NCBI GenBank assembly: GCA_963775425.1
Contig: CAVZJB010000018.1
Location: 211,582-275,581 of the forward strand
Length of the DNA stretch: 64,000 nt
Source of the DNA: an uncultured delta proteobacterium
GTDB lineage: Bacteria; Myxococcota; UBA727; VGSZ01
Direction: 5' to 3'
Positions 1-64,000 of this stretch are shown here, piece by piece. The notes under the pieces are model-generated. The model searched no databases. It was not told the DNA's origin and was given only the letters and a program-made list of their open reading frames with translations. A program made the position numbers and the translations under genes. Each line of letters begins with the position of its first letter. Within the stretch, counting starts at the first letter, position 1.

Positions 1-294
1 CGCCATCTTCATGTCCTCGACGGTGCCGATGCCGGGCAACAGGAGCGCCGCCAGCTTGGAGTGCGTGAGCACCGCCTTCACTGCGCGCAGGTACTCCTCC
101 TCGGTGTGCCGCGAGAAGCCGTAGTTGAACGAGTTGCCGTTCAAGCCGTCGCCGTGGCTGACCTCGATGAGGTCGACGCGCGCTTCGTCGATCTTCCTGG
201 CGATGCTCGTCATCTGCTCGAGGGTGTACTGGTGACCGAGCGCGTGCATGCCGTCGCGCAGCGTCACGTCGTTGAGGATCAATCGCTTCGCCAT
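1..294 (-). CDS. dmpG: 4-hydroxy-2-oxovalerate aldolase, N-terminal part (runs off window start)
   Basis: Manual translation from ATG 294: [23 protein letters not shown]...[18 protein letters not shown]...LLLPGIGT, the DmpG/MhpE signature. Not in the ORF track. Confidence 0.93.
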
Positions 295-363
295 CGCGGC
301 ACGCTACCGTCGCCGCCGCGGGGGGCAAGCCCCCGCCCGACGATGGGGGCCGCCCGAGCTCAG

Positions 364-1122
364 AGGCTGACGCGTAACGTGTTGATCCGAGCCACCCGGA
401 AGGGGCCGGTGCTACGGCCACACGGCGGAGCGGAAAGGAGCTCCGAGCTCGGCGACGAAGACGCGCGCCGAGTTGAGCGCCGGGGCGCCGAGCTCTCCGC
501 TCCTTTCCGCTCCGGCGGTGGCGACGTTGTCTAGCCTTCGCTGATTCCGAGCGCCCAAGCGCTCGCAACTCACCGAGATTTGCGCGCCAAAAGTGCGGCT
601 CGAGCTGATCCGCCTTGCATGGTGAAGCTCAAGCGCGGCCGCGCGGGGCCGGCGATCGCCGCAAGCACCAGAAGCCTGATCCACGGCTGGACCAGTACAG
701 GGCGTGGATGAAGTGCGCCGCAGCGAAGGCGCGATACCGCACGCGCCCTGGTCTCGCCGAGCACGCCAACGCCGTGCTCAAGGCCCAGCTTGGCGTCGAC
801 ACGCTCTACGTACGGGGCTAGCGAAGGTGACGACGGTCGCCCTGATGGCAGCCGTGGCCTTCAACCTGCTGCAGAACCTCGCGAAGCTCACCGCCTGAAG
901 TCCGCGCCGACGTCGCATCGAGGCACGTCGGCGCGCACACGACCCGCACGAACCCGCCACGTGCGCTGATAGCGGGATCACAACACCGCTCGGACCCGCC
1001 GTTTCCTCACAACCTGCAGCGGTTCTTGCGCGCCGACGTGCCTCGCCACGTACTCCGCGCGGCGAGCCACCTTGTGGGCGGCTTCGCCGAGTGCTGCTAC
1101 GAGCCCTATTTTTCGTCAGCCT
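364..1122 (+). mobile_element. Internally deleted IS1182-like element / MITE, copy 1
   Basis: Terminal inverted repeat AGGCTGACG (364-372) / CGTCAGCCT (1114-1122). Arms 364-560 and 1006-1122 recur inverted at 40792-41168. Confidence 0.75.
615..898 (+). pseudogene. IS1182-like DDE transposase C-terminal remnant (frameshifted)
   Basis: YRAWMK..AKARYRTRPGLAEHANAVLKAQLG..LYVRG then, after a frameshift, LAKVTTVALMAAVAFNL; resembles the DDE_Tnp_1_6 C-terminus. Confidence 0.65.
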
Positions 1123-1123
1123 T

Positions 1124-2464
1124 TCAGTGCGCGGGCTTCATGGCGTCCCACATCTGCTGGTTGCGGAAGCCGATGCGCCTGCCGATGGCGTCGCTGTTTG
1201 GGTCGTTGTCCTGGTCCACCTTGGGCCACAGCGCGATGCCGAAGTGGGTCTCGTCGACGGTCTCGCCGGTCTTGTCGTCCTTCTTCAGCGAGCGCCACCA
1301 GGAGGAGTTGTCCTCGTCGTCCTTGTAGGGGGCGAACGCGTCGGCGTCCTTCATCTTGCGCGAGATGGCGGAGGCGTCGACGTCGCTCGTCGCCTTCACG
1401 TCGCCGTAGACGATGCAGGGGTACTCGTCGCAGTCGATGTGGGTGACGTCCCCCTCGATGCCGGCCTGCGTGAGCGCCGCGGTGAACGACCGCAACAGCG
1501 ACTGCTGCGAGAACCGCGGCGGGAGGTCGTCGGGGAAGGGCAGGGGCTCGCCCTGCGTCGCCTTGCGGTCCTGTTCGGCGCGCGCGAGCTGCTCCTCGTC
1601 CTTGCGCAGCTTCTCGCGGAGCGACTCGTTTTCGGCGAGCACCTTCTGCACGTCGCCGCTGCCGGCGGCGTGGCGCGCGTTGTCGAGCGCGGCCTTGAGG
1701 TCCTCGTTCTGGGCCCGCAGCCGGTACACGAGCGGCGACTCGCGCGGCGCCTTCACCTGCACCACGGGCGCGGAGTCGGCGTCGGCGGATACGACCTCGC
1801 CGGGGGCGACGTCGACGTGGCCGCGGGCGTTTCTCACCTCCACCGCGCCCTCGAGGACGGCCACCGTGAGGATGACGCCCGCGGCGGCGCCGGCGATGGC
1901 GGAGACCCGCGGTGTGAGGCCGGAGCGAAGGGAGGGGGCGGCGCGCGTGACGACGGGCATGATCGGTTTCTCCTGGAGATCGACGGTGAAGCAGGTGCCG
2001 TGCACGAGCACGTCGCCCGCGGGGGTCTGGACGGTGACGGGCGTCCCCTTGTCGACGCGGTAGAACGCCTTCCCCGCGCGCTGCTCGACGACGACGGGCC
2101 GCGCGCCGAACAGGCCGGCGAACGCGGGCGCCTCGTAGCGCACGCGCGCCTGCGGCTCGAGGACGGCGATGACGTCCTTGCCGATGGCAACGCTCTCGCG
2201 CGCGGCGGCCACGAGGTCGCCGTGGGCGCCGGCGCCCGCGACGACGGCGGCGCAGGCGAGGGCGGCGACGCCGGCGCAGGCCGCGGCGGCGCGGCGCCAA
2301 AGCGTGCGGCCCGCCGCGCGGCGGCGGTGCGCGGCGACCACGCCCGCGGCGAACCCGGGAGGCGGCGCGGCGACGTCGAGGCCGGCGACGAGGGCGTCGA
2401 TGCGTCCGGCGGCCTCGTCGTCCGCCCGCGCCTCGCCCGCGAAGGGAGCTCGCTCGTCCGTCAT
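1124..2464 (-). CDS. Putative membrane anti-sigma factor with FecR-like domain
   Basis: Starts 1 nt downstream of the ECF sigma stop. TM segment, VQTPAGDVLVHGTCFTV and VAVLEGAVEV FecR-like strands, coiled coil. Confidence 0.65.
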   Translation of the reverse strand: MTDERAPFAGEARADDEAAGRIDALVAGLDVAAPPPGFAAGVVAAHRRRAAGRTLWRRAAAACAGVAALACAAVVAGAGAHGDLVAAARESVAIGKDVIAVLEPQARVRYEAPAFAGLFGARPVVVEQRAGKAFYRVDKGTPVTVQTPAGDVLVHGTCFTVDLQEKPIMPVVTRAAPSLRSGLTPRVSAIAGAAAGVILTVAVLEGAVEVRNARGHVDVAPGEVVSADADSAPVVQVKAPRESPLVYRLRAQNEDLKAALDNARHAAGSGDVQKVLAENESLREKLRKDEEQLARAEQDRKATQGEPLPFPDDLPPRFSQQSLLRSFTAALTQAGIEGDVTHIDCDEYPCIVYGDVKATSDVDASAISRKMKDADAFAPYKDDEDNSSWWRSLKKDDKTGETVDETHFGIALWPKVDQDNDPNSDAIGRRIGFRNQQMWDAMKPAH

Positions 2465-2465
2465 C

Positions 2466-3086
2466 TCACACCTCTCCGATCTGCGCGCGCAGCTTCTCTC
2501 TCGCCCGCGACAACCGCGACTTCACCGTGCCCGTGTCGACGCCCAACGCGCGCGCGGTGTCGTCGACGCTCAATTCGCCGGTGACCCGCAGCGCAAACGT
2601 GGCGCGCAGCTCCGGCGACAGGGACGCGAGCGCGCGCTCCACGCGGCGCTTGAGCGCCTGCTCGAGGACGACGGCCTCGCCGAGGGCGGGCGAGGCGAGC
2701 CCGGCGTCGTCGACGTCGAGCATCTCCGGGGTGCGGCGGCGCCGTCGCAGCTCGTCGAGGCACAGGCGCGTCGCGATGGTCAGGATCCACGTCGACAGCC
2801 GCGCGGGCCCGTCGGGGTCGAAGCGCCGAAGCGACGAGAACACGCGCAAGAAGCACTCCTGGCACACGTCCTCCACCCGCGCTCCGCCCGTCGACGACGG
2901 CCGGCCGAGCGTTCGGCCCACCACGGCGAACACCCGCGCCTGGTACGTCTCCACCAGCGCGCGGCACGCGGCCTCGTCGCCGGTGCGGGCGCGGGCCAGG
3001 GTGGCGTCGTCGAGCTCGCGCGCCCGCGGCGCGGGCGGCGGCTCGGGATCCTTGACGAGGGCGAGAGGGGCCACGTCCTGTTTCAC
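2466..3086 (-). CDS. ECF RNA polymerase sigma factor
   Basis: Region 2 (EDVCQECFLRVF...LSTWILTIATRLCLDELRRR) and region 4 (TARALGVDTGTVKSRLSRAREKL). Confidence 0.92.
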   Translation of the reverse strand: MKQDVAPLALVKDPEPPPAPRARELDDATLARARTGDEAACRALVETYQARVFAVVGRTLGRPSSTGGARVEDVCQECFLRVFSSLRRFDPDGPARLSTWILTIATRLCLDELRRRRRTPEMLDVDDAGLASPALGEAVVLEQALKRRVERALASLSPELRATFALRVTGELSVDDTARALGVDTGTVKSRLSRAREKLRAQIGEV

Positions 3087-3135
3087 GCCGCCGCCGCCCC
3101 GAGGTTCCCGCTGATCCGCGGGCCGCGGCCTCGCG

Positions 3136-5769
3136 TCACAGGCGGCGCTTGATGGCCTTGTACGCCGCGCTGATGTCGGCGGTCTCGAAGCAACTGTCGC
3201 CGGCGCGGCCGACGCGGTCGACGACGTCGAGCGCCGCGCGCGTCTTGCCCGCAGCCGCCAGCGCCGCCATCGCGGCCCGGCGCGAGGCGCACGAGCCCTC
3301 GCGCGGCATCAGGTCGAGGATGGCGGTCTGCTCGAGGTCGAGCGGCGCGAGGTTGCCGCGCTCCACCAACACCGCCGCCGCGTTGGTGCGCATCGCGGCG
3401 CGTACGTCGAGGGTCTCTGCGGCCAGGCGCTCGTCGACGGAGGGGTCGGGCCACAGCACGAGCATGTCGATCTCGTCGTCGGGCGCCGACGCGTCGAGCC
3501 GGTCGAGCAGGAAGTCGGCCTCGAGGGCGTCGGTGGCCGCGGGGAAGGCGTCCTCGTACAGCTCGAGCGCGCGCCCGGGCTCGCCGAGGGCCGCGTAGGC
3601 GTCGGCGAGCACGAGGTCCTGCGCGGGCGAGCGCTCGCCGTCGCCGTCGAGCGCCTGGATCACGTCGGCGGCGTCGCCCGCCTGCACCTTGGTGAGCGCG
3701 ACGTCGTAGGGCATGGTCGCGTGCTGCGTGTGCGCCGCCGCGGCCACACCGAGGACGACGGCCAGCACCGCCCCGAGCGCCACCGCCACCACCGCCACGG
3801 GCGGCACCTCGCCGAGCTTGGGGTGCACCTTCGAAAGCGCCGGGCGCAGCGGCTCGAGCGCCGCCGGCACCTCGCGCGCCGTGGTGGCCCACATTCGCCG
3901 CGCCGCCGGCGTCACCTTCGCGGACGCCCCGCGCAGCGCGGGCGCCACCCGCGCCCACAGGGCGCTCGCCCGCTCCTTGGCCACCATGAGCGGCGGGCGC
4001 TGCACCACCAGCGGCTCGCGCAGCGTGACGTCGTCGATGTCCGCGCCGGCGCCGTCGACGAACTGGATGCCGTCGCCGATGCCGCTCACCGGCTTGGGCT
4101 TGCCCGCCTGCGTCGGCTCCGCCCGCTGCGCCGGCGGCTGCTGCGGCCACACCGGCGCGCCCTCGCCCGTGCGCACCCGCGGCTTGGCCAGGCTCGGCAG
4201 CGGCGTCCCCGCGCGCGGCGGCGGCCGCGGCGTCATCGTGGGCTTGGCCGGCGTGTCGGCGCCCGAGTGCGGCGCCGTCAGCGGCGGCACCGGCGACGAC
4301 GTCACCGGCCCCGCCGCCGGTGCCCGGGCCGCCGCGGGCGCATGGGCTGCCGGCGCCGGGGCCGGCGCGCTCGACGACGTCTCGTCGATGTGCCGCATGG
4401 CCTCGAGGAGGACGAACGTCGTCGGCCGGTGGATGTTTTTTTCGCAGGGCTCCTTTTCGTAGTGGATGCGAAAGAAGCCCTCCTTCTGCGTGCACAGCGT
4501 GACCACCGCGGGCTCGCCGGTCTGCTCGTTGGCGGTGCACGCGACGAGCTGCCCGTCGTGCACGTGGACCACGCCCTTGAGCGGCACGCCCGTCTCGGGC
4601 GCCGTGTGCACCTCGATGCTCGCGCTCTTCTTGCCGATTTCGAGCATCTGGATGATCTCGGTGACCGACATCTGCTTGAGCGTGCCCATCACCCCCGTCG
4701 GCTGCGCCGCGTACGGGTTCGACACCTCCATCTCCGACGACCCCGCGTCGAACGGCGACGACACCTGCGGCGGCGCCGCGCGCTCCTCCCGCTGCTGCGC
4801 CGCGCGCGGCTTGGGCGCGGGCCTCGGCGGCGCCATGGTCGGCCACTGCGGCTCCGACGGCGCGGGCGCCGCCGCCACCGGCCCCGACGCCGTGCCGCGC
4901 AGCGCGCGCGCGACGGCGTCGTCGAGGAGCTTGGCCACCTCGCCCGCGGTCTGCGGGCGCCGCGACGGGTCCTTGTGCAGGAGGCGGTAGAGGATGTCGA
5001 CGACGGCGATGCCCGCGTCCGGCACCATGGTGGCGATGGAGGGCACCGGCTTTTTCTGGTGCGCCGCCAGCACGTCGGGCGTGGGCCCCTCGAACAGCGG
5101 CCGCGCCGTCACGAGCTGAAAGAGGGTGGCCCCGAGCGCGTAGATGTCCGTGCGGACGTCGGCGGGGGCGCCCCGCACCAGCTCGGGCGCGACGAACGCC
5201 GGGGTGCCGTAGACGCCCTCGGGCCCGCCGAGCCGCGACAGGGGCGCGGCGAAGCCGAAGTCCGTGAGCTTGACGCTGCCGTCGTCGAGGAGGAACAGGT
5301 TCGAGGGCTTGATGTCCCGGTGGGCGACGCCCACGTGGCTCGCCGCCTCCACCGCCCGTGCGGCGTCGCGCACCGCCGACAAGGCCTGGGACACGGGGAA
5401 CCGGCCGTTCTTCACGAGGAGCGTACGCAGGTCCCGCCCTGTCGGCAGCCGCTCGAAGGCCACGTAGGGGCCCGCCGCGGCCTCGCCCACGTCGACGACC
5501 CGGGCGACGTTTTCGTGGGCGCGCAGCCCCGCGATCACCCGGTTTTCGCGGAGCATGCGCTGCACCGCGTTGCGGTCGAGGGCCGCCTGCTTGGTGAGCA
5601 CCTTGACGACGACGATCTCGCCGCTGCGCTCGGCGCGGCACTCGTACGCCCGGGCCTGCGTGCCCTCCGCGAGCACGCGGATGAGCGTGTAGCCGGGCAC
5701 GGCCTCGAGCGCGTCGGCGCTCCGGAGGGTCGGCAGATCGGCCGTGGAGTCGGCATCGCGCTCGGACAT
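3136..5769 (-). CDS. Ser/Thr protein kinase with DUF4388 domain, Pro-rich linker and TM segment
   Basis: VVVK, HRDIKPSN, DFG, GTPAFVAPE motifs; GTLKQMSVTEIIQMLE...GVVHVHDGQLV is DUF4388-like. Confidence 0.88.
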   Translation of the reverse strand: MSERDADSTADLPTLRSADALEAVPGYTLIRVLAEGTQARAYECRAERSGEIVVVKVLTKQAALDRNAVQRMLRENRVIAGLRAHENVARVVDVGEAAAGPYVAFERLPTGRDLRTLLVKNGRFPVSQALSAVRDAARAVEAASHVGVAHRDIKPSNLFLLDDGSVKLTDFGFAAPLSRLGGPEGVYGTPAFVAPELVRGAPADVRTDIYALGATLFQLVTARPLFEGPTPDVLAAHQKKPVPSIATMVPDAGIAVVDILYRLLHKDPSRRPQTAGEVAKLLDDAVARALRGTASGPVAAAPAPSEPQWPTMAPPRPAPKPRAAQQREERAAPPQVSSPFDAGSSEMEVSNPYAAQPTGVMGTLKQMSVTEIIQMLEIGKKSASIEVHTAPETGVPLKGVVHVHDGQLVACTANEQTGEPAVVTLCTQKEGFFRIHYEKEPCEKNIHRPTTFVLLEAMRHIDETSSSAPAPAPAAHAPAAARAPAAGPVTSSPVPPLTAPHSGADTPAKPTMTPRPPPRAGTPLPSLAKPRVRTGEGAPVWPQQPPAQRAEPTQAGKPKPVSGIGDGIQFVDGAGADIDDVTLREPLVVQRPPLMVAKERASALWARVAPALRGASAKVTPAARRMWATTAREVPAALEPLRPALSKVHPKLGEVPPVAVVAVALGAVLAVVLGVAAAAHTQHATMPYDVALTKVQAGDAADVIQALDGDGERSPAQDLVLADAYAALGEPGRALELYEDAFPAATDALEADFLLDRLDASAPDDEIDMLVLWPDPSVDERLAAETLDVRAAMRTNAAAVLVERGNLAPLDLEQTAILDLMPREGSCASRRAAMAALAAAGKTRAALDVVDRVGRAGDSCFETADISAAYKAIKRRL

Positions 5770-5955
5770 GGGTCTCCGAGGGGAGCATTGCGCGTCGACG
5801 CAGGTTTCGGAAAGTCCCGGGCCCCGTCGTCCCGCCGAGTCGTTGGCATCGCCGCCTCAGGCCGCTAACGACGACCCCGTGCAGCTCCGACGACTTTTCC
5901 CGCTCCCCTCGCCTGTCTCGCGCTTGCCCTCGGGTGTGCGCCTCCCCTCGAGCCG

Positions 5956-7077
5956 TTGCCGTTCGAGCCCGCCGGGCCCGACGCCGCGCCCGACCCGTCG
6001 ACCTTCGGCCCGTTCCCCGTCGGGGTGCGCACCGTGACGTTCGTCGACGACACGCGCCCCGCGCCCCCGAACGGTGACGGCACGCCGCGGGACCACGACC
6101 ACCGCACGCTGGTCACCGAGATCTGGTACCCCGCCGACGAGTCCGCCCGGGGAAAACCCGGCGAGGACTACGTCCTGTACGACGCCCTCCCCGCCGACAT
6201 CCAGGCGCAGCTCGGGCCCGCCGACCTCGGCACGCTCGAGACCACCGCCGTGCGCGACGCCGCCCCGCGGCCCGATCGCGGCCCGTTCCCCGTCGTCCTG
6301 TTCTCCCACGGCAAGGGCGGCATCCGCATGCAGTCGACGTACTACACGGTGGCGCTGGCCAGCCACGGCTACGTCGTCGTCGCCCCCGACCACGAGGGCG
6401 ACACCATCGTCGACCTGCTCGAGACCGGCGACGTGGACTTCACCACCACCACCGACAGCTACATCGACCGCCCCATCGACATCGAGTTCATCGCCGACGA
6501 GCTCGCCGCGCTCCCCGACGACGACCCCGTCAAGCCGCTCATGGACCTCGACAACATGGCGGTGACGGGCCACTCCTTCGGCGCGCTGACGTCGATGATC
6601 GTGGTCGGCGAGGATTACCGCTTCCACGCCGCCGTCGCGCAGTCGCCCGTGGGCGTGACGCTGGTGACGGCGTCGACGCCGGGGCCCCTGGAGGAGCTCG
6701 GCAAGCCCCTGATGATCCAGTCCGGCGGCGAGGATCGCACGCTCCCCGAGGACGTCGACGCCCAGTCGCTCTGGGACCACATGGTCGCGCCGCGCGCCTG
6801 GGAGTCCCTCGTGCGCGCCGGCCACTTCACCTACAGCGACCTGTGCATCCTCGACGTCGCCGCCATCGACGACGCCCTCGCCATCGACGCCAGCAACGTC
6901 CTCGAGGACGGCTGCGGCCCCGAGAACATCCCGCCCGACGAGGCGTTCCCGCTGATCCGCGACGGCGCCATCGGGTTCTTCAACATCCACCTGCGCGGAA
7001 GCGCAGGCTCGAAGAAGTGGCTAACCCAATCGGCACTCGACGCCCTCGCCACCGGTGAGGGCACCCTGCAGGAGTGA
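5956..7077 (+). CDS. Alpha/beta hydrolase (PAF-AH/dienelactone-hydrolase-like), probable lipoprotein; start uncertain
   Basis: FPVVLFSHGKGG, LASHGYVVVAPDH, nucleophile GHSFG, AGHFTYSD. An in-frame LALALGC lies just upstream of the called start. Confidence 0.85.
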   Translation: MPFEPAGPDAAPDPSTFGPFPVGVRTVTFVDDTRPAPPNGDGTPRDHDHRTLVTEIWYPADESARGKPGEDYVLYDALPADIQAQLGPADLGTLETTAVRDAAPRPDRGPFPVVLFSHGKGGIRMQSTYYTVALASHGYVVVAPDHEGDTIVDLLETGDVDFTTTTDSYIDRPIDIEFIADELAALPDDDPVKPLMDLDNMAVTGHSFGALTSMIVVGEDYRFHAAVAQSPVGVTLVTASTPGPLEELGKPLMIQSGGEDRTLPEDVDAQSLWDHMVAPRAWESLVRAGHFTYSDLCILDVAAIDDALAIDASNVLEDGCGPENIPPDEAFPLIRDGAIGFFNIHLRGSAGSKKWLTQSALDALATGEGTLQE

Positions 7078-7337
7078 TCATGTCCGTGCGCTTCCCCGCC
7101 CTCGTCCTCGCCCTCCTGCTCGCGGGCCTCGCCGGCTGCGCCGGCCGCACCGTCGTCGACACCGTCACGCCCTCCGAGGGCGAAGGCGAGGGCGAGGGCG
7201 AGGGCGAAGGCGAAGGCGAAGGAGAAGGCGAGGGCGAGGGCGAGGGCGAAGGCGAGGGCGAGGGCGAAGGCGAAGGCGAAGGCGAAGGAGAAGGAGAAGG
7301 CGAAGGCGAAGGAGAAGGAGAAGGCGAAGGAGAGTGA
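7074..7337 (+). CDS. Small lipoprotein whose mature part is essentially a (GE)26 tract
   Basis: Signal peptide with lipobox LAGC; start overlaps the hydrolase stop; mixed GAG/GAA and GGC/GGA codons in the tract. Confidence 0.7.
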   Translation: MIMSVRFPALVLALLLAGLAGCAGRTVVDTVTPSEGEGEGEGEGEGEGEGEGEGEGEGEGEGEGEGEGEGEGEGEGEGEGEGEGEGE

Positions 7338-7371
7338 CCCGCAAGGAGCGGTGCGTCCCCCGAGGGCGTCC

Positions 7372-8280
7372 CTAGGCGGCGAGCAGCTCTGCCGTCCGCA
7401 GCGCCGCCGACGTCATGATGTCGAGGTTGCCGGCGTACTTGGGCAGGTAGTGCGCCGCGCCTTCGACCTCGAGGAAGACCGTGACCTTCAGGCCCTTTCG
7501 CGGCGCCGTCCCCGGCATCTTCAGCTCGACCTCGTCGAACACCGGGTCCTGCTTCAGGCGGTACCCGGGCACGTATTGCTGCACCTCGGCCACGCGCTTC
7601 TTCACGCTCTGAGCGACCGCGTCGTCGTCGGTGGTCTCGGCGAAGCAGTAGACCGTGTCGCGCATGATCACCGGCGGCTCCGCCGGGTTCAGCACGATGA
7701 TGGCCTTCCCGCGCGCGGCGCCGCCGACCTTCTCGATGGCCCGCGCCGTCGTCACCGTGAATTCGTCGATGTTCGCGCGCGTCCCCGGGCCCGCGCTCTT
7801 CGACGCGATAGAGGCCACGATCTCCGCGTACGGCACGGTGGCCACGGAGCTCACGGCGTGCACGATCGGGATGGTCGCCTGGCCGCCGCACGTCGTCATG
7901 TTCACGTTCATCGCGCCCTCGCGGGCGACGTCGGCGAGGTTCACCACCGGCACCACGTACGGCCCCAGCGCCGCCGGCGTCATGTCCACCACGCGCTTGC
8001 CCCTCTCGGCGAGCAGCTTGGCGTGGTGCAGGTGCGCCTTGGCGCTGGTGGCGTCGAAGACCACCGCGACGTCGGAGAAGCGCGGGTGCGCGAGCAGGCC
8101 CTCGATGCCCTCGTGCGTGGCGTCGACCTTCATGCGCCGCGCTCGCGCGAGGCCGTCGCTGTCCTTGTCGATGCCGACGAGCAGCGCGACGTCGAGCTTC
8201 TCCGACGTGCGCAGCACCTTCACCATCAAGTCGGTGCCGATGTTCCCCGAGCCGATAATCGCGCAGAGCTTCTTGGTCAT
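7372..8280 (-). CDS. mhpF: Acetaldehyde dehydrogenase (acylating)
   Basis: [55 protein letters not shown]. True start ATG at 8280. Confidence 0.95.
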
Positions 8281-9353
8281 CGAGGCGGAGGAGGCACGAA
8301 GTGGACGACCGGCGCAATGCGGGCCGGGGCGTCGGGCTCGCCGCGCACGGCGTACAGGCAGCGCGCCGCCGCTTCTTGCCACGGGCCGACGCTGCGGCCC
8401 GGGTTGAAGGCGGCGAAGTTGATGAGCTCCCGGGCGCACGGCATCCCGCTGTCGCGCATCGCCTCGACGTATTCGCTCTCGCCGACGATGCCGCGCCGCG
8501 GGTGCACGAGGTCGAAGCGCATCACGCTGACGTCGCTGCCCGCGCCGGACGTGGTGTTGAGGGCCTCGACCATCCAGAACACGCCGTCCCGGTAGGTCCA
8601 CAGGCGGAAGCGATCGACCTCGCCGCTCTTGATGTGCTCCCCGCGCGGCGCGTCCGCGCCGAAGACGCGGGCGGCGGCGTCGGCGAAGGCCTCGCGCGGC
8701 GGGTGCGGCGCATACCAACCGCATTGCCCCGCCTCGACGAGGCCGGTGTTCCCCCGATGACCGCGCATGACGGCGTCGTCGGGAGCGAGCAGGAAGCGCA
8801 CGCCGACGTCGCAACTGTGCGACCCGGCCTCGCGCGGCGGCTCGTCGGCGCCGGGCACCAGCCGGCGCTTGACCTCGAGGGCGTACGAACGAACGGAGCC
8901 GGTGCCGCCGTCGGGGGCGGGCGCGAGCAACACGAGGGACTCGTCGCCGGGGGTGGCGCAGCCGAGGGCGCGCTGCTCGACCGACTCGTCGACGCTCATC
9001 CCCGCGCTGCACGGGGCGAGCGCCTGCCGCACCTTCTGCTCGAGGTCCCAGACCGAGCCGTCGACGCGGCCGCTCTCGACCCCCGTCGCCGGGAAGCTCC
9101 CGCGGTCGGTGGCGAAGCCCGGAAACGGCGGCGCCACGAACACCGCCGAGACCGCGCGCTCGTCATGCGACGCGGTGGACGCCGCCTGCGTTGTCGTCAC
9201 CGACGTCGACGGCGCGGGCGCGGCGGCGGGTGGGGCGTGGCGCGCCGAGAGGGCGCCGACGACACCGACGACGACGCCGGCGACGAGGCCGCACAGGCCC
9301 CAGGAGGGGCCATGCAGCGGGATGGGGCGATGGTCGATCTCGCTGGGGGGCAT
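8277..9353 (-). CDS. Hypothetical membrane-anchored protein
   Basis: N-terminal TM helix, normal codon bias, stop overlaps the mhpF start (ATGA). Confidence 0.65.
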
Positions 9354-9418
9354 CGCGCGAGTCTAGTCCAGCGCGCGCGGGCCGTGCCGGAGCGGACAGA
9401 TCGGCGACGCCCCCGGCG

Positions 9419-10837
<1,419 letters not shown>

Positions 10838-10947
10838 GGAGTCCTCCGGCCCCCGTCTGCCCGGCGTTGGCAGCGGGCGCAAGGGCATGACGAGGTAAAA
10901 TTCCTGCCCGAGGTACCGGCCGTGCTCGATCGCTGTGACAAGCGCGC

Positions 10948-11457
10948 TCAGACCGGCGCCCAGTGCTGGAGGAACGCGAGCACCTTGTCGGGGTCGTGGC
11001 CGACGCTCTTGTCCTCCTTCTCGAGGGCGCCCGTCTCCTGCGTGTGCAGGACGGTGCCGTCGGCATCGAGCACGAGGATGACGGGGAAGCCGTTGGAAAA
11101 CGGGTTGTTGTACTTGACGTTCAAGCGGGCGTTGGTGTCGCTGTCGACGTGGACGACCACGAAGCTCTTGTCCAGGAGCGCGTGGACGGGGCCGTTGCGC
11201 GCCATGAGGTCGTCGAGGGCGTGGCACCACTTGCACCAGTTGCCCCCGAAGATGAGCAGGACGCGCTTGTTTTCGGTCTTGGCCTTCTGCTCGGCGGCGG
11301 CGATGAGCTTGTCGCCGTCGGCGGCGGGGTCGTAGGCGTCGTAGCCGGCGAGCGCGGGGTGCTGCGGCTGGCCCGCGGCGGCCGCCTCCCCCCGGGTGCA
11401 GCCTCCGGCGGCGGCGGCGAGGACGACGACGGCGGCGAGGGCGGGGAGCAAGCGCAT
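10948..11457 (-). CDS. Exported thioredoxin-family protein
   Basis: [12 protein letters not shown] (CxxC), cis-Pro GFP, signal/lipobox AGGC. Confidence 0.85.
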
Positions 11458-11577
11458 GCGCCGGTCCTAGCGGCGCGGGCGCCGGGTGCCAACCGCCCGG
11501 GCCCCGCATGCGCACGGACGTCTCAACAGAGCTCTCGTCGCCGCGGCGCGGTAGAGTCCGCCGCGAGGAGAAAGCAC

Positions 11578-12150
11578 ATGCGATTGCATCCGGGCTTCAT
11601 CGCCGCCGCCGTCGTCGGCCTCACGTTGGCGACGCCGTCGCGCGCGGGCGACCACGGGAAGGCGCACTTCGACAAGGCGAAGGCCGTCGCCAAAGACAAG
11701 GCGAAGGCGAAGGCGAAGGACAAGGACAAGGACCACAGGGGCAAGGACGACGACAAGCGCCGCGGCGACGACGAGGAGCACGGCGACAGAGGTCACGACG
11801 GGGATCACGACGCCGCGGCCGACACAGGGCGCGGCGAGGGCGCCGACAAGCTCGCGCACGAAAACGACAAGCACGAGCGGCGGATGGCGCTCATCGCCAA
11901 GCTCGACAAGATCGCGGCCGACGGCATGAAGGCCGACCTGGCGGCGAAGGCGAAGGGCCTGCGCGACAAGGAGGACACCCGCCACGCGCGCGTGCTCGCG
12001 CGGCTCAACGGCGACGAGCACGGCAAGGCGGGCGACGAGCACGGCAAGGCCGGCGACGAGCACGGCAAGGCCGGCGACGAGCACGGCAAGGCCGGCGACG
12101 AGCACGGCAAGGCCGGGGAGCACGGCAAGCACAAGGGAGGTGCCAAGTGA
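11578..12150 (+). CDS. Secreted Lys/His/Asp-rich protein with GDEHGKA repeats
   Basis: RBS GAGGAG before ATG 11578; signal peptide; 21-bp tandem repeat about x5 at 12010-12129. Confidence 0.7.
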
Positions 12151-12377
12151 AGGAGCTCATGCTCGCGACCCTGACGGCGGCGGCGCTCGCGTCGTGCAGC
12201 AGCAGCGACAAGGCCCCCGACGCGGCGCCCTCCGGGGCTGCGTCCGGGGCTGCGCCATCCGCTGCTGCCGCTGCTGCGGCGGCGGCCCCGGCGACGACGC
12301 CCGAGGCCGTCACCGCCGACAACGCCGAGGCCACCGCCGATGCGCTGGCCAAGGAGATCGACGCCGACACCGACTAG
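12147..12377 (+). CDS. Small Ala-rich lipoprotein
   Basis: GTG overlapping the previous stop, GGAGG upstream, lipobox LASC. Confidence 0.6.
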   Translation: MKELMLATLTAAALASCSSSDKAPDAAPSGAASGAAPSAAAAAAAAAPATTPEAVTADNAEATADALAKEIDADTD

Positions 12378-12484
12378 AGAAGTGATCCGCACAGCGGAAC
12401 AGGGTCAGTGCCGGCACGCGCGGTGGTCCCGCCGCCGGTGCGCGACGATGCACGACGGCTCGCGCGTGCCCGCGGAGGTCGGGC

Positions 12485-15666
<3,182 letters not shown>

Positions 15667-15689
15667 CCGCCTGACCTCCGCAAGGCCGC

Positions 15690-16715
15690 TCAGATCCCGC
15701 ACTCGAGGAAGGCGCGGGCGAAGGCGGCGCGGGCGCGATCGTCCATGTGCTCCCAGAGGTAGCGGCGCGAGGCGCACACCGCGGCGGCGTGGGCGTCGCG
15801 GGCCGCGAGGGCGGCTTTGACGTCGAGGACGCCGACGGGGACGGCGCCGTCGTCGCAGCGCCAGGCGCGCGCGCCGAAGCCGTCGTCGAAGAGGGTGGCG
15901 GCGCGGCCGCCGGGGCACTCGAACGAGAGGAACGGATCGCCGGCGTTCACGTCGCGCGGGCGGTGGGTCTCGACGGGCACGGCGTCCTCGAGCACCGACT
16001 GCGGCACGAAGAAGCCGTCGTCGTCGGTGGCGCGGTGGATGGCGTGCGGGTCCTTGAGGTCCACGGGCTTGTCGGCCGTGTGGCAGCGGGCGCAGGCGTT
16101 GTTGCGCTTGTACTCCTCGATGAGCACGCGCTTGTTCACGCGGGCGTCCTGCAGCGTGCGCGTGCGCCGGAGGCGTCCTGCGAGGAGGCCCGTGGCGACG
16201 CGCTGCGCGTCGTCGTCGCCGCTGCGCCAGCGAACCCCCGCGAGCGGCGCGGCCGTCGACGCGGCGGTGGGCACGAGCACGTGAAAGATCGCGCCGCCTG
16301 CAGCGAGCGTGGTGCCGCGCACGTCGATGACGGCGTCGCCGAAGGACTCCACGCGGTCGGCTTCGGTGCCCGGCGGGAAGCGCAGGCGCGGCCGGCCGTC
16401 GACGGTGCGCACGGTGACGCGGCCGCGTTCGGGCACCTTGAGCCAGACGGCGATGCGATCGCTCTCCGCGGCGTCGGTCGGCAAGCGCACCGGGGGCACC
16501 ATGCGCGCGTAGCCCCGCCGCGACCAGTGGTCGGCGGGGTGGTCGATGCGGACGCGGGCGACGGCCCGCTGTGGGCGCGCGTCGGCGCGGTCGAGGAACA
16601 TGAGCGCGACGGAGAAGCCGAGCACGGCGCCGGCGGCGGCGACGACGACGAGGGCGACCCCCGCCGCGCTCGTGTCTCTTCGGGTGGGGCTCTTGCCGTC
16701 GTCGTCGGGCATCAC
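15690..16715 (-). CDS. Membrane-anchored protein with a single CXXCH (putative c-type cytochrome)
   Basis: N-terminal TM helix; CARCH motif; additional C-terminal cysteines. Confidence 0.6.
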   Translation of the reverse strand: MMPDDDGKSPTRRDTSAAGVALVVVAAAGAVLGFSVALMFLDRADARPQRAVARVRIDHPADHWSRRGYARMVPPVRLPTDAAESDRIAVWLKVPERGRVTVRTVDGRPRLRFPPGTEADRVESFGDAVIDVRGTTLAAGGAIFHVLVPTAASTAAPLAGVRWRSGDDDAQRVATGLLAGRLRRTRTLQDARVNKRVLIEEYKRNNACARCHTADKPVDLKDPHAIHRATDDDGFFVPQSVLEDAVPVETHRPRDVNAGDPFLSFECPGGRAATLFDDGFGARAWRCDDGAVPVGVLDVKAALAARDAHAAAVCASRRYLWEHMDDRARAAFARAFLECGI

Positions 16716-16725
16716 TTCGTCGGGG

Positions 16726-17490
16726 TCAGGAGGGTACGTCGCGTCCCATCACGGTCTTTCGTCCGTCCTTGCGTGCGGTCTCGATGGCGAAGTGCGCGAT
16801 GCGCCGAAGCTCGTTCGAGATCACGGCAGGGACTTCGTCGGATGTACGCATGTCGGAGCGGGCGCGCACGTACTCCTTGAGCCTGGAGACCACCACGAGC
16901 ACGTCGCCGGTCCCTTGCGGCCCCGGCCGGGGCACATCGCGCCCGAGGAGGGTCTTCCGGCTGTTGCGCCGGGCCTCTTCGATGGCCGCGTCGGCGAGCC
17001 GGCGCACGTGGACGCTGAAGGGCTGCAGCACCTGGTCCGAGGTGGACATGCCGTTGGACGCCGACTTGATGAAGTCCTTCAGGCGAGACACCACGACGAG
17101 CACCTCGCCGTCCCCGCTCGTCGACGCGGGGCTCGATGACGGCGCGCTCGATGGGGCGCTCGCCGGCACGCTCGATGGGGCGCTCGATGGGGCCGGCGCG
17201 CTCGAGGCCGGGCGCGGCGCGCTCGACGACGACGGCGACGGGCGCGGCGGCGACGACGGGCGCGGCGCGGCGGCCTCGGCGCGCGACGGGGCCACCTGTT
17301 CCACGGCCCACGCGTCCTTGTGGTTTTCGATCTCGTTGTGCACCGCCCAGCAGTCGGGCGAGCAGAACTGCGTGGGCGCGCGTACCTTGGTGCACGACGC
17401 CACGCTGCACAGGGAGTACTTGCTGCCGAAGGGGATCTCCTTCTTGCAGTTGCTGCAGCGGCGCCAAAAGGTCTGCTCGGTGGACGTCAT
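16726..17490 (-). CDS. Zn-finger protein with two tandem bacterial histone folds
   Basis: N-terminal CSNC..CSVASC..CSPDC..H, Ser/Pro linker, then EVLVVVSRLK...ARRNSRKTLLGRDV and DVLVVVSRLK...ARKDGRKTVMGRDV, resembling Bdellovibrio Bd0055 (RKTVxxxD). Confidence 0.85.
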   Translation of the reverse strand: MTSTEQTFWRRCSNCKKEIPFGSKYSLCSVASCTKVRAPTQFCSPDCWAVHNEIENHKDAWAVEQVAPSRAEAAAPRPSSPPRPSPSSSSAPRPASSAPAPSSAPSSVPASAPSSAPSSSPASTSGDGEVLVVVSRLKDFIKSASNGMSTSDQVLQPFSVHVRRLADAAIEEARRNSRKTLLGRDVPRPGPQGTGDVLVVVSRLKEYVRARSDMRTSDEVPAVISNELRRIAHFAIETARKDGRKTVMGRDVPS

Positions 17491-17499
17491 GGCCGGAAG

Positions 17500-18480
17500 C
17501 TAGCGCAACTCCTCGAGCATTTCGTCGACGTCGAGGCGGAAGCGAAAGCGCGCTCCCGGCGCCGGCCCCCGCGCCTGCACCAGCCCGAGGGCCACGTGAC
17601 CCGCCGTGAAGCGCGCGTTGAGCTCCACGGCGCCCCGCAGGTGGAGCGCGCCGTCGTCGTCGCGCCACACGAAGGCGTCGACGCCGCAGGGGCCGCGATA
17701 GCCTGCCGCGGCGGCGGCCTCCACCACCACGCGCGCCTTGTCGACCACGGGCTCGTCCCAGCGCGTTCCGGCGACGGGCGTGCGCGCGAAGGCGCCGCCC
17801 TCGGGCACGACGACGTCGCAGCCGAGGTAGACGCCGGCCGCGCGCATCTTCGGCTGGGTGACGCCGAGCAGGTGCGGCTCGCCGTGGACGTCGACGTGCC
17901 ACAGCGAGCTGAGGTCCATGGCGCGGTCGAGCCACGGCTCGACGACGACGCCGCTCGGGGAGAACACCCGCCCCCGCGGGGGCGCGAGGCGCCCGTCCTT
18001 CCCCGAGGAGCGCCCGCGCCCGCTCGTGCCCCAGCGCGGCTTGACGGTGAAGCTGCGCCACGCCCAGCGCGGCCACTCGTCGGCGATGGCGAAGATGCGC
18101 GCGGGCGACAGCTCGTCGGGCTCGAGGATGACGGCGAGGTCCGCGACGCCGGGGTCGAGGTCCTTGTCGCGCGCGACGCGCACCGCGAACGCCTTGTCGT
18201 GCACCACGCGCACGATCGCCGGCGCTGCGGCGGCGTAGGGGACGCGCCGCGCGAGCGCCTCGGAGACGGCGGCGTCGGTGGACAGCCAGGGCACGAGGCC
18301 CACGGCGCGCTCGAGCCACTCCCAGGGCGGGTCCTCGACGAGCTCTTCGAACGCGCGCGCGAGGCGCAGGACGGGCGCCGGTGACGCCGGGTGCCGCGCG
18401 GCCCGCCCCTGCGGCGCCGCGGTGACGGGCGCGTAGGCGCCGCTCTCCGCGCCGACGTTGGCGAAGGGCACGCGGCTCAT
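17500..18480 (-). CDS. ATP-grasp fold protein (catalytic motifs present)
   Basis: VKPRWGTSGRG, VVEPW, YRGPCGVDAF, VELNARFT. Confidence 0.78.
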   Translation of the reverse strand: MSRVPFANVGAESGAYAPVTAAPQGRAARHPASPAPVLRLARAFEELVEDPPWEWLERAVGLVPWLSTDAAVSEALARRVPYAAAAPAIVRVVHDKAFAVRVARDKDLDPGVADLAVILEPDELSPARIFAIADEWPRWAWRSFTVKPRWGTSGRGRSSGKDGRLAPPRGRVFSPSGVVVEPWLDRAMDLSSLWHVDVHGEPHLLGVTQPKMRAAGVYLGCDVVVPEGGAFARTPVAGTRWDEPVVDKARVVVEAAAAAGYRGPCGVDAFVWRDDDGALHLRGAVELNARFTAGHVALGLVQARGPAPGARFRFRLDVDEMLEELR

Positions 18481-19490
18481 GAAGGCAGCTCCTCGACGAC
18501 GAGCGCGTCATCGCCGCCGCCGCCGCGCACCCGGGCGCGCACGCGAAAGCGGCCGCCCGGCGCCGGCGCGGACGCGGCGACGAGGCCGAGCGCGAGGTGC
18601 GACAGCGTGAAGCGGGGCCGCAGCGCGGCCGCGCCGCGCAGGCGCTCCTCGCCGGGGGCGGCGAGCCAGGTGAAGCCGTCGACGGCGCAGGGGCCGCGGT
18701 AGCCGGCGGCGGCGGCGGCCTCGACGACGACGCGGGCGCGCTCGACGGCGCCATCGTCGAAGGCCGTGCCTGCGCCGAGGCCGAGGCCGGTGGCGGTGAC
18801 GAGCACGCCGCCGCGGGCGGCCTCGACGTCGGGGCGGCGCAACAGCGCCGGGCGCGCGCCGTCGAGCGCGGCGCGGGGCTCGCCCTGCGGCGCGTACGCG
18901 CTGCCGAGCAGGTGGGGCTCGCCGTGCTCGTCCACGAGCCAGCAGGAGGTGGTCTCGTCGAGCGGGGCCGGCGAGGGCAGCACCACGCCGCCGCCCCGCA
19001 GGCGAAAGACCAGCAGGCCCTCGTCGTTGGTGAAGCGGAACACGCCGTCTCGCCCGGGCACCAGGCGCACGCCGGAGCGGTCGACGACGGCGAAGCGAGC
19101 GCGCGCCCACGTCGGCCACGCCGCGACGACGCCCTCGATCTCCGCCGTGGACAGCTCGTCGGGGTCGAGCGCGCGGGGCAGGCCCGACAGCGGCGGGTCG
19201 AGGTCGTTGTCGCGGGCGACGCGGGCGCAGAACGCGGGATCACGCACGCGCGCGACGACGTTCGGCGGGGCGCCCCACACGCGGAGCCCCCGCGCGCGGG
19301 CCTCGTCGACGGCGGCGGGCGTGACCTGCCACGGCACGAGGCCCGCGGCGTCGGCGAGGGCGCGCCAGGGCGGATCTTCGACGAGCTCCTCGAACGCGCG
19401 ACGAAGGACGGCGTGGACGCGCGCGAGCGTGGCGACGCCTTGCGCGTCACCGTCGAGGGCGTCGAGGTTCGCGAGCGCCGCGCGCGTCAT
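18477..19490 (-). CDS. Degenerate ATP-grasp paralog
   Basis: Shares RAFEELVEDPPW, GEPHLLG and AAAAGYRGPC.VD with its neighbour but lacks the KP..G.SG.G and ExN motifs (ALRPRFT). Confidence 0.7.
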   Translation of the reverse strand: MTRAALANLDALDGDAQGVATLARVHAVLRRAFEELVEDPPWRALADAAGLVPWQVTPAAVDEARARGLRVWGAPPNVVARVRDPAFCARVARDNDLDPPLSGLPRALDPDELSTAEIEGVVAAWPTWARARFAVVDRSGVRLVPGRDGVFRFTNDEGLLVFRLRGGGVVLPSPAPLDETTSCWLVDEHGEPHLLGSAYAPQGEPRAALDGARPALLRRPDVEAARGGVLVTATGLGLGAGTAFDDGAVERARVVVEAAAAAGYRGPCAVDGFTWLAAPGEERLRGAAALRPRFTLSHLALGLVAASAPAPGGRFRVRARVRGGGGDDALVVEELPS

Positions 19491-19508
19491 GGGGGCCGCC
19501 GCCCGGGC

Positions 19509-20399
19509 TCAGCCATAGGGACGGGCGGCGCGCACGGCCTCGATCATGGCGTCGCTCAGCGCCGCCCGCTTGCGCGAGGCGGCGTCGAAGCGGCGGCCCT
19601 TGGCGCGGGCGAGGGAGAAGGGGAAGGGCGCGTGGTCGCGGTAGGCGTCGACGTCGTCTTCGCCGGCGAGCTTCTTCACCCAGCCGGCGGCGAGGGCGAC
19701 GTGGCGCACCTCGTCGTCGTGGACGCGCTGGATCACGCGGGCGGTGTCCTCGTCGCCGGCGGCGCGGAAGCCGTCTTTGTACATGAGCGTGAAGTCGAGG
19801 TTGGCCTGTTCGAGCGTGAGCCCCATGGCGCACAGGAACGCGAGGAGCGGCTCTCGCGCGGCGCGGATGGCCTCGACGTGCTTCCAGAAGTAGTCCGACA
19901 ACGGCAGCGCGCCGAAGCGGGCGCCGTGCGCCTCGAGGCGCTCGAGGTACAAGGCGCAGTGCGTCTGCTCCTCGACGAGCGTCTGCACGAAGCCGCGACG
20001 AAGGGCCGCGGGCATCGCCGGGAACGCGAGCAGCGCCCACGCGAACAGCTCCACCGCGCACAGCTCGTGGTGCGCGAAGCGCGACAGGCACGCCACCCGC
20101 GCCTCGGCGTCGACGAGCGCGCCCATCTTCGGCAAGCGTCGCTTCCGCGGCGGACGCGCCGCCGCGCCGTCGTCGTGCGCGAGCGCGATGGACGCGTCGC
20201 GCGCGGGCCGGGTGCGCCACAGCGGCGCGAGCTCGCCGTCCTCGAGCGCGCCGTCCTCGAGCGCGCCGTCCTCGAGCGCGCCGTCCTCGAGCGTGGTGGG
20301 GCCGCGCCCGGCAGGAGGGGCGCGCAGCTTGTCCGCGAGCGCGGGCCCGTCGACGATGGAGAGCGCCCACGCGCGCACGAGGTCTCCCGCGCGCCTCAC
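19509..20399 (-). CDS. Ferritin-like diiron protein (DUF455-like)
   Basis: FAHHELCAVEL, EEQTH, LTLEQANLD, DEVRH iron ligands. GTG 20399 overlaps the upstream kinase stop; LEDGA about x4 insert. Confidence 0.82.
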   Translation of the reverse strand: MRRAGDLVRAWALSIVDGPALADKLRAPPAGRGPTTLEDGALEDGALEDGALEDGELAPLWRTRPARDASIALAHDDGAAARPPRKRRLPKMGALVDAEARVACLSRFAHHELCAVELFAWALLAFPAMPAALRRGFVQTLVEEQTHCALYLERLEAHGARFGALPLSDYFWKHVEAIRAAREPLLAFLCAMGLTLEQANLDFTLMYKDGFRAAGDEDTARVIQRVHDDEVRHVALAAGWVKKLAGEDDVDAYRDHAPFPFSLARAKGRRFDAASRKRAALSDAMIEAVRAARPYG

Positions 20400-21244
20400 G
20401 CGCGGCCCCCGAGCGGCGGACGCGCGGCGCGGCCGGCGAGGAATGCCAGGACGCCGTCGGCCGTCGGGCGCTTCCTGGGGTCTTTGTCGAGGAGGCGCAG
20501 CACCATGTTGTCGACGCCGACCGGGACGGGCGCGTGCCTGGAGGGGCGCTCGGGCGCGTCGGTGGTGTGCGCGAGGAGCACCGCCACCGGCGTGGGCGCG
20601 ATGAACAAGCGCCGCCCCGTGAGCATCTCCCACCAGATGACGCCGACGGCGTAGAGGTCGCTGCGCGGGTCGCGCCCGCCGTCGCCGAGGGTGACCTCGG
20701 GCGCGGCGTAGCCGGGCGTGCCCATGAAGGTGCCGGGGACGGTCATGGTGTCGCCCGGGTCGAAGCGGCGCGCGAGGCCGAAGTCGAGGATCTTCAGCCG
20801 GCCGTCGACGACGATCATGTTCTCCGGCTTCACGTCCCTGTGCACCACGCCCGCCTCGTGCGCCGCCGTCAGCCCCGAGAGCATCTGCGCCGCCAGCGCG
20901 CAGGCCTCGTCGACGCCGAGGCGCCCGCGGTCCATGCGCTCGCGCAGCGTCTCGCCGGCGAGCAGCTCCATGGCGATGAAGTCGACGCCCGTGTCGTTGC
21001 ACGTGCCCGTGTCGATGACGACGACGACGTTTTCGTGCTGCACCTGGCTCAGCGCGCGCGCCTCGCGGTGGAAGCGCACCACCAGCTCGCCCTCGTTTTG
21101 GTAGCGCGGCTTCACGATCTTCACGGCGACGTCGCGCTCGGTGTGGTGATCGTGAGCCACCCACACCTCGCCCATGCCGCCGCTGCCGATGCGATGGAGC
21201 ATGCGGTACCGGCCGCCGATGGCCGCGCCGGCGAGCTCGCTCAC
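20396..21244 (-). CDS. Ser/Thr protein kinase (kinase domain only)
   Basis: IGSGGMG, VAVK, HRDVKPEN, DFG, GTPGYAAPE. GTG 21244 overlaps the previous stop. Confidence 0.9.
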   Translation of the reverse strand: MSELAGAAIGGRYRMLHRIGSGGMGEVWVAHDHHTERDVAVKIVKPRYQNEGELVVRFHREARALSQVQHENVVVVIDTGTCNDTGVDFIAMELLAGETLRERMDRGRLGVDEACALAAQMLSGLTAAHEAGVVHRDVKPENMIVVDGRLKILDFGLARRFDPGDTMTVPGTFMGTPGYAAPEVTLGDGGRDPRSDLYAVGVIWWEMLTGRRLFIAPTPVAVLLAHTTDAPERPSRHAPVPVGVDNMVLRLLDKDPRKRPTADGVLAFLAGRAARPPLGGRA

Positions 21245-22596
21245 GCGCGCGCCTTGGCGATGTACGCGAGCGCGTCGTCGCGGTCGTCGGTGACGTAGGC
21301 GGGGCCGCGGCCGCTGGCGCGCGCGTGGCGATCGATCTGCAACCTGCCGGTGGCGCTCCTCACGAGGGAGACCGCGAGCTTGAAGCGGTGCAGCTTCATG
21401 AAGTGCCCGGCCGAGCGCGCCTCGAACGCGTCGTCGCTCCTCCCCGGGCCGAGGCGGAAGTCGAGGACCAGCGCGTAGACGTCGGGGTCGAAGCGCCGCA
21501 TCTCGGCGTCGAAGCACCCGAGGGCGTCGTCGATCTCCTCCAGAGTCTCGATGTGTCGCGCGTTGCGCGTGATGCACACGATCTTGCGCGCCTCGTCGAC
21601 GTCGATGCGGAGCCACGGGTTGTCGTACACCGCGCCGCCGTCGACGACGGGCTGCGGCCTGGCGCTCGTCACCGCAGGAGCCCCGGCGCCGCGCGGGACG
21701 GGCGCCACGCGCGTGGGCGCGGTGGCGCTCACGTCGGCCGCGCTCTCCCGCGCGAGCGGCGGGGCGCGGCCGGAGGCGTCGCCGAGCGTGTCGAGGGCGC
21801 GGATCAGGGCGGCCACGGTCGGGCGGTGCGCGGGGTCCTTGTCGAGCATGCGCGCGATGAGGTCGTCGACGGCGGTGGGGACGGCGGCGATGGCCGCGAG
21901 GCGCGGCGTCGGCTCGTTCGCCTTCTTCACCGCCACGTCGAACACGCTCTTTCCCTCGAACAGCTTGCGGCCGGCGAGCATCTCCCACCACACGACGCCG
22001 GTGGAGTAGACGTCGCTCTTGGGGTCGTTGCTCGACTGCCCGAACATCACCTCGGGCGCCGCGTACGCGGGCGTGCCCATGAAGATGCCCGTGGTGGTGA
22101 GCGTGTCCCCGGTCTGTACGGCGCGCGCGATGCCGAAGTCGAGGAGCTTCACGCGCCCCGGGGGCGACGCGAGCAGGAACACGTTTTCGGGCTTGATGTC
22201 GCGGTGGACGATGCCGACGCCGTGGGCCGCGGCGAGCGCGCTCGCGATCTGCCGCACCACCTCCACCGCCACCTCAGGGGCCAGCGCGCCGGGCCGCATG
22301 CGCTCGCGCAGCGTCACTCCCTCGAGCAGCTCCATGGCGATCCAGCTCATGTGCTCGTCGCCGCCGGTGTCGAACACCACCACGACGTTGTCGTGCTTGA
22401 CGCGGCTGATGGCGCGCGCCTCGCGGCGGAAGCGCTCGACCTGCTCCGGGTCGTCGTCGTGGCCGCGCATGATCTTGACCGCCACCGTGCGGCTGAGCGA
22501 CGGCTGGTCCGCCAGCCAAACCTCGGCCATGCCGCCCGCGCCGATCTTCCGGCGCAGGAGGTAGCGGCCGTCGACGAGGGTGCCGGCGAGGTCCAC
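21241..22596 (-). CDS. Ser/Thr protein kinase with C-terminal STAS/SEC14-like domain
   Basis: IGAGGMA, VAVK, HRDIKPEN, DFG, APE; C-terminal WLRIDVDE...ALVLDFR...DDALAYI. Start GTG 22596. Confidence 0.88.
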   Translation of the reverse strand: MDLAGTLVDGRYLLRRKIGAGGMAEVWLADQPSLSRTVAVKIMRGHDDDPEQVERFRREARAISRVKHDNVVVVFDTGGDEHMSWIAMELLEGVTLRERMRPGALAPEVAVEVVRQIASALAAAHGVGIVHRDIKPENVFLLASPPGRVKLLDFGIARAVQTGDTLTTTGIFMGTPAYAAPEVMFGQSSNDPKSDVYSTGVVWWEMLAGRKLFEGKSVFDVAVKKANEPTPRLAAIAAVPTAVDDLIARMLDKDPAHRPTVAALIRALDTLGDASGRAPPLARESAADVSATAPTRVAPVPRGAGAPAVTSARPQPVVDGGAVYDNPWLRIDVDEARKIVCITRNARHIETLEEIDDALGCFDAEMRRFDPDVYALVLDFRLGPGRSDDAFEARSAGHFMKLHRFKLAVSLVRSATGRLQIDRHARASGRGPAYVTDDRDDALAYIAKARA

Positions 22597-22610
22597 GGCG
22601 CGACGATAGT

Positions 22611-24728
22611 ATGTTCGCGCCGCCGATGACGATCGCGACGCCGCCGCTCCGCCCGACAGCCCGCGCGCCGACAACCCGCGCGCGACGCGAACCACAGTCG
22701 CAGCTGGGCGGTTCCGCGCAGCGCCGCACCCGCTCCGCCGGTGACGACGTGCGTGCCCGCCGCCGCGGCGCCGGCCGCCCCGGGGCCGCCGCCGCCCGCG
22801 TCGCCGTGGCGCGTGTCGCCATGGCGCGCGTCGCCATCGCCGCCTGCGCCTTCGCCGCCGCGCCCGCCGCGGCGCTCGAGCCGACGCCCGCGCCTGCCGG
22901 CGCGAACGTGACGGCGGTGCCGGCGCCGCGCGGCCTCGAAGAGCAGCTCGTCGACGACGCCCGCGACGGGAAGCTCGACGGCATGGGGCTCCTCGAGGCC
23001 GCCCTCGTCGCCAGCGGCGTCGCCGACGCCGACGTCCCCGCCGAGGCCGCCCGCGTGCGCCACGCGCTCGCCCCCGCCGTCGCGCGCGCCCGGACGCAGC
23101 GCACGGCGCACAAGCGCGGCGACGTCCTGTTGCGCGCGCTCCACGACACCGTCCTGCGCACCTACGTCGTCACGGCCACCGAGATCGACGACGTCGTGCG
23201 CACCGGCGAGTTCAACTGTCTGTCATCTGCGCTCCTGTACGTGGTGGCCGCGCAGGGCCTCCTCGACGCGCCGCGCGGGATGGTCACCAGGCACCACGCG
23301 TTCGCGCGCGTCACCGTCGACGGGCGCGCCGTCGACGTCGAGACCACCATCGCCGGCGGCTTCGACACCGACCGCAAGAAGCTCATGACGCCCGCGTACG
23401 TGAAGAAGATCGCCGGGACGTCGGTGTCGCCCGCCGAGCTTCTCGAGGACCTCGAGCACCCCGAGGAGCTGCCCGCGCTCTCGCTGGTCGCGGCGGTCTA
23501 CTCGAACCGCTCCGTCGGCCTCATGCACCGCGGCGATCTCCAGGGCGCCGCCGTCGCCCTCGACCGCGCCCACCGGCTCGCCGCGGGCTCTCTGCGCGCG
23601 CGCACCGCCGGCTACCGCGCGGGCATCCTCAACCAGGGCGCCGTCGCCCTCGTCGAGCAGGGCCGGCTCGACGACGCGCGCGCGCTCCTCGAGCTCGCCG
23701 TCGAGGGGACGAGCGGCGCCGTCAAGCAGCTCCTCACCGACAACCTCGCCTCCGTCGAGCTCGGGCTCGCCCGCCGCGCCCTCGACGGCGAGGACTGGAC
23801 CGGCGCCCTCGCCCACGCCGCCGCCGCCGCCGCCCTCGGCGCCCGCGACGCGGACACCGCGCCGGTCCAGGCCCGCGCCGACAGCGCCCTCGCCGCCCTC
23901 GAAGGGAGCGACGCGCGCTGCAAGAACGCCAAGCCCGCGCGCGTCGCCGCCACCTGCTACGCGGGCCTCGCGCGCGCGCTCGACCAGCGCTCTGCCGGGA
24001 GCGCCAGCGACGTCGACAAGGCGCTGCAATTCGCGCGGCGCGCCTACGCGCTCGACGCCGGCGCCGAAAACGCCGAGGCCGCGCTGTTCAACGCGCTGAC
24101 CAAGAAGGTGCACGCCGAAGCCGTGGCCTCCCGCTGCGACGTCGTCGAGGCGCTCGTGCGCGAGGCGGCGCTGCACGCGGCGGCGCTCCGGGGACAGCCC
24201 TGGTCCGCCGGCGCGGTCGCCGCCAACTGTTGGGCCCACGCCGGCGACGGAGCCTTCGACAAGCAGGCGTGGGCCGAGGCCGGCCGCCTGTACGGCCGCG
24301 CCCTCGCGCACACGCCGGACGACGCGGCGCTGCGGCGAAACCTCGCGCGCGTCGACGTCAACGCGGCCATCGGCTTCGCCAAGGACGGCGCCTGCGACGC
24401 CGCGCGGGCCCGCGCGCGCCGCGCCGCGCACGCGGACCCCTCGCTCGCCGGCAAGGCCACGGAGCTCCTCGAGAGCTGCGCCGCCGTGCGCGCCAACCGC
24501 GCCGTCGCGCGCAAGGACTGGGCGACGGCGGCCGCCGAGCTGCGCCGCGGACTCGAGGACGCGCCCGGGAGCGACGCGCTGAACAGGGGCCTCGGGCCCG
24601 TCTTGCACAACCTCGCCGGGCAGCTCCTCGACGACCACGACTGCGACGCCGCGCGCGCGCTCGTCCCCGATCTCGACCGATTCCACCAGGACGACGCCAA
24701 GGCCGCCGTCGTCCGCCAATGCCGCTGA
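22611..24728 (+). CDS. Secreted transglutaminase-like + TPR protein (start uncertain)
   Basis: FNCLSSALLY / HHAFARV / DVETT putative triad followed by helical TPR-like repeats. Confidence 0.7.
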   Translation: MFAPPMTIATPPLRPTARAPTTRARREPQSQLGGSAQRRTRSAGDDVRARRRGAGRPGAAAARVAVARVAMARVAIAACAFAAAPAAALEPTPAPAGANVTAVPAPRGLEEQLVDDARDGKLDGMGLLEAALVASGVADADVPAEAARVRHALAPAVARARTQRTAHKRGDVLLRALHDTVLRTYVVTATEIDDVVRTGEFNCLSSALLYVVAAQGLLDAPRGMVTRHHAFARVTVDGRAVDVETTIAGGFDTDRKKLMTPAYVKKIAGTSVSPAELLEDLEHPEELPALSLVAAVYSNRSVGLMHRGDLQGAAVALDRAHRLAAGSLRARTAGYRAGILNQGAVALVEQGRLDDARALLELAVEGTSGAVKQLLTDNLASVELGLARRALDGEDWTGALAHAAAAAALGARDADTAPVQARADSALAALEGSDARCKNAKPARVAATCYAGLARALDQRSAGSASDVDKALQFARRAYALDAGAENAEAALFNALTKKVHAEAVASRCDVVEALVREAALHAAALRGQPWSAGAVAANCWAHAGDGAFDKQAWAEAGRLYGRALAHTPDDAALRRNLARVDVNAAIGFAKDGACDAARARARRAAHADPSLAGKATELLESCAAVRANRAVARKDWATAAAELRRGLEDAPGSDALNRGLGPVLHNLAGQLLDDHDCDAARALVPDLDRFHQDDAKAAVVRQCR

Positions 24729-24744
24729 CCCCCCCGGTGGAGCG

Positions 24745-25197
24745 TCGCCTGGTCCGGCGGCGAGGCCCTTCCCCTGCGGGCGCCCAGGTTCCGAAGAGGT
24801 GCCGGTGGCGGGCGCCCTCGCCCCCGTCCCAGGCGGCGCTCCTTCGCGAATGCTCCCCAAAGCGATGGGCCGCGCCGCCTGGTCCGGCGACGAGGCCCTT
24901 CCCCTGCGGGCGCCCAGGTTCTCTTCGCGCCGAGACCGGGCCGAAGAGCGCCGAAGAGGTGCCGGTGGCGGGCGCCCTGCGGGGAAGACCCTCGCCGCCG
25001 TCCCGGCCGGCGGCGCTCCTTCGCGAATGCTCCCCAAAGCGATGGGCCGCGCCGCCTGGTCCGGCGACGAGGCCCTTCCCCTGCGGGCGCCCAGGTTCTC
25101 TTCGCGCCGAGACCGGGCCGAAGAGCGCCGAAGAGGTGCCGGTGGCGGGCGCCCTGCGGGGAAGACCCTCGCCGCCGTCCCGGCCGGCGGCGCTCCT
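24745..25197. repeat. 177-bp MITE-like unit in tandem (two near-identical copies plus a partial one)
   Basis: CCTTCGCGAATGCTCCCCAAAGCG starts at 24841 and 25018; partial copy from about 24745; related inverted copy at 27620-27748. Confidence 0.85.
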
Positions 25198-27230
25198 TAC
25201 TCGCCGCCGAACAGCGCGCGCACCGTCGAGGGCGCGGCCAGCGCCGCGCTGACGTCGAGGCTGCCGGCGGCGAACGACGCCGACGCGTGGGTGGTGACGG
25301 ACCACACGCGGTCGACCTCGTCGAGGCCCGTGTCGGCCTGCGTGGTGTCCGGCCCGAGGTACACGCGCGCCGGGCCGCCGTCGAGGACGCCGTCGACCGC
25401 GATGAGCTCGCCGCGGCGCGGCGGCACCGTCACCTGCGCGCCGTCGATGTCCGCGCCGCCGGCCGCGGGGAAGGCGGGGAGCGTCACGCGGCTCGTCGTC
25501 ACCGGCGCCGCCGCCCGCTCCGTGGCGAAGAGACCGTCCCCCATGCGCGCGCGCGTGGTGCTGCCGGCGACGGCGATGAGCGGGCGCCCCGCGGTCCACA
25601 GCGTCGGCGGCACGAACAGCCTCACCAGGCCCGGCGGCGCGAGCTGGCCGCCGGCGGTGGGGACGTCGAGGAGGCCGTCGCCGTCGTCGTCGACGACGAG
25701 GCGCAGCGACACCAGCACGAGGCCGCGGCCGGGCACCTGCGCGTAGAGCGCCACCCACGCCGCGTCGTCGCCCGGCAGCAGCGGCTGCACGCTCACGTCG
25801 ACCTGGTCGGAGGCGTCGAGCCGCGGGCGCACCAGCGGCGCTTCGCCGGCGCTCGCGAAGGCGCCGAGGTCGGCGGCGGTCGCCGGCAACGGCGCCGGGA
25901 CCGTGCTCACGGTCCCGGCGACGTCGAACGCGGTGGCGTCTTCGGCGCCGCGCCAGAGCGCGACGATGAAGTCGAAGGGCCGGTGCCCGCCGTCGACGGG
26001 CCCCAGGGCGTCCGAGACGGCGCTGATCCGCGCGCTTCCGCCCGTCATCGACAACAGCCGCGCGCCGGGCGCGCCGAAGGCGACGCCGCCGGAGAAGAGG
26101 TCGGCGGTGTCGAGCGACAGCGCCCCGCCGCTCGGCCGGCTGACGATGTCGCCGCCGGACGCGGTGATGCCTTCGATGTCGAGCCTGTCGTCGACGGGGA
26201 CCCCGATCACGGCCGCGGCCGTGAGGGCCTCGACGAGGTTCGGCACCGACAGCGTGGCGATCCCGACGCGGAGCTCGCCCGGCAGGGCCACGGCGTCGAG
26301 GTCGGAGCTGAAAGCGGCGCCGTCGGCGAGGCCGCCGGGCGTCGCGCGGGGGAGCAGGAGCTCGAGGTCGTCGCCGCCGGGCTCGAAGAGCCCCACCGTG
26401 CCGTAGCCCGCGGCGGCGGCGCGCACCGAGTGGACCCCTGCGCCGCCCGCGTCGACCGCAGCGACGCCGTCGCCGTCGGCGACGAGGTCGACGGGCGCGC
26501 CGGCGGCGAGCTCGAACGTCACCGCAGCACCTGCGAGCGGCTCGCCGGTCTCGGCGTCACGCACGACGACGCGCGCGCCGCCGCCGTCGACACGCGGCAG
26601 CGCCACGAGCGGCGCGCTGCACGAGACGCCGCCGCCCGCGGCGCTCACCGTCCCGGCGCACGAGCCCGGGCCGGCGCACGAAAGCGGCGGCACGTCGAGC
26701 GTGGCGTCGACGGGCAGCGGGCGGCCGGCGTCGTCGAGGAAGAGCACGTCGATGTGCGGCGCGGGCGCCCCGTCCACGGAGACGACGACGTGAGGCACGA
26801 TCTCGCACGACGAGGGAACGGGCGCCACGCACTGCGCGCCGGTGTCGACGGGCGCGCACAGCGCCGGCGCCTCACAGCCCTCCTCGGGCGCGAAGACGTC
26901 GCAAGCGCCGGCGTCCTCGCACCGCCCGCGGACCACGTCGCAGACGGTGCCTCCGACGCAGTCGCGGTCGCCGAAACACACCGACGGGACGCAGGCGCCG
27001 CACGCGTCGCCCTCCGACGCGCGCACGCACTGGGAGCCGCCCGCGCACTCGCGCGCTGCGGTGCACACCGGCCGCCCGTCGCTCCGCGCCGCGCACGGCG
27101 ACGTCGGGCTCGGCGCCGGCGCGGGCGCGCAACCGCCGCCGACGCCGACGACGCCGCCGCCGACGACGAACGCGACCCACGGGACAAGCCAGGCGAGGCC
27201 GGCGGGCGCCGGAGAGTGCGGGCGATTCAT
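25197..27230 (-). CDS. Cys-rich lipoprotein with carboxypeptidase-regulatory-like beta domain
   Basis: Signal ending GGGC, Cys-rich N-terminus, VVRDAETGEPLAGAAV. Confidence 0.7.
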   Translation of the reverse strand: MNRPHSPAPAGLAWLVPWVAFVVGGGVVGVGGGCAPAPAPSPTSPCAARSDGRPVCTAARECAGGSQCVRASEGDACGACVPSVCFGDRDCVGGTVCDVVRGRCEDAGACDVFAPEEGCEAPALCAPVDTGAQCVAPVPSSCEIVPHVVVSVDGAPAPHIDVLFLDDAGRPLPVDATLDVPPLSCAGPGSCAGTVSAAGGGVSCSAPLVALPRVDGGGARVVVRDAETGEPLAGAAVTFELAAGAPVDLVADGDGVAAVDAGGAGVHSVRAAAAGYGTVGLFEPGGDDLELLLPRATPGGLADGAAFSSDLDAVALPGELRVGIATLSVPNLVEALTAAAVIGVPVDDRLDIEGITASGGDIVSRPSGGALSLDTADLFSGGVAFGAPGARLLSMTGGSARISAVSDALGPVDGGHRPFDFIVALWRGAEDATAFDVAGTVSTVPAPLPATAADLGAFASAGEAPLVRPRLDASDQVDVSVQPLLPGDDAAWVALYAQVPGRGLVLVSLRLVVDDDGDGLLDVPTAGGQLAPPGLVRLFVPPTLWTAGRPLIAVAGSTTRARMGDGLFATERAAAPVTTSRVTLPAFPAAGGADIDGAQVTVPPRRGELIAVDGVLDGGPARVYLGPDTTQADTGLDEVDRVWSVTTHASASFAAGSLDVSAALAAPSTVRALFGGE

Positions 27231-27619
27231 GCGGCGCGTTGTGCCAGGTCAGGCAAGCCCCCGCCGCCTGACAAAGGCGGGCGCCGAGCGAAAAACCGCG
27301 ATGAGGGCGGCGCGCTCGTCGACGGCGGAGCGCTCGCGCTTCGATGGGCGCCGCCGTCGACGTCCGTCACGCCGTCGTCGAAAACGCTCCACCGCGCCCT
27401 CCCGGGCGCTCATCACGGCGCAGCTACTCAAGATTGCGAAGGGTCCTTCGACGCATCGCCAGACGAGGCTGCACTTGCGCGAGTCGTCGTCGGCGCCGTC
27501 GCATGACAATAGGTGCGGGCGTCCTCATAGAGGGGATGTCCAGGGGAGCCTGAACAAGCTCCTGCGCGACCGCGCCCGTGTGCTCGCCGTCGCGCGCGCC
27601 CTCGGCGAGCGGGCCGCGC

Positions 27620-27748
27620 TTGCGCCCGCCACCGGCACCGTTTCGGCATTGCTCGCGCGCACTCTCGGCGCGAAGGGAACCAGGGGCGCCCGAAGGGGAA
27701 GGGCCTCGTCGCCGGACCAGGCGGCGCGGCCCATCCCTTTGGGTACCT
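27620..27748 (-). repeat. Diverged inverted copy of the 177-bp unit
   Basis: GGGGAAGGGCCTCGTCGCCGGACCAGGCGGCGCGGCCCATC is the reverse complement of 24863-24904. Confidence 0.8.
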
Positions 27749-29230
27749 TCACGTCGTCGAAAACAGCTCGACGGCGCCCTTGCCCTTCAGCTCCACCGGC
27801 CCGAGCGACGCGAACGTCGCCGCGTCCTTGGCGCCCTCGACCACCGCGTGCGTCACGGCAATCTGCCCCGCGCCGGCCTTGCTGCAGCAGCGGCTCGCGA
27901 CGTTCACCGTGTCGCCGATGACCGCGAACTCCACCACCCGATCGTTGCCCAGGTTCCCCATCACCAGCGGCCCGGTGTTGATGCCCACGCCCATCTCCAC
28001 CGCGCGCGGGCCGAAGGCGCCGGCGGCGTTGGCGCGCGCGAGCTCGGCCTGCATCTCGACGGCGCAGCGCACGGCCCGCGCCGCGTGGTCAGGCTGGTCG
28101 AGGGGCGCGTTCCACACGACGACGATGGCGTCGCCGATGAACTTGTTGATGTACCCGTCGAAGCGCGACACCACGTCGATGAGCAGCGACATGTAGCGGT
28201 TCAACAGCGCGATCACCTCTTCGGGCGCCAGCGCCCCCGACATCGCCGTGAAGCCGCGGATGTCCGTGAACATCACCGTGGCCACGCGCCGCTCGGTGCC
28301 GAGCGCGCCCGCCTCGCGCTGCGCGCGCAGGTGCTCGAGCACCACCGGCGAGAGGTACTTGCCGAACGCCGTCTCCAGGAAGTGTCGCTCCCGCGCGGCC
28401 TTCAACATCTCGTTGAAGCCGCGCTGCATGTCGGCGATCTCGTCGTTGCCGTCGACGTCGATGGGGTTGTCGAGGTCGCCGGCGCCCACGCGCTCGAACG
28501 CCTCGCTCAATTCCGAGATGCCCACCGTCGCGTTCTTGCCGAACCGCCACGCCAACAACAACACGAAGGGCAATTCGAGGCCGACGGTGGCGCCCGCCAT
28601 CACCCCCAGGTAGTCGCTGGCGAGGTGGTAGACCTTGTCGAGCGTAGTCACGTAGTTCTCGAGGTGACCCTGGTCGAGCGCCCACTGGATGATGTTGTGG
28701 GCGCGCGCGCTCAGGTAGCCGATCCACAACACCGTCCCCGCCGACATCGTCAGGATGAGCGCGATGAGCCGCGTGGACACGTGGCGGAAGCCCTTGGTCG
28801 TCGCGTACAGCAGGTCCGCCATGGCGAGCCCGAGCAGGATGAGCCCCGCGAACACCGCGATGGACAGGAACACCGCCGTGAGCTCGAGGACGCGCCCGAT
28901 CCACAGAAGCGAGGAGCGCCCGAGCAGCGAGTAGACCTGCGGCACCGCCGTGATGAGCGCCACCCCGAGCGCCAGGCGCAGCAGCGCCCCCACCACCGAC
29001 GTCGGCTTCAGCGCGCGCTGGATGACCCAGTCCACCGCGCGCGACAGCTCCCACGCGCAAAACGGCACCGCCAGAAAGCCCATGGCGGTGGCGGCGATGG
29101 CGAAGCCCATGCGCCCCTGCGTGAAGCCCGCGACGAACATCCCGATGAGGTGCGCGCCGAGCAGCGTCAACGCCACCGGCACCAGCACCGCGCGGCGCTT
29201 GAGGGTCGCAGGGACGCGAGCGACGACCAT
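27749..29230 (-). CDS. Membrane class III adenylate/guanylate cyclase with HAMP domain
   Basis: Several TMs, HAMP (GNDEIADMQRGFNEM), TVMFTDIRGFT, KFIGDA, IGDTVNVASR. Confidence 0.92.
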   Translation of the reverse strand: MVVARVPATLKRRAVLVPVALTLLGAHLIGMFVAGFTQGRMGFAIAATAMGFLAVPFCAWELSRAVDWVIQRALKPTSVVGALLRLALGVALITAVPQVYSLLGRSSLLWIGRVLELTAVFLSIAVFAGLILLGLAMADLLYATTKGFRHVSTRLIALILTMSAGTVLWIGYLSARAHNIIQWALDQGHLENYVTTLDKVYHLASDYLGVMAGATVGLELPFVLLLAWRFGKNATVGISELSEAFERVGAGDLDNPIDVDGNDEIADMQRGFNEMLKAARERHFLETAFGKYLSPVVLEHLRAQREAGALGTERRVATVMFTDIRGFTAMSGALAPEEVIALLNRYMSLLIDVVSRFDGYINKFIGDAIVVVWNAPLDQPDHAARAVRCAVEMQAELARANAAGAFGPRAVEMGVGINTGPLVMGNLGNDRVVEFAVIGDTVNVASRCCSKAGAGQIAVTHAVVEGAKDAATFASLGPVELKGKGAVELFSTT

Positions 29231-29323
29231 GCCCGCTTCTTATCCCACGCGCGTCCCCGTCAAAGGGGCCACAAACGCGGCCCCGCCGCGAATGGGGTCA
29301 CGCCGCGAACGGGCTCAAGGGCG

Positions 29324-31453
29324 TCATTGGAACGTGGCGGTGATGTACAGCTCGCGGGCCGCGACGATGTTCGCCTTGAGCGCCACCTCGCTCGCGCCCT
29401 TCTTGACCACCACCTTGTGCGGCCCGGCGTAGAGCTGGATGGCGGGCATGGGCGTCTTGCCGATGCGCTTTCCGTCGACGAAGACGTCGAGGCCGTCGGC
29501 GAGCTGGTCGAAGGTCAACGAGCCCTTGGCGGCGGTCAGCTCCACCTCCTCGGTGCCGCCGCCGCGCAGGCGCACGGTCTTTGACACCTGCGCCCCCAGC
29601 GCCCGATCGCGCGCCACGACGTGGTGCCGGCCGGCCTTGCCCTCCCAGGTGCCCTTGCCCTTGCCGATCTCCTTGCCGTCGACGGTGATGACCATGCTCG
29701 ACGGATCCGTGCTCACCACGATCTTGCCCGGCCCCGCCGGCGCGCTCGCGTGGTGCTCGCCGCCGGCGCGCTCGTGGCCCTCGTGCGTCGGGGTGTCGCT
29801 CGGCTTGAGCGGCTCGATGGGCAGATCGGCGGGCGCCGTCGGAGGCGGCGGCGCGGGCGGCGGCGCGGGCGGCGGCGCCGGCTGCTGCACGATCACCTGC
29901 GGCGGCGGCTCGTCGCTGCGCGTGACGACGTAGACGACGAGGGCGACGGCGAGGGCGCCGCACGCGCCGAGCGCGACCAGGGTGATGGGCGAGCTGCGGT
30001 ACACCACCGGCGGCTGCGACGAGTACGGGTACGCCTGCGGCTGCGGCGGCGGCAGCGTCGCCGCCGGCGGCACGGTGGGGTTCGCCTTCCACGACGGCGG
30101 CGCCGGGGCCGCGCGCTGCTTCTCGGACGGCTCGCGGGGGAGCGCGCCCGCCACCGCCGCCGCCGCCGCCGGCGACGCCAACGCGTTGTTGGGCACGGTG
30201 GGGACGTCCGAGATGGGCGTGGGCGGTCGCGTCTCCTGGTTGTGGACGTCGACCTCGCCCGTGGGCTCGGCCCCCGCCGACGCCGGCAGCCCGCCGTCGA
30301 TGGCGACGGAGCGCGGCAGCGGGCCGCTGCCCCCCGACGAGGACGGCGGCCCTCCCGGGGGCCGCTGCTGGTGCACCGGCGTGACCTCGACATGGGTGCC
30401 GTGCGCCGCCTCGATCTCGTCGTCGCTGGGGGCCGGCGCGCGCGCCTTGGTGGCCTTTTGCAGCTCGGGCGGGATCTCGGTGAGCAGGCGCCCCGTGGAC
30501 GCCGGCGGCTTCTCCCGCGCGGCGATGAGCATCTGGTCGCGTGTGGCGCGCGGGACGGTGTCCGGCGGGAACAGCTCGTCCATGAAGCGCCGGATCTCGA
30601 GCTCGGTGGCGAGCTCGCAGTGATCGAGGATCTGGTGGCGCATCTCGAGGGCGGTGGCGAAGCGCTCGGCGCTCTTTTTGCGCGTGGCCTTGAGCACGAT
30701 GAGCGCCATGGCGTCGGTGACGCCCTCGTACTTGGGGTTCGACAGCTCGTCGCGGATCATGGCCTCGGCGAGGTCGTTGTCGGCGGCGAAGGGGGCCTTG
30801 CCCGTGAGCGCCTCGTACATGACGCAGCCGAGGGCGTAGACGTCGGTCTGCACGGTGGCGGCGTTCCTGCCGCCGTAGGACTGCTCGGGCGCGCTGTAGG
30901 CGTCCTTGACGTTCTCCGTGCCGCGGCTCTTGCGCTGCACCTCGGCGATGGTGGTGGCGCCGTAGCCGGTGACCTTGCCCATGCCCTTGAAGGAGATCTG
31001 CAGGGTCTCCGGGCGGATGCCGCCGTGCACCATGGGCTCGCCCGTCTCCATGGTGCCGAGCTCGTGGGCGTAGTGCACGCCCATGCAGGCGTCGGCGACG
31101 AGGGCGCAGGCGACGTTCGGCGGGATGGGCTTTTTGAGGGTGGTGGCCCGGCGGTACACCGAGCGCAGCGACTCCGCGTCCGCGTACTCGACCACACGGG
31201 CGTACCCCTCGTCGAGGCGGGCCAGGCCCATGACGCCGATGACGTTCACGTGGTCGATCTGGCTGCCGAGCTCGGTCTCGGTCCACACGCGCTTGAACAG
31301 ATCGGGGCTGTCCACGATCTCGTCGGGGAGGAACACCATGACCGCCGGCTTCACGAGGCCGTCGGCGTGGAGACACCCGAGGAACGCCTGGGATCCGAAG
31401 CCGCCCATCAGGGGGCCCAGCACCGAGAACTCTGTCGGCTTCACGACGCGCAT
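29324..31453 (-). CDS. Membrane pseudokinase with C-terminal PEGA-like domains
   Basis: Kinase fold (YSAPEQ, DVYALG) but HGGIRPET for HRDxKxxN, TGYG for DFG and no VAxK lysine; VFVDGKRIGKTP PEGA repeat. Confidence 0.82.
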   Translation of the reverse strand: MRVVKPTEFSVLGPLMGGFGSQAFLGCLHADGLVKPAVMVFLPDEIVDSPDLFKRVWTETELGSQIDHVNVIGVMGLARLDEGYARVVEYADAESLRSVYRRATTLKKPIPPNVACALVADACMGVHYAHELGTMETGEPMVHGGIRPETLQISFKGMGKVTGYGATTIAEVQRKSRGTENVKDAYSAPEQSYGGRNAATVQTDVYALGCVMYEALTGKAPFAADNDLAEAMIRDELSNPKYEGVTDAMALIVLKATRKKSAERFATALEMRHQILDHCELATELEIRRFMDELFPPDTVPRATRDQMLIAAREKPPASTGRLLTEIPPELQKATKARAPAPSDDEIEAAHGTHVEVTPVHQQRPPGGPPSSSGGSGPLPRSVAIDGGLPASAGAEPTGEVDVHNQETRPPTPISDVPTVPNNALASPAAAAAVAGALPREPSEKQRAAPAPPSWKANPTVPPAATLPPPQPQAYPYSSQPPVVYRSSPITLVALGACGALAVALVVYVVTRSDEPPPQVIVQQPAPPPAPPPAPPPPTAPADLPIEPLKPSDTPTHEGHERAGGEHHASAPAGPGKIVVSTDPSSMVITVDGKEIGKGKGTWEGKAGRHHVVARDRALGAQVSKTVRLRGGGTEEVELTAAKGSLTFDQLADGLDVFVDGKRIGKTPMPAIQLYAGPHKVVVKKGASEVALKANIVAARELYITATFQ

Positions 31454-31495
31454 TCTTTCGTGGCACCTTCGGCCCCGTCAAACGCGGAGGCTCCC

Positions 31496-32035
31496 GTGGC
31501 CCACATCATCGAAGTCGCAAAGTCCGGACGCGCCAGTTGCCGTACGTGCAAGAAGTCCATCGCCAAAGGAGAGCTCCGTTTGGGGGAGGAAGTTCCCAAC
31601 CAATTCGCGGCCGGCGAGATGACCTACCAGTGGCATCACCTCCCCTGCGCCGCCAAGAAGAAGCCCGGTCCCCTGAAGGCGGCGCTCGACAGCACCGAGC
31701 TCGACGTCCCCGACAAGGACGAGCTGTTGAAGACCATCGCCGAGGCCGCCAAGCACGTGAAGCCCTCGACGTTCCCCTACGCCGAGCGCGCGCCCTCGGG
31801 CCGCTCCTCGTGCATGCAGTGCAACAACGCCATCGCCAAGGGTGAGCTGCGCGTCGCCGTCGAGCGCGAGGTGGACACGGGGTCGTTCGTCACCAAGAGC
31901 GCCGGCTACCTCCATCCCGCTTGCGCCCTCGCGCACACCGGCGAGGAGGCCGGGCCGTTCTTCGACAAGCTCAAGGAGAGCTCCTCGTCGCTCGAGCCCG
32001 GCGACCTCGAGACCCTCAAGAGCGAGCTGCACTGA
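31496..32035 (+). CDS. Stand-alone tandem PARP-type zinc-finger protein
   Basis: EVAKSGRASCRTCKKSIAKGELR...WHHLPC and ERAPSGRSSCMQC..IAKGELR...LHPAC; GGAGG before GTG 31496. Confidence 0.88.
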   Translation: MAHIIEVAKSGRASCRTCKKSIAKGELRLGEEVPNQFAAGEMTYQWHHLPCAAKKKPGPLKAALDSTELDVPDKDELLKTIAEAAKHVKPSTFPYAERAPSGRSSCMQCNNAIAKGELRVAVEREVDTGSFVTKSAGYLHPACALAHTGEEAGPFFDKLKESSSSLEPGDLETLKSELH

Positions 32036-32121
32036 GCGGCGCGCCCGGGGTCCGCGCCGTGCTTCGTGGCGCGGCGGCTCGTCCGCCGCCGTCCCGCCGC
32101 GAGGTGCGCTACGCTCGGCCC

Positions 32122-33867
32122 GTGGACAATCGCGCACCGCGCATCCTCATCGTCGACAACAACGCGGAGAGCGCCGCGGAGGCGCGCGCTCACCTCGAGA
32201 GCGAGGGGTTTCGCGTCGAGGTCAGCGAGGGCGCGTCGGGCGCCGCGCTCTGGCTCGCGCAGGCGTTTCGCCCGTGGGTCGTCGTGGCCCGCCACCAACT
32301 GCCGAGCACCGACGGCATCGAGGTCTGCCGGCTCTTGAAGAACGAGTCGGAGACCAGCCACATCCAGGTGATCCTCGCCGTGGCCCCGTCGGTAGCGCGA
32401 AAGAACGACGACAAGCTCACCGTGCGCGCCCTCGAGGCCGGCGCCAGCCTGGTGTTGCCCGCGGGCTTTTCGAAGGATCTCCTGGTCGCCCACGTCTACG
32501 CGCAGCTCAACGTCTTCCAGATGGTGATGGAGCTCCGCGAGCGCAACCACTTCCTGCGCGACCTCGTGCAGCGCGACCCGATGACGGGCCTGTTCAACCA
32601 CGCGTACCTGCACGAGCTCCTCGACCGCGAGCTCGCGCGCTCGGGCCGCACGCGCTCGCCCGTGTCGCTGCTCCTCGTCGACGTCGACCACTTCAAGAAG
32701 GTCAACGACACCCACGGCCACCAGGCCGGCGACTACGTCCTCAAGACCGCCGCCGAGCTGCTCACGAGCGGCGGGCGCCGCGCCGACGCCGTCGCCCGCT
32801 ACGGCGGCGACGAGTTCGCCCTCGTCCTGCCCGACACGCCGCGCGCCGGTGGCGCCGTGCGCGCCGAAGCCCTGCGCGCGAGCATGCAGAGCCGCGCGTT
32901 CGCGGACCGGAACCTCCCCGGCGTCACGCTCTCGATCGGCGTCGCCACCTTTCCCGACGACGGCGACGACCGCACCGAGCTCCTGCAGTGCGCCGACCGC
33001 GCGTTGTACGCGGCCAAGCGCATCGGGCGAAACCGCGTCGTCGCCTACCACGCCGACCTCGGCGGCGAAGACACGCCCACGGCGGAGACCGGGCCCGAGC
33101 TCGAGCGGCTGCTGGCGCTCGGCGACGTCATCCGCGGCCGCATGGCCACGTTCGTCTACCAGCCCATCCTGTCCGCGGAGACCGGCGCCGTCTTTGCGCA
33201 CGAGGCCCTGTGCCGGCCGCAGCACCCCGCGTTCCCGCACGCGGGCGCGCTGTTTTCGTCGGCGGAGCGCGCGGGTCGCGTCGCCGAGCTCGGCCGCGAG
33301 CTGCGGCAGGTGGCGGTGGCGCCGCTCGACGAGCTGCGGCCGCCGGCGCTGATGTTTTTGAACCTCCACCCGCTCGAGCTCTCCGACGCCCTCGTCGACG
33401 AGGCGCTCACGCTCCACGCGCGCAACGCCGAGCGCATCGTCTTCGAGATCACGGAGTCGTCGCAGATCCACGACTACCGGCGCATGCGCAACGTGATCTC
33501 CACGCTGCAAGGCGCCGGCTTCCGCGTGGCCATCGACGACCTCGGCGCGGGCTACGCGGGCCTCAACTCCGTGGCGATGCTGCGCCCCGACATCGTCAAG
33601 CTCGACATGGGGCTCGTGCGCGGCATCCAGCGGGACACCACCGCCGCCCGCCTCATCCGGCACATCCTCGACTTCGCCGCCGGCGAGGACATCCTCGTCG
33701 TCGCCGAGGGCGTGGAGACCGCCGACGAGCGCCGCGTGGTCGGCGACCTCGGCTGCCCCCTGCTGCAGGGCTTCTACTTCGCCAAGCCCGGCCCGCCCTT
33801 CCCCGAGGTGAAGGCGCTCAACGCCTGGCTCTCGACCACGAGCCGCAAGAAGAAGCGGCGCGCGTGA
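32122..33867 (+). CDS. REC(atypical)-GGDEF-EAL c-di-GMP enzyme
   Basis: RxxD I-site then YGGDEF; HEALCR and DDLGAGY; receiver lacks the phospho-Asp. Confidence 0.92.
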   Translation: MDNRAPRILIVDNNAESAAEARAHLESEGFRVEVSEGASGAALWLAQAFRPWVVVARHQLPSTDGIEVCRLLKNESETSHIQVILAVAPSVARKNDDKLTVRALEAGASLVLPAGFSKDLLVAHVYAQLNVFQMVMELRERNHFLRDLVQRDPMTGLFNHAYLHELLDRELARSGRTRSPVSLLLVDVDHFKKVNDTHGHQAGDYVLKTAAELLTSGGRRADAVARYGGDEFALVLPDTPRAGGAVRAEALRASMQSRAFADRNLPGVTLSIGVATFPDDGDDRTELLQCADRALYAAKRIGRNRVVAYHADLGGEDTPTAETGPELERLLALGDVIRGRMATFVYQPILSAETGAVFAHEALCRPQHPAFPHAGALFSSAERAGRVAELGRELRQVAVAPLDELRPPALMFLNLHPLELSDALVDEALTLHARNAERIVFEITESSQIHDYRRMRNVISTLQGAGFRVAIDDLGAGYAGLNSVAMLRPDIVKLDMGLVRGIQRDTTAARLIRHILDFAAGEDILVVAEGVETADERRVVGDLGCPLLQGFYFAKPGPPFPEVKALNAWLSTTSRKKKRRA

Positions 33868-33885
33868 GGCCCGCCCGCACGCGAG

Positions 33886-34704
33886 CTACCGCTGCATGGC
33901 CTCCTCGGTGAAGTCGGCCTCGGTGAGCTTGGCGGCGGGGTTGATCTTTTCAATCTCCAGCTCGGTGCGCGAGCCGGACTCCGTCTTCATCTCGACGTCG
34001 ACGGGGACCTGCTCGCCGTTCACCTTCTGGAGCTTTCGGACGCGCAGGGTCTTCAAGGCCTTGCCGGCGTTGTCGAAGAACTCGATCTTGAGCGGCACCA
34101 GGAACTTCTTGTGCACGTAGGCGATCACGCGGCCGTAGGGGGAGCCGTCGATCTTGGGCGTCACCTTCAGCACGTAGACGGGCTGGCCGCCGATGTCGCT
34201 GTCGTCGAGGCGATCGATCTGGACCTTGTCCTTGGTGGACATCGGCAGCGGCATGAGGTCGCCGTAGGTGAAGTCGGAGCCGAAGAACGTCGAGGTGGCG
34301 TTGCCCGCGGCGATGCGGCGGACCACCTTCATCTTGGGCGTGTACACGTACTGGTCGGGCAGCGCGTCCTTCTTCTGGAGCACCAGGAACGCCGTGCCGT
34401 TGACGTCGGCGGGCTTGGTGAATTTCACCATGCTCTTCAGCATGCCGTCGTCGCCGCGCATGGCCTCGATGTCGAGGGTGCGCTCCTTGGCGTCGCCCTT
34501 GGTGGTGACGATGGTCATGCGCAGCGTGGCCGTCCCCTCCTTGAAGCCGACGGCGCCCTTGTCGAGCGCCTTTTGCACGATCTCCTGGGGGGTGAGCGTG
34601 TCCTTGTCGGGGATCTTGTCGCCCGCCCCGAGCGCGCTCCCCGCGAGCAAGGTGGCGGGGAGCAAAGCGACGGCGAAGGCGGCGGCGGGGTGTGCGCGGA
34701 CCAT
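33886..34704 (-). CDS. Outer-membrane lipoprotein-sorting (LolA-like) protein
   Basis: Signal peptide; [30 protein letters not shown]. Confidence 0.8.
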
Positions 34705-34803
34705 GGGCTCCTCTTTCGACGTTGGACGGTCAGCGTCAACGCCGCATTCGATCTCGCATCACGCTCTGTACCAACGAGCGCCCAGGCAAGCTAGAAGCGC
34801 CCC

Positions 34804-36177
34804 ATGCGCGTTTATCGTGGACTCGTCCTCGCCGGCTTGTTCGCCGGTTGTGTGTTGCCCACCGACCGCACACAGGATCTCGGCGACGGCGAGATCCACG
34901 GGGCGGTGAAAAGGGAGGACAAGAGCCCCGCGAAGGGCGCCCTCGTCCACGTCGCCGGCAGCGACCGCGTCACCCGCGTCGACGACGCGGGCGCCTTCGT
35001 CGTCCGCGGCCTCGTCCCGGGCACCTGGGTGCTCTCCATCACCGAGGACGACGAGGGCGACGGCGTCGCCGAGCGCGCCGCCCTCGTCCCCGTCACGCTC
35101 GCGCTCGCCGGCATCCCCAGGAACCTCACCGACGGCTGCACCGGCGCCCCGCCGCAGGCCGTGACCAGCTTCCTCCTCGGCGACGTCACCCTCGCCCCCA
35201 CCGTCACCCTGCGCGGCACCGTCACCCTCGGGGCCGCGGCGTCCGGCGACTTCGCCCGCGTCGTCGTCTGGCGCGACGTCGACGTCGGCGGCGAGGCCCA
35301 CGCCGGGCCCATCGAGGGCGCCGCGGGCGTCGGCGCGGACGGCAGCTTCGCCGTCGCCGGCATCGCCCCGGGGCCCGTGCACGTCGCGGCCTTCGCCTTC
35401 GATCCCCTCGAGGGCGCCGACAAGCCGCTCTTCTTCGGCGTCGCCGACGCCGACGCCGCCGACGCGAACGTCGCGGTCACCGTCGACCAGAGCGCGCGCA
35501 CCGCCGCCGACCCCACGCGCCAACAGACCACCCCGGTGCAGATCGACACCCAGTGGAACGTCCCCGCCACGCCCGCGGTGCAGCTCACGCTCGCCACGTT
35601 CCTCGCGCCCGACGGCGACACCGAGGTGCTCCCGCCCGACGGCACCGGCTGGGACCTCGACGAGCAGACCCACGCCTTCGTCCTCGACGCGCCCATCGGC
35701 GTCGTCGACATCGCGTTCGAGAGCGCCACCGACGGGGCCGTCGGCAGCACCCTGCGCGGCGCGGTGGTGGTCCCCGGCGTGGCCGTGCTCGGGCCGCTCG
35801 AGCTGCCGGTGCTCGCCGACCCCTGCGTCGTCGACGGCGGCGGCCGCGACTGCGACCACGACGGCGTCCCCGGGCTCGCCCTGCCCGACAACCCCGACGT
35901 CGTGCAGCAGTACCACGCCTGCGCGGCGTCCTGCGGCGCCGCGTTCGGCGCCGACAAGGCGGGCGCGGTCTGCGACGGCGACGGCTCCGACTGCGACGAC
36001 GACGGCGACGGCCAGCCCGACGTCACCGAGCCCGTGCAGTGCCTCGGCCCCGGCCGCGGCACCGACCTCGACGGCGACGGCCTGTGCGAGCCCGCGTCCG
36101 ATCCCTTCCCCTCGTGCGCCGACAACGATCCCGCGACGTGCCCCCAGGCGTTCGCCGCGCCGACGCCGCAATACTAG
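34804..36177 (+). CDS. Lipoprotein with carboxypeptidase-regulatory-like domains and DxDxDG motifs
   Basis: Lipobox FAGC; [14 protein letters not shown]; [14 protein letters not shown]. Confidence 0.72.
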
Positions 36178-36185
36178 AGGAACCC

Positions 36186-36740
36186 GTGAGCATCCTGAGC
36201 GACAAGCGCATCCGCGAGCTGGTGAAGTCCCACGGCATGATCGAGCCGTTTGTCGAGGGACAAAGGCGCGACGGCTGCATCTCCTACGGGCTCAGCTCGT
36301 ACGGCTACGACGCGCGCGTGTCCCCGGAGTTCCTCATCTTCACCAACGTCGACAGCGCCGTCGTCGACCCCAAGGCGTTCTCCGACAAGGCCTTCGTCAA
36401 GCGCGAGACCGACGTCTGCATCATCCCGCCCAACAGCTTCGCGCTCGCGCGCACCGTCGAGTACTTCCGGGTGCCGCGCGACGTCATGGTCATCTGCCTC
36501 GGCAAGTCCACCTACGCCCGCTGCGGCATCATCGTGAACGTCACGCCGCTCGAGCCGGAGTGGGAGGGGCACGTCACCCTCGAGTTCTCGAACACCACGC
36601 CGCTGCCCGCCAAGATCTACGCGAACGAGGGCGCCTGCCAGTTCCTCTTCCTCGAGGGCGACCAGCCCTGCGAGGTGAGCTACCTCGACCGCAAGGGCAA
36701 GTACCAGGGCCAAAAGGGCGTCGTCCCCCCGCGGCTGTGA
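36186..36740 (+). CDS. dcd: dCTP deaminase
   Basis: [37 protein letters not shown] 36186. Confidence 0.96.
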
Positions 36741-36749
36741 GACGTCCTG

Positions 36750-36755
36750 TGTCAA
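36750..36755 (-). promoter_or_regulatory. -35 box of the IS110 circle-junction promoter
   Basis: TTGACA; after circularisation it lies 17 nt from CAACCT (38237-38232). Confidence 0.65.
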
Positions 36756-36778
36756 CCACCGCGCTGCGTCACGCCATC

Positions 36779-37984
36779 TCAGGCGGCGAGCGCGGCGGCG
36801 CGGCCGTGAAGGGCCGGGTCGTACGGGACGCGGGCTTTCCAGCACGCGTACAGCACCCGGAGCCACGCACGAGCGAGGATGCGGGTCGCATGCGGGTGGT
36901 CGTGGCCGCGAGCGCGGGCAGCGTCGTAGAGGGCGGCGGCCCATGGCGAGCTGTGTCGCGAGTTGTCGGCCCAGAGGGTCACGGCGGAGCGCAGGTGCTT
37001 GTTGCACGCCCACCGGAACGCGACGCCGACGTGCTTGCCGGACGCGAACGTTACGGGGCACACGCCAGCCTCGGCCTCGAGGTGCTCGTGGCTGTCGAAG
37101 CGCGCGCGCTCGTCGCCGAGCTCGCTGAGAATCTGCGCGGCGTTGATGCGTCCGCTGCGCGGAAACGACATCACGATGTGCCCGTCGGGGTGCGCCTCGA
37201 CGGCGTGTTCGACGGCGGCGTTGAGCTTCTTGAGACGTGCGACGACGATGTCGAGGACCGCGACGAGGTGCTGCACGGCTTCCCCCTTCGCCTCGGCCTC
37301 CATCTCGCCGCACTTGCCGCTGGGCGCACCTCGCAAGCGGCCCAGGAGCTCGGCGACGTCCCTGCGACCGGAGTAGTGGTTGCGCGCCAGGAACGCTTCG
37401 AGCCGCTTCTCGCCGACGCGCTCGGCGTGCTGCGGTGTCGGGTACCTCCCGAGGAACGCCAGCGCGATGGGCGAGTCGATGTCGCGGAAGATGCACGCGG
37501 CGCCGGCCCAGAAGCTCTCAACGAGCGCGCGCAGCTGGTTCGCCAGTGCAACCCGCTCGGCAACGAGGTCGCCGCGTGCGCGAACGAGGGCACGCAGCGC
37601 CTTCGTCTCGTCTCCGAGCGGCGTGAGCGTCTTGAAGCGATGCCCATCGGTGCGCAGCAAGTCTGCCAGCAGGTAGCTGTCGCCGGGGTCGCTCTTGGCG
37701 CCAACGCTCGAGTAGCGCGGACGCGTCGCTTTCACGACGTTCGGGTGAATCGGCACGACGTGGAATCCCGCATCGACCAGCGTGTCGACGACGAGCCCCG
37801 TCGGCCGCTCGATGGCGATGCGCAGCGGCGCTTCCTCAGTGAACCTACGGAGCTTCGCCACAGCGCCGGTGAGACCCTCCTCGGTGTGCTTGACGACGAG
37901 GCGGAGCACGACGCTGCCCTTGTCGTCGATGACGCAGACGGCGTGTTCGTTCGCCGCCCAATCCAAACCTGCAAAGTACGACAC
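36779..37984 (-). CDS. IS110 DEDD recombinase/transposase
   Basis: FAGLDW, IAIE, KSDPGD (DEDD); AGVCPVTFASG serine loop; GGAGG before GTG 37984. Confidence 0.95.
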   Translation of the reverse strand: MSYFAGLDWAANEHAVCVIDDKGSVVLRLVVKHTEEGLTGAVAKLRRFTEEAPLRIAIERPTGLVVDTLVDAGFHVVPIHPNVVKATRPRYSSVGAKSDPGDSYLLADLLRTDGHRFKTLTPLGDETKALRALVRARGDLVAERVALANQLRALVESFWAGAACIFRDIDSPIALAFLGRYPTPQHAERVGEKRLEAFLARNHYSGRRDVAELLGRLRGAPSGKCGEMEAEAKGEAVQHLVAVLDIVVARLKKLNAAVEHAVEAHPDGHIVMSFPRSGRINAAQILSELGDERARFDSHEHLEAEAGVCPVTFASGKHVGVAFRWACNKHLRSAVTLWADNSRHSSPWAAALYDAARARGHDHPHATRILARAWLRVLYACWKARVPYDPALHGRAAALAA

Positions 37985-37994
37985 GACGGACCTC

Positions 37995-38225
37995 CTTGTT
38001 GCGGTACCGTCCCCCGGGCTGGGAGCCTTGATCGGTTGCTCATTGACAGGCGCTCCGTCGTCGTCAGCAAACATCGTCGGGCGCAACGTCCTGTAGCCGC
38101 TTCAAGGCTCCCGGCTTCGTCGAGGGGGCGGGTCTCACAGGGGCCGTTCACCGGCAAGCGAGCGCGGCCCTCCCCGACGAAGCCCGGGAGACGGCGCCGG
38201 GAAGATCGCTCAACCCGTCACCGCG
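37995..38225 (-). ncRNA. Predicted IS110 bridge RNA (ends approximate)
   Basis: Four short segments match the reconstructed target and donor sites in the expected order (see findings). Confidence 0.78.
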
Positions 38226-38350
38226 GCGTAGAGGTTGTCCAATGAGCGCGGCAGGCGGCCCGCCGCGCCTGCAACCGGAATCCCCCGTCGTCAAGCGAGC
38301 GCTCGTCCGGCGTCCGGCGTGAGACACGCCCGCGGCGCGCGCCCTTTGTC

Positions 38351-39871
38351 GTGCCACAACCAGACGAGATGTCCGGGACCTACGCCGCCGTCCAGAAGCA
38401 CCCGCGCTACCCGCTGGAGGTCCCCGTCGACGTCGTCACCCCGGCGGCGGAGGTGCAGCAGCTCGCGCTCGTCGACATCTCCCTCGGCGGCGTCTTCATC
38501 CGCACCGCGCGGCCGCCGCCGCCCGGGAGCGCCCTGCGCCTGCGCATCCGGACCGGGGAGGCCGCCGCGAGCCTCGGCCTCACGGGGCGGGTGGTCCACA
38601 TCCTCGACGAGGACGAGGCCCGCAGGAAGGCGCACCCGCCCGGCATGGGCGTGCAGTTCGAGGGCATCTCGGAGCAGACGCGCGCCCAACTGCAGCGCCT
38701 CGTCGACGGGCTCGTCGAGGCCGCCCGCCGGGAGCGCGCCCGCCGCGGCGCCGTGCGCTTCGCGCCGCCTGCCGCGATCGTGGTGAGCCCCGAGCGCGGC
38801 GCGGTCGCCGCGCTGTGGGAGCAGGGGCTCAAGCACGGCGGGGTGTTCGTCGAGTGCCCGCAGGGGCCCCCGTTCGGCGCGCGGGTCGGCGTGTCCATCG
38901 GGCCGCTCACGCTCAAGGCCGACGTCGTGCACATCGACGCCGGCCGCGGCTTCGGCGTGCAGGTGCTCGACCTCGACGAAAAGAAGCGCGAGGCCCTGCT
39001 GCGCTTCGCCCAGGGGACGGCGGAGCACATCGCCGTCGAGGAGGTGCGCGTCGTCGGCCCGCCGCTCGGCAAGGTGCTCGCCGCCGCCCGCCGGCTCTTC
39101 ACGGGCATCGACGAGGGCGACCTCTTCGGCGGCGCCGGCCTCCCCGACACCGCCGGGGCCGACGAGGTCAAGGTGCGCGTCGCCGGCCTCGTGCGGCTGT
39201 TCTCGACCAGGCGCCCCGACGCCACGCCGCCGCAGCAGGCGCGCATCGAGGCCGCGTCACGCGCCGCCGCCAAGCTCGAGCCGCTTCTGCTCGCGCGCGT
39301 GGCGGCGCTGCGCAAGGAGGCGGAGCTGGCGCCGGCGCAGCTCGACGAGAGCGATCGCGTGCGGGAGCTCGTCGCCGAAGCGCAGCGGCTCATGGCGAAG
39401 GAGCCTGCGTCGGCGCGGCGCGTGTTGTTGAGCGCGCTCGAGATCGCCCCCGATGACGACGACGTCATGCGGCGGCTCGCGGCGCTCAACGAGACCATGG
39501 ACTTCGCCCGCGCCGTGGACCTCGTGAAGAGCGCCGACGTCTTCGTGCAGGGCGTGGGCATGCGCGCGGAGGCGGTGCAGCGCGCGCGCGAGGCCGCGCG
39601 GCTGACGCGGCGCCGCGAGGTGCGCCTGCTCGCGGTGCGCGTGCTCGCCAAGGCGGGCGAGCCCGACGACGCGGCCCTGCTCGCCGAGGAGCTGGTCGAC
39701 GCGGACCCGCGGGACGCGCTCGGGTGGCAGGCGCTCCTCGCCGTCAACGAGCGGCGCGAGGACTGGCGCGGCGCCGCGCGCGCCGGTGAGGCCCTGCTGC
39801 GCCTGAAGCCCGGCGACCCCGCCTTGAAGAAGCGCGTGGCCAAGGCGGTGGAGCGGGCGCGCCGCGGCTGA
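38351..39871 (+). CDS. PilZ-domain protein with C-terminal TPR-like repeats
   Basis: KHPR..DISLGGVF, PPGMGVQF; second degenerate PilZ; helical repeats. ATG 38369 is an alternative start. Confidence 0.8.
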   Translation: MPQPDEMSGTYAAVQKHPRYPLEVPVDVVTPAAEVQQLALVDISLGGVFIRTARPPPPGSALRLRIRTGEAAASLGLTGRVVHILDEDEARRKAHPPGMGVQFEGISEQTRAQLQRLVDGLVEAARRERARRGAVRFAPPAAIVVSPERGAVAALWEQGLKHGGVFVECPQGPPFGARVGVSIGPLTLKADVVHIDAGRGFGVQVLDLDEKKREALLRFAQGTAEHIAVEEVRVVGPPLGKVLAAARRLFTGIDEGDLFGGAGLPDTAGADEVKVRVAGLVRLFSTRRPDATPPQQARIEAASRAAAKLEPLLLARVAALRKEAELAPAQLDESDRVRELVAEAQRLMAKEPASARRVLLSALEIAPDDDDVMRRLAALNETMDFARAVDLVKSADVFVQGVGMRAEAVQRAREAARLTRRREVRLLAVRVLAKAGEPDDAALLAEELVDADPRDALGWQALLAVNERREDWRGAARAGEALLRLKPGDPALKKRVAKAVERARRG

Positions 39872-39893
39872 CCCGCCGCGTTAGGCTGTCCGC

Positions 39894-40790
39894 ATGTCCG
39901 AGCCGGGCCCGACGGAGCGCCGCCTCGCCGCGCGCCACGACGTCGAGATCGACGTCGATCTGCACACCAAGAGGGAGCGCATCCCGCTGCGCGCCCTCGA
40001 CGTCAGCCGCCACGGCCTGTTCGTCCAGACCAAGGACCCCGCGCCCGTGGGCCACGCGGTGCTCCTCACCGTGCGCTTGCGCGGCGGCCCCTTCGAGGCC
40101 ATGGCCACGGTGGCGCGCAGGGAGACGGACCTGCGCCACGGCCCCATGGGCATGGGCCTCAAGCTCTTCTGCCTCGGCGCCGACGCCAAGGCGCGCTGGG
40201 ACGGCTTCGTGGCGTCGCTCGAGAGCCCGGGCGTGGCGCTGCCGACGAGGACGAGCGCCCGCGGCGCGTGCTTCCTGGTGCAGCCCGACGACCCACAGGA
40301 CCTGCTGTTGTTCTTCCTGAAAAACGTCGTCGGCGCGAGCACGTTTCATTGCGCGCCGGCGGTGCGCACGATCGGCGCGCCGGTGAGCGTGGTGCTCGTG
40401 CACCCGAAGACGCACGCGGAGTGGGCGCTGCCGGCGAGGGTCGTCGAGTGGAGCGCCGACCACCCGCTGCGCATGGGCATTCGCTTCGACCCCGTCGACC
40501 GCGAAGGCCGCGGCGCCTTCAAGGAATTCCTCGGCGACGTCGCGGGCGCAGCGGCCCTCTCGGGGACGCCGCCGGCGCCCGCCGCGCCGCTCGTCGCGCA
40601 ACAGCGCCCGCGCTGGACCGAGTACGCCCTGTACTCCCCCAAGCTGCGCGTGCAGCCGCCCGAGGAGGTGCTGCTCCTCGAAGAGGAGGCCCTCGACGTC
40701 ATCGAGGGCGAGCTTCTGGATCTCGAGGAGCTCGAGCTCATCGACAAAAGAGAGCTCTTCGACTTCTCCTGGAGCAACGACGACGACTGA
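39894..40790 (+). CDS. Tandem PilZ-domain protein
   Basis: ERRLAAR..DVSRHG, GMGLK, MGIRF; acidic C-terminus. Confidence 0.82.
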   Translation: MSEPGPTERRLAARHDVEIDVDLHTKRERIPLRALDVSRHGLFVQTKDPAPVGHAVLLTVRLRGGPFEAMATVARRETDLRHGPMGMGLKLFCLGADAKARWDGFVASLESPGVALPTRTSARGACFLVQPDDPQDLLLFFLKNVVGASTFHCAPAVRTIGAPVSVVLVHPKTHAEWALPARVVEWSADHPLRMGIRFDPVDREGRGAFKEFLGDVAGAAALSGTPPAPAAPLVAQQRPRWTEYALYSPKLRVQPPEEVLLLEEEALDVIEGELLDLEELELIDKRELFDFSWSNDDD

Positions 40791-40791
40791 A

Positions 40792-41168
40792 AGGCTGACG
40801 AATTACAAGGCTCGTAGCAGCACTCGGCGAAGCCGCCCACAAGGTGGCTCGCCGCGCGGAGTACGTGGCGAGGCACGTCGGCGCGCAAGAACCGCTGCAG
40901 GTTGTGAGCCGACGATCCAACGGAAGGCGTCGTCGTTCGTCGTCAGCCGGGTGCTCGGGGCCGATGAGGTCGTCCACGGCCCTGGGTCTTCAGCTTGGGC
41001 GCTCGGAATCAGCGAAGGCTAGACAACGTCGCCACCGCCGGAGCGGAAAGGAGCGGAGAGCTCGGCGCCCCGGCGCTCAACTCGGCGCGCGTCTTCGTCG
41101 CCACCGCCGGAGCTCCTTTCCGCTCCGCACCGTCCCCTTCCGGGTGGCTCGGATCAACGCGTCAGCTT
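40792..41168 (-). mobile_element. Internally deleted IS1182-like element / MITE, copy 2
   Basis: AGGCTGACG...CGTCAGCTT ends; arms match 364-560 and 1006-1122 inverted; interior encodes VDDLIGPEHPA, resembling a DUF772 start. Confidence 0.75.
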
Positions 41169-41175
41169 CGCTGCT

Positions 41176-41532
41176 TCAGGCGGTGAAGCCGCGCCGCGGC
41201 CGCGGCGGCGGGGGGCGCCCGGTCCCCTGGCACCTGCCGCCGCGCCCGCAGTGCCCCTGGAGCCCGACGAGCTCGAGGTTCGCCGCGGGGAGACGGTCTG
41301 CGCTGCCGCCCTGGAACTGCTGGCGGATCGCGTCCTCCGCGCTCTTGGCGAGCGAGCGGGCGCTGTCGACGATGCTCTGGGCGACGTTGGTCTTGGTGTC
41401 CGCCTTGGGGTCCACCGGGGTCGCGGTGGCGCCCACGGCCGGCGCGGCGCCGTCTGCGTCGGGCTTGGACGGGAGCGAGGACAGGCGCTGCTGCTGGGCC
41501 ACCGAGGTCTGCGAGGTGCGGTCGATGCTCAT
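41176..41532 (-). CDS. Hypothetical protein, possibly truncated or frameshifted
   Basis: GGAGG RBS and coding-like first ~90 codons, then a low-complexity tail next to the MITE. Confidence 0.5.
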   Translation of the reverse strand: MSIDRTSQTSVAQQQRLSSLPSKPDADGAAPAVGATATPVDPKADTKTNVAQSIVDSARSLAKSAEDAIRQQFQGGSADRLPAANLELVGLQGHCGRGGRCQGTGRPPPPRPRRGFTA

Positions 41533-41636
41533 GGGTCCTCCCGGGCGCGCCTGCGCCGCCCTCGGATTGTCGGCTCAGATCCGGGCGGCGCCCTTCGGCC
41601 AAGCTGTTGAGCGAGCCGCCCCTACAGCGGCGCAGC

Positions 41637-43544
41637 TCAGTGGGTCGCCGGGGCCTGGCCGGCCTGGGGCGTCCAGGTCGACGGCGGGTATTCGTAGAGC
41701 GGGTCGAAGTCGTCCGGGCTCGACACCGTATGGAAGGCGATGTCCGCGATCGCGGCGCCGAGGGGGGCGCCGACGGCGACGGTGAGCCTGGCCTTGCCCG
41801 CGTCCTTGAGGGCCGCGATGCGCCGGAAGAGCGCCAGGAGATCTCCGGCCGGCGCGGTGGTGGCCTGCTCGATCAGCCGCTCGCGCTCGAGCACCAGCGG
41901 GTCGAGGAGCCCGTGGACGACGGCGCGGTCCTTATGCCCCGCGTCGATGAGGTGGTCGACGGCGCGCCGGCGCAGCTCGGCCTGGGCGCGCAGGTACTCG
42001 AGCCCGCCCTGCGCGAGGCCCTGCTGGATCACCTCGGGCGTGTCCGGCGGCAGCCAGCGCACGGGGGCGGAGGAGTCGTAGTCCCACATGTCGAGCTCCT
42101 CGGTGGCAAGCTTGGCGTTGCCGAGGTCCTTGAGCACCGCGCGGGCCTCGTCGACGGCGCCGGCGTCGCTGCCGTGCCCGCGGAGCTTCTTCAGGCGCGC
42201 GCGCAGCAGCGCGATGAGGCGGTCCGCGACGGCCGCCGAGGTGTGCTCGTCGACGTGGGCCATGTCCGCCATGGCCAGGAACACGGCGCGGTGCACGATC
42301 GGGTTTTCGACGAGGGCGGTGTCCAGGTACGCGTCGGTGCGCTCCTGCGCCGACGGCGCGCGCAACAGGAGGAAGACGACGGCGCAGACGGCGGCGGCGC
42401 ACAGCGCGGCGCCGGAGAGCGCGGCGACCAGGCGGCGGGGGGCGGCGCGCTTGTTCGGGCCCGGCGCCGGCCGGTCCTTCTTGGTGATGGCCTCCGTGCC
42501 GCCGAAGACCGAGCGCGTCACGGGCGTCGCCGACGGGGTGCGCTCCCGCCCGGAGGACGACGACGTGATGGGCGGGTAGTCGCGCACCACGCGCATGGTC
42601 TGATCGGGCCCGGCCTCGATGCGCTCCTGCCGCTCCCGCAGCGCGTCGCCGGCGACGGCCTCGACGAACGCCGCCACCGCGCGCTGCCCGAGCTCGGCGC
42701 GCGTCTCCGGCAACGTGGCCTCGATGGCGGCGGCGACGTCGGCGAGGGAGCGGTAGCGCTTGCCCGGGTTGCGGTCGAGCATGCGCATCACGATCTTGTC
42801 GAGCGGCGCCGCGTCCGCGCGCTTCGACGACGGCGGCGGCACCTTGCGCGCGAGCACGCGCCGCAGCGTGTCCTGCGGCGAATGCGCCTTGAACAGCGGC
42901 TCGCCCACGAGCAGCTCCCACAGGACGATGCCGAGGGAGAACTGGTCCGCCGCCGCCGTGGTCTCGTCGCCGCGCGCCTGCTCCGGCGCCATGTACGACA
43001 GAGTTCCTGGCACCTGGCCCGTGGCCGTGTGCGAGAGCCGGTGCTCGCTCTTGGCGATGCCGAAGTCGCCGATCTTGGAGACGCCGTCGGTGCGCACGAA
43101 GATGTTCTTGGGCGCGACGTCGCGGTGAACGATGCGCAGCGGGCGCCCGTCGACGTCGTGCGCGTCGTGCGCGTGGGCGAGGCCGCGGGCGGCGTCGGCG
43201 ATGATGCGCGCGACGACGACGATGGGGAAGCGGATCTCCTTCTTCTTGGCGAGCCGCCGGAGCGCGCCGGCGTTTTCGCCGTGCACGTACTCGAGGGCGA
43301 GGAAGGGACCGTCGTCGTCGCCGACCTCGAGGATGGACACCACGTTTTCGTGCGAGAGCGCGGCGGCCACGCGCGCCTCGTCGAGGAAGCGGTGCATGGC
43401 GTCCTCGTCGCCCTCGACCTGCGGCAGCAGGCGCTTGAGCACCACCGTGCGCCGGAAGCCGCCCATCCCCTCCTGGCGCGCAAGGAACACCTCGCCCATG
43501 CCGCCGACGGCGATGCGCTCGAGCGTCGTGTACCTCACTCCCAT
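41637..43544 (-). CDS. Transmembrane Ser/Thr protein kinase
   Basis: IAVGGMG, VVLK, HRDVAPKN, DFG, YMAPE; TM. Start ATG 43544. Confidence 0.9.
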   Translation of the reverse strand: MGVRYTTLERIAVGGMGEVFLARQEGMGGFRRTVVLKRLLPQVEGDEDAMHRFLDEARVAAALSHENVVSILEVGDDDGPFLALEYVHGENAGALRRLAKKKEIRFPIVVVARIIADAARGLAHAHDAHDVDGRPLRIVHRDVAPKNIFVRTDGVSKIGDFGIAKSEHRLSHTATGQVPGTLSYMAPEQARGDETTAAADQFSLGIVLWELLVGEPLFKAHSPQDTLRRVLARKVPPPSSKRADAAPLDKIVMRMLDRNPGKRYRSLADVAAAIEATLPETRAELGQRAVAAFVEAVAGDALRERQERIEAGPDQTMRVVRDYPPITSSSSGRERTPSATPVTRSVFGGTEAITKKDRPAPGPNKRAAPRRLVAALSGAALCAAAVCAVVFLLLRAPSAQERTDAYLDTALVENPIVHRAVFLAMADMAHVDEHTSAAVADRLIALLRARLKKLRGHGSDAGAVDEARAVLKDLGNAKLATEELDMWDYDSSAPVRWLPPDTPEVIQQGLAQGGLEYLRAQAELRRRAVDHLIDAGHKDRAVVHGLLDPLVLERERLIEQATTAPAGDLLALFRRIAALKDAGKARLTVAVGAPLGAAIADIAFHTVSSPDDFDPLYEYPPSTWTPQAGQAPATH

Positions 43545-43685
43545 CTCGACCGAGGATATCGCCAATCTCCGGGCAGCGGTCGGGCCGCTCCGCCAATCTC
43601 CGGATGCCGCGGCGCCGGCACCCACCCGCCCGCCCGCCCGGCGCGCCGCTTGCGGCCGGTCGGGCGCATCGCCAAGACCAGACGG

Positions 43686-44387
43686 ATGCGCGTCGCCACC
43701 TTCAACATCTGGGGCCTGCCCCCGCCCTTGTCCTGGCCGCCGCGCCGACGCCGCTACCCGCGCGTGCGCGGCTTCCTCGCTCAAGGCGCCTTCGACGTCG
43801 TCGGCCTGCAGGAGCTGTGGCGCCCGCACCCGAGGAGCTTCCCCGTCTCCGCCTGGAGCGCGCACCTCGTCGTGCCCGGCGACGACGACGCCAACTCCGG
43901 CCTCGCCCTCGCGCTGCGCGGCCCCGCGCTCGAGGTCGTGCACCGGCCCTACGACGCGGGCGCCCGCTTCTTCGAGGCGGTGTGGACGCGCAAGGGCTTC
44001 CTGCACGCGCGCCTGCCCGACGTCGACGTGTTCACCACGCACCTGCAGGCCTACGACACCATGAAGGACGCCGCCGTGCGCGCGCGCCAGGTGGACCTGC
44101 TGCTCGAGGCCGTGGACGCCGTGAGCCGGCCCACCGTCGTCATGGGCGACTTCAACCTCCACGGGCAAAACCGCGAGGACCGGGCCACGGTGAAGCGCAT
44201 CGAGGGGGCCGGCCTCGTCGACGCCGTGCTGCCCTTCGATCCGTCGCCGACCTGGTCGGTGCTCGGCCGCAGCCAGCGCTACGACCGCATCTACGTGAAG
44301 GGCCTCGAGCCGGTGTCCGCCCACGTCGACCGCACGCGCTTGTCTGACCACCACCCCGTCGTCGCCGAGCTCAGGCCGGCCACCTGA
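43686..44387 (+). CDS. Endonuclease/exonuclease/phosphatase-family protein
   Basis: MRVATFN, GLQE, TTHL, MGDFN, YDRI, SDH. Confidence 0.9.
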   Translation: MRVATFNIWGLPPPLSWPPRRRRYPRVRGFLAQGAFDVVGLQELWRPHPRSFPVSAWSAHLVVPGDDDANSGLALALRGPALEVVHRPYDAGARFFEAVWTRKGFLHARLPDVDVFTTHLQAYDTMKDAAVRARQVDLLLEAVDAVSRPTVVMGDFNLHGQNREDRATVKRIEGAGLVDAVLPFDPSPTWSVLGRSQRYDRIYVKGLEPVSAHVDRTRLSDHHPVVAELRPAT

Positions 44388-44466
44388 GCGTCGCGTCTTG
44401 GTCACGCGCGGAACCTGGCGCGGTCCCGGTCGCCATGGCGCATCAAAGGTGGTCAGCTCGCGCGTC

Positions 44467-45243
44467 ATGAACGAGCGCACCATCGCCAATCACTCCGGCG
44501 CCCCCCGCCACCCGTCGACGTGGCGGACGTACCTCGTCCTCGCGCACACGCTCTCCGGCTCGGCCAGGATCGCGGCGCGCGCGGCAATGGGCCAGCTCGA
44601 GCGCGACGACGTCGAGCGGGTCCTGCAGCGCTGGACGCGACATATCTTCGACATCTCCGAGCTCACGCTCGTCGCCACCGGCCTCGACAACGTCGCCGGT
44701 GGCGGCCCCTGCGTCATCCTGTGCAACCACGTGTCGCTCCTCGACACGCCGTGCATCGTGGCGAGCTTCCCGGGCTCGGTGCGCTTCATCTCCAAAAAGG
44801 AGCTGCGGCGCGTGCCGGTGTTCGGCAAGGCCATGGAGGACGCCGGCGTCGTCTTCGTCGACCGCGAAAACCGCGAGAAGGCCATCGGCCAGCTCGACGG
44901 CGCCAAGCGCCTGCTGCGCGACGGCTACGCGCTGTGGGTGGCGGCCGAGGGCAAGCGCTCGCGCGACGGGCGGCTGCACGCGTTCAAGAAGGGCGCGTTC
45001 CACGTCGCCGTGGAGCTCGGCGTGCCCATCGTGCCGGCGTGGATCCAGGGCACGCTCGACGTCATCCCGCCCGATCAGTGGCGGGCGTGGACGGGCCAGA
45101 AGGTGACGGTGGCGTACGGCGAGAAGGTGTCCACCGAGGGAAAGACCCGCGACGACATCCCCGCGCTGATGGACACGGTGCGCGCGCGCATGCTCGCGCT
45201 GGCGTACGCCTGCGGCGCGCCCGCCGACGTCGACGCCGCGTGA
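44467..45243 (+). CDS. 1-acyl-sn-glycerol-3-phosphate acyltransferase (PlsC-like)
   Basis: NHVSLLD (HX4D), FVDR, AEGKRS, FKKGAF. Confidence 0.9.
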   Translation: MNERTIANHSGAPRHPSTWRTYLVLAHTLSGSARIAARAAMGQLERDDVERVLQRWTRHIFDISELTLVATGLDNVAGGGPCVILCNHVSLLDTPCIVASFPGSVRFISKKELRRVPVFGKAMEDAGVVFVDRENREKAIGQLDGAKRLLRDGYALWVAAEGKRSRDGRLHAFKKGAFHVAVELGVPIVPAWIQGTLDVIPPDQWRAWTGQKVTVAYGEKVSTEGKTRDDIPALMDTVRARMLALAYACGAPADVDAA

Positions 45244-45349
45244 AGCGGTCGCCGCGCTGGCGCGGTTTTGGGTGTGGGCGCCGGATCACGTCGGCGTAGG
45301 CGGCGCTCGAAGTCGCGAGCAGCCGTTCGGGCGCTCTATCCTGGCGTCG

Positions 45350-48300
45350 ATGCGCAGCGACGGCGAATTCGCGGGGACCGAACGCTTCAGCGTGCGTCGC
45401 CGGCTGGGCAAGGGAGGAAACGGCGTCGTCTATGAGGCGCTCGACCGCGAGCGCAACGCCGTCGTCGCGTTGAAGACGCTGCAGAGCGCGGAGCCCGGAG
45501 CGCTCTACGCGTTCAAGAAGGAGTTTCGCTCTCTCGCGGACCTCTCGCACCGAAACCTCGTCGCGCTGCACGAGCTCCACGCCGAGGGCGACGTGTGGTT
45601 CTTCACCATGGAGCTGGTGCACGGCCGTCACTTCGCGGAGGCGCTGCAGGGAAAGCCCGTCGACGAGCACGGCTGGCTGCCGCGCCGGACCGCCAAGCCC
45701 GAGCTGCTCGGGAACGACGCCACGCTCCTGCGCGACCGCGTCGGACAGCTCGCGCTCGGCTTGCAGGTGCTTCACCGCGCCGGCAAGATCCACCGCGACA
45801 TCAAGCACCAAAACGTGCTCATCGACGACGACGGCCGCGTGGTCATCCTCGACTTCGGCCTGGTCACCGACGTCGACGCCAGGAACATCGCCGCCACCAT
45901 CGACCGCTCCGGCACCCCGCCGTACATGTCGCCCGAGCAGCTCGTCGGCGAGCCCGTCACGCAGGCGTCCGACTGGTACTCGGTGGGCATCATGATCTAC
46001 GAGGTGCTCACGGGGCGCCGGCTCTTTCGCGGCGACTACCAAAACGCCTTCCGCGAAAAGACCACCGCGAGCCTGCCGCCCGTGCGCACGGTGGCGCCGC
46101 GCGCGCCGCCCAATCTCGCCGAGCTGTGCGACGCGCTCGTCGACCGCATCCCGCAAAACCGGCCGGCCGGCGACGACGTGCTCCGCGCGCTCGCCGGCGG
46201 CGACGCGGCGGCGGCGCCGCCGCCCGGGCGCGCGGCGTCGTCGACGGAGAGCGAGCTCGTCGGCCGCGAGGGCGAGCTCGCGGGGCTTCATCGCTCGTTC
46301 AGCCGCACCTACCAGGGCGCGAGCGTCGTCACCTTCGTGCACGGCGCGTCGGGGGTCGGCAAGAGCGCGCTGGTGCGCCGCTTCCTCGAGGAGGTGAGGG
46401 CGTCGGACCGCAGCGCGGTGGTGCTGCGTGGGCGCTGCTACGAGCGCGAGAGCGTGCCGTACAAGACCCTCGACGGCGTCGTCGACGCGCTGAGCCGCTT
46501 CCTCAACAACCTGCCGCTCGACGAGCAAAAGGAGCTGATGCCCACCGAGGTGTCGGCGCTCATGCGCTTGTTCCCCGTGCTCGGCCGGGTGGAGGCGGTG
46601 GCGACCGCCAGGCGGCGCGTGGGCGCGGAGCCCGACGCCGTGGAGGCGCGCCGCCGCGGCTTTCAGGCGCTGCGCGAGCTGTTCGTACGCCTCGCCGCGC
46701 AGCGACCGCTCGTGGTGGTCATCGACGACCTGCAGTGGGGCGACTTCGACAGCGCCGGCCTGCTCGACGAGATCTTGCGGCCGCCGGGCGCGCCGGCCTT
46801 CTTGCTCGTCGGCGTGTTTCGCTCGGAGGAGCGCGACACGAGCCCGTTTCTGCGGCGGCTGTTGTCGGCGGACAAGACGTGGCTCGCCGACGTCGAGCAA
46901 GAGGAGCTCGCGCTGGCGCCCCTCGCCGGCGCCGACGCCGCGCGACTGGCGCGCCTGCTGCTCGCGGAGCACGGTCCCGTCGACGAGGCGCGCGCGGCGG
47001 AGATCGCCGCGGAGGCGGGCGGCCTGCCGTTCTTCATCGCCGAGCTCGTGCGCTTCGCGGCGTCGGGCGCCGTGATCGCCCCGCGGTCCGACGGCGCTCC
47101 CGTCGACGCCGGCGCAAGGCTGGATCTGCGCGCGGCCATCCTCGCGCGGATCGAGCAGCTCCCGGACGAGGCGCGCCGGCTGGTGGAGGTGGTGGCGCTC
47201 GCGAGCAAGCCCGTGGATCGCCGGGTGGCGGTCGCCGCCGCCCGCGTCACCGGCGACGACGAAAAGGCGCTGCACGCGCTGCGGGCGGGTCACCTCTTGC
47301 GCGCGCGCACCGAGGGCGAGCGCACGCTCCTCGAGAGCTACCACGATCGCATCCGCGAGGCCGTCGTCGAGGGGCTCGCGCCCGACGCGCGCCGCGACAC
47401 GCACGCGCGGCTGGCGGCGGCGCTCGAGGCGGCCGGCGCCGGCGACGACCCCGAGGCGCTCGCGCACCACCTCTTCGGCGCCGGCGAGCGGGACCGCGGC
47501 GCGGCGCAGGCGCTGCTCGCGGCGGACGACGCGGCGGCCAAGCTCGCCTTCGACCGCGCCGGGCGCCTGTACGGGCTGGCGCTCGACGCCACCGCCGCCG
47601 ACGACCCCGCCCGCCGCGGCATCCTCGAGCGCACGGGTCGCGCGCTCGCGAACGCGGGCCAGTGCGCGGAGGCGGGCAAGGCGTTCGTCGAGGCCGCGGC
47701 GCTCGCGCCGCCGCTCGAGGCGCGCGAGCTGCGGCGCGAGGCGGCGGAGCTGTTCTTGTTGAGCGGCCGGATGGACGAGGGGCTTGAGATCATCCGCGGG
47801 CTCCTCGCCGGCGTCGGCATGAGCATGCCGCGCACGCAAACGGGCACGCGCCTGTCCTTCGTGTGGAACCGCGCGCGCCTGTGGCTGCACGGGCTCAAGT
47901 GGCGCGAGCGCGACGAGAAGGACGTCGACAAGGACGATCTGTTCCGCATCGACGTCTGCCGCTCCATCGCCACGGGCCTCCTGTCCGGCGGCGACGCGCT
48001 CGCGGTCCTCGACTTCTCCGCGCGCAGCACGCTGTTGTCGTTGAAGGCCGGGGAGCCCCGCCGCGTGGGCCTCGCGTTGGCGACGGAGGCGGGCGCCGTG
48101 GTCTCGCTGAGCGGCGCGCCGGCGGCGCAAAAGGCCGACGCCATCGTCGCCGTCGCCCGCGGGCTCGCCGAGCGCTTCCCCAATCCCTCGCTCGACGCCA
48201 ACGTGAGCGTGAGCCGCGGGACGCTCGGCTTCTGGGCGTACCGTTTTCGCGCGAGCCTCGACGACCTCGACGCGGGCGAGCGCATGCTCCGGGAAAACTG

Positions 48301-49114
48301 CGCGGGCGTGTGGGCCACCATCTCGTACGTGGGCTTCCTGCGGCTCGGCGCATACCTCGCGCTGGACGAGTGGAAGAAGCTCGCGCGGCGCGCCGCCGAC
48401 GACGTCGTCGAGGGCGTGGAAAACGGCGACGCGTTCCTGGTGGAGAGCCGGCGCACGTACCTGTCGCTGGCGTCGTTGATGAAGGACGACGTCGACGGCG
48501 CGCGGGCGGCGTTTCACGGCGTGCGCGAGCGTTGGTCGCGCCAGGGCTATCAGGTGATGCACTGGCTCTCGCTCTACTTCGCCGTGCTCGCCGAGCTGTA
48601 CGCGGGCGATGCGGCCGCGGCGCACGCGAGGCTCCACGGCGAGTGGGACAGCGTGCGCCGCTCGCTGCTGCTGCGCGTGCCGATCATCCGGACGTACGCG
48701 CTGCAGTTGCGCGCGAACGTGTCGCTGGCGACGGCGGCCGCCGACAGCGCTGCCCCGTCGTCGTCGACGCGAGCACATCTGCGCGCCGCGCAGCGCGACG
48801 CGCACCTGCTGGAGCGCGCGGGCACGCCGTGGTCGGCGGCGCGCGCGGTGTTGGTGCGGGCGCAGGTGGCCTCGCTCCAGGGGGACGCGGCGTCGGCGCG
48901 CGCGCTCCTCGAGCAGGCGGTGGCGAGCGCGCACGACGCCGACCTCGCCGTGCACGAGGCCGTCGCCCTCCGCCACGCCGGCGCGCTCGCCGGTGGCGCA
49001 GAAGGGAAGGTCGACGTCGACTCCGCCGACGCGTTCCTCAAGGCGCAGGGCGTCGCGCGCCCCGCGCGCATCGCGGCGATGCTCGCGCCCGGCTTCCCGT
49101 CGACGACGGAGTGA
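45350..49114 (+). CDS. Ser/Thr kinase fused to AAA/STAND-type ATPase and helical repeats
   Basis: HRDIK, DFG, Walker A GASGVGKS, IDDLQWGD, GGLPFF. ATG 45350. Confidence 0.92.
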   Translation: MRSDGEFAGTERFSVRRRLGKGGNGVVYEALDRERNAVVALKTLQSAEPGALYAFKKEFRSLADLSHRNLVALHELHAEGDVWFFTMELVHGRHFAEALQGKPVDEHGWLPRRTAKPELLGNDATLLRDRVGQLALGLQVLHRAGKIHRDIKHQNVLIDDDGRVVILDFGLVTDVDARNIAATIDRSGTPPYMSPEQLVGEPVTQASDWYSVGIMIYEVLTGRRLFRGDYQNAFREKTTASLPPVRTVAPRAPPNLAELCDALVDRIPQNRPAGDDVLRALAGGDAAAAPPPGRAASSTESELVGREGELAGLHRSFSRTYQGASVVTFVHGASGVGKSALVRRFLEEVRASDRSAVVLRGRCYERESVPYKTLDGVVDALSRFLNNLPLDEQKELMPTEVSALMRLFPVLGRVEAVATARRRVGAEPDAVEARRRGFQALRELFVRLAAQRPLVVVIDDLQWGDFDSAGLLDEILRPPGAPAFLLVGVFRSEERDTSPFLRRLLSADKTWLADVEQEELALAPLAGADAARLARLLLAEHGPVDEARAAEIAAEAGGLPFFIAELVRFAASGAVIAPRSDGAPVDAGARLDLRAAILARIEQLPDEARRLVEVVALASKPVDRRVAVAAARVTGDDEKALHALRAGHLLRARTEGERTLLESYHDRIREAVVEGLAPDARRDTHARLAAALEAAGAGDDPEALAHHLFGAGERDRGAAQALLAADDAAAKLAFDRAGRLYGLALDATAADDPARRGILERTGRALANAGQCAEAGKAFVEAAALAPPLEARELRREAAELFLLSGRMDEGLEIIRGLLAGVGMSMPRTQTGTRLSFVWNRARLWLHGLKWRERDEKDVDKDDLFRIDVCRSIATGLLSGGDALAVLDFSARSTLLSLKAGEPRRVGLALATEAGAVVSLSGAPAAQKADAIVAVARGLAERFPNPSLDANVSVSRGTLGFWAYRFRASLDDLDAGERMLRENCAGVWATISYVGFLRLGAYLALDEWKKLARRAADDVVEGVENGDAFLVESRRTYLSLASLMKDDVDGARAAFHGVRERWSRQGYQVMHWLSLYFAVLAELYAGDAAAAHARLHGEWDSVRRSLLLRVPIIRTYALQLRANVSLATAAADSAAPSSSTRAHLRAAQRDAHLLERAGTPWSAARAVLVRAQVASLQGDAASARALLEQAVASAHDADLAVHEAVALRHAGALAGGAEGKVDVDSADAFLKAQGVARPARIAAMLAPGFPSTTE

Positions 49115-49194
49115 CGCCTCGCAGCACGCGCTCCGTTCGTGCGTGAGCGGCTGATCCCGGCGGCGGCGGTGAGTGCGGTCGCTATCCCAATTGC

Positions 49195-49482
49195 ATGAGG
49201 TTGCTCGCCGTCGTCGTCGTCGTTGTCGCCGCGTCACTCGCATGTGCGTCGTGCGGACCGCCGCCGGACCCCACGCCCGCGCTCCGCCGCGCGCGCGCGA
49301 GCGCCCGCCAGCGCGCCGCCCGCGCCGCCCGCCACGACATGCGCCACCTCTACAGCCGCGACAACGCCCGCGCCGACGACAAGAGCACCGTCGGTGACGA
49401 CGACAACGCGGCCGGTGACGACGACACGGTCGGCGAGGGCGAGGGCGAGGGCGAGGGCGAGGGCGAGGGCGAGGCCGAGTAG
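49195..49482 (+). CDS. Small lipoprotein with GE tail
   Basis: Hydrophobic signal with Cys, acidic GDDD motifs, C-terminal (GE)n. Confidence 0.55.
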   Translation: MRLLAVVVVVVAASLACASCGPPPDPTPALRRARASARQRAARAARHDMRHLYSRDNARADDKSTVGDDDNAAGDDDTVGEGEGEGEGEGEGEAE

Positions 49483-49693
49483 CTCCGCTCGCGATCCACG
49501 GCCTCGATCGGGGCAGCGCCGCCGGTGCCGTGCCCGGGCTCATGACCGGAGATTCCGGACGCCCGGTGCGGTGCGTCGAAAACCATCGGTCGGTGATCCG
49601 GCCTCGGTCGATCTTCCGCGTCCTTTTCTCCGGCGGTCCGAAAACGAGGTGCGACAACCTCTCACCTGGGCCTACTGCCCGACCGGACCCGCC

Positions 49694-52432
49694 ATGCGCT
49701 TCGCCGCCCTCCTCCTCGCCCTGCCGCTCGCCGCCTGCGTCTCCCAGGTGAAGCCCCCGCCAGCCCAAAGCGACCCGCAGCTCCCCATCGGCGAAGGGGA
49801 AGGAGAGGGAGACGCCCCGCCGCCCAAGGACGATCCCCCCGACGACCCGCCCCCCGCCCCCGCCGTCTGCGGCGACGGCGTCGTCCAGGGCGGCGAGGTC
49901 TGCGACGGCCACGACCTCGGCGACGCGAGCTGCGACCGCCTCGGCTTCTCCGGCGGCACCGTCTCCTGTGACTCGCACTGCCAGCTCGACCTGAGCGCCT
50001 GCACCTCTGCCCCCGTGGATCCGCCGCCCCCCGTCGGCGCCGCCACCCCCATCGCCGCCCCCGGCGGCACCGTCACCCTCCAGGGCTCGCTCGACCTCAC
50101 CGATCCCTCGTGGACGCGGCCCGGCGCGGACTGCACCGCGTCGTCGTCGACCAGCCGCCACTACGACGTCTTCCAGGTCGTCAACAACACCGGCTCCGCG
50201 CAGACCATCACCGTGAGCGCCACGTTCACCGGCGACGGCTACCTGCACGCCTACGGCTCCGTCTTCGACCCCGCGTCTCCCGAGAGCGGCTGCCTCGCCG
50301 GCAACGACGACGGCGACGGCACCCAGGACAGCCGCCTCGAGGCGGTCGCCATCCAGGCCGGCGCCGTGGTCACGCTCGTGGTCTCGACCTTCGCGGCGGA
50401 CACCGCCCTCGGGCCGTACACCCTCGACGTCGTCACCGACGACGGCAGCGTCACCCCGCCACCGCCGGACGACAACGTCTGCGGCGACGACGTCGCCGCC
50501 GGAGCCGAGGTCTGCGACGGCGGCGACGTCGGCGGCGACACCTGCGGCGCGCACGGCTTCAACCGTGGCAGCCTCGGCTGCGACGCGAGCTGCGCCGCGG
50601 TCGACGCGACCGGCTGCTTCAACGTCGCCGGCCCGAACGACATCGCGCCGCGCGGCTCGTCCATCGTGCTGAGCGGCAACATCGCCGACACCGACGGGAC
50701 GTGGAGCCGGCCCTCCGAGGACTGCGGCGCCGGCGCCGCCGACGCCACGCGCTACTTCGACGCGTTCGAGATCGTGAACCGCACCGGGCAGACGCAGGCG
50801 CTCGACGTCACGGCGACGTTCTCCGGCGACGGCTACCTCCATGCGTTCACGAGCTTCGACCCGCGCGACCCCACCACGGGCTGCGTCGCCGGCGACGACG
50901 ACTTCAACGGCAGCAGTGCGTCGCAGCTCACCGACGTCGCCATCGGCGCGGGGCAGACGCTCACCATCGTGGTGTCCACGTTCGCGGCGGACGCCGCCAT
51001 CGGCACCTACTCGCTGCAGGTCCTCACCAAGCAGCCGACCGCGCCCGCCGTCTGCGGCAACGGCGTACGCGAAGGAAACGAGGTGTGCGACGGCGCCTCC
51101 GTCGGCTCCTCGACCTGCCAGAGCCGCGGTCACCAGGGCGGCACGCTCTCGTGCAACTCGAGCTGCAGCGCCGTGAGCGAGAGCTCGTGCTGGGACCTCG
51201 CGCCGGCGGTGCCCATCGCGGGCCAGAACGGCTCCATCGCGCTCGGCGGCTCGCTGACGTCGACGGACCCGCGCATCGACCGCGTGAGCGCCACCTGCTC
51301 GGGCAGCGGCGCGGCGGACCACCCGTGGGACGGCTACCGCATCGTCAACAACACCGGCGCGGCGCAGTCGCTCACGGTGACGGCGTCGTGGTCGGGCGGT
51401 GATGGCTTCCTGCTCGCGTACCACTCGAGCTTCGACGCCGAGTCGCCGCTCACGGGCTGCATCACCGGCAACGACGACTTCGGCGGCGCCTCCGGGTCGC
51501 AGATCACCGACCTCGCCATCGCGCCCGGCGAGACCCTGGTGCTCGTCGCGAGCACGTTCGCCGGCAACGCCACCGTCACCAGCTACGACATCGAGGTGGC
51601 CACCAACGGCCCGCCGCCGACGGCCATCGGCAACGCCGGCATCACGGTGCAGCTCGCGGGCTCCCTCGACGCCAGCGACCCGACCTTCGAGCGGCTCTCG
51701 GAGTCGTGCTCGTCGACGGGGGCCACCGGCCGCAGGTTCGACGCGTACCGTGTGAAGAACACGACGAGCACCTCGCAGCGCCTTACGCTTCAGGGCAACT
51801 GGTCCGGCGACGGCTTCCTCTTCGTGTTCGGCTCTTCCTTCAACCCCGCGAGCCCCGCCGCGTCGTGCCGCCTGGCCAACGACGACTTCAACGGGCAGGA
51901 CGCGAGCCGCATCACCGGCGTCAACATCGCCGCCGGGGAGACCGTTGTGGTGGTGGCCTCGACGTTCGCGGCGGGCGCCACGCTCGGCGCGTACACCATC
52001 GACGTGCTGACCGAAGGGACCGCGACGCTCGCGCCGCCCGGCGGCAGCATCACCACCGCCGGCGCCCTGCACACGAGCGACCCGCAGTGGAACCGCCCGT
52101 CGGAGAGCTGCACCGACGACGGCGGCACCGCCGAGAACCACTACGACACCTACCTCATCAAGAACGCGAGTAGCGTCGAGCGCGACCTGAACATCACCGC
52201 CAACTGGGGCAGCGGCGATGGCTTCCTCGTGGTGTACTTCGGCGCCTTCGATCCCGCCGACGGCGCAGGGCTCCAGTGCATCGAAGGCGACGACGACTTC
52301 AACGGCGTGTCGGCCTCACGCCTCGCGGACGTCATCATCTTCCCCGGTGAGACGCTCACGGTGGTGGCGACGACGTACGCCGCCGCAGCGACCATCCCTG
52401 CCTACACCGTGCGCGTCGACACTCTGCAGTAG
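49694..52432 (+). CDS. Large surface lipoprotein: 3 myxobacterial Cys-rich repeats and 5 PPC-like beta domains
   Basis: Lipobox LAAC; VCG(D/N)..EVCDG x3; DG(Y/F)L..F(D/N)...C...(N/D)DD repeat x5. ATG 49694. Confidence 0.85.
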   Translation: MRFAALLLALPLAACVSQVKPPPAQSDPQLPIGEGEGEGDAPPPKDDPPDDPPPAPAVCGDGVVQGGEVCDGHDLGDASCDRLGFSGGTVSCDSHCQLDLSACTSAPVDPPPPVGAATPIAAPGGTVTLQGSLDLTDPSWTRPGADCTASSSTSRHYDVFQVVNNTGSAQTITVSATFTGDGYLHAYGSVFDPASPESGCLAGNDDGDGTQDSRLEAVAIQAGAVVTLVVSTFAADTALGPYTLDVVTDDGSVTPPPPDDNVCGDDVAAGAEVCDGGDVGGDTCGAHGFNRGSLGCDASCAAVDATGCFNVAGPNDIAPRGSSIVLSGNIADTDGTWSRPSEDCGAGAADATRYFDAFEIVNRTGQTQALDVTATFSGDGYLHAFTSFDPRDPTTGCVAGDDDFNGSSASQLTDVAIGAGQTLTIVVSTFAADAAIGTYSLQVLTKQPTAPAVCGNGVREGNEVCDGASVGSSTCQSRGHQGGTLSCNSSCSAVSESSCWDLAPAVPIAGQNGSIALGGSLTSTDPRIDRVSATCSGSGAADHPWDGYRIVNNTGAAQSLTVTASWSGGDGFLLAYHSSFDAESPLTGCITGNDDFGGASGSQITDLAIAPGETLVLVASTFAGNATVTSYDIEVATNGPPPTAIGNAGITVQLAGSLDASDPTFERLSESCSSTGATGRRFDAYRVKNTTSTSQRLTLQGNWSGDGFLFVFGSSFNPASPAASCRLANDDFNGQDASRITGVNIAAGETVVVVASTFAAGATLGAYTIDVLTEGTATLAPPGGSITTAGALHTSDPQWNRPSESCTDDGGTAENHYDTYLIKNASSVERDLNITANWGSGDGFLVVYFGAFDPADGAGLQCIEGDDDFNGVSASRLADVIIFPGETLTVVATTYAAAATIPAYTVRVDTLQ

Positions 52433-52507
52433 GCCGGCGCGGGTGCCGCCTGCGCAGGACTGCCGAGCATCTGGTCGCAGCGCGCCGGCGCGCGCTACCA
52501 TCGACCG

Positions 52508-53533
<1,026 letters not shown>

Positions 53534-53591
53534 GGCGAAGGCCCGGCTCGATCGGGGATGGGCGACGGAAAATCGACGGACGCCTCGGAGC

Positions 53592-53990
53592 GTAGGGCGG
53601 GGGCTTGTCCCCCGCATCCCCACGCGCGCACCCGCCGACGGAAAAGGCCGTTCGATAAAGCCGCTTGCGGCTGGCGGAAAAACCGCTGGACGATTTGCGA
53701 ACCGCGCTGCGTAGGGCGGGGGCTTGTCCCCCGCATCCCCCCGCGCACCCGCCGACGGAAAAGGCGTGGGACGAGCCCCCGCCCTACGGGTCCTCGATCG
53801 TGGCCGACGTTTACTCGCCGTCCGATAAAGCCGCTTGCCGCTGGCGGAAAAACCGCTGGCCGATTTGCGAACCGCGCTGCGTAGGGCGGGGGCTTGTCCC
53901 CCGCATCCCCCCGCGCACCCGCCGACGGAAAAGGCGGGAAACGAGCCCCCGCCCTACGGGTCCTCGATCGTGGCCGACGTCGCGAAGAGC
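53592..53990. repeat. GTAG-type REP/REPIN array A (170-bp period)
   Basis: GTAGGGCGGGGGCTTGTCCCC at 53592, 53711 and 53881; inverted partners GAGCCCCCGCCCTAC end at 53787 and 53957. Confidence 0.88.
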
Positions 53991-54210
53991 GCACCCGGTG
54001 TGACGACTTTTCAAACGGCCCCGCGGAGGATCGGCGACGGGTGATGGGCGACGCGAGAAGATCGAGGAGACGAGGAACGAGGAACGAAGAACACGAGGTG
54101 CGCTGACGCGACATCGACTCGGACGCTCGGCCGGCGGCCAGCGGATCGCGGCCGGCGGAGATCGGACCTCGACGCGCGGCGAGGCCGAGCCCCGCCGCGC
54201 GCGCCGAGCC

Positions 54211-54543
54211 TCAGCGAAACTTGTAGAGCATGGCGCAGAAGTGGTCGCAGCGGTCCTGGCCGACGTCGCGCTCCGCGGCGGTGACGGCCTCGCTCAGGAA
54301 CCCGATGTCGAGGATGGCGCTCACCTCGCGCGCGCTCCCGGCGGCGATGTCGAAGTACCGCGCGCGCTCCTTCGCCGACTGCTTGCGACAGCCCTCGGAG
54401 AAATTGAGCGTGATGGATGACGACGCGCGGCGCAGTTGGTCCTTGAGGTCCGCGAAGCCCGGCGGGAACTGCTTCGCGAGCTGGAAGCACTGGCCGTAGA
54501 TCTCCAGCGACTTCCCGTAGAGGCGAGTGTCTCGGTAGTCCAT
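54211..54543 (-). CDS. Four-helix-bundle protein (23S rRNA IVP / Avd-like), copy 1
   Basis: LKDQLRRASSSITLNFSEG...YFDIAAGSARE family motif; GAAGGAGG RBS; ATG 54543. Confidence 0.88.
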   Translation of the reverse strand: MDYRDTRLYGKSLEIYGQCFQLAKQFPPGFADLKDQLRRASSSITLNFSEGCRKQSAKERARYFDIAAGSAREVSAILDIGFLSEAVTAAERDVGQDRCDHFCAMLYKFR

Positions 54544-54826
54544 GTTCAATCCTCCTTCGAAGGCCGAGCACGGCGGCCTTCAAAGCCTGCGTGGCCGCCG
54601 CGCGCAGGCCGAGAAGGAGGACGAACATGGCCTCGGGGTCACTCGCCGTTTCAGGAAGTGCTGTCGGTCGTAGGCCGGTTCTCGACGAGAGAGTGCTCGC
54701 GCTTCATGGCCTGGCCCGTGTGGTCTTCGCGAACCCCGACGTGGGGCCCTCAAGCGCTTCGCGCTTTTGACGAGGGCCCCACGTCGGGGATCCGCAAGGA
54801 GACCAGGCCATGAAGCACGAGCACTC
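54505..54826. promoter_or_regulatory. Two long inverted repeats covering the translation start regions of both four-helix genes
   Basis: 54505-54565 pairs with 54607-54663 (imperfect); 54691-54714 pairs with 54803-54826 (23/24) and 54734-54751 with 54772-54789 (18/18). Confidence 0.75.
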
Positions 54827-55142
54827 CCGCATCTACCTCACCTCTCGCGCGCTCAACCGCGAGGCCGCCGCGCTCGCCAACCGGCTGCCGCGTGGCTTCA
54901 GCAACCTGAAGGACCAGCTTCGCCGCGCGTCGGCCTCGGTGACGTTGAACTTCTGCGAGGGGAGCCGGCACGAGTCGCTCGCGGAGCGTGGGCGCTACTT
55001 CCGGATCGCGTCCGGGAGCGCCGCCGAGGTGAGCGCCATCGCGGATGTCGCGGAGGACTTCGGCGTCATCGCTCCCGAGCAGCACGCGGCCATCAAGGAC
55101 TACTGCAATCACCTGTGCGCGATGCTGCGGCTGTACCGGTGA
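54810..55142 (+). CDS. Four-helix-bundle protein (23S rRNA IVP / Avd-like), copy 2
   Basis: LKDQLRRASASVTLNFCEG...YFRIASGSAAE; AAGGAG RBS. Confidence 0.88.
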   Translation: MKHEHSRIYLTSRALNREAAALANRLPRGFSNLKDQLRRASASVTLNFCEGSRHESLAERGRYFRIASGSAAEVSAIADVAEDFGVIAPEQHAAIKDYCNHLCAMLRLYR

Positions 55143-55350
55143 TGGCCGCTCGGCGGCGGAGCTCTGCGGAGCTTCGCCGCTCTCTCGATCGGGAAGGGCG
55201 ACGCGAGAGATGCGGGAGGGGTCGAGGGCCCGCCAAAACAGCACACGAGGACACGAGGGACACGAGGGCGGCCCGGATCGGATCCGCGGCCGGCGGCAAG
55301 CGGCTCGCGGCCGGCGGAGATCGGAGCGAGATCGCCCCCAGGCTCAACGT

Positions 55351-55992
55351 GTTCGAGACGCGCGCCCTGTGTGACGATTTGCGAACCGCGGTGCGTAGGG
55401 CGGGGGCTTGTCCCCCGCATCCCCACGCGCACCCGCCGACGGAAAAGGCGGGGGACGAGCCCCCGCCCTACGGGTCGTCGACGTAGCCGACGTCGCGAAT
55501 GGGTTCGAGACGCGCGCCCTGTGTGACGATTTGCGAACCGCGGTGCGTAGGGCGGGGGCTTGTCCCCCGCATCCCCACGCGCACCCGCCGACGGAAGAGG
55601 CGGGGGACGAGCCCCCGCCCTACGGGTCGTCGACGTAGCCGACGTCGCGAATGGGTTCGAGACGCGCGCCCTGTGTGACGATTTGCGAACCGCGGTGCGT
55701 AGGGCGGGGGCTTGTCCCCCGCATCCCCACGCGCACCCGCCGACGGAAAAGGCGGGGGACGAGCCCCCGCCCTACGGGTCGTCGACGTAGCCGACGTCGC
55801 GAATGGGTTCGAGACGCGCGCCCGGTGTGACGATTTGCGAACCGCGGTGCGTAGGGCGGGGGCTTGTCCCCCGCATCTCCACGCGCGCCCCCGCCGACGG
55901 AAAAGGCGGGGGACGAGCCCCCGCCCTACGGGTCGTCGACGTTGCCGACGTCGCGAATAGGTTCGAGACGCGCGCCCGGATGGAGGATTTTT
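55351..55992. repeat. GTAG-type REP/REPIN array B (152-bp unit x4 plus partial)
   Basis: Units start at 55351, 55503, 55655, 55807 and 55961; each full unit holds an inverted REP pair; near-identical, with no spacers. Confidence 0.92.
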
Positions 55993-56004
55993 GGACTGGG
56001 TGCG

Positions 56005-56355
56005 CTACTCGGTGAGCTTCGGGTGCTTCGTCGACGCGTAGGTCATGACGACGCGCTTGCGCTTTGCATCCACGCAGTACCAGACGCGGCCTCCCGCGGT
56101 GACTTCGTATTGCCACTGCTCGAGGTCCTCGCCAGCGATGCGGGCGGTCGCCAGCTCACCGCGGAGTCGATGCTGCCGGCCGAGCCGCGCTGTGTCGCGA
56201 GGATCCTTCGAGATCGCATCGAACGCATCGCGCGTCGGCCCGGGTGCTTGGCGCACGAGCTCTTCCCACCCATTCGCCGCGTCGCTGTTGCCAAAGACGA
56301 GCTCCCACTCGTCGGCCTTCGGCGGCGGCGCTACGCGATCCCCGCGCTTGGCCAT
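56005..56355 (-). CDS. Putative RelE-like toxin
   Basis: 116 aa; RQHRLRGEL...QWQYEVTAGGRVWY; directly downstream of an antitoxin-like gene. Confidence 0.68.
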   Translation of the reverse strand: MAKRGDRVAPPPKADEWELVFGNSDAANGWEELVRQAPGPTRDAFDAISKDPRDTARLGRQHRLRGELATARIAGEDLEQWQYEVTAGGRVWYCVDAKRKRVVMTYASTKHPKLTE

Positions 56356-56357
56356 GT

Positions 56358-56807
56358 CTACTTCGGCCGCGCGACGCGCTTGCCAACCTTCGCGATGGGG
56401 CGCTTGAGAATGTCGGCCAGGCCCTCGGCGTGGAGCGACGCGGTGTTCTTCCACTCGATCAGCAGTCGGCCGAGCGACGTGAAGTCGCCGAGGTCCGCGC
56501 AGGCCTCGAACTCGCGCACGAATTCCTTCACGAACTGTTTTCGATCGTCGTCGGGCAGGAAACGCGTCCACGGAAGCCGCACATCCACGTCGCTCCGATC
56601 GCGCGCAGCCTCGGCGGCGGCGGGCGCCAGCAAGCGCGCCGCGGTCGCGAGCGCATCGCGCGTGTTGTCGTCAGCGGCAGCGCGGGTCAGGCGCAGCGGC
56701 TCCGCGTCCCGCCGCTTCAACAGCACGTCACCTTTCGCCAACAGCGGCTCGACGAGCGTGGGCTCGCGAAGGAAGGCGCTCCAGGTCAGCTCGTGTGTCT
56801 GGCTCAT
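56358..56807 (-). CDS. Putative Phd-like antitoxin
   Basis: WSAFLREP...DVLLKRRDAEPL Phd-like N-terminus; LPWTRFL...EWKNTA; 2 nt from the toxin start. Confidence 0.65.
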   Translation of the reverse strand: MSQTHELTWSAFLREPTLVEPLLAKGDVLLKRRDAEPLRLTRAAADDNTRDALATAARLLAPAAAEAARDRSDVDVRLPWTRFLPDDDRKQFVKEFVREFEACADLGDFTSLGRLLIEWKNTASLHAEGLADILKRPIAKVGKRVARPK

Positions 56808-57189
56808 GCAGACATTATTCAGATGTTATGCGGATGTCGCAAGCGATCCTGCAACCGCGCGAGATCGAACGAGAAGCGCGCCCGGTGTGACGATTTTGAG
56901 ACCGCGTTGAGCAAGAACGACGTCGACAACTGAGCTGTCCGGACGCAAGCGACGCCGAAGGCGGCGCGCAGCGGGGGAGTGAGGGGGGCCCGCGTCCGGC
57001 TTTGCCGGCGCGGGGGAGCGAACCGGAGGTTCGCTCCTCGGCGAGCGCATGCGAGCCGACAAGGAAACGCGCGCCCGGCTTGAGGATTTTCGAAACGACT
57101 GTCGAGACGCCGCTCACAGCGGCACGATGCTGCGCGTCGGAACCATCCGCACATAGATGGTGACGAGGTTTTTGGATGTTGCGATCAGC

Positions 57190-57717
57190 TTATCATCGGA
57201 CGGGAGTTGCGCCCGACGCGTAGAATCACTGCGGCGACGACTCCGGAATTGGTATCCCCCAACGAGCCTGCAAATTCTTCGCGCGCAGGTCGACCGGCGT
57301 CACCTCGAACCCAACCGGTTTTAACCGCGTGGCGATGTGCGCCCGCAGCTTGGCCACGCGTTGTCTGAGTTCGGCGGTCCCCGCCAGTACAGAACATAAC
57401 CAGACGCAGACTGGCTGATCGTCAAGTAGATGCCCGTGCAGTCCAGCGCCGCGCACGAGGTACGCGACGTAAACGCCCTCGCTTGTCTTTGTGGTCTCAG
57501 CGCGTCAAGCACAGCCAGCCAAGGCACGGTTGCCCACCTCCCTTGGCCCGCCGACCACCGGACCGTGAGCCGAGAATCCAGGTTCATCTCCATGATCTCT
57601 CGGCTGCGCGACGAAAGAGCGGGCGCGCCGGGTGGTCTCGCCGCACGGTGGGCTCCCGCGCGGACGCTTGGGAACAATTCCAACCCGTCCAAGCGTGTTG
57701 GCGAACTCGTCTTTCAT
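57190..57717 (-). pseudogene. DUF3578 / McrB N-terminal-like domain, frameshifted
   Basis: VRWSAGQGRWATVPWLAVLD and GIYLTISQ motifs; ORF broken across frames. Confidence 0.65.
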
Positions 57718-57817
57718 TCAGTGACCACGAGCCGTCCGTTCTACTGCGCCTTCTCAGAGCCAGCCGAATCTCCGCGATGAACTCTTCCCGCCGGACGGCA
57801 TCGTGAACGTGCATGCG

Positions 57818-58984
57818 CTAATGAGGCGCAAAAATGTGGCGAGCCGGGTGGAAACACCTCGCACGTGTAGTCAACGGCCGTCGAGCGCGACATTTGAAGG
57901 AGGGAGCCTTCCGGAATTTTGAGCGAAGGTCCGGAGAGATGGTCACGTTCGAATTTCGCTTTTCGTCTCGTAATACACTGTATTCAACGGGAAGCTTGAG
58001 ACCGCATAGCTCGCCTTGCCCGCTTTGTCGTAGACCACCCAATCCGTGAGCGGGTCCGGGGTCTGCTGCGGATAGGACGGGTTGCCCGCCTTTTTCGGCG
58101 TTGTCTTGCCTTTGAACGGAAATCCGAAGAACGCCGGATGCTGGTTGACGGCGAGCTTGCTTAGGAAGACCTCGCCATTGTGATGCGGAACAATCTCCAT
58201 CAGCAGCGCCCGAGGCACCGATACGAGCTTCGTACCGCTTTTCTTCTTGGGCGCGCCGGCCGCAGCAGTCGAAGCGGCGCCATGGACAGCGGCTGCCTTC
58301 GGCCGCGGACGCGGGCAACAATCGGAGTCGAGGGGAAAAAGACCGGGGTTTGAGGTCGTCCATGCTTTGCCGAGGCGCGCTCCGCCGCCGCTCCTCGTCG
58401 CAGACTCGTCGAAGAGCAGTCCGTCTTTCATCAAGGCGTCGAGAAGCGCGTCTGTGACCTTGAGAGCGTTCGGATGGCCGGCGAGCGACGACCACCCAGC
58501 CCTGAAGGGCGCCCACAGGGATTCTTCCCCTGGAAGCTTTGCCTCGAACGAGATGCTCGACTCGGAGTTGGTCTCCGTCCCTCCTAACGTCAAGTTGTGC
58601 GAGCCGACAAGCACGGCACCGGACGTTTTCCCTTCGAATAAGTATATCTTAGAATGGAAGGTAACGAGCGAGCTTGGATGCTGCCAAATCCTTACCGTCT
58701 TGAAATCTTGCTAGCGCGAACCTGAGGGCTTAGACGGACGTGCCAACCTGGTCGATGCCAAAGATTGCGTCGACCTCGCCTCCGCGCGCGGAGAACGCAG
58801 TGATCGCCTGCTCCAAACGGAGGAGCGGTGCCTCCTTCGCGTAGGCAACCGCGATGCGGAGGCTTGTGTACGCGTTGTTCTTGAGACCCTGCTCGATCCA
58901 ATCGAGCCCCCGCCGCACGCCAAAGGGCTGATCGAGTGGCGCGAAGAACTGGATGTTTGGCACTGCCCATCTTCCCACGGTCAC
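57818..58984 (-). pseudogene. PLD-family (HKD) restriction endonuclease-like gene, disrupted as assembled
   Basis: LRIAVAYA..IFGID..GTS, then FHSKIYLFE...VGSHNLTLGG...N.E; in-frame stop at 58730 plus frameshifts; ends approximate. Confidence 0.75.
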
Positions 58985-59063
58985 GGACCTCCTCGTTTTT
59001 TCGTTGGCGAGAAACTCGGGCGCGGTGGTACAGCCCAGACTATGACCGGAACATCTGTTCAGC

Positions 59064-61826
59064 ATGACCTCCCCGAAACGTCCAAGAACCGAGCTGCGGA
59101 AGATCTCGCGTCGCTGACACAACTACGTGATGCAAAAGGTGTTCTGGAGAGACTTGGTCGTGTCGATGGGGATTTCACGACGACGACACCTCGTACCTAA
59201 CCCACGACCTCCACCCCTATCCGGCGAAGTTCATCCCACAGATCCCTTCGACGTTGGTTCGAGCTCTTTCCCTCCGTGGAGAACTCGTTTGGGATCCGTT
59301 CTGCGGCTCGGGAACGACGGGACTTGAGGCCCTCAGACTTGGGCGACGGGTCGTCTGCACGGACATCAACCCGCTGGCCGTCCTGATCACCTCCAGCAAA
59401 ATCGACGGCGCTCACACCAGAAGAACGCCTCGAGCTCGCCGAGCTTCGTGAACGAGTCGTCCTCCTCACTCAGGCGGGCGATTGTCGTCGACAGGTGGAG
59501 CGTCACGCGGCCCGAGCTGAGCGATTCGTTCCAACAATTCCAAACATCGAGCATTGGTTCTCTCAGCTCGCGATTCGCGAACTTTCATATCTACTGATGG
59601 AAATCGAAACCATTGATGGTGAAACCGCACGTGCCTTTGCGAGAGCATGCTTCTCATCAATCATCGTGAACACTTCAAACCAAGACGAGGAGACGAGGTA
59701 CGCACGGCGGGAAAAGGATTGTCTCGTCAGGCGAGATCCTTACGATGTTCTCGAACGCGCTTGATCGGAACCTGCAAAAGCATGAGCCACTCGAGCGACT
59801 CCTCGGTTATCGGAAGGTCGAGACACATCTCTTGGACGCTCGCGACCTGGATGACGTTGGTGCTGTCAAGGACGGGTCGATCGACCTCGTCGTCTGTTCG
59901 CCCCCGTACGCAAATGCAACCGACTATCATCTGTATCACCGATTCCGGTTGTTCTGGCTTGGCTTTGATCCACACGAGATGGCACGCGCGAGATCGGCTC
60001 TCACCTGCGTCATCAGCGCGAGAAAGCGGGCTTCGAGCTGTACGAAACGGAGATGCGCCGAGTGTTGGTGCGGTTCTCGGCAGCGTTGCGAGCTGGACGC
60101 TATGCAGCGCTGGTTGTCGGTGATTCTGTATTCGCGGGCAAGACGATCCGCACAGCCGATGTTCTGCTTGAAGCAGCCGCAGCATGCGGCCTCGAGGCGG
60201 TGGGCTCACGTCGGCCGGTTCACCCGACCAAACGCTCATTCGTCGTCGCGGGTCGTCGAGCTCGAATCAGAGGACATCGTTCTTCTACGAAAGCCGCCGA
60301 AACGCCTGAAGGTGTTCCTCGGTGCGCCGAAATATCGGCTCTGGCCGTACGAGGAGCGCCTGCGGCGAATGGAAGCATCAACGTTGCTCAAAACGAAATT
60401 GCCGGACACGATCGAACTTCAATCGGAGGTCGATTGTTATGAGGTAAATCGAGTTCGTCGACTCACCTTCACGCGTGATGTGCACCTCGACGGTGAGTGC
60501 GCCCGGCCAACATGGCAGGCGGCACTGGAGTCGAGCGACCCTGCAAGCAACCGCAAGGACCCCAAATACCTGACGCACGGAAATTCATCCCTACAAAGGA
60601 AAGTTCTACCCACAGCTCGCCAAGTCCTTGCTGAACATCTCCGGCGCGGAGCCGGGCGCAACCGTTTTCGATCCCTTCTGTGGCAGCGGTACCGTGCTCC
60701 TTGAAGCGCAGCTGAGCGGGTTTCGCGCAGGAGGCTGCGATGTTCACCCACTGGCCATCCTGATCTCTCGCGCGAAGACAGCCGTGGCGCTCGAGAGCGC
60801 AGTTCTTCTAGAATCGTGCTCTCTCCAATTTCGGGAGGGCCACCAGTTCGGACAAGAGCAAGGAATCGGATCGAGCCTTTTTCCGCGCGGACCTCCTGAT
60901 AGAACTTGAGAGTTGGTTCCCTGCGCCGGTCGTTCGAAAGCTCGGCTGGTTGCGGCACCAGATTGAACGTGTCCAGTTCGACCGCGCGGCTTGTGTTGCT
61001 CGTTCTGCTCTCAAGCATCATTCGGGAGGTCTGACACCAGATCCTGGGGATCTGCGAATCCGCCGTCGGAAGGAGCCTCTTGAGGACGCGCCCGTTCTTG
61101 AGATGCTTGCTGAACGCCTCTCGCTCTTTCGGGGTCGGCTCCTACAGTTTGAGCGCCAGCGTGCGTCGGCGCCATTCGAGTTCCAGCCCGCTCACGTCTT
61201 CGAGATGAACTCGCGCGACCTGGCCACACAAACCGCTCTTCGCAGCAGCGTCGATGTTGTCATCACGAGTCCGCCGTATGCGACGGCCTTGCCATACATT
61301 GATACCGATCGCCTCAGCCTTCTCGCTGTTCTCGATCTTGCCTCCAGTGATCGGGCTGTGCTTGAAGGAAGGCTCACGGGATCGCGCGAGATTCGCGGCG
61401 GTGAGCGAAAGCGCTTGGAGGCTGAGATCCGCGATCCGAAGAAGCTTCGCGCGCTGGGATCCCGGACCGCCGAAGGTATCATTCACGGGATTCTCGATCT
61501 GAAATTCCAGTGCTGACGTCGGGTTTCGACGGCAGAACATGGCGGCACTACTCCTTCGCTATTTTCGTGACATGCGCTTGGTATTCGAGAGCCTCAAGAG
61601 CGTCGTCCGCACAGGCGGCGATGTCTTTGTCGTCATCGGCAACAACAAGACCACCGCTGGAGGGCAGGAGATCGAGGTCGAGAGCACCACCGCTCTGATC
61701 GAACTTGGCGCTAGCGTCGGATGGGCGCTTGAGGATGTCATCGGAATTTCGGTCACGAAAGAAGCGCTTGTCCACGCGCGCAACAGCATCTCCGAGAACG
61801 CCGTACTCTGGTTCAAGGCGAGCTAG
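59064..61826 (+). pseudogene. Double-domain amino (probably N4-cytosine) DNA methyltransferase, multiply frameshifted
   Basis: Two sets of motifs: PAKFIPQ/DPFCGSGT/SPPY (59220-59910) and HPYKGKFYPQ/DPFCGSGT/SPPY (60586-61280). Confidence 0.8.
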
Positions 61827-61936
61827 GACGCCGGCGTCCTCGAAAAAAGGTGTCAGCATGACGGGGGTACGGAGGTGACACTTTCAACGTCGACAAGCCG
61901 CTGCTTTCACTGCGTTTGACACCAAATTGACGATGT

Positions 61937-62112
61937 GCCAGCGACCTCCAGACTCACGCCCAATAAGGGCATTCGCCTGCCGGCACCCTTCGGGTGTCGC
62001 TGACGCGACGGGCCGGTACGCGCTGGCAAGTCCGCAATAGCGTCCATGCCATCGCTCGCCGCACACGCAACAGCGTGTGTCGCTTCGCGACGAGCGGCGG
62101 GAGGTCGCTGGC
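61937..62112. repeat. 176-bp element with 13-bp terminal inverted repeats, copy A
   Basis: GCCAGCGACCTCC...GGAGGTCGCTGGC; direct homolog at 63433-63606. Confidence 0.85.
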
Positions 62113-63293
62113 CACGAAGCACTTCAACATCGAAGCGCACAACGAGGCGAAGCGGTACGATCGCCGCGTGGGAAATTCCGGAGCGCGTTCTCGGCATCGA
62201 TCTCGCACAGAGCTGGCAGAACACAGGCTCGGCGTTGATCGAATTCGATCGTGCAGCGCAGTCCATCATCAGCGTCGTCGCTCCTGCACTCGGGTGGCCG
62301 GGCGGATCGTTCACAGCAACCGCCGTCGCCGACGCGATCGACGGCTTCGCTCGCAAGCAGAAGGTGACAGCGGTCGCGCTCGATGGGCCGCAAGGATGGC
62401 GCGACCCTGCGACGCCGTCATCCCTGAAGGGCGTCGGGCGGCGCTGCGAATACGAGTGCCGGACCCAGGCGAAGACGGGCGTTCACCCAACGACGTTTCC
62501 CGGAAACCAGCGCCCGTGGATCGAGCTCTGCGTGGAGATCTTCGACGAGCTCGCGCGGAAGCCCGGGGTTGTCGTCGGGAACGTCGGCGTCGTCGCTCCC
62601 GGAACCGGCTACGTGATTCTCGAGTGCTTCCCGACCTCCGCTTGGCGGGCAAGCGCTCTCACGCCGCTTCCATCGAAGAAGAAGCACCCCGTGCTCGCGA
62701 GCTACACGGCGGCGCTGCGTTCGGCGTTCGTCCTGCCGGCGCTGACGCCAGGAAGCCACACACACGATGACCTGCAAGCGGCGGTTGCCGCACTGACGGC
62801 GATGGCGTTTGTCGGCGGACCAGCGATCCCGATCGCACGCGGGGTTCCCGCTGCCGCCGCCGTCGGCGCGGACGGGGTCTCGCGTCGCGTCGAGGGCATC
62901 ATCTGGGACGCAAGGCCGCTTTCGATCTCAGCGGCGGTTGGTGCGAACGCGCCACCGCTCGCCAAGCCACCGTCGCCGTCGGCTGGGACTGCGGCAGCGC
63001 TTCCCGCGGTCTACGTGAGCACGAGCGCACTCGCGCACGCGAACTCGACGAAGAACCGGAGCCAGATGCAGATCGTCCTCGCAGGCCTTCCCGGTGGAAC
63101 AAAGGCGAAGCGCATCAAGCTTCGACTCGTCATCGATGACGAGCGCTACATCGTCGTCGTTGGCGACTCGCATGCAGCGTGGCGATCGCACCAGACTGAT
63201 GAGACGCTCGATGACTTCGACACCCTCTTTGCCAACCTTGCGGACACGGCGGACGAGCGCCGCGCACTCGAAGACTTCGCCATCCTCCCGTAG
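62046..63293 (+). CDS. DUF429-like RNase H-fold nuclease with extra C-terminal domain (true start probably near 62170)
   Basis: VLGIDLA, VALDGPQGW, RRCE, LECFP, DDLQA. Confidence 0.72.
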   Translation: MPSLAAHATACVASRRAAGGRWPRSTSTSKRTTRRSGTIAAWEIPERVLGIDLAQSWQNTGSALIEFDRAAQSIISVVAPALGWPGGSFTATAVADAIDGFARKQKVTAVALDGPQGWRDPATPSSLKGVGRRCEYECRTQAKTGVHPTTFPGNQRPWIELCVEIFDELARKPGVVVGNVGVVAPGTGYVILECFPTSAWRASALTPLPSKKKHPVLASYTAALRSAFVLPALTPGSHTHDDLQAAVAALTAMAFVGGPAIPIARGVPAAAAVGADGVSRRVEGIIWDARPLSISAAVGANAPPLAKPPSPSAGTAAALPAVYVSTSALAHANSTKNRSQMQIVLAGLPGGTKAKRIKLRLVIDDERYIVVVGDSHAAWRSHQTDETLDDFDTLFANLADTADERRALEDFAILP

Positions 63294-63432
63294 CTCCCGC
63301 GCGCCAGGGCGCGGGACGCCAGCGTCCCGTCAATTGGTGTCAATTGGTGTCAGTACAATGGGGAGGCACATGCGACACTTCTTGAGGCGCTACATCGCCG
63401 AATCAAAAGCATGTGACACGTACTGACGTGGC

Positions 63433-63606
63433 GCCAGCGACCTCCAGACTCACGCCCAACAAGGGCATTCGTCTGCCAGCACGCTCCGCGTGTCGCGCTG
63501 AGGCGCGACGAGCCGGCCGCGCTGTCGAGTTCGCAACGGCGATCTCGTCTGCGCTCACCGCACGCTTCGCGTGTCGCTACGCGACGGGCGGCGGGAGGTC
63601 GCTGGC
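63433..63606. repeat. 174-bp element with 13-bp terminal inverted repeats, copy B
   Basis: Same termini and first ~60 bp as copy A; diverged centre. Confidence 0.85.
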
Positions 63607-63730
63607 GAAATCCATCGATCTGGTGACCGCGTGCGGGACGACACGCAGCAGGGGCTCGGGCTCGAGCAACACGAAGCTGCGCCGTCACCATCGCCCGCGA
63701 AGTGCGGGGCGACGGCGACGGCGACACGAA

Positions 63731-63967
63731 ATGCGGCGAGCGCGCTCGGCTCGATCGCCGACGTGTGTGCTGGAGGTGCTCATGCTGCTGGAAGAAACGC
63801 CGAGCGGAAACCTGCGCATGTATTCGCCGGCGAACCCTGAGGGTGCCGTGCGCTTCACGCGCGCCGACATTCAAACGATTGCCAGCGTCTTCGAGCTGCT
63901 CGACCGATGGGCTCAGGACGACGCGACGACGGGGAACGCGATCGGTGACGTTCGCTCCCCGTCGTGA
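63731..63967 (+). CDS. Small hypothetical protein
   Basis: Coding-like 3' part of ORF 63413-63967 downstream of repeat copy B; start uncertain. Confidence 0.35.
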   Translation: MRRARSARSPTCVLEVLMLLEETPSGNLRMYSPANPEGAVRFTRADIQTIASVFELLDRWAQDDATTGNAIGDVRSPS

Positions 63968-64000
63968 TCTGATCTTTCTCAGCGAGGTGAACATGAACGT

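What the first reader, a model, noticed from the sequence alone, without database searches (positions are those of the whole stretch)
36738..38246. IS110 with a directly readable bridge RNA matching its insertion site at the dcd stop codon
Seen (minus strand): reconstructed target TGCCGCG-CT-CACAG and circle donor AGGACGT-CT-CATTG. The 5' non-coding end holds, in order, GCCGCGCTC (38168-38160, left target), CTGTGAG (38140-38134, complement of CTCACAG), ACAGGACGT (38094-38086, left donor) and CAATGAG (38045-38039, complement of CTCATTG). Circularisation builds TTGACA-17 nt-CAACCT. Established: this is the IS621-type bridge-RNA layout with a CT core. The insertion preserves the dcd TGA. Inference: an intact, reprogrammable high-GC ortholog.
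Basis: partly seen in the sequence, partly recalled or inferred. Interest (0 to 1): 0.75.

Follow-up and report, generated by a model that had tools for sequence, protein, structure and literature searches.

The report
Bridge-RNA jumping gene at stop codons
This is an intact, recently active jumping gene of the already known RNA-guided (IS110 "bridge RNA") kind; all four of its copies sit on the stop codon of a neighbouring gene and most match the guide RNA on one side only, which makes it a useful natural example rather than a new mechanism.

Summary
The element is real. It is a 1,505-bp IS110-family insertion sequence (window 36742-38246, minus strand) with an intact DEDD/Ser recombinase. 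Its left end holds a two-loop bridge RNA whose helices covary in 12 relatives. The genome has three identical full copies, a fourth with one substitution, and one truncated copy.

They lie in internal loops and covary with flanks and element ends across orthologs.

The fourth, the left target guide, is placed 4 nt too far 5'. Family alignment and IS621 architecture put it at 38165-38157 (GCGCUCG-CU). In that register the window's left flank matches only 3 of 7. The other copies have unrelated left flanks. All share CG-CT-CACAG, so most copies look like right-half ("half-match") insertions.

New here: all 4 full copies sit on a CTG-TGA stop codon of a convergent gene (4/4 versus 34/208 unoccupied sites). 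In the wider clade 12 of 16 TGA-type sites do the same.

Verdict: a new member of a known kind. The scan has found IS110 bridge-RNA elements on other DNA before. No expression, circle-junction or empty-site data could be obtained.

The parts
36742..38246 (-). IS110-family element, 1,503 bp plus one copy of the 2-bp CT core (38246-38245).
   Evidence: Three identical full copies, a fourth with one substitution, and one 932-nt remnant in the genome share exactly these ends.
36740..36741 (-). Second copy of the CT core at the right end. On the plus strand it reads AG, and its A is the third base of the dcd TGA.
   Evidence: A relative (L064) has an uninterrupted target repeat with a single CT.
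36735..36739 (-). Right target CACAG. On the plus strand this is CTG (last Leu codon of dcd) plus TG of the stop.
   Evidence: Identical in 4 of 4 full copies and complementary to the RTG. The Dcd C-terminal Leu plus stop is native in 9 of 9 relatives read.
38247..38253 (-). Left target TGCCGCG. It matches the homology-placed LTG at positions -1, -2 and -4 only.
36779..37984 (-). Recombinase gene, 401 aa, GTG start, AGGAGG at 37996-37991. Catalytic residues D8, E59, D99, D102 and S315-G316.
   Evidence: PF01548 and PF02371. NF033542 scores 183 bits against a cut-off of 140. Residues are invariant in 11 orthologs and aligned to IS621 D11/E60/D102/D105/S241 (residue roles from PMC11208158).
36750..36755 (-). 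TTGACA in the right end, the -35 half of the circle-junction promoter.
   Evidence: Conserved in the right ends of relatives read (TGGACA in L048/L063).
38232..38237 (-). CAACCT, the -10-like half of the junction promoter. It matches TATAAT at 2 of 6 positions (A2 and T6).
   Evidence: Function not shown.
38198..38217 (-). Small 5' stem-loop of the predicted bridge RNA.
   Evidence: MFE fold. Not tested by covariation.
38118..38179 (-). Target-binding loop: outer stem, internal loop and inner hairpin (38155-38143).
   Evidence: Helix 2 has 7 of 10 pairs with compensatory change.
38157..38165 (-). Left target guide in the family register: GCGCUCG plus core-pairing CU, followed by a 1-nt linker and the inner hairpin.
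   Evidence: Invariant C and near-invariant U at these columns in 12 relatives. The layout is the same as IS621 (LTG, 1-nt linker, stem-loop; PMC11208158). LT matches in this register in 8 of 18 sites of the clade.
38160..38168 (-). It is out of register by 4 nt and its first 2 nt are in the stem.
38134..38140 (-). Right target guide CUGUG plus AG. It is followed by AC (38133-38132), placed like the IS621 handshake guide and complementary to the GT that ends the right end.
   Evidence: 15 of 16 sites perfect against 0 of 166 non-cognate pairs. Handshake concept from PMC11208158.
38021..38112 (-). Donor-binding loop: outer stems, internal loop and inner hairpin.
   Evidence: Helices 4 and 5 have 8 of 12 pairs with compensatory change.
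38086..38094 (-). Left donor guide ACAGGACGU, identical to the last 9 nt of the right end.
   Evidence: The variable bases track the right end in relatives (GGACG, GGAUG, GGGUG, GGAAG, GGGCG).
38039..38045 (-). Right donor guide CAAUGAG, the complement of CT-CATTG at the left tip. It is followed by CA (38038-38037) in the handshake position.
36174..36740 (+). dcd (dCTP deaminase), convergent with the IS. Its stop codon lies on the insertion point.
   Evidence: PF22769, 5.9e-34..

Best explanation
This is an intact, recently active insertion sequence of the IS110 group that works like IS621. After excision as a circle, the joined ends form a promoter (TTGACA, 17 nt, CAACCT). That promoter transcribes a bridge RNA of roughly 200 nt from the left end.

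The RNA's second internal loop pairs with the element's own joined ends (LDG ACAGGACGU, RDG CAAUGAG). Its first internal loop pairs with the target (RTG CUGUG-AG; LTG GCGCUCG-CU at 38165-38157). The DEDD/Ser recombinase then exchanges strands at the CT core.

The predicted cognate site is CGCTCG-CT-CACAG. The window copy and most other copies match only the right half plus the core plus CG. They are best read as natural right-half ('half-match') insertions.

The right half, read on the other strand, is CTG-TGA-G, so copies sit on the stop codon of a convergent gene and leave it intact.

Shown here: element anatomy, RNA structure covariation, guide/flank covariation, catalytic residues, copy number and the stop-codon position. 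Inferred: transcription, circle formation, and the claim that left-half pairing was not needed for these insertions.
For: Copies and enzyme: three identical full copies, a fourth with one substitution, and one remnant. PF01548 and PF02371. NF033542 above its cut-off. D8, E59, D99, D102 and S315 are invariant and aligned to the IS621 catalytic residues.

RNA structure: the left end folds with z = -5.9 and 0 of 200 shuffles fold as well. In 12 relatives 95.6% of cells pair, 18 of 32 pairs show compensatory change, 0 of 500 shuffles reach this, and slid controls give 40-47%.

Right target: RTG against RT at +2..+5 is perfect in 15 of 16 sites, against 0 of 166 non-cognate pairs, with 0 of 20,000 element permutations reaching the observed sum.

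Left target: LTG against LT at -6..-3 in the family register scores 4/4 in 5 and 3/4 in 3 of 18 sites. Non-cognate pairs give 4 and 8 of 198. Permutation gives 0 of 20,000.

Donor side and natural reprogramming: the variable bases of the LDG track the right end. Against the closest relative (L056, 88% protein identity), 6 of 16 differences fall in the 12 guide positions (p = 1e-4).

Register: IS621 has an LTG, a 1-nt linker, then a stem-loop (PMC11208158 passages). The family register has the same layout.

Half-match in this genome: there are 212 CTCACAG sites. One unoccupied site has a perfect 6-nt LT and six have 5 of 6, yet 3 of 4 full copies sit at sites scoring 3-4 of 7. Half-match recombination is reported for IS621 (preprint 10.64898/2026.08.31.748434, abstract and section 8).

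Stop codon: 4 of 4 copies against 34 of 208 unoccupied sites (Fisher p = 9e-4). Pfam domains end at the junction for Dcd, UnbV_ASPIC and FemAB_like.

Promoter: no sigma-70-like promoter was found in the integrated copy.
Against: No RNA, circle-junction or empty-site data exist for this organism.

The -10 element matches TATAAT at only 2 of 6 positions.

Only 2 of 208 background sites carry that hexamer, so slipped pairing cannot be dismissed.

Within this genome the two registers explain the five left flanks equally badly (8 of 20 variable positions each, my count).

The left boundaries of relatives were located with the RDG complement, so their RDG/LE matches are circular.

The excess at gene ends may partly reflect loss of copies that disrupted genes. 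With gene-interior sites removed, 4 of 4 has p = 0.009, and my gene calls are only a GC3 heuristic.
Confidence: 0.7

Rival explanations
1. The window insertion is a full-match event in which GCCGCG-CU-C (38168-38160) serves as the left target guide, pairing in a register slipped 4 nt 5' of the usual one. The tandem CGCU-CGCU in this element's loop might allow this.
For: There is a perfect 6-nt plus core match to the window's left flank. Only 2 of 208 unoccupied CTCACAG sites carry GCCGCG. The loop contains two CU dinucleotides.
Against: The 9-mer occurs in 4.4% of random windows of this genome. Two of its bases are invariant stem pairs. Its CU falls on columns that vary freely among relatives, whereas the CU one linker base before the inner hairpin is conserved (invariant C, near-invariant U) and corresponds to the IS621 layout. 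By my reading, no slipped match is visible in the other poorly matching sites (L049, L050, L054, L003, L004, L005). Full matches in relatives all use the family register.
Confidence: 0.2
2. The left side of the target is chosen by DNA structure or protein contacts, for example a hairpin downstream of the stop codon as reported for ISPpu10, rather than by RNA pairing or by nothing.
For: In 4 of 5 left flanks the predicted DNA hairpin ends at or within 4 nt of the core. The ISPpu10 preprint reports a required target hairpin (10.64898/2026.03.19.712850, abstract only).
Against: The hairpins are no stronger than in shuffled sequence: z = -0.40, -1.61, -1.79, +1.38, -1.42 for the five own flanks, and -1.11 and +0.18 for two relatives. 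One left flank (L003) is coding sequence.
Confidence: 0.07
3. The mismatched left flanks arose after insertion, by recombination between copies that swapped flanks, so each flank was once part of a full-match site.
For: There are five near-identical copies in one genome.
Against: Swapping only redistributes left flanks. Four of the five left flanks match the guide at 3-4 of 7 wherever they are placed. The relative with three copies shows the same pattern (L049, L050, L054).
Confidence: 0.03

Closest known systems
IS621 (E. coli) bridge recombinase and bridge RNA (Durrant et al. 2024, PMC11208160; Hiraizumi et al. 2024, PMC11208158; PDB 8WT6)
   Same: Both have a left-end RNA with a 5' stem-loop, a target-binding loop and a donor-binding loop. 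The order is LTG, 1-nt linker, hairpin, RTG, then two handshake-position bases. Both have a CT core, a junction promoter with its -35 in the right end, and a DEDD plus Ser active site.
   Different: The protein is a distant relative: E = 3.8e-7 for the single sequence and 2.7e-18 for the profile, and 401 aa against about 326. The RTG pairs with 5 nt plus the core rather than the 4 bp stated for native IS621 in the Xie preprint. The effective LTG looks like 6 nt, since position -7 mismatches in 4 of 5 full-match sites. Targets here are gene ends, whereas I recall IS621 targeting REP repeats; no call here checked that.
ISCro4 (PDB 9T56)
   Same: It is the second solved IS110 bridge recombinase that the profile matches (6.4e-16).
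   Different: Only the sequence match was seen. Nothing further was compared.
Half-match recombination of IS621 (Xie et al. 2026 preprint, 10.64898/2026.08.31.748434)
   Same: Insertion occurs at sites complementary across the core and one arm only.
   Different: That study could not score right-target-only events because the IS621 RTG is only 4 bp. Here the longer RTG makes right-only sites visible as fixed natural copies. My evidence is comparative, not experimental.
ISPpu10 / ISPpu9 (Pseudomonas putida IS110 elements)
   Same: They are IS110 elements that land in intergenic 'safe' places (abstracts).
   Different: Those target one repeated intergenic or REP sequence, and ISPpu10 needs a DNA hairpin. 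Here the targets are unrelated genes' stop codons and no hairpin signal was found.
IS1111-group elements with seekRNA (Siddiquee et al. preprint 10.1101/2024.04.26.591405)
   Same: They belong to the same superfamily and use an RNA guide with two loops.
   Different: Their RNA lies downstream of the transposase gene (passages). Here it lies upstream.
IS900/IS901/IS902-type IS110 members of mycobacteria (recalled, not checked in any call)
   Same: As I recall, they insert at a translation signal, between the ribosome-binding site and the start codon, in a fixed orientation.
   Different: That involves a different signal (start rather than stop) and a different clade. This is a lead from memory only.

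Membership tests
IS110 family, IS110 group (bridge-RNA insertion sequences) | RuvC-like DEDD domain with all four acidic residues | tested here: met
   PF01548, 1.5e-32. D8, E59, D99 and D102 are invariant in 11 orthologs and aligned to the IS621 DEDD residues.
IS110 family, IS110 group (bridge-RNA insertion sequences) | C-terminal Tnp domain with the catalytic serine (IS621 S241-G242) | tested here: met
   PF02371, 2.3e-14. S315-G316 are invariant and aligned to the IS621 ESG motif.
IS110 family, IS110 group (bridge-RNA insertion sequences) | Curated family model above its cut-off | tested here: met
   NF033542 'IS110 family RNA-guided transposase', 183.1 bits against a cut-off of 140.
IS110 family, IS110 group (bridge-RNA insertion sequences) | No terminal inverted repeats; a 2-bp core present once in the empty site and at both ends of the element | tested here: met
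   CT is at both ends in 4 of 4 full copies. A relative, L064, has an uninterrupted copy of its target repeat with a single CT. No empty site was available for the window itself.
IS110 family, IS110 group (bridge-RNA insertion sequences) | Structured RNA in the left end, upstream of the recombinase gene, with two stem-loops that carry internal loops | tested here: met
   No Rfam family matched (a single chance-level hit, E = 0.71).
IS110 family, IS110 group (bridge-RNA insertion sequences) | Donor loop complementary to the joined ends | tested here: met
   LDG matches the right end at 9 of 9 and RDG matches the left tip at 7 of 7 in this element. The variable LDG bases track the right end in relatives. 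RDG matches in relatives are circular because they were used to find the boundary.
IS110 family, IS110 group (bridge-RNA insertion sequences) | Target loop right guide complementary to the right flank | tested here: met
   4 of 4 copies here and 15 of 16 sites in the clade.
IS110 family, IS110 group (bridge-RNA insertion sequences) | Target loop left guide identical to the left flank | tested here: inconclusive
In the family register this is met in 8 of 18 sites of the clade and in 1 of 5 copies here (L002, 6 of 7). The window copy scores 3 of 7.
IS110 family, IS110 group (bridge-RNA insertion sequences) | Promoter rebuilt across the circle junction | tested here: inconclusive
   The -35 TTGACA is present and conserved. 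The -10 CAACCT matches the consensus at 2 of 6. No promoter-like site was found in the integrated copy. Activity was not tested.
IS110 family, IS110 group (bridge-RNA insertion sequences) | Circular intermediate, RNA expression and RNA-recombinase binding | not testable with these tools
   No sequencing run holds this organism.

The most novel reading that the evidence does not exclude
This large clade of bridge-RNA elements (at least 7,882 proteins at E <= 1e-60) is tuned to stop codons. The fixed CT-CA of the site reads TGAG on the other strand, and the three programmable right-guide bases spell the last sense codon of a convergent gene. Pairing with this right half alone is enough for insertion in nature. 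Gene ends would then serve as safe harbours, and the left guide would add specificity only where a matching site happens to exist.
Probability: 0.4. Interest if true: 0.65.

Novelty: new member of a known kind. Interest (0 to 1): 0.45.

Why it matters
Bridge recombinases are being developed as genome-writing tools, and their off-target rules are under active study.

This element offers a high-GC ortholog with a longer right guide. It also offers a natural record that is hard to read in IS621: fixed copies that match the guide on the right half only, while better-matched sites in the same genome stay empty.

If right-half pairing really suffices, that bears on how specific such tools can be. 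The stop-codon position also suggests how an RNA-guided element can spread without breaking genes.

None of this changes the known mechanism.

Tried and rejected
Rfam scan of 36000-39000 at E <= 1 gave only a chance-level snoRNA hit.

The IS DNA was not found in 40 related genomes. The recombinase profile at E <= 1e-90 matched in 3 of 400 other genomes sampled from the phylum.

Empty site for the window: relatives' Dcd proteins end in Leu plus stop (9 of 9 read; CTG-TGA-G exactly in one). The sequence downstream of dcd is not conserved, so the left half of the empty site could not be checked.

Flank searches for the other copies gave only one-sided homology. For L004 the ortholog in a relative ends at the same residue position with TGA-G.

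Sequencing runs: no RNA holder listed. The best DNA holders share <= 0.07 of the words. Laying four of them showed only relatives' dcd and related IS copies, with no contig bridging the element and no junction. Nothing follows on expression, circles or empty sites.

Left-flank DNA hairpins are not stronger than in shuffles, so structure gating is not supported.

Stop-to-stop ORF listing around the copies was uninformative at 72% GC. It was replaced by GC3 frame tests and Pfam.

Rows dropped before the counts:
- L051-L053, L055 and L065-L074: no target loop found by my pattern. Most are an actinobacterial subgroup or partial contigs.
- L060, L061 and L063: the same sites as L058, L046 and L048.
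- L094 and L095: found later and read by eye. LT 4 of 7 each, RT 4 of 5 each.

Searches for prior reports of stop-codon targeting by IS110 elements (passages) found none. This is not proof of absence.
Full report
WHAT IS THERE. On the minus strand, window 36742-38246 is a 1,505-bp element (1,503 bp plus one CT core). It has a 401-aa gene (37984-36779, GTG start, AGGAGG six bases upstream) and a 260-nt non-coding left end.

The protein carries PF01548 (DEDD_Tnp_IS110, 1.5e-32) and PF02371 (2.3e-14). It scores 183 bits on NCBIfam NF033542, 'IS110 family RNA-guided transposase', whose cut-off is 140. A profile of 11 orthologs aligns to the solved IS621 recombinase (2.7e-18) and to ISCro4 (6.4e-16). 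D8, E59, D99, D102 and S315-G316 fall on the IS621 catalytic residues, and all are invariant in the 11 sequences (residue roles from passages of PMC11208158).

The genome holds four full copies and one remnant of the first 932 nt. Three full copies are identical and the fourth has one substitution. The element has therefore moved recently.

The neighbours are dcd (PF22769), convergent with the IS and ending on it, and a PilZ-TPR gene beyond the left end.

THE RNA. The left end folds far better than shuffles: -141.6 kcal/mol, z = -5.9, 0 of 200.

I collected relatives of the recombinase from other phyla (10 loci) and from metagenomes (19 loci). I aligned the RNA region of 12 distinct elements.

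The consensus has two stem-loops, each with an internal loop and an inner hairpin. For that structure:
- 95.6% of cells pair;
- 18 of 32 pairs show changes on both sides;
- no shuffle in 500 reaches any measure;
- sliding the partners drops pairing to 40-47%.

This is the IS621 layout as described in PMC11208160 and PMC11208158 (passages). Rfam has no matching family.

THE GUIDES.

Across relatives, the five right-guide bases before the invariant AG are the exact complement of the right flank. At the four variable positions, 15 of 16 insertion sites are perfect against 0 of 166 non-cognate pairs. No permutation of guides among elements in 20,000 reaches the observed sum.

The variable bases of the left donor guide follow the last bases of the right end. 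The right donor guide matches the left tip. In relatives I used that match to find the boundary, so it is not independent there.

Against the closest relative (88% protein identity), 6 of the 16 differences in 182 aligned RNA positions fall in the 12 guide positions (p = 1e-4). This is natural reprogramming.

Two further details fit the IS621 'handshake' idea. The invariant AC after the right target guide is complementary to the GT that ends every right end read. The C after the right donor guide faces the G at left-target position -1. In the one relative with C at -1 (L048), that base is G. This is one covarying case and a lead only.

THE LEFT TARGET GUIDE IS MISPLACED. In the alignment, the core-pairing CU is conserved (invariant C, near-invariant U) and lies one linker base before the inner hairpin. 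This is the same arrangement as IS621: LTG, 1-nt linker, stem-loop. In this element that CU is at 38158-38157 and the guide is GCGCUCG (38165-38159).

Its string begins with two invariant stem bases, and its 'core' falls on columns that vary freely among relatives.

In the family register the clade splits in two. At positions -6..-3, 5 of 18 sites match 4/4 and 3 match 3/4. Non-cognate pairs give 4 and 8 of 198, and permutation gives 0 of 20,000. The other 10 sites are at background level. Position -7 mismatches in 4 of the 5 best sites, so the effective guide looks like 6 nt.

One relative (L064) sits in a repeated unit whose second, uninterrupted copy lies just downstream. That copy shows left target, one CT and right target in a row.

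THIS GENOME'S COPIES. All four full copies share CG-CT-CACAG, and the left flanks are otherwise unrelated. In the family register they score 6, 4, 3 (the window) and 3 of 7, and the remnant scores 3.

The genome has 212 CTCACAG sites, of which 4 are occupied. None has a 7 of 7 left target. One unoccupied site has a perfect 6-nt left target and six have 5 of 6. Copies therefore sit at worse-matched sites while better ones are empty.

The simplest reading is insertion guided by the right half, the core and the adjacent CG. This is the 'half-match' behaviour reported for IS621 in a 2026 preprint, which could not score right-only events because that RTG is only 4 bp.

The match is 6 of 6, and only 2 of 208 background sites carry that hexamer. 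Against it, the 9-mer occurs in 4.4% of random 262-nt windows of this 72% GC genome. Within this genome, both registers explain the five left flanks equally poorly.

STOP CODONS. Read on the other strand, core plus right target is CTG-TGA-G. In all four copies the convergent frame that ends in this TGA is the best coding frame (GC3 0.95-0.99) and is open for more than 100 codons.

Pfam confirms three of these genes:
- Dcd;
- a protein with a C-terminal UnbV_ASPIC domain;
- a FemAB-like protein whose match runs to position 368 of 369 of the model. Its ortholog in a relative stops at the same place.

By the same test only 34 of 208 unoccupied sites are gene ends (Fisher p = 9e-4). With gene-interior sites removed, 33 of 107 are gene ends, giving p = 0.009 for 4 of 4.

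In the clade, 16 of 18 sites with a known right flank form TGA in this way. Twelve of those 16 pass the gene-end test. Three failures have flanks under 200 nt and one fails clearly. Pfam shows VirB8, a branched-chain ABC ATPase whose C-terminal domain ends on the last residue, XseB, an MFS transporter and a GH65 enzyme ending at the junction.

In this genome only 4.1% of all TGAG sites, and 16.3% of those not inside genes, are gene ends.

Several caveats apply. The 12 sites come from seven distinct elements. The baseline comes from one genome. My gene calls are a heuristic. Loss of gene-disrupting copies must contribute to the excess.

Two literature searches found no report of this bias for IS110 elements.

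WHAT COULD NOT BE SHOWN. No run holds this organism, so there is no evidence on the RNA, the circle or an empty site. The -10 half of the junction promoter is weak, matching the consensus at 2 of 6. The integrated copy has no promoter-like site, which fits junction-dependent expression but does not prove it.

VERDICT. This is a clean new member of the IS621-type bridge-RNA insertion sequences, in a very large clade (at least 7,882 proteins at E <= 1e-60). The scan has reported IS110 bridge-RNA elements on other DNA before.

The two observations worth following up are the right-half-only match of most natural copies and the docking on stop codons.

Noticed in passing
L003:1498-1503 and L003:3005-3529 (G000 contig C12, another copy of the IS): This copy sits between the TGA of an unnamed gene and an ECF sigma-factor gene (Sigma70_r2 and r4_2). 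The sigma reading frame now begins at an ATG that lies in the IS left tip. In the uninterrupted site the same frame would begin at the GTG overlapping the upstream stop. The insertion therefore splits a coupled gene pair but leaves a start codon.
   Followed up: partly
L005:1500-2700 (G000 contig C18, 86451-87382): This is a remnant holding only the first 932 nt of the IS. It is followed by two copies of a direct repeat of about 28 nt. The cause of the truncation is unknown.
   Followed up: no
L052, L053, L055, L065-L069, L074: Actinobacterial relatives seem to use a GT core instead of CT. The left junctions read ..G-GT-CACTGG. L053 has the right end ..GGT-GT-TATAG with a loop string complementary to GT-TATAG. 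Several carry about 200 nt of conserved sequence after the recombinase stop. All of this was read by eye.
   Followed up: no
L064:80-170 and downstream of its IS: The element sits in a repeat of about 60 nt. An uninterrupted second copy about 90 nt downstream serves as a natural empty site.
   Followed up: partly
G000 contig C12, minus strand, site reported: This is an unoccupied site with a perfect 6-nt left target, core and right target for this element's bridge RNA. Six more sites have a single left-target mismatch, several of them at gene ends. They are predicted next landing sites.
   Followed up: partly
window 38139-38140 and 38162-38165: Metagenome contigs of related elements (runs X1 and X4) differ from the window mainly at the guide positions. 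They show the same right-guide variant as relative L056.
   Followed up: partly
window 38351-39871 (+): A 506-aa protein with two PilZ stretches and a TPR-rich tail lies beyond the IS left end, reading away from it.
   Followed up: no

Follow-up and report, generated by a model that had tools for sequence, protein, structure and literature searches.

Why would two neighbouring small genes each be preceded by an inverted copy of their own translation start, so that each start can fold into a long hairpin? The question is raised by a divergent gene pair in the window, the stretch of 64,000 nucleotides analysed here, which is high in G+C (the G+C content of the genome is 0.72). Both genes belong to PF05635 (23S_rRNA_IVP), a very widespread family of small genes that has been known since rRNA intervening sequences were described and for which we know of no function outside retroelements. 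The pair and the predicted structures at its 3' ends are the following.

54211-54543, minus strand: gene 1, four-helix-bundle protein of 110 aa, ATG at 54543, PF05635/TIGR02436
54810-55142, plus strand: gene 2, four-helix-bundle protein of 110 aa, PF05635/TIGR02436
54173-54201, minus strand: G+C stem-loop 3' of the gene 1 stop, 13 bp, without a U tract (predicted fold)
55153-55180, plus strand: stem-loop 3' of the gene 2 stop, 12 bp, without a U tract (predicted fold)

The genes are divergent paralogs with 46% protein identity, and the Shine-Dalgarno sequence (SD) of gene 1, GAAGGAGGA, stands immediately 5' of its ATG at 54543. Their family assignment is well above the profile cut-offs, both for PF05635 (gene 1, E 9e-19 and 68.1 bits; gene 2, E 5.5e-18 and 65.6 bits; cut-off 33.8) and for TIGR02436 (67.7 and 61.7 bits, respectively; cut-off 24). 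By sequence, 2GSC (E 1e-20 with a profile of 15 relatives) and 2RLD are the closest proteins of solved structure, and Avd itself gave no sequence match at E <= 0.001. Gene pair, starts and hairpin arms lie where the initial annotation had placed them, and the stems that it had reported at the 3' ends of both genes are likewise present. A scan of 53900-55500 for promoters and terminators returned no promoter-like and no terminator-like site.

The surroundings of the pair offer a first part of the answer. The segment 53583-56004 (C18:265164-267585) recurs in its own genome, with homology to the other copies beginning at 53583, and the locus represents one of several copies of a repeat-bounded element whose only cargo is the divergent gene pair. 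The repeats that bound it are arranged as listed below.

53583-54028: left repeat block, comprising one short unit, two variant units of 170 nt each and an incomplete unit of the 152-nt repeat family
54029-54179: segment R, left copy, a direct repeat of 55193-55325, with ACGAGG-type short-period repeats at 54057-54092
55193-55325: segment R, right copy, with ACACGAGG-type short repeats inside
55351-56004: 152-nt tandem repeat in 4.1 copies (55351-55977), right end of the element

A 170-nt period is evident at 53647-53980 within the left block. The 152-nt unit combines a paired-hairpin module with a degenerate version of the 3' end of a tRNA-Arg, and this repeat is almost confined to the flanks of these elements, with 18 full units in the genome. 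The ends of the window element are therefore direct repeats containing a tRNA-Arg 3'-end-like segment, and the flanks beyond them consist of protein-coding DNA and repeats. No rRNA match was found in 53300-56300, even at E <= 1. The genome contains five intact copies of each gene in all, together with decayed derivatives; the other loci are as follows.

Contigs C10 and C16: complete pairs, with 96-97% identity over the whole length and 99% in the core
Contig C6: copy with an internal deletion in gene 2
Contig C13: rearranged and duplicated copy
Contig C2: copy without gene 1, its deletion junction 54243|54568 in common with C13
Contig C11: remnant with neither gene left
Contig C6: decayed solo copy
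Contig C3: repeat-only locus

Within these copies, 35 columns vary over about 960 nt and core identity is 98-100%; the own-genome copies hold no informative compensatory changes. Codon changes among the intact copies are mostly synonymous (10/12; gene 1 4/5, gene 2 6/7), and purifying selection acts on both proteins. The proteins must therefore be made at least sometimes, so that any lock on their translation has to be conditional.

The placement of the element can be compared with that of a tRNA-targeted integrative element, which sits at the end of a tRNA gene and is bounded by a repeat of that end. Three of the eight loci adjoin tRNA-Arg genes (CCT, TCT and ACG), with the tRNA 3' end toward the element; the window itself holds no tRNA. 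Three other loci, including that of the window, adjoin low-G+C islands, which in the window lie to the right of 57000. The alignment of the 152-nt unit with the tRNA 3' end is only a loose one, and of 12 Phage_integrase matches genome-wide, none stands beside any element copy, several of which lie at contig ends.

The second part of the answer lies between the two genes, where two leader hairpins face each other.

54506-54663, minus strand: leader hairpin 1, with 3' arm 54578-54506, 5' arm 54663-54593 and loop 54579-54592
54684-54833, plus strand: leader hairpin 2, with outer arms 54684-54714 and 54803-54833, inner stem 54734-54751 and 54772-54789, and loop 54752-54771

The 3' arm of hairpin 1 includes the SD of gene 1 with its ATG and some 12 codons, for which the initial annotation had noted an inverted copy at 54607-54663, and its arms juxtapose 55 Watson-Crick pairs, 5 G.U, 2 A.C and 9 other combinations. 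The outer arms of hairpin 2 are 31 nt long, 87% complementary and span the start codon of gene 2 with 8 codons; the SD of this gene (54797-54802) is located just 5' of the outer arm and inside the extended 3' arm, and the inner stem is perfect over 18 bp. The second inverted copy, also noted at the outset, is likewise present. As RNA, hairpin 1 is predicted to fold with -108.3 kcal/mol (54490-54680, minus strand, 191 nt) and hairpin 2 with -114.8 kcal/mol (54670-54850, plus strand, 181 nt); for each the z score is -9.91, and 0/200 shuffles are as stable. The predicted minimum-free-energy folds pair the SD and the AUG of both genes, and a consensus structure with covariation agrees. Moreover, the inverted-repeat score of the start region reaches 35 for gene 1 and 43 for gene 2, compared with a 95th percentile of 22 for control ORF starts and random positions. 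Rfam returned only sub-threshold microRNA-like matches for the hairpins. None of the listed sequencing runs was RNA, and four DNA metagenome runs contained small shares. In the own genome, the leader hairpin is confined to copies of the element.

Is such a hairpin a peculiarity of one locus or a habit of the family? Homologs were gathered as 52 loci from the genome collection, with a 5-sequence alignment as query, together with loci from 41 related genomes, and the region from -200 to +100 around each start was scanned, a score of at least 30 being taken as a strong hairpin. In this sample, whose 52 loci are biased toward relatives of the window genes, 28 of the 49 scorable genes reach that score, and so do 20 of 41 without the tight divergent pairs; among the starts of neighbouring ORFs at these loci it is 4 of 177. 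The inverted-repeat score of the start region gives the same contrast, with at least 26 in 24/49 genes versus 2/181 control ORF starts and 11/686 random positions. Furthermore, the 3' arm covers positions -13 to -7, the place of the SD, in 15/20 strong leader hairpins as against 1/4 control hairpins. The genes are kin, and at 60% protein identity they fall into 32 clusters, 8 of which have a leader hairpin outside tight pairs. The hairpin is missing in about half of the sampled genes (21/41), and the leaders of the convergent pairs in G040 are mixed, with z from -0.2 to 9.6 against shuffles. A different arrangement, in which the arms bracket the whole gene, was observed in 10 of 43 scored genes (9 clusters) versus 7 of 282 random segments. 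It is absent from the window genes, both of which score 20, a background value next to a control median of 19 and a 95th percentile of 26. Across lineages, from G+C-rich Myxococcota-type to A+T-rich Bdellovibrionales-type MAGs, the stem sequences are wholly different, and the stem ends always pair a CCTCC-like with a GGAGG-like sequence, that is, an anti-SD with an SD.

Some of the leaders could also be aligned with one another. The alignment holds seven sequences, namely those of both window genes, three near-identical copies from the genome G004 and one each from two other genomes, and its consensus hairpin has 34 pairs, 18 of them with compensatory changes. Paired cells amount to 87.1% compared with 75.2% in shuffles (0/500 reach the observed value) and at most 56.9% in slid controls, and the 18 pairs changed on both sides compare with 8.1 in shuffles (0/500), all these figures coming from few related sequences and from a structure that was itself drawn from this alignment. 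The window leaders and those of other genera have in common a conserved apical stem and the loop motif TTGA[ACG]G. Since the leaders align to one consensus, the two window hairpins are homologous and predate the duplication from which the pair arose. As judged from these alignments, the leader hairpin is ancestral to the family members compared, co-varying, and a conserved architecture rather than a product of chance. Inverted start copies with covariation, the pattern that the initial annotation had in mind for four-helix-bundle genes, are thus found. Its view that architecture is conserved and not sequence is borne out in part, as the arrangement recurs in several genera with different stems; its statement that the two window hairpins share no obvious sequence does not hold, for both align with each other and with leaders of other genera. 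The loop motif was also considered as part of a promoter inside the loops, and this idea was dropped because no plausible -10 box lies 17 nt downstream.

How such a cassette may move is best seen in G004, which holds the closest homolog, 61% identical to gene 1. There, gene and leader hairpin sit together in a unit of about 770 bp with 17-bp terminal inverted repeats in 5/5 copies and direct target duplications of 8-11 bp, differing from copy to copy, in 4/5. No other gene and no transposase lies between the terminal inverted repeats. These ends and duplications point to DNA transposition, and in sequence terms the unit is the signature of a passenger-carrying miniature element (MITE) that has transposed as DNA. 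The window element is unlike such a MITE, since it has no inverted ends of the G004 type and is bounded by direct repeats; the G004 end motif, with up to 3 mismatches, has 36 matches in the own genome, none of them at an element copy. The cassette rides at least two kinds of mobile vehicle.

Taken together, we think it somewhat probable that the locus is a multi-copy, selfish-looking cassette with two IVS-protein/Avd-like genes under an ancestral translation-locking leader, silent by default. The 3' arm of the hairpin would hold the SD and, in the window, the start codon as well, together with the first 8-12 codons. A transcript spanning the whole leader would then have its initiation region in a duplex whose stability far exceeds what a ribosome can open, and the genes would remain silent by default, as a tolerated selfish cassette would need. 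Translation would require the 5' arm to be removed or opened, for which an RNase III cut of the long duplex, a transcript start inside the leader and a ribosome passing through the 5' arm are candidate releases. That the structure acts in mRNA and blocks translation is something we infer, and so are the means of lifting the block. A hairpin tied to translation signals, very stable stems and genes under selection fit a translation lock that is off by default, and structure-based control of expression is plausible as the most economical reading of the sequence.

This reading fits two known systems by analogy, the stem of the Coxiella IVS and the tnpA leader of IS200. In Coxiella burnetii, the SD of an S23p/PF05635 gene lies in the stem of the 23S rRNA intervening sequence (IVS) and is removed by RNase III, the protein is probably not made, heptamer repeats precede the start, and ORF-bearing 23S rRNA IVS are cited also for Leptospira, Brucella and Xanthomonas (PMC4990558). 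The window element resembles these rRNA IVS in the gene family, in being a selfish cassette around a long stem and, for Coxiella, in the SD held in that stem. However, it lies outside any rRNA gene, and both of its arms stand 5' of the ORF instead of bracketing it. Additionally, it carries two divergent genes, occurs in multiple copies as repeat arrays beside tRNA-Arg genes or low-G+C islands, and encodes proteins under purifying selection.

In IS200, a stem-loop in the tnpA 5'UTR (nt 69-138) sequesters the SD through an inverted repeat; by this means 30S binding is repressed and the element stays quiet (PMC4513863). The likeness is that of a small mobile element whose gene has its SD paired in its own leader, which for the window is a prediction. 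In contrast to tnpA, the cargo of the window element is not a transposase, and its stems, at two to three times the length, take in the start codon together with 8-12 codons. IS200 also has an antisense RNA, art200. A further comparison is the fold-back inhibition of IS10 and IS50, in which a transcript entering from outside includes a stretch that can pair with the translation start and so remains untranslated, and the promoter of the element itself lies downstream of the inhibitory segment. Unlike in IS10 and IS50, the promoter scan placed no promoter in 53900-55500 of the window. Lastly, a review describes PF05635 as resembling Avd of diversity-generating retroelements from a comparison of 2GSC with 4DWL, which makes for a related protein fold family (PMC10053308). 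The window pair differs from Avd in the missing sequence match given above and in having no reverse transcriptase within 150 kb. The repeats recorded around the pair are those that flank it as part of the element.

The module had initially been called undescribed and either RNA-structure-controlled or RNA-mobilised. Control by structure stands as plausible, with comparative evidence behind it; RNA mobilisation is not supported, and the novelty is partial, given the Coxiella IVS (PMC4990558). Hairpin-packaged IVS-protein cassettes and SD-sequestering leaders of mobile elements were already known, while the 5' leader hairpin, the divergent two-gene module and the tRNA-linked repeat vehicle are new here. 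In the freely available main texts of the literature, we found no account of leader hairpins, tRNA-linked arrays or inverted-end elements of PF05635 outside rRNA genes.

The palindromes may instead act as DNA, as extruded hairpins or cruciforms that are, or once were, sites of recombination, replication slippage or mobilisation, with the sequestration of the SD being incidental. We hold this to be unlikely, even though several observations suit it. The mismatches in the stems show no bias toward G.U over A.C (36 vs 34, p 0.9), and therefore nothing in them favours a sense RNA above a DNA palindrome. That the cassettes are mobile DNA is witnessed by the inverted repeats (17 bp, 5/5) and duplications (8-11 bp, 4/5) of G004 and by the near-identical dispersed copies in the own genome. 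Moreover, the two rearrangement junctions common to C2 and C13 are close to the hairpin loops (54568 is 10 nt from that of hairpin 1, 54748 is 3 nt from that of hairpin 2), as breakage stimulated by hairpins would give. However, the hairpin in G004 is internal to the element and not at its ends, and it is found in 4/5 four-helix-bundle cassettes (the fifth is deleted there) and nowhere else in that genome, so it is absent where the gene is absent. The tie of its position to translation signals, with the 3' arm over the SD in 15 of 20 strong hairpins, also argues against a role confined to DNA.

The arms might also be debris without function, the inverted copies at 54607-54663 and 54684-54714 being truncated 5' ends of lost head-to-head partners that gene conversion has kept alike. 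A non-regulatory origin of this kind does exist in the family: in the tight divergent pairs L058, L066, L070 and L071, the 'hairpin' is made of the facing 5' ends of two paralogs, whose first 17-25 codons are inverted copies of one another. The inverted copies in the window resemble gene starts, one of them with an SD-ATG, and the element family decays by deletion. On the other hand, the 5' arm of solo genes in other genera is an anti-SD followed by an unrelated stem and not a copy of the gene, and the leaders of genes 1 and 2 are homologous with those of three other genomes, with compensatory changes over the 34 pairs. Furthermore, the intergenic region is 98-100% identical among the own-genome copies, compared with 93-97% for the aligned elements as wholes. 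At 20-30 nt the arms are on the short side for gene conversion to work efficiently, which likewise counts against this explanation, and we regard it as quite unlikely.

The two short ORFs between the genes had suggested another model: cross-regulation by translated leader ORFs, each melting the hairpin of the neighbouring gene, and/or movement of the module through an RNA intermediate. Both ORFs exist. The longer of them is given here as a feature.

54627-54770, plus strand: leader ORF of 47 codons, opened by the mirrored SD-ATG of gene 1, ATG at 54627, stop at 54768-54770 inside the loop of hairpin 2

This ORF has a strong SD, traverses both 5' arms of hairpin 2 and ends 40 nt before the ATG of gene 2, so that a ribosome translating it could in principle open hairpin 2. 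Its counterpart on the minus strand (MKREHS..., 54707 to 54651) ends after about 12 nt of the 5' arm of hairpin 1 and has no SD, because the copy of the SD of gene 2 is degraded. With an SD on the plus-strand ORF only, the 'cross-wiring' is one-sided. An SD-preceded upstream ORF ending inside the hairpin was found in just 3 of 18 leaders. By symmetry, an inverted copy of an SD-ATG region makes an SD-ATG on the opposite strand, and the leader ORFs can thus be read as by-products; most likely, they are mirror images produced by the symmetry of the arms and not a designed feature, as the idea of cross-wired leaders would have them. Although the plus-strand ORF would suit an opening of the lock, the model of cross-regulation and RNA mobilisation is highly improbable, given the minus-strand ORF without an SD, the rarity of such upstream ORFs, the inverted ends and target duplications of G004 that speak for DNA transposition, and the nearest reverse transcriptase at more than 150 kb (the RVT_1 matches of the genome are at C18:1734, C18:106826 and C4:17304). 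For annotators, short 'leader ORFs' beside palindromes of this type are likely to be mirror artefacts.

With a translation-locking leader as the preferred reading, members of PF05635 would habitually carry either a start-locking leader hairpin or bracketing arms, and a vague 'hypothetical protein' becomes a defined selfish module that is open to direct tests. We would give only a small chance to the further idea that the four-helix-bundle protein binds its own leader hairpin, as RNA or as DNA, that this lets the cassette live in very different vehicles, and that two-gene modules encode a mixed oligomer reading two related hairpins. If true, such self-recognition would be the first function for a gene family that has gone unexplained since the 1990s. 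The vehicles named for it are intervening sequences of rRNA genes, elements bearing inverted ends and target duplications, repeat arrays linked to tRNAs, and retroelements. Two-gene modules recur among the homologs, being divergent in the window and tightly divergent or convergent elsewhere. Arrays of 7-base repeats were also seen upstream of several leader hairpins in homologs.

The family of genes 1 and 2 is also found as pairs in related genomes. G040, a genome of the same phylum, holds 34 matches to gene 2, many of them at contig starts, and 30 of these form 15 convergent pairs lying tail-to-tail with slight overlap. These pairs are a further multi-copy two-gene module of the four-helix-bundle family. 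In other relatives, tight divergent pairs are seen with start codons 60-96 nt apart, in which one gene's SD, ATG and first 17-25 codons are an inverted copy of the other's.

L040:1435-2107, L037, L042, L024: examples of G040 convergent pairs
L058:2607-3336, L066:2606-3273, L070:1795-2467, L071:2570-3225: tight divergent pairs

Gene 1 has its closest homolog in the related genome G004, where this homolog is the only cargo of a ~770-bp element. The element is bounded by 17-bp terminal inverted repeats in all five copies and flanked by target duplications of 8-11 bp in four. The cargo gene carries an in-frame stop in one copy and a frameshifted 3' end in another.

L045:2156-2921: G004 element, with further copies at L044, L046, L047 and L050

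In relatives, several leader hairpins are directly preceded by arrays of 7-9-nt repeats, and such arrays also occur inside the window's R segments, the direct repeats on either side of the gene pair (54057-54098; 55245-55270). These arrays resemble the heptamer repeats preceding the S23p start in Coxiella, as described in PMC4990558.

L053, L017: CGATTTT, five times
L049: 7-nt repeat, TCGATCA-type
L051, L055, L056, L057, L061: GCCGATN

In the window's own genome, tRNA-Arg genes (CCT, TCT, ACG) adjoin three copies of the repeat-bounded element holding genes 1 and 2, and no integrase gene was found beside these copies.

C16:21638-21714; C10:33423-33497; C11 near 796,100-796,250: sites where the element adjoins tRNA-Arg

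Since the 152-nt repeat (window array 55351-56004) contains a degenerate segment resembling a tRNA-Arg 3' end, its arrays look like stacked attachment sites. Two units also occur ~890 nt apart at C3:260077-261151 in this genome, with no four-helix-bundle gene between them.

Immediately next to the repeat/four-helix element, G+C falls from about 0.70 to 0.57-0.66 at three loci of the same genome, which suggests, from composition, that these stretches are horizontally acquired islands. Apart from the two features listed, the ORFs scanned in window 57000-64000 gave no family match.

Window 57000-64000 (reaching the contig end), C13:314-321 kb, C3:253-259 kb: low-G+C stretches
Window 57321-57692: MrcB_N fragment, in a low-G+C stretch
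Window 62046-63293: DUF429 gene, in a low-G+C stretch

Left of the element, window 52508-53533 (+) encodes a protein that looks secreted. In it, a GGCGAA repeat (52667-52851) gives rise to a long (Gly-Glu)n run, after which comes a match to the thrombospondin type 3 repeat. Further left, very long open frames overlap on opposite strands, 45062-52141 (-) versus 49223-52432 (+), as is typical for high-G+C DNA. The plus-strand frame spans 1069 aa with repeated Cys-rich modules.
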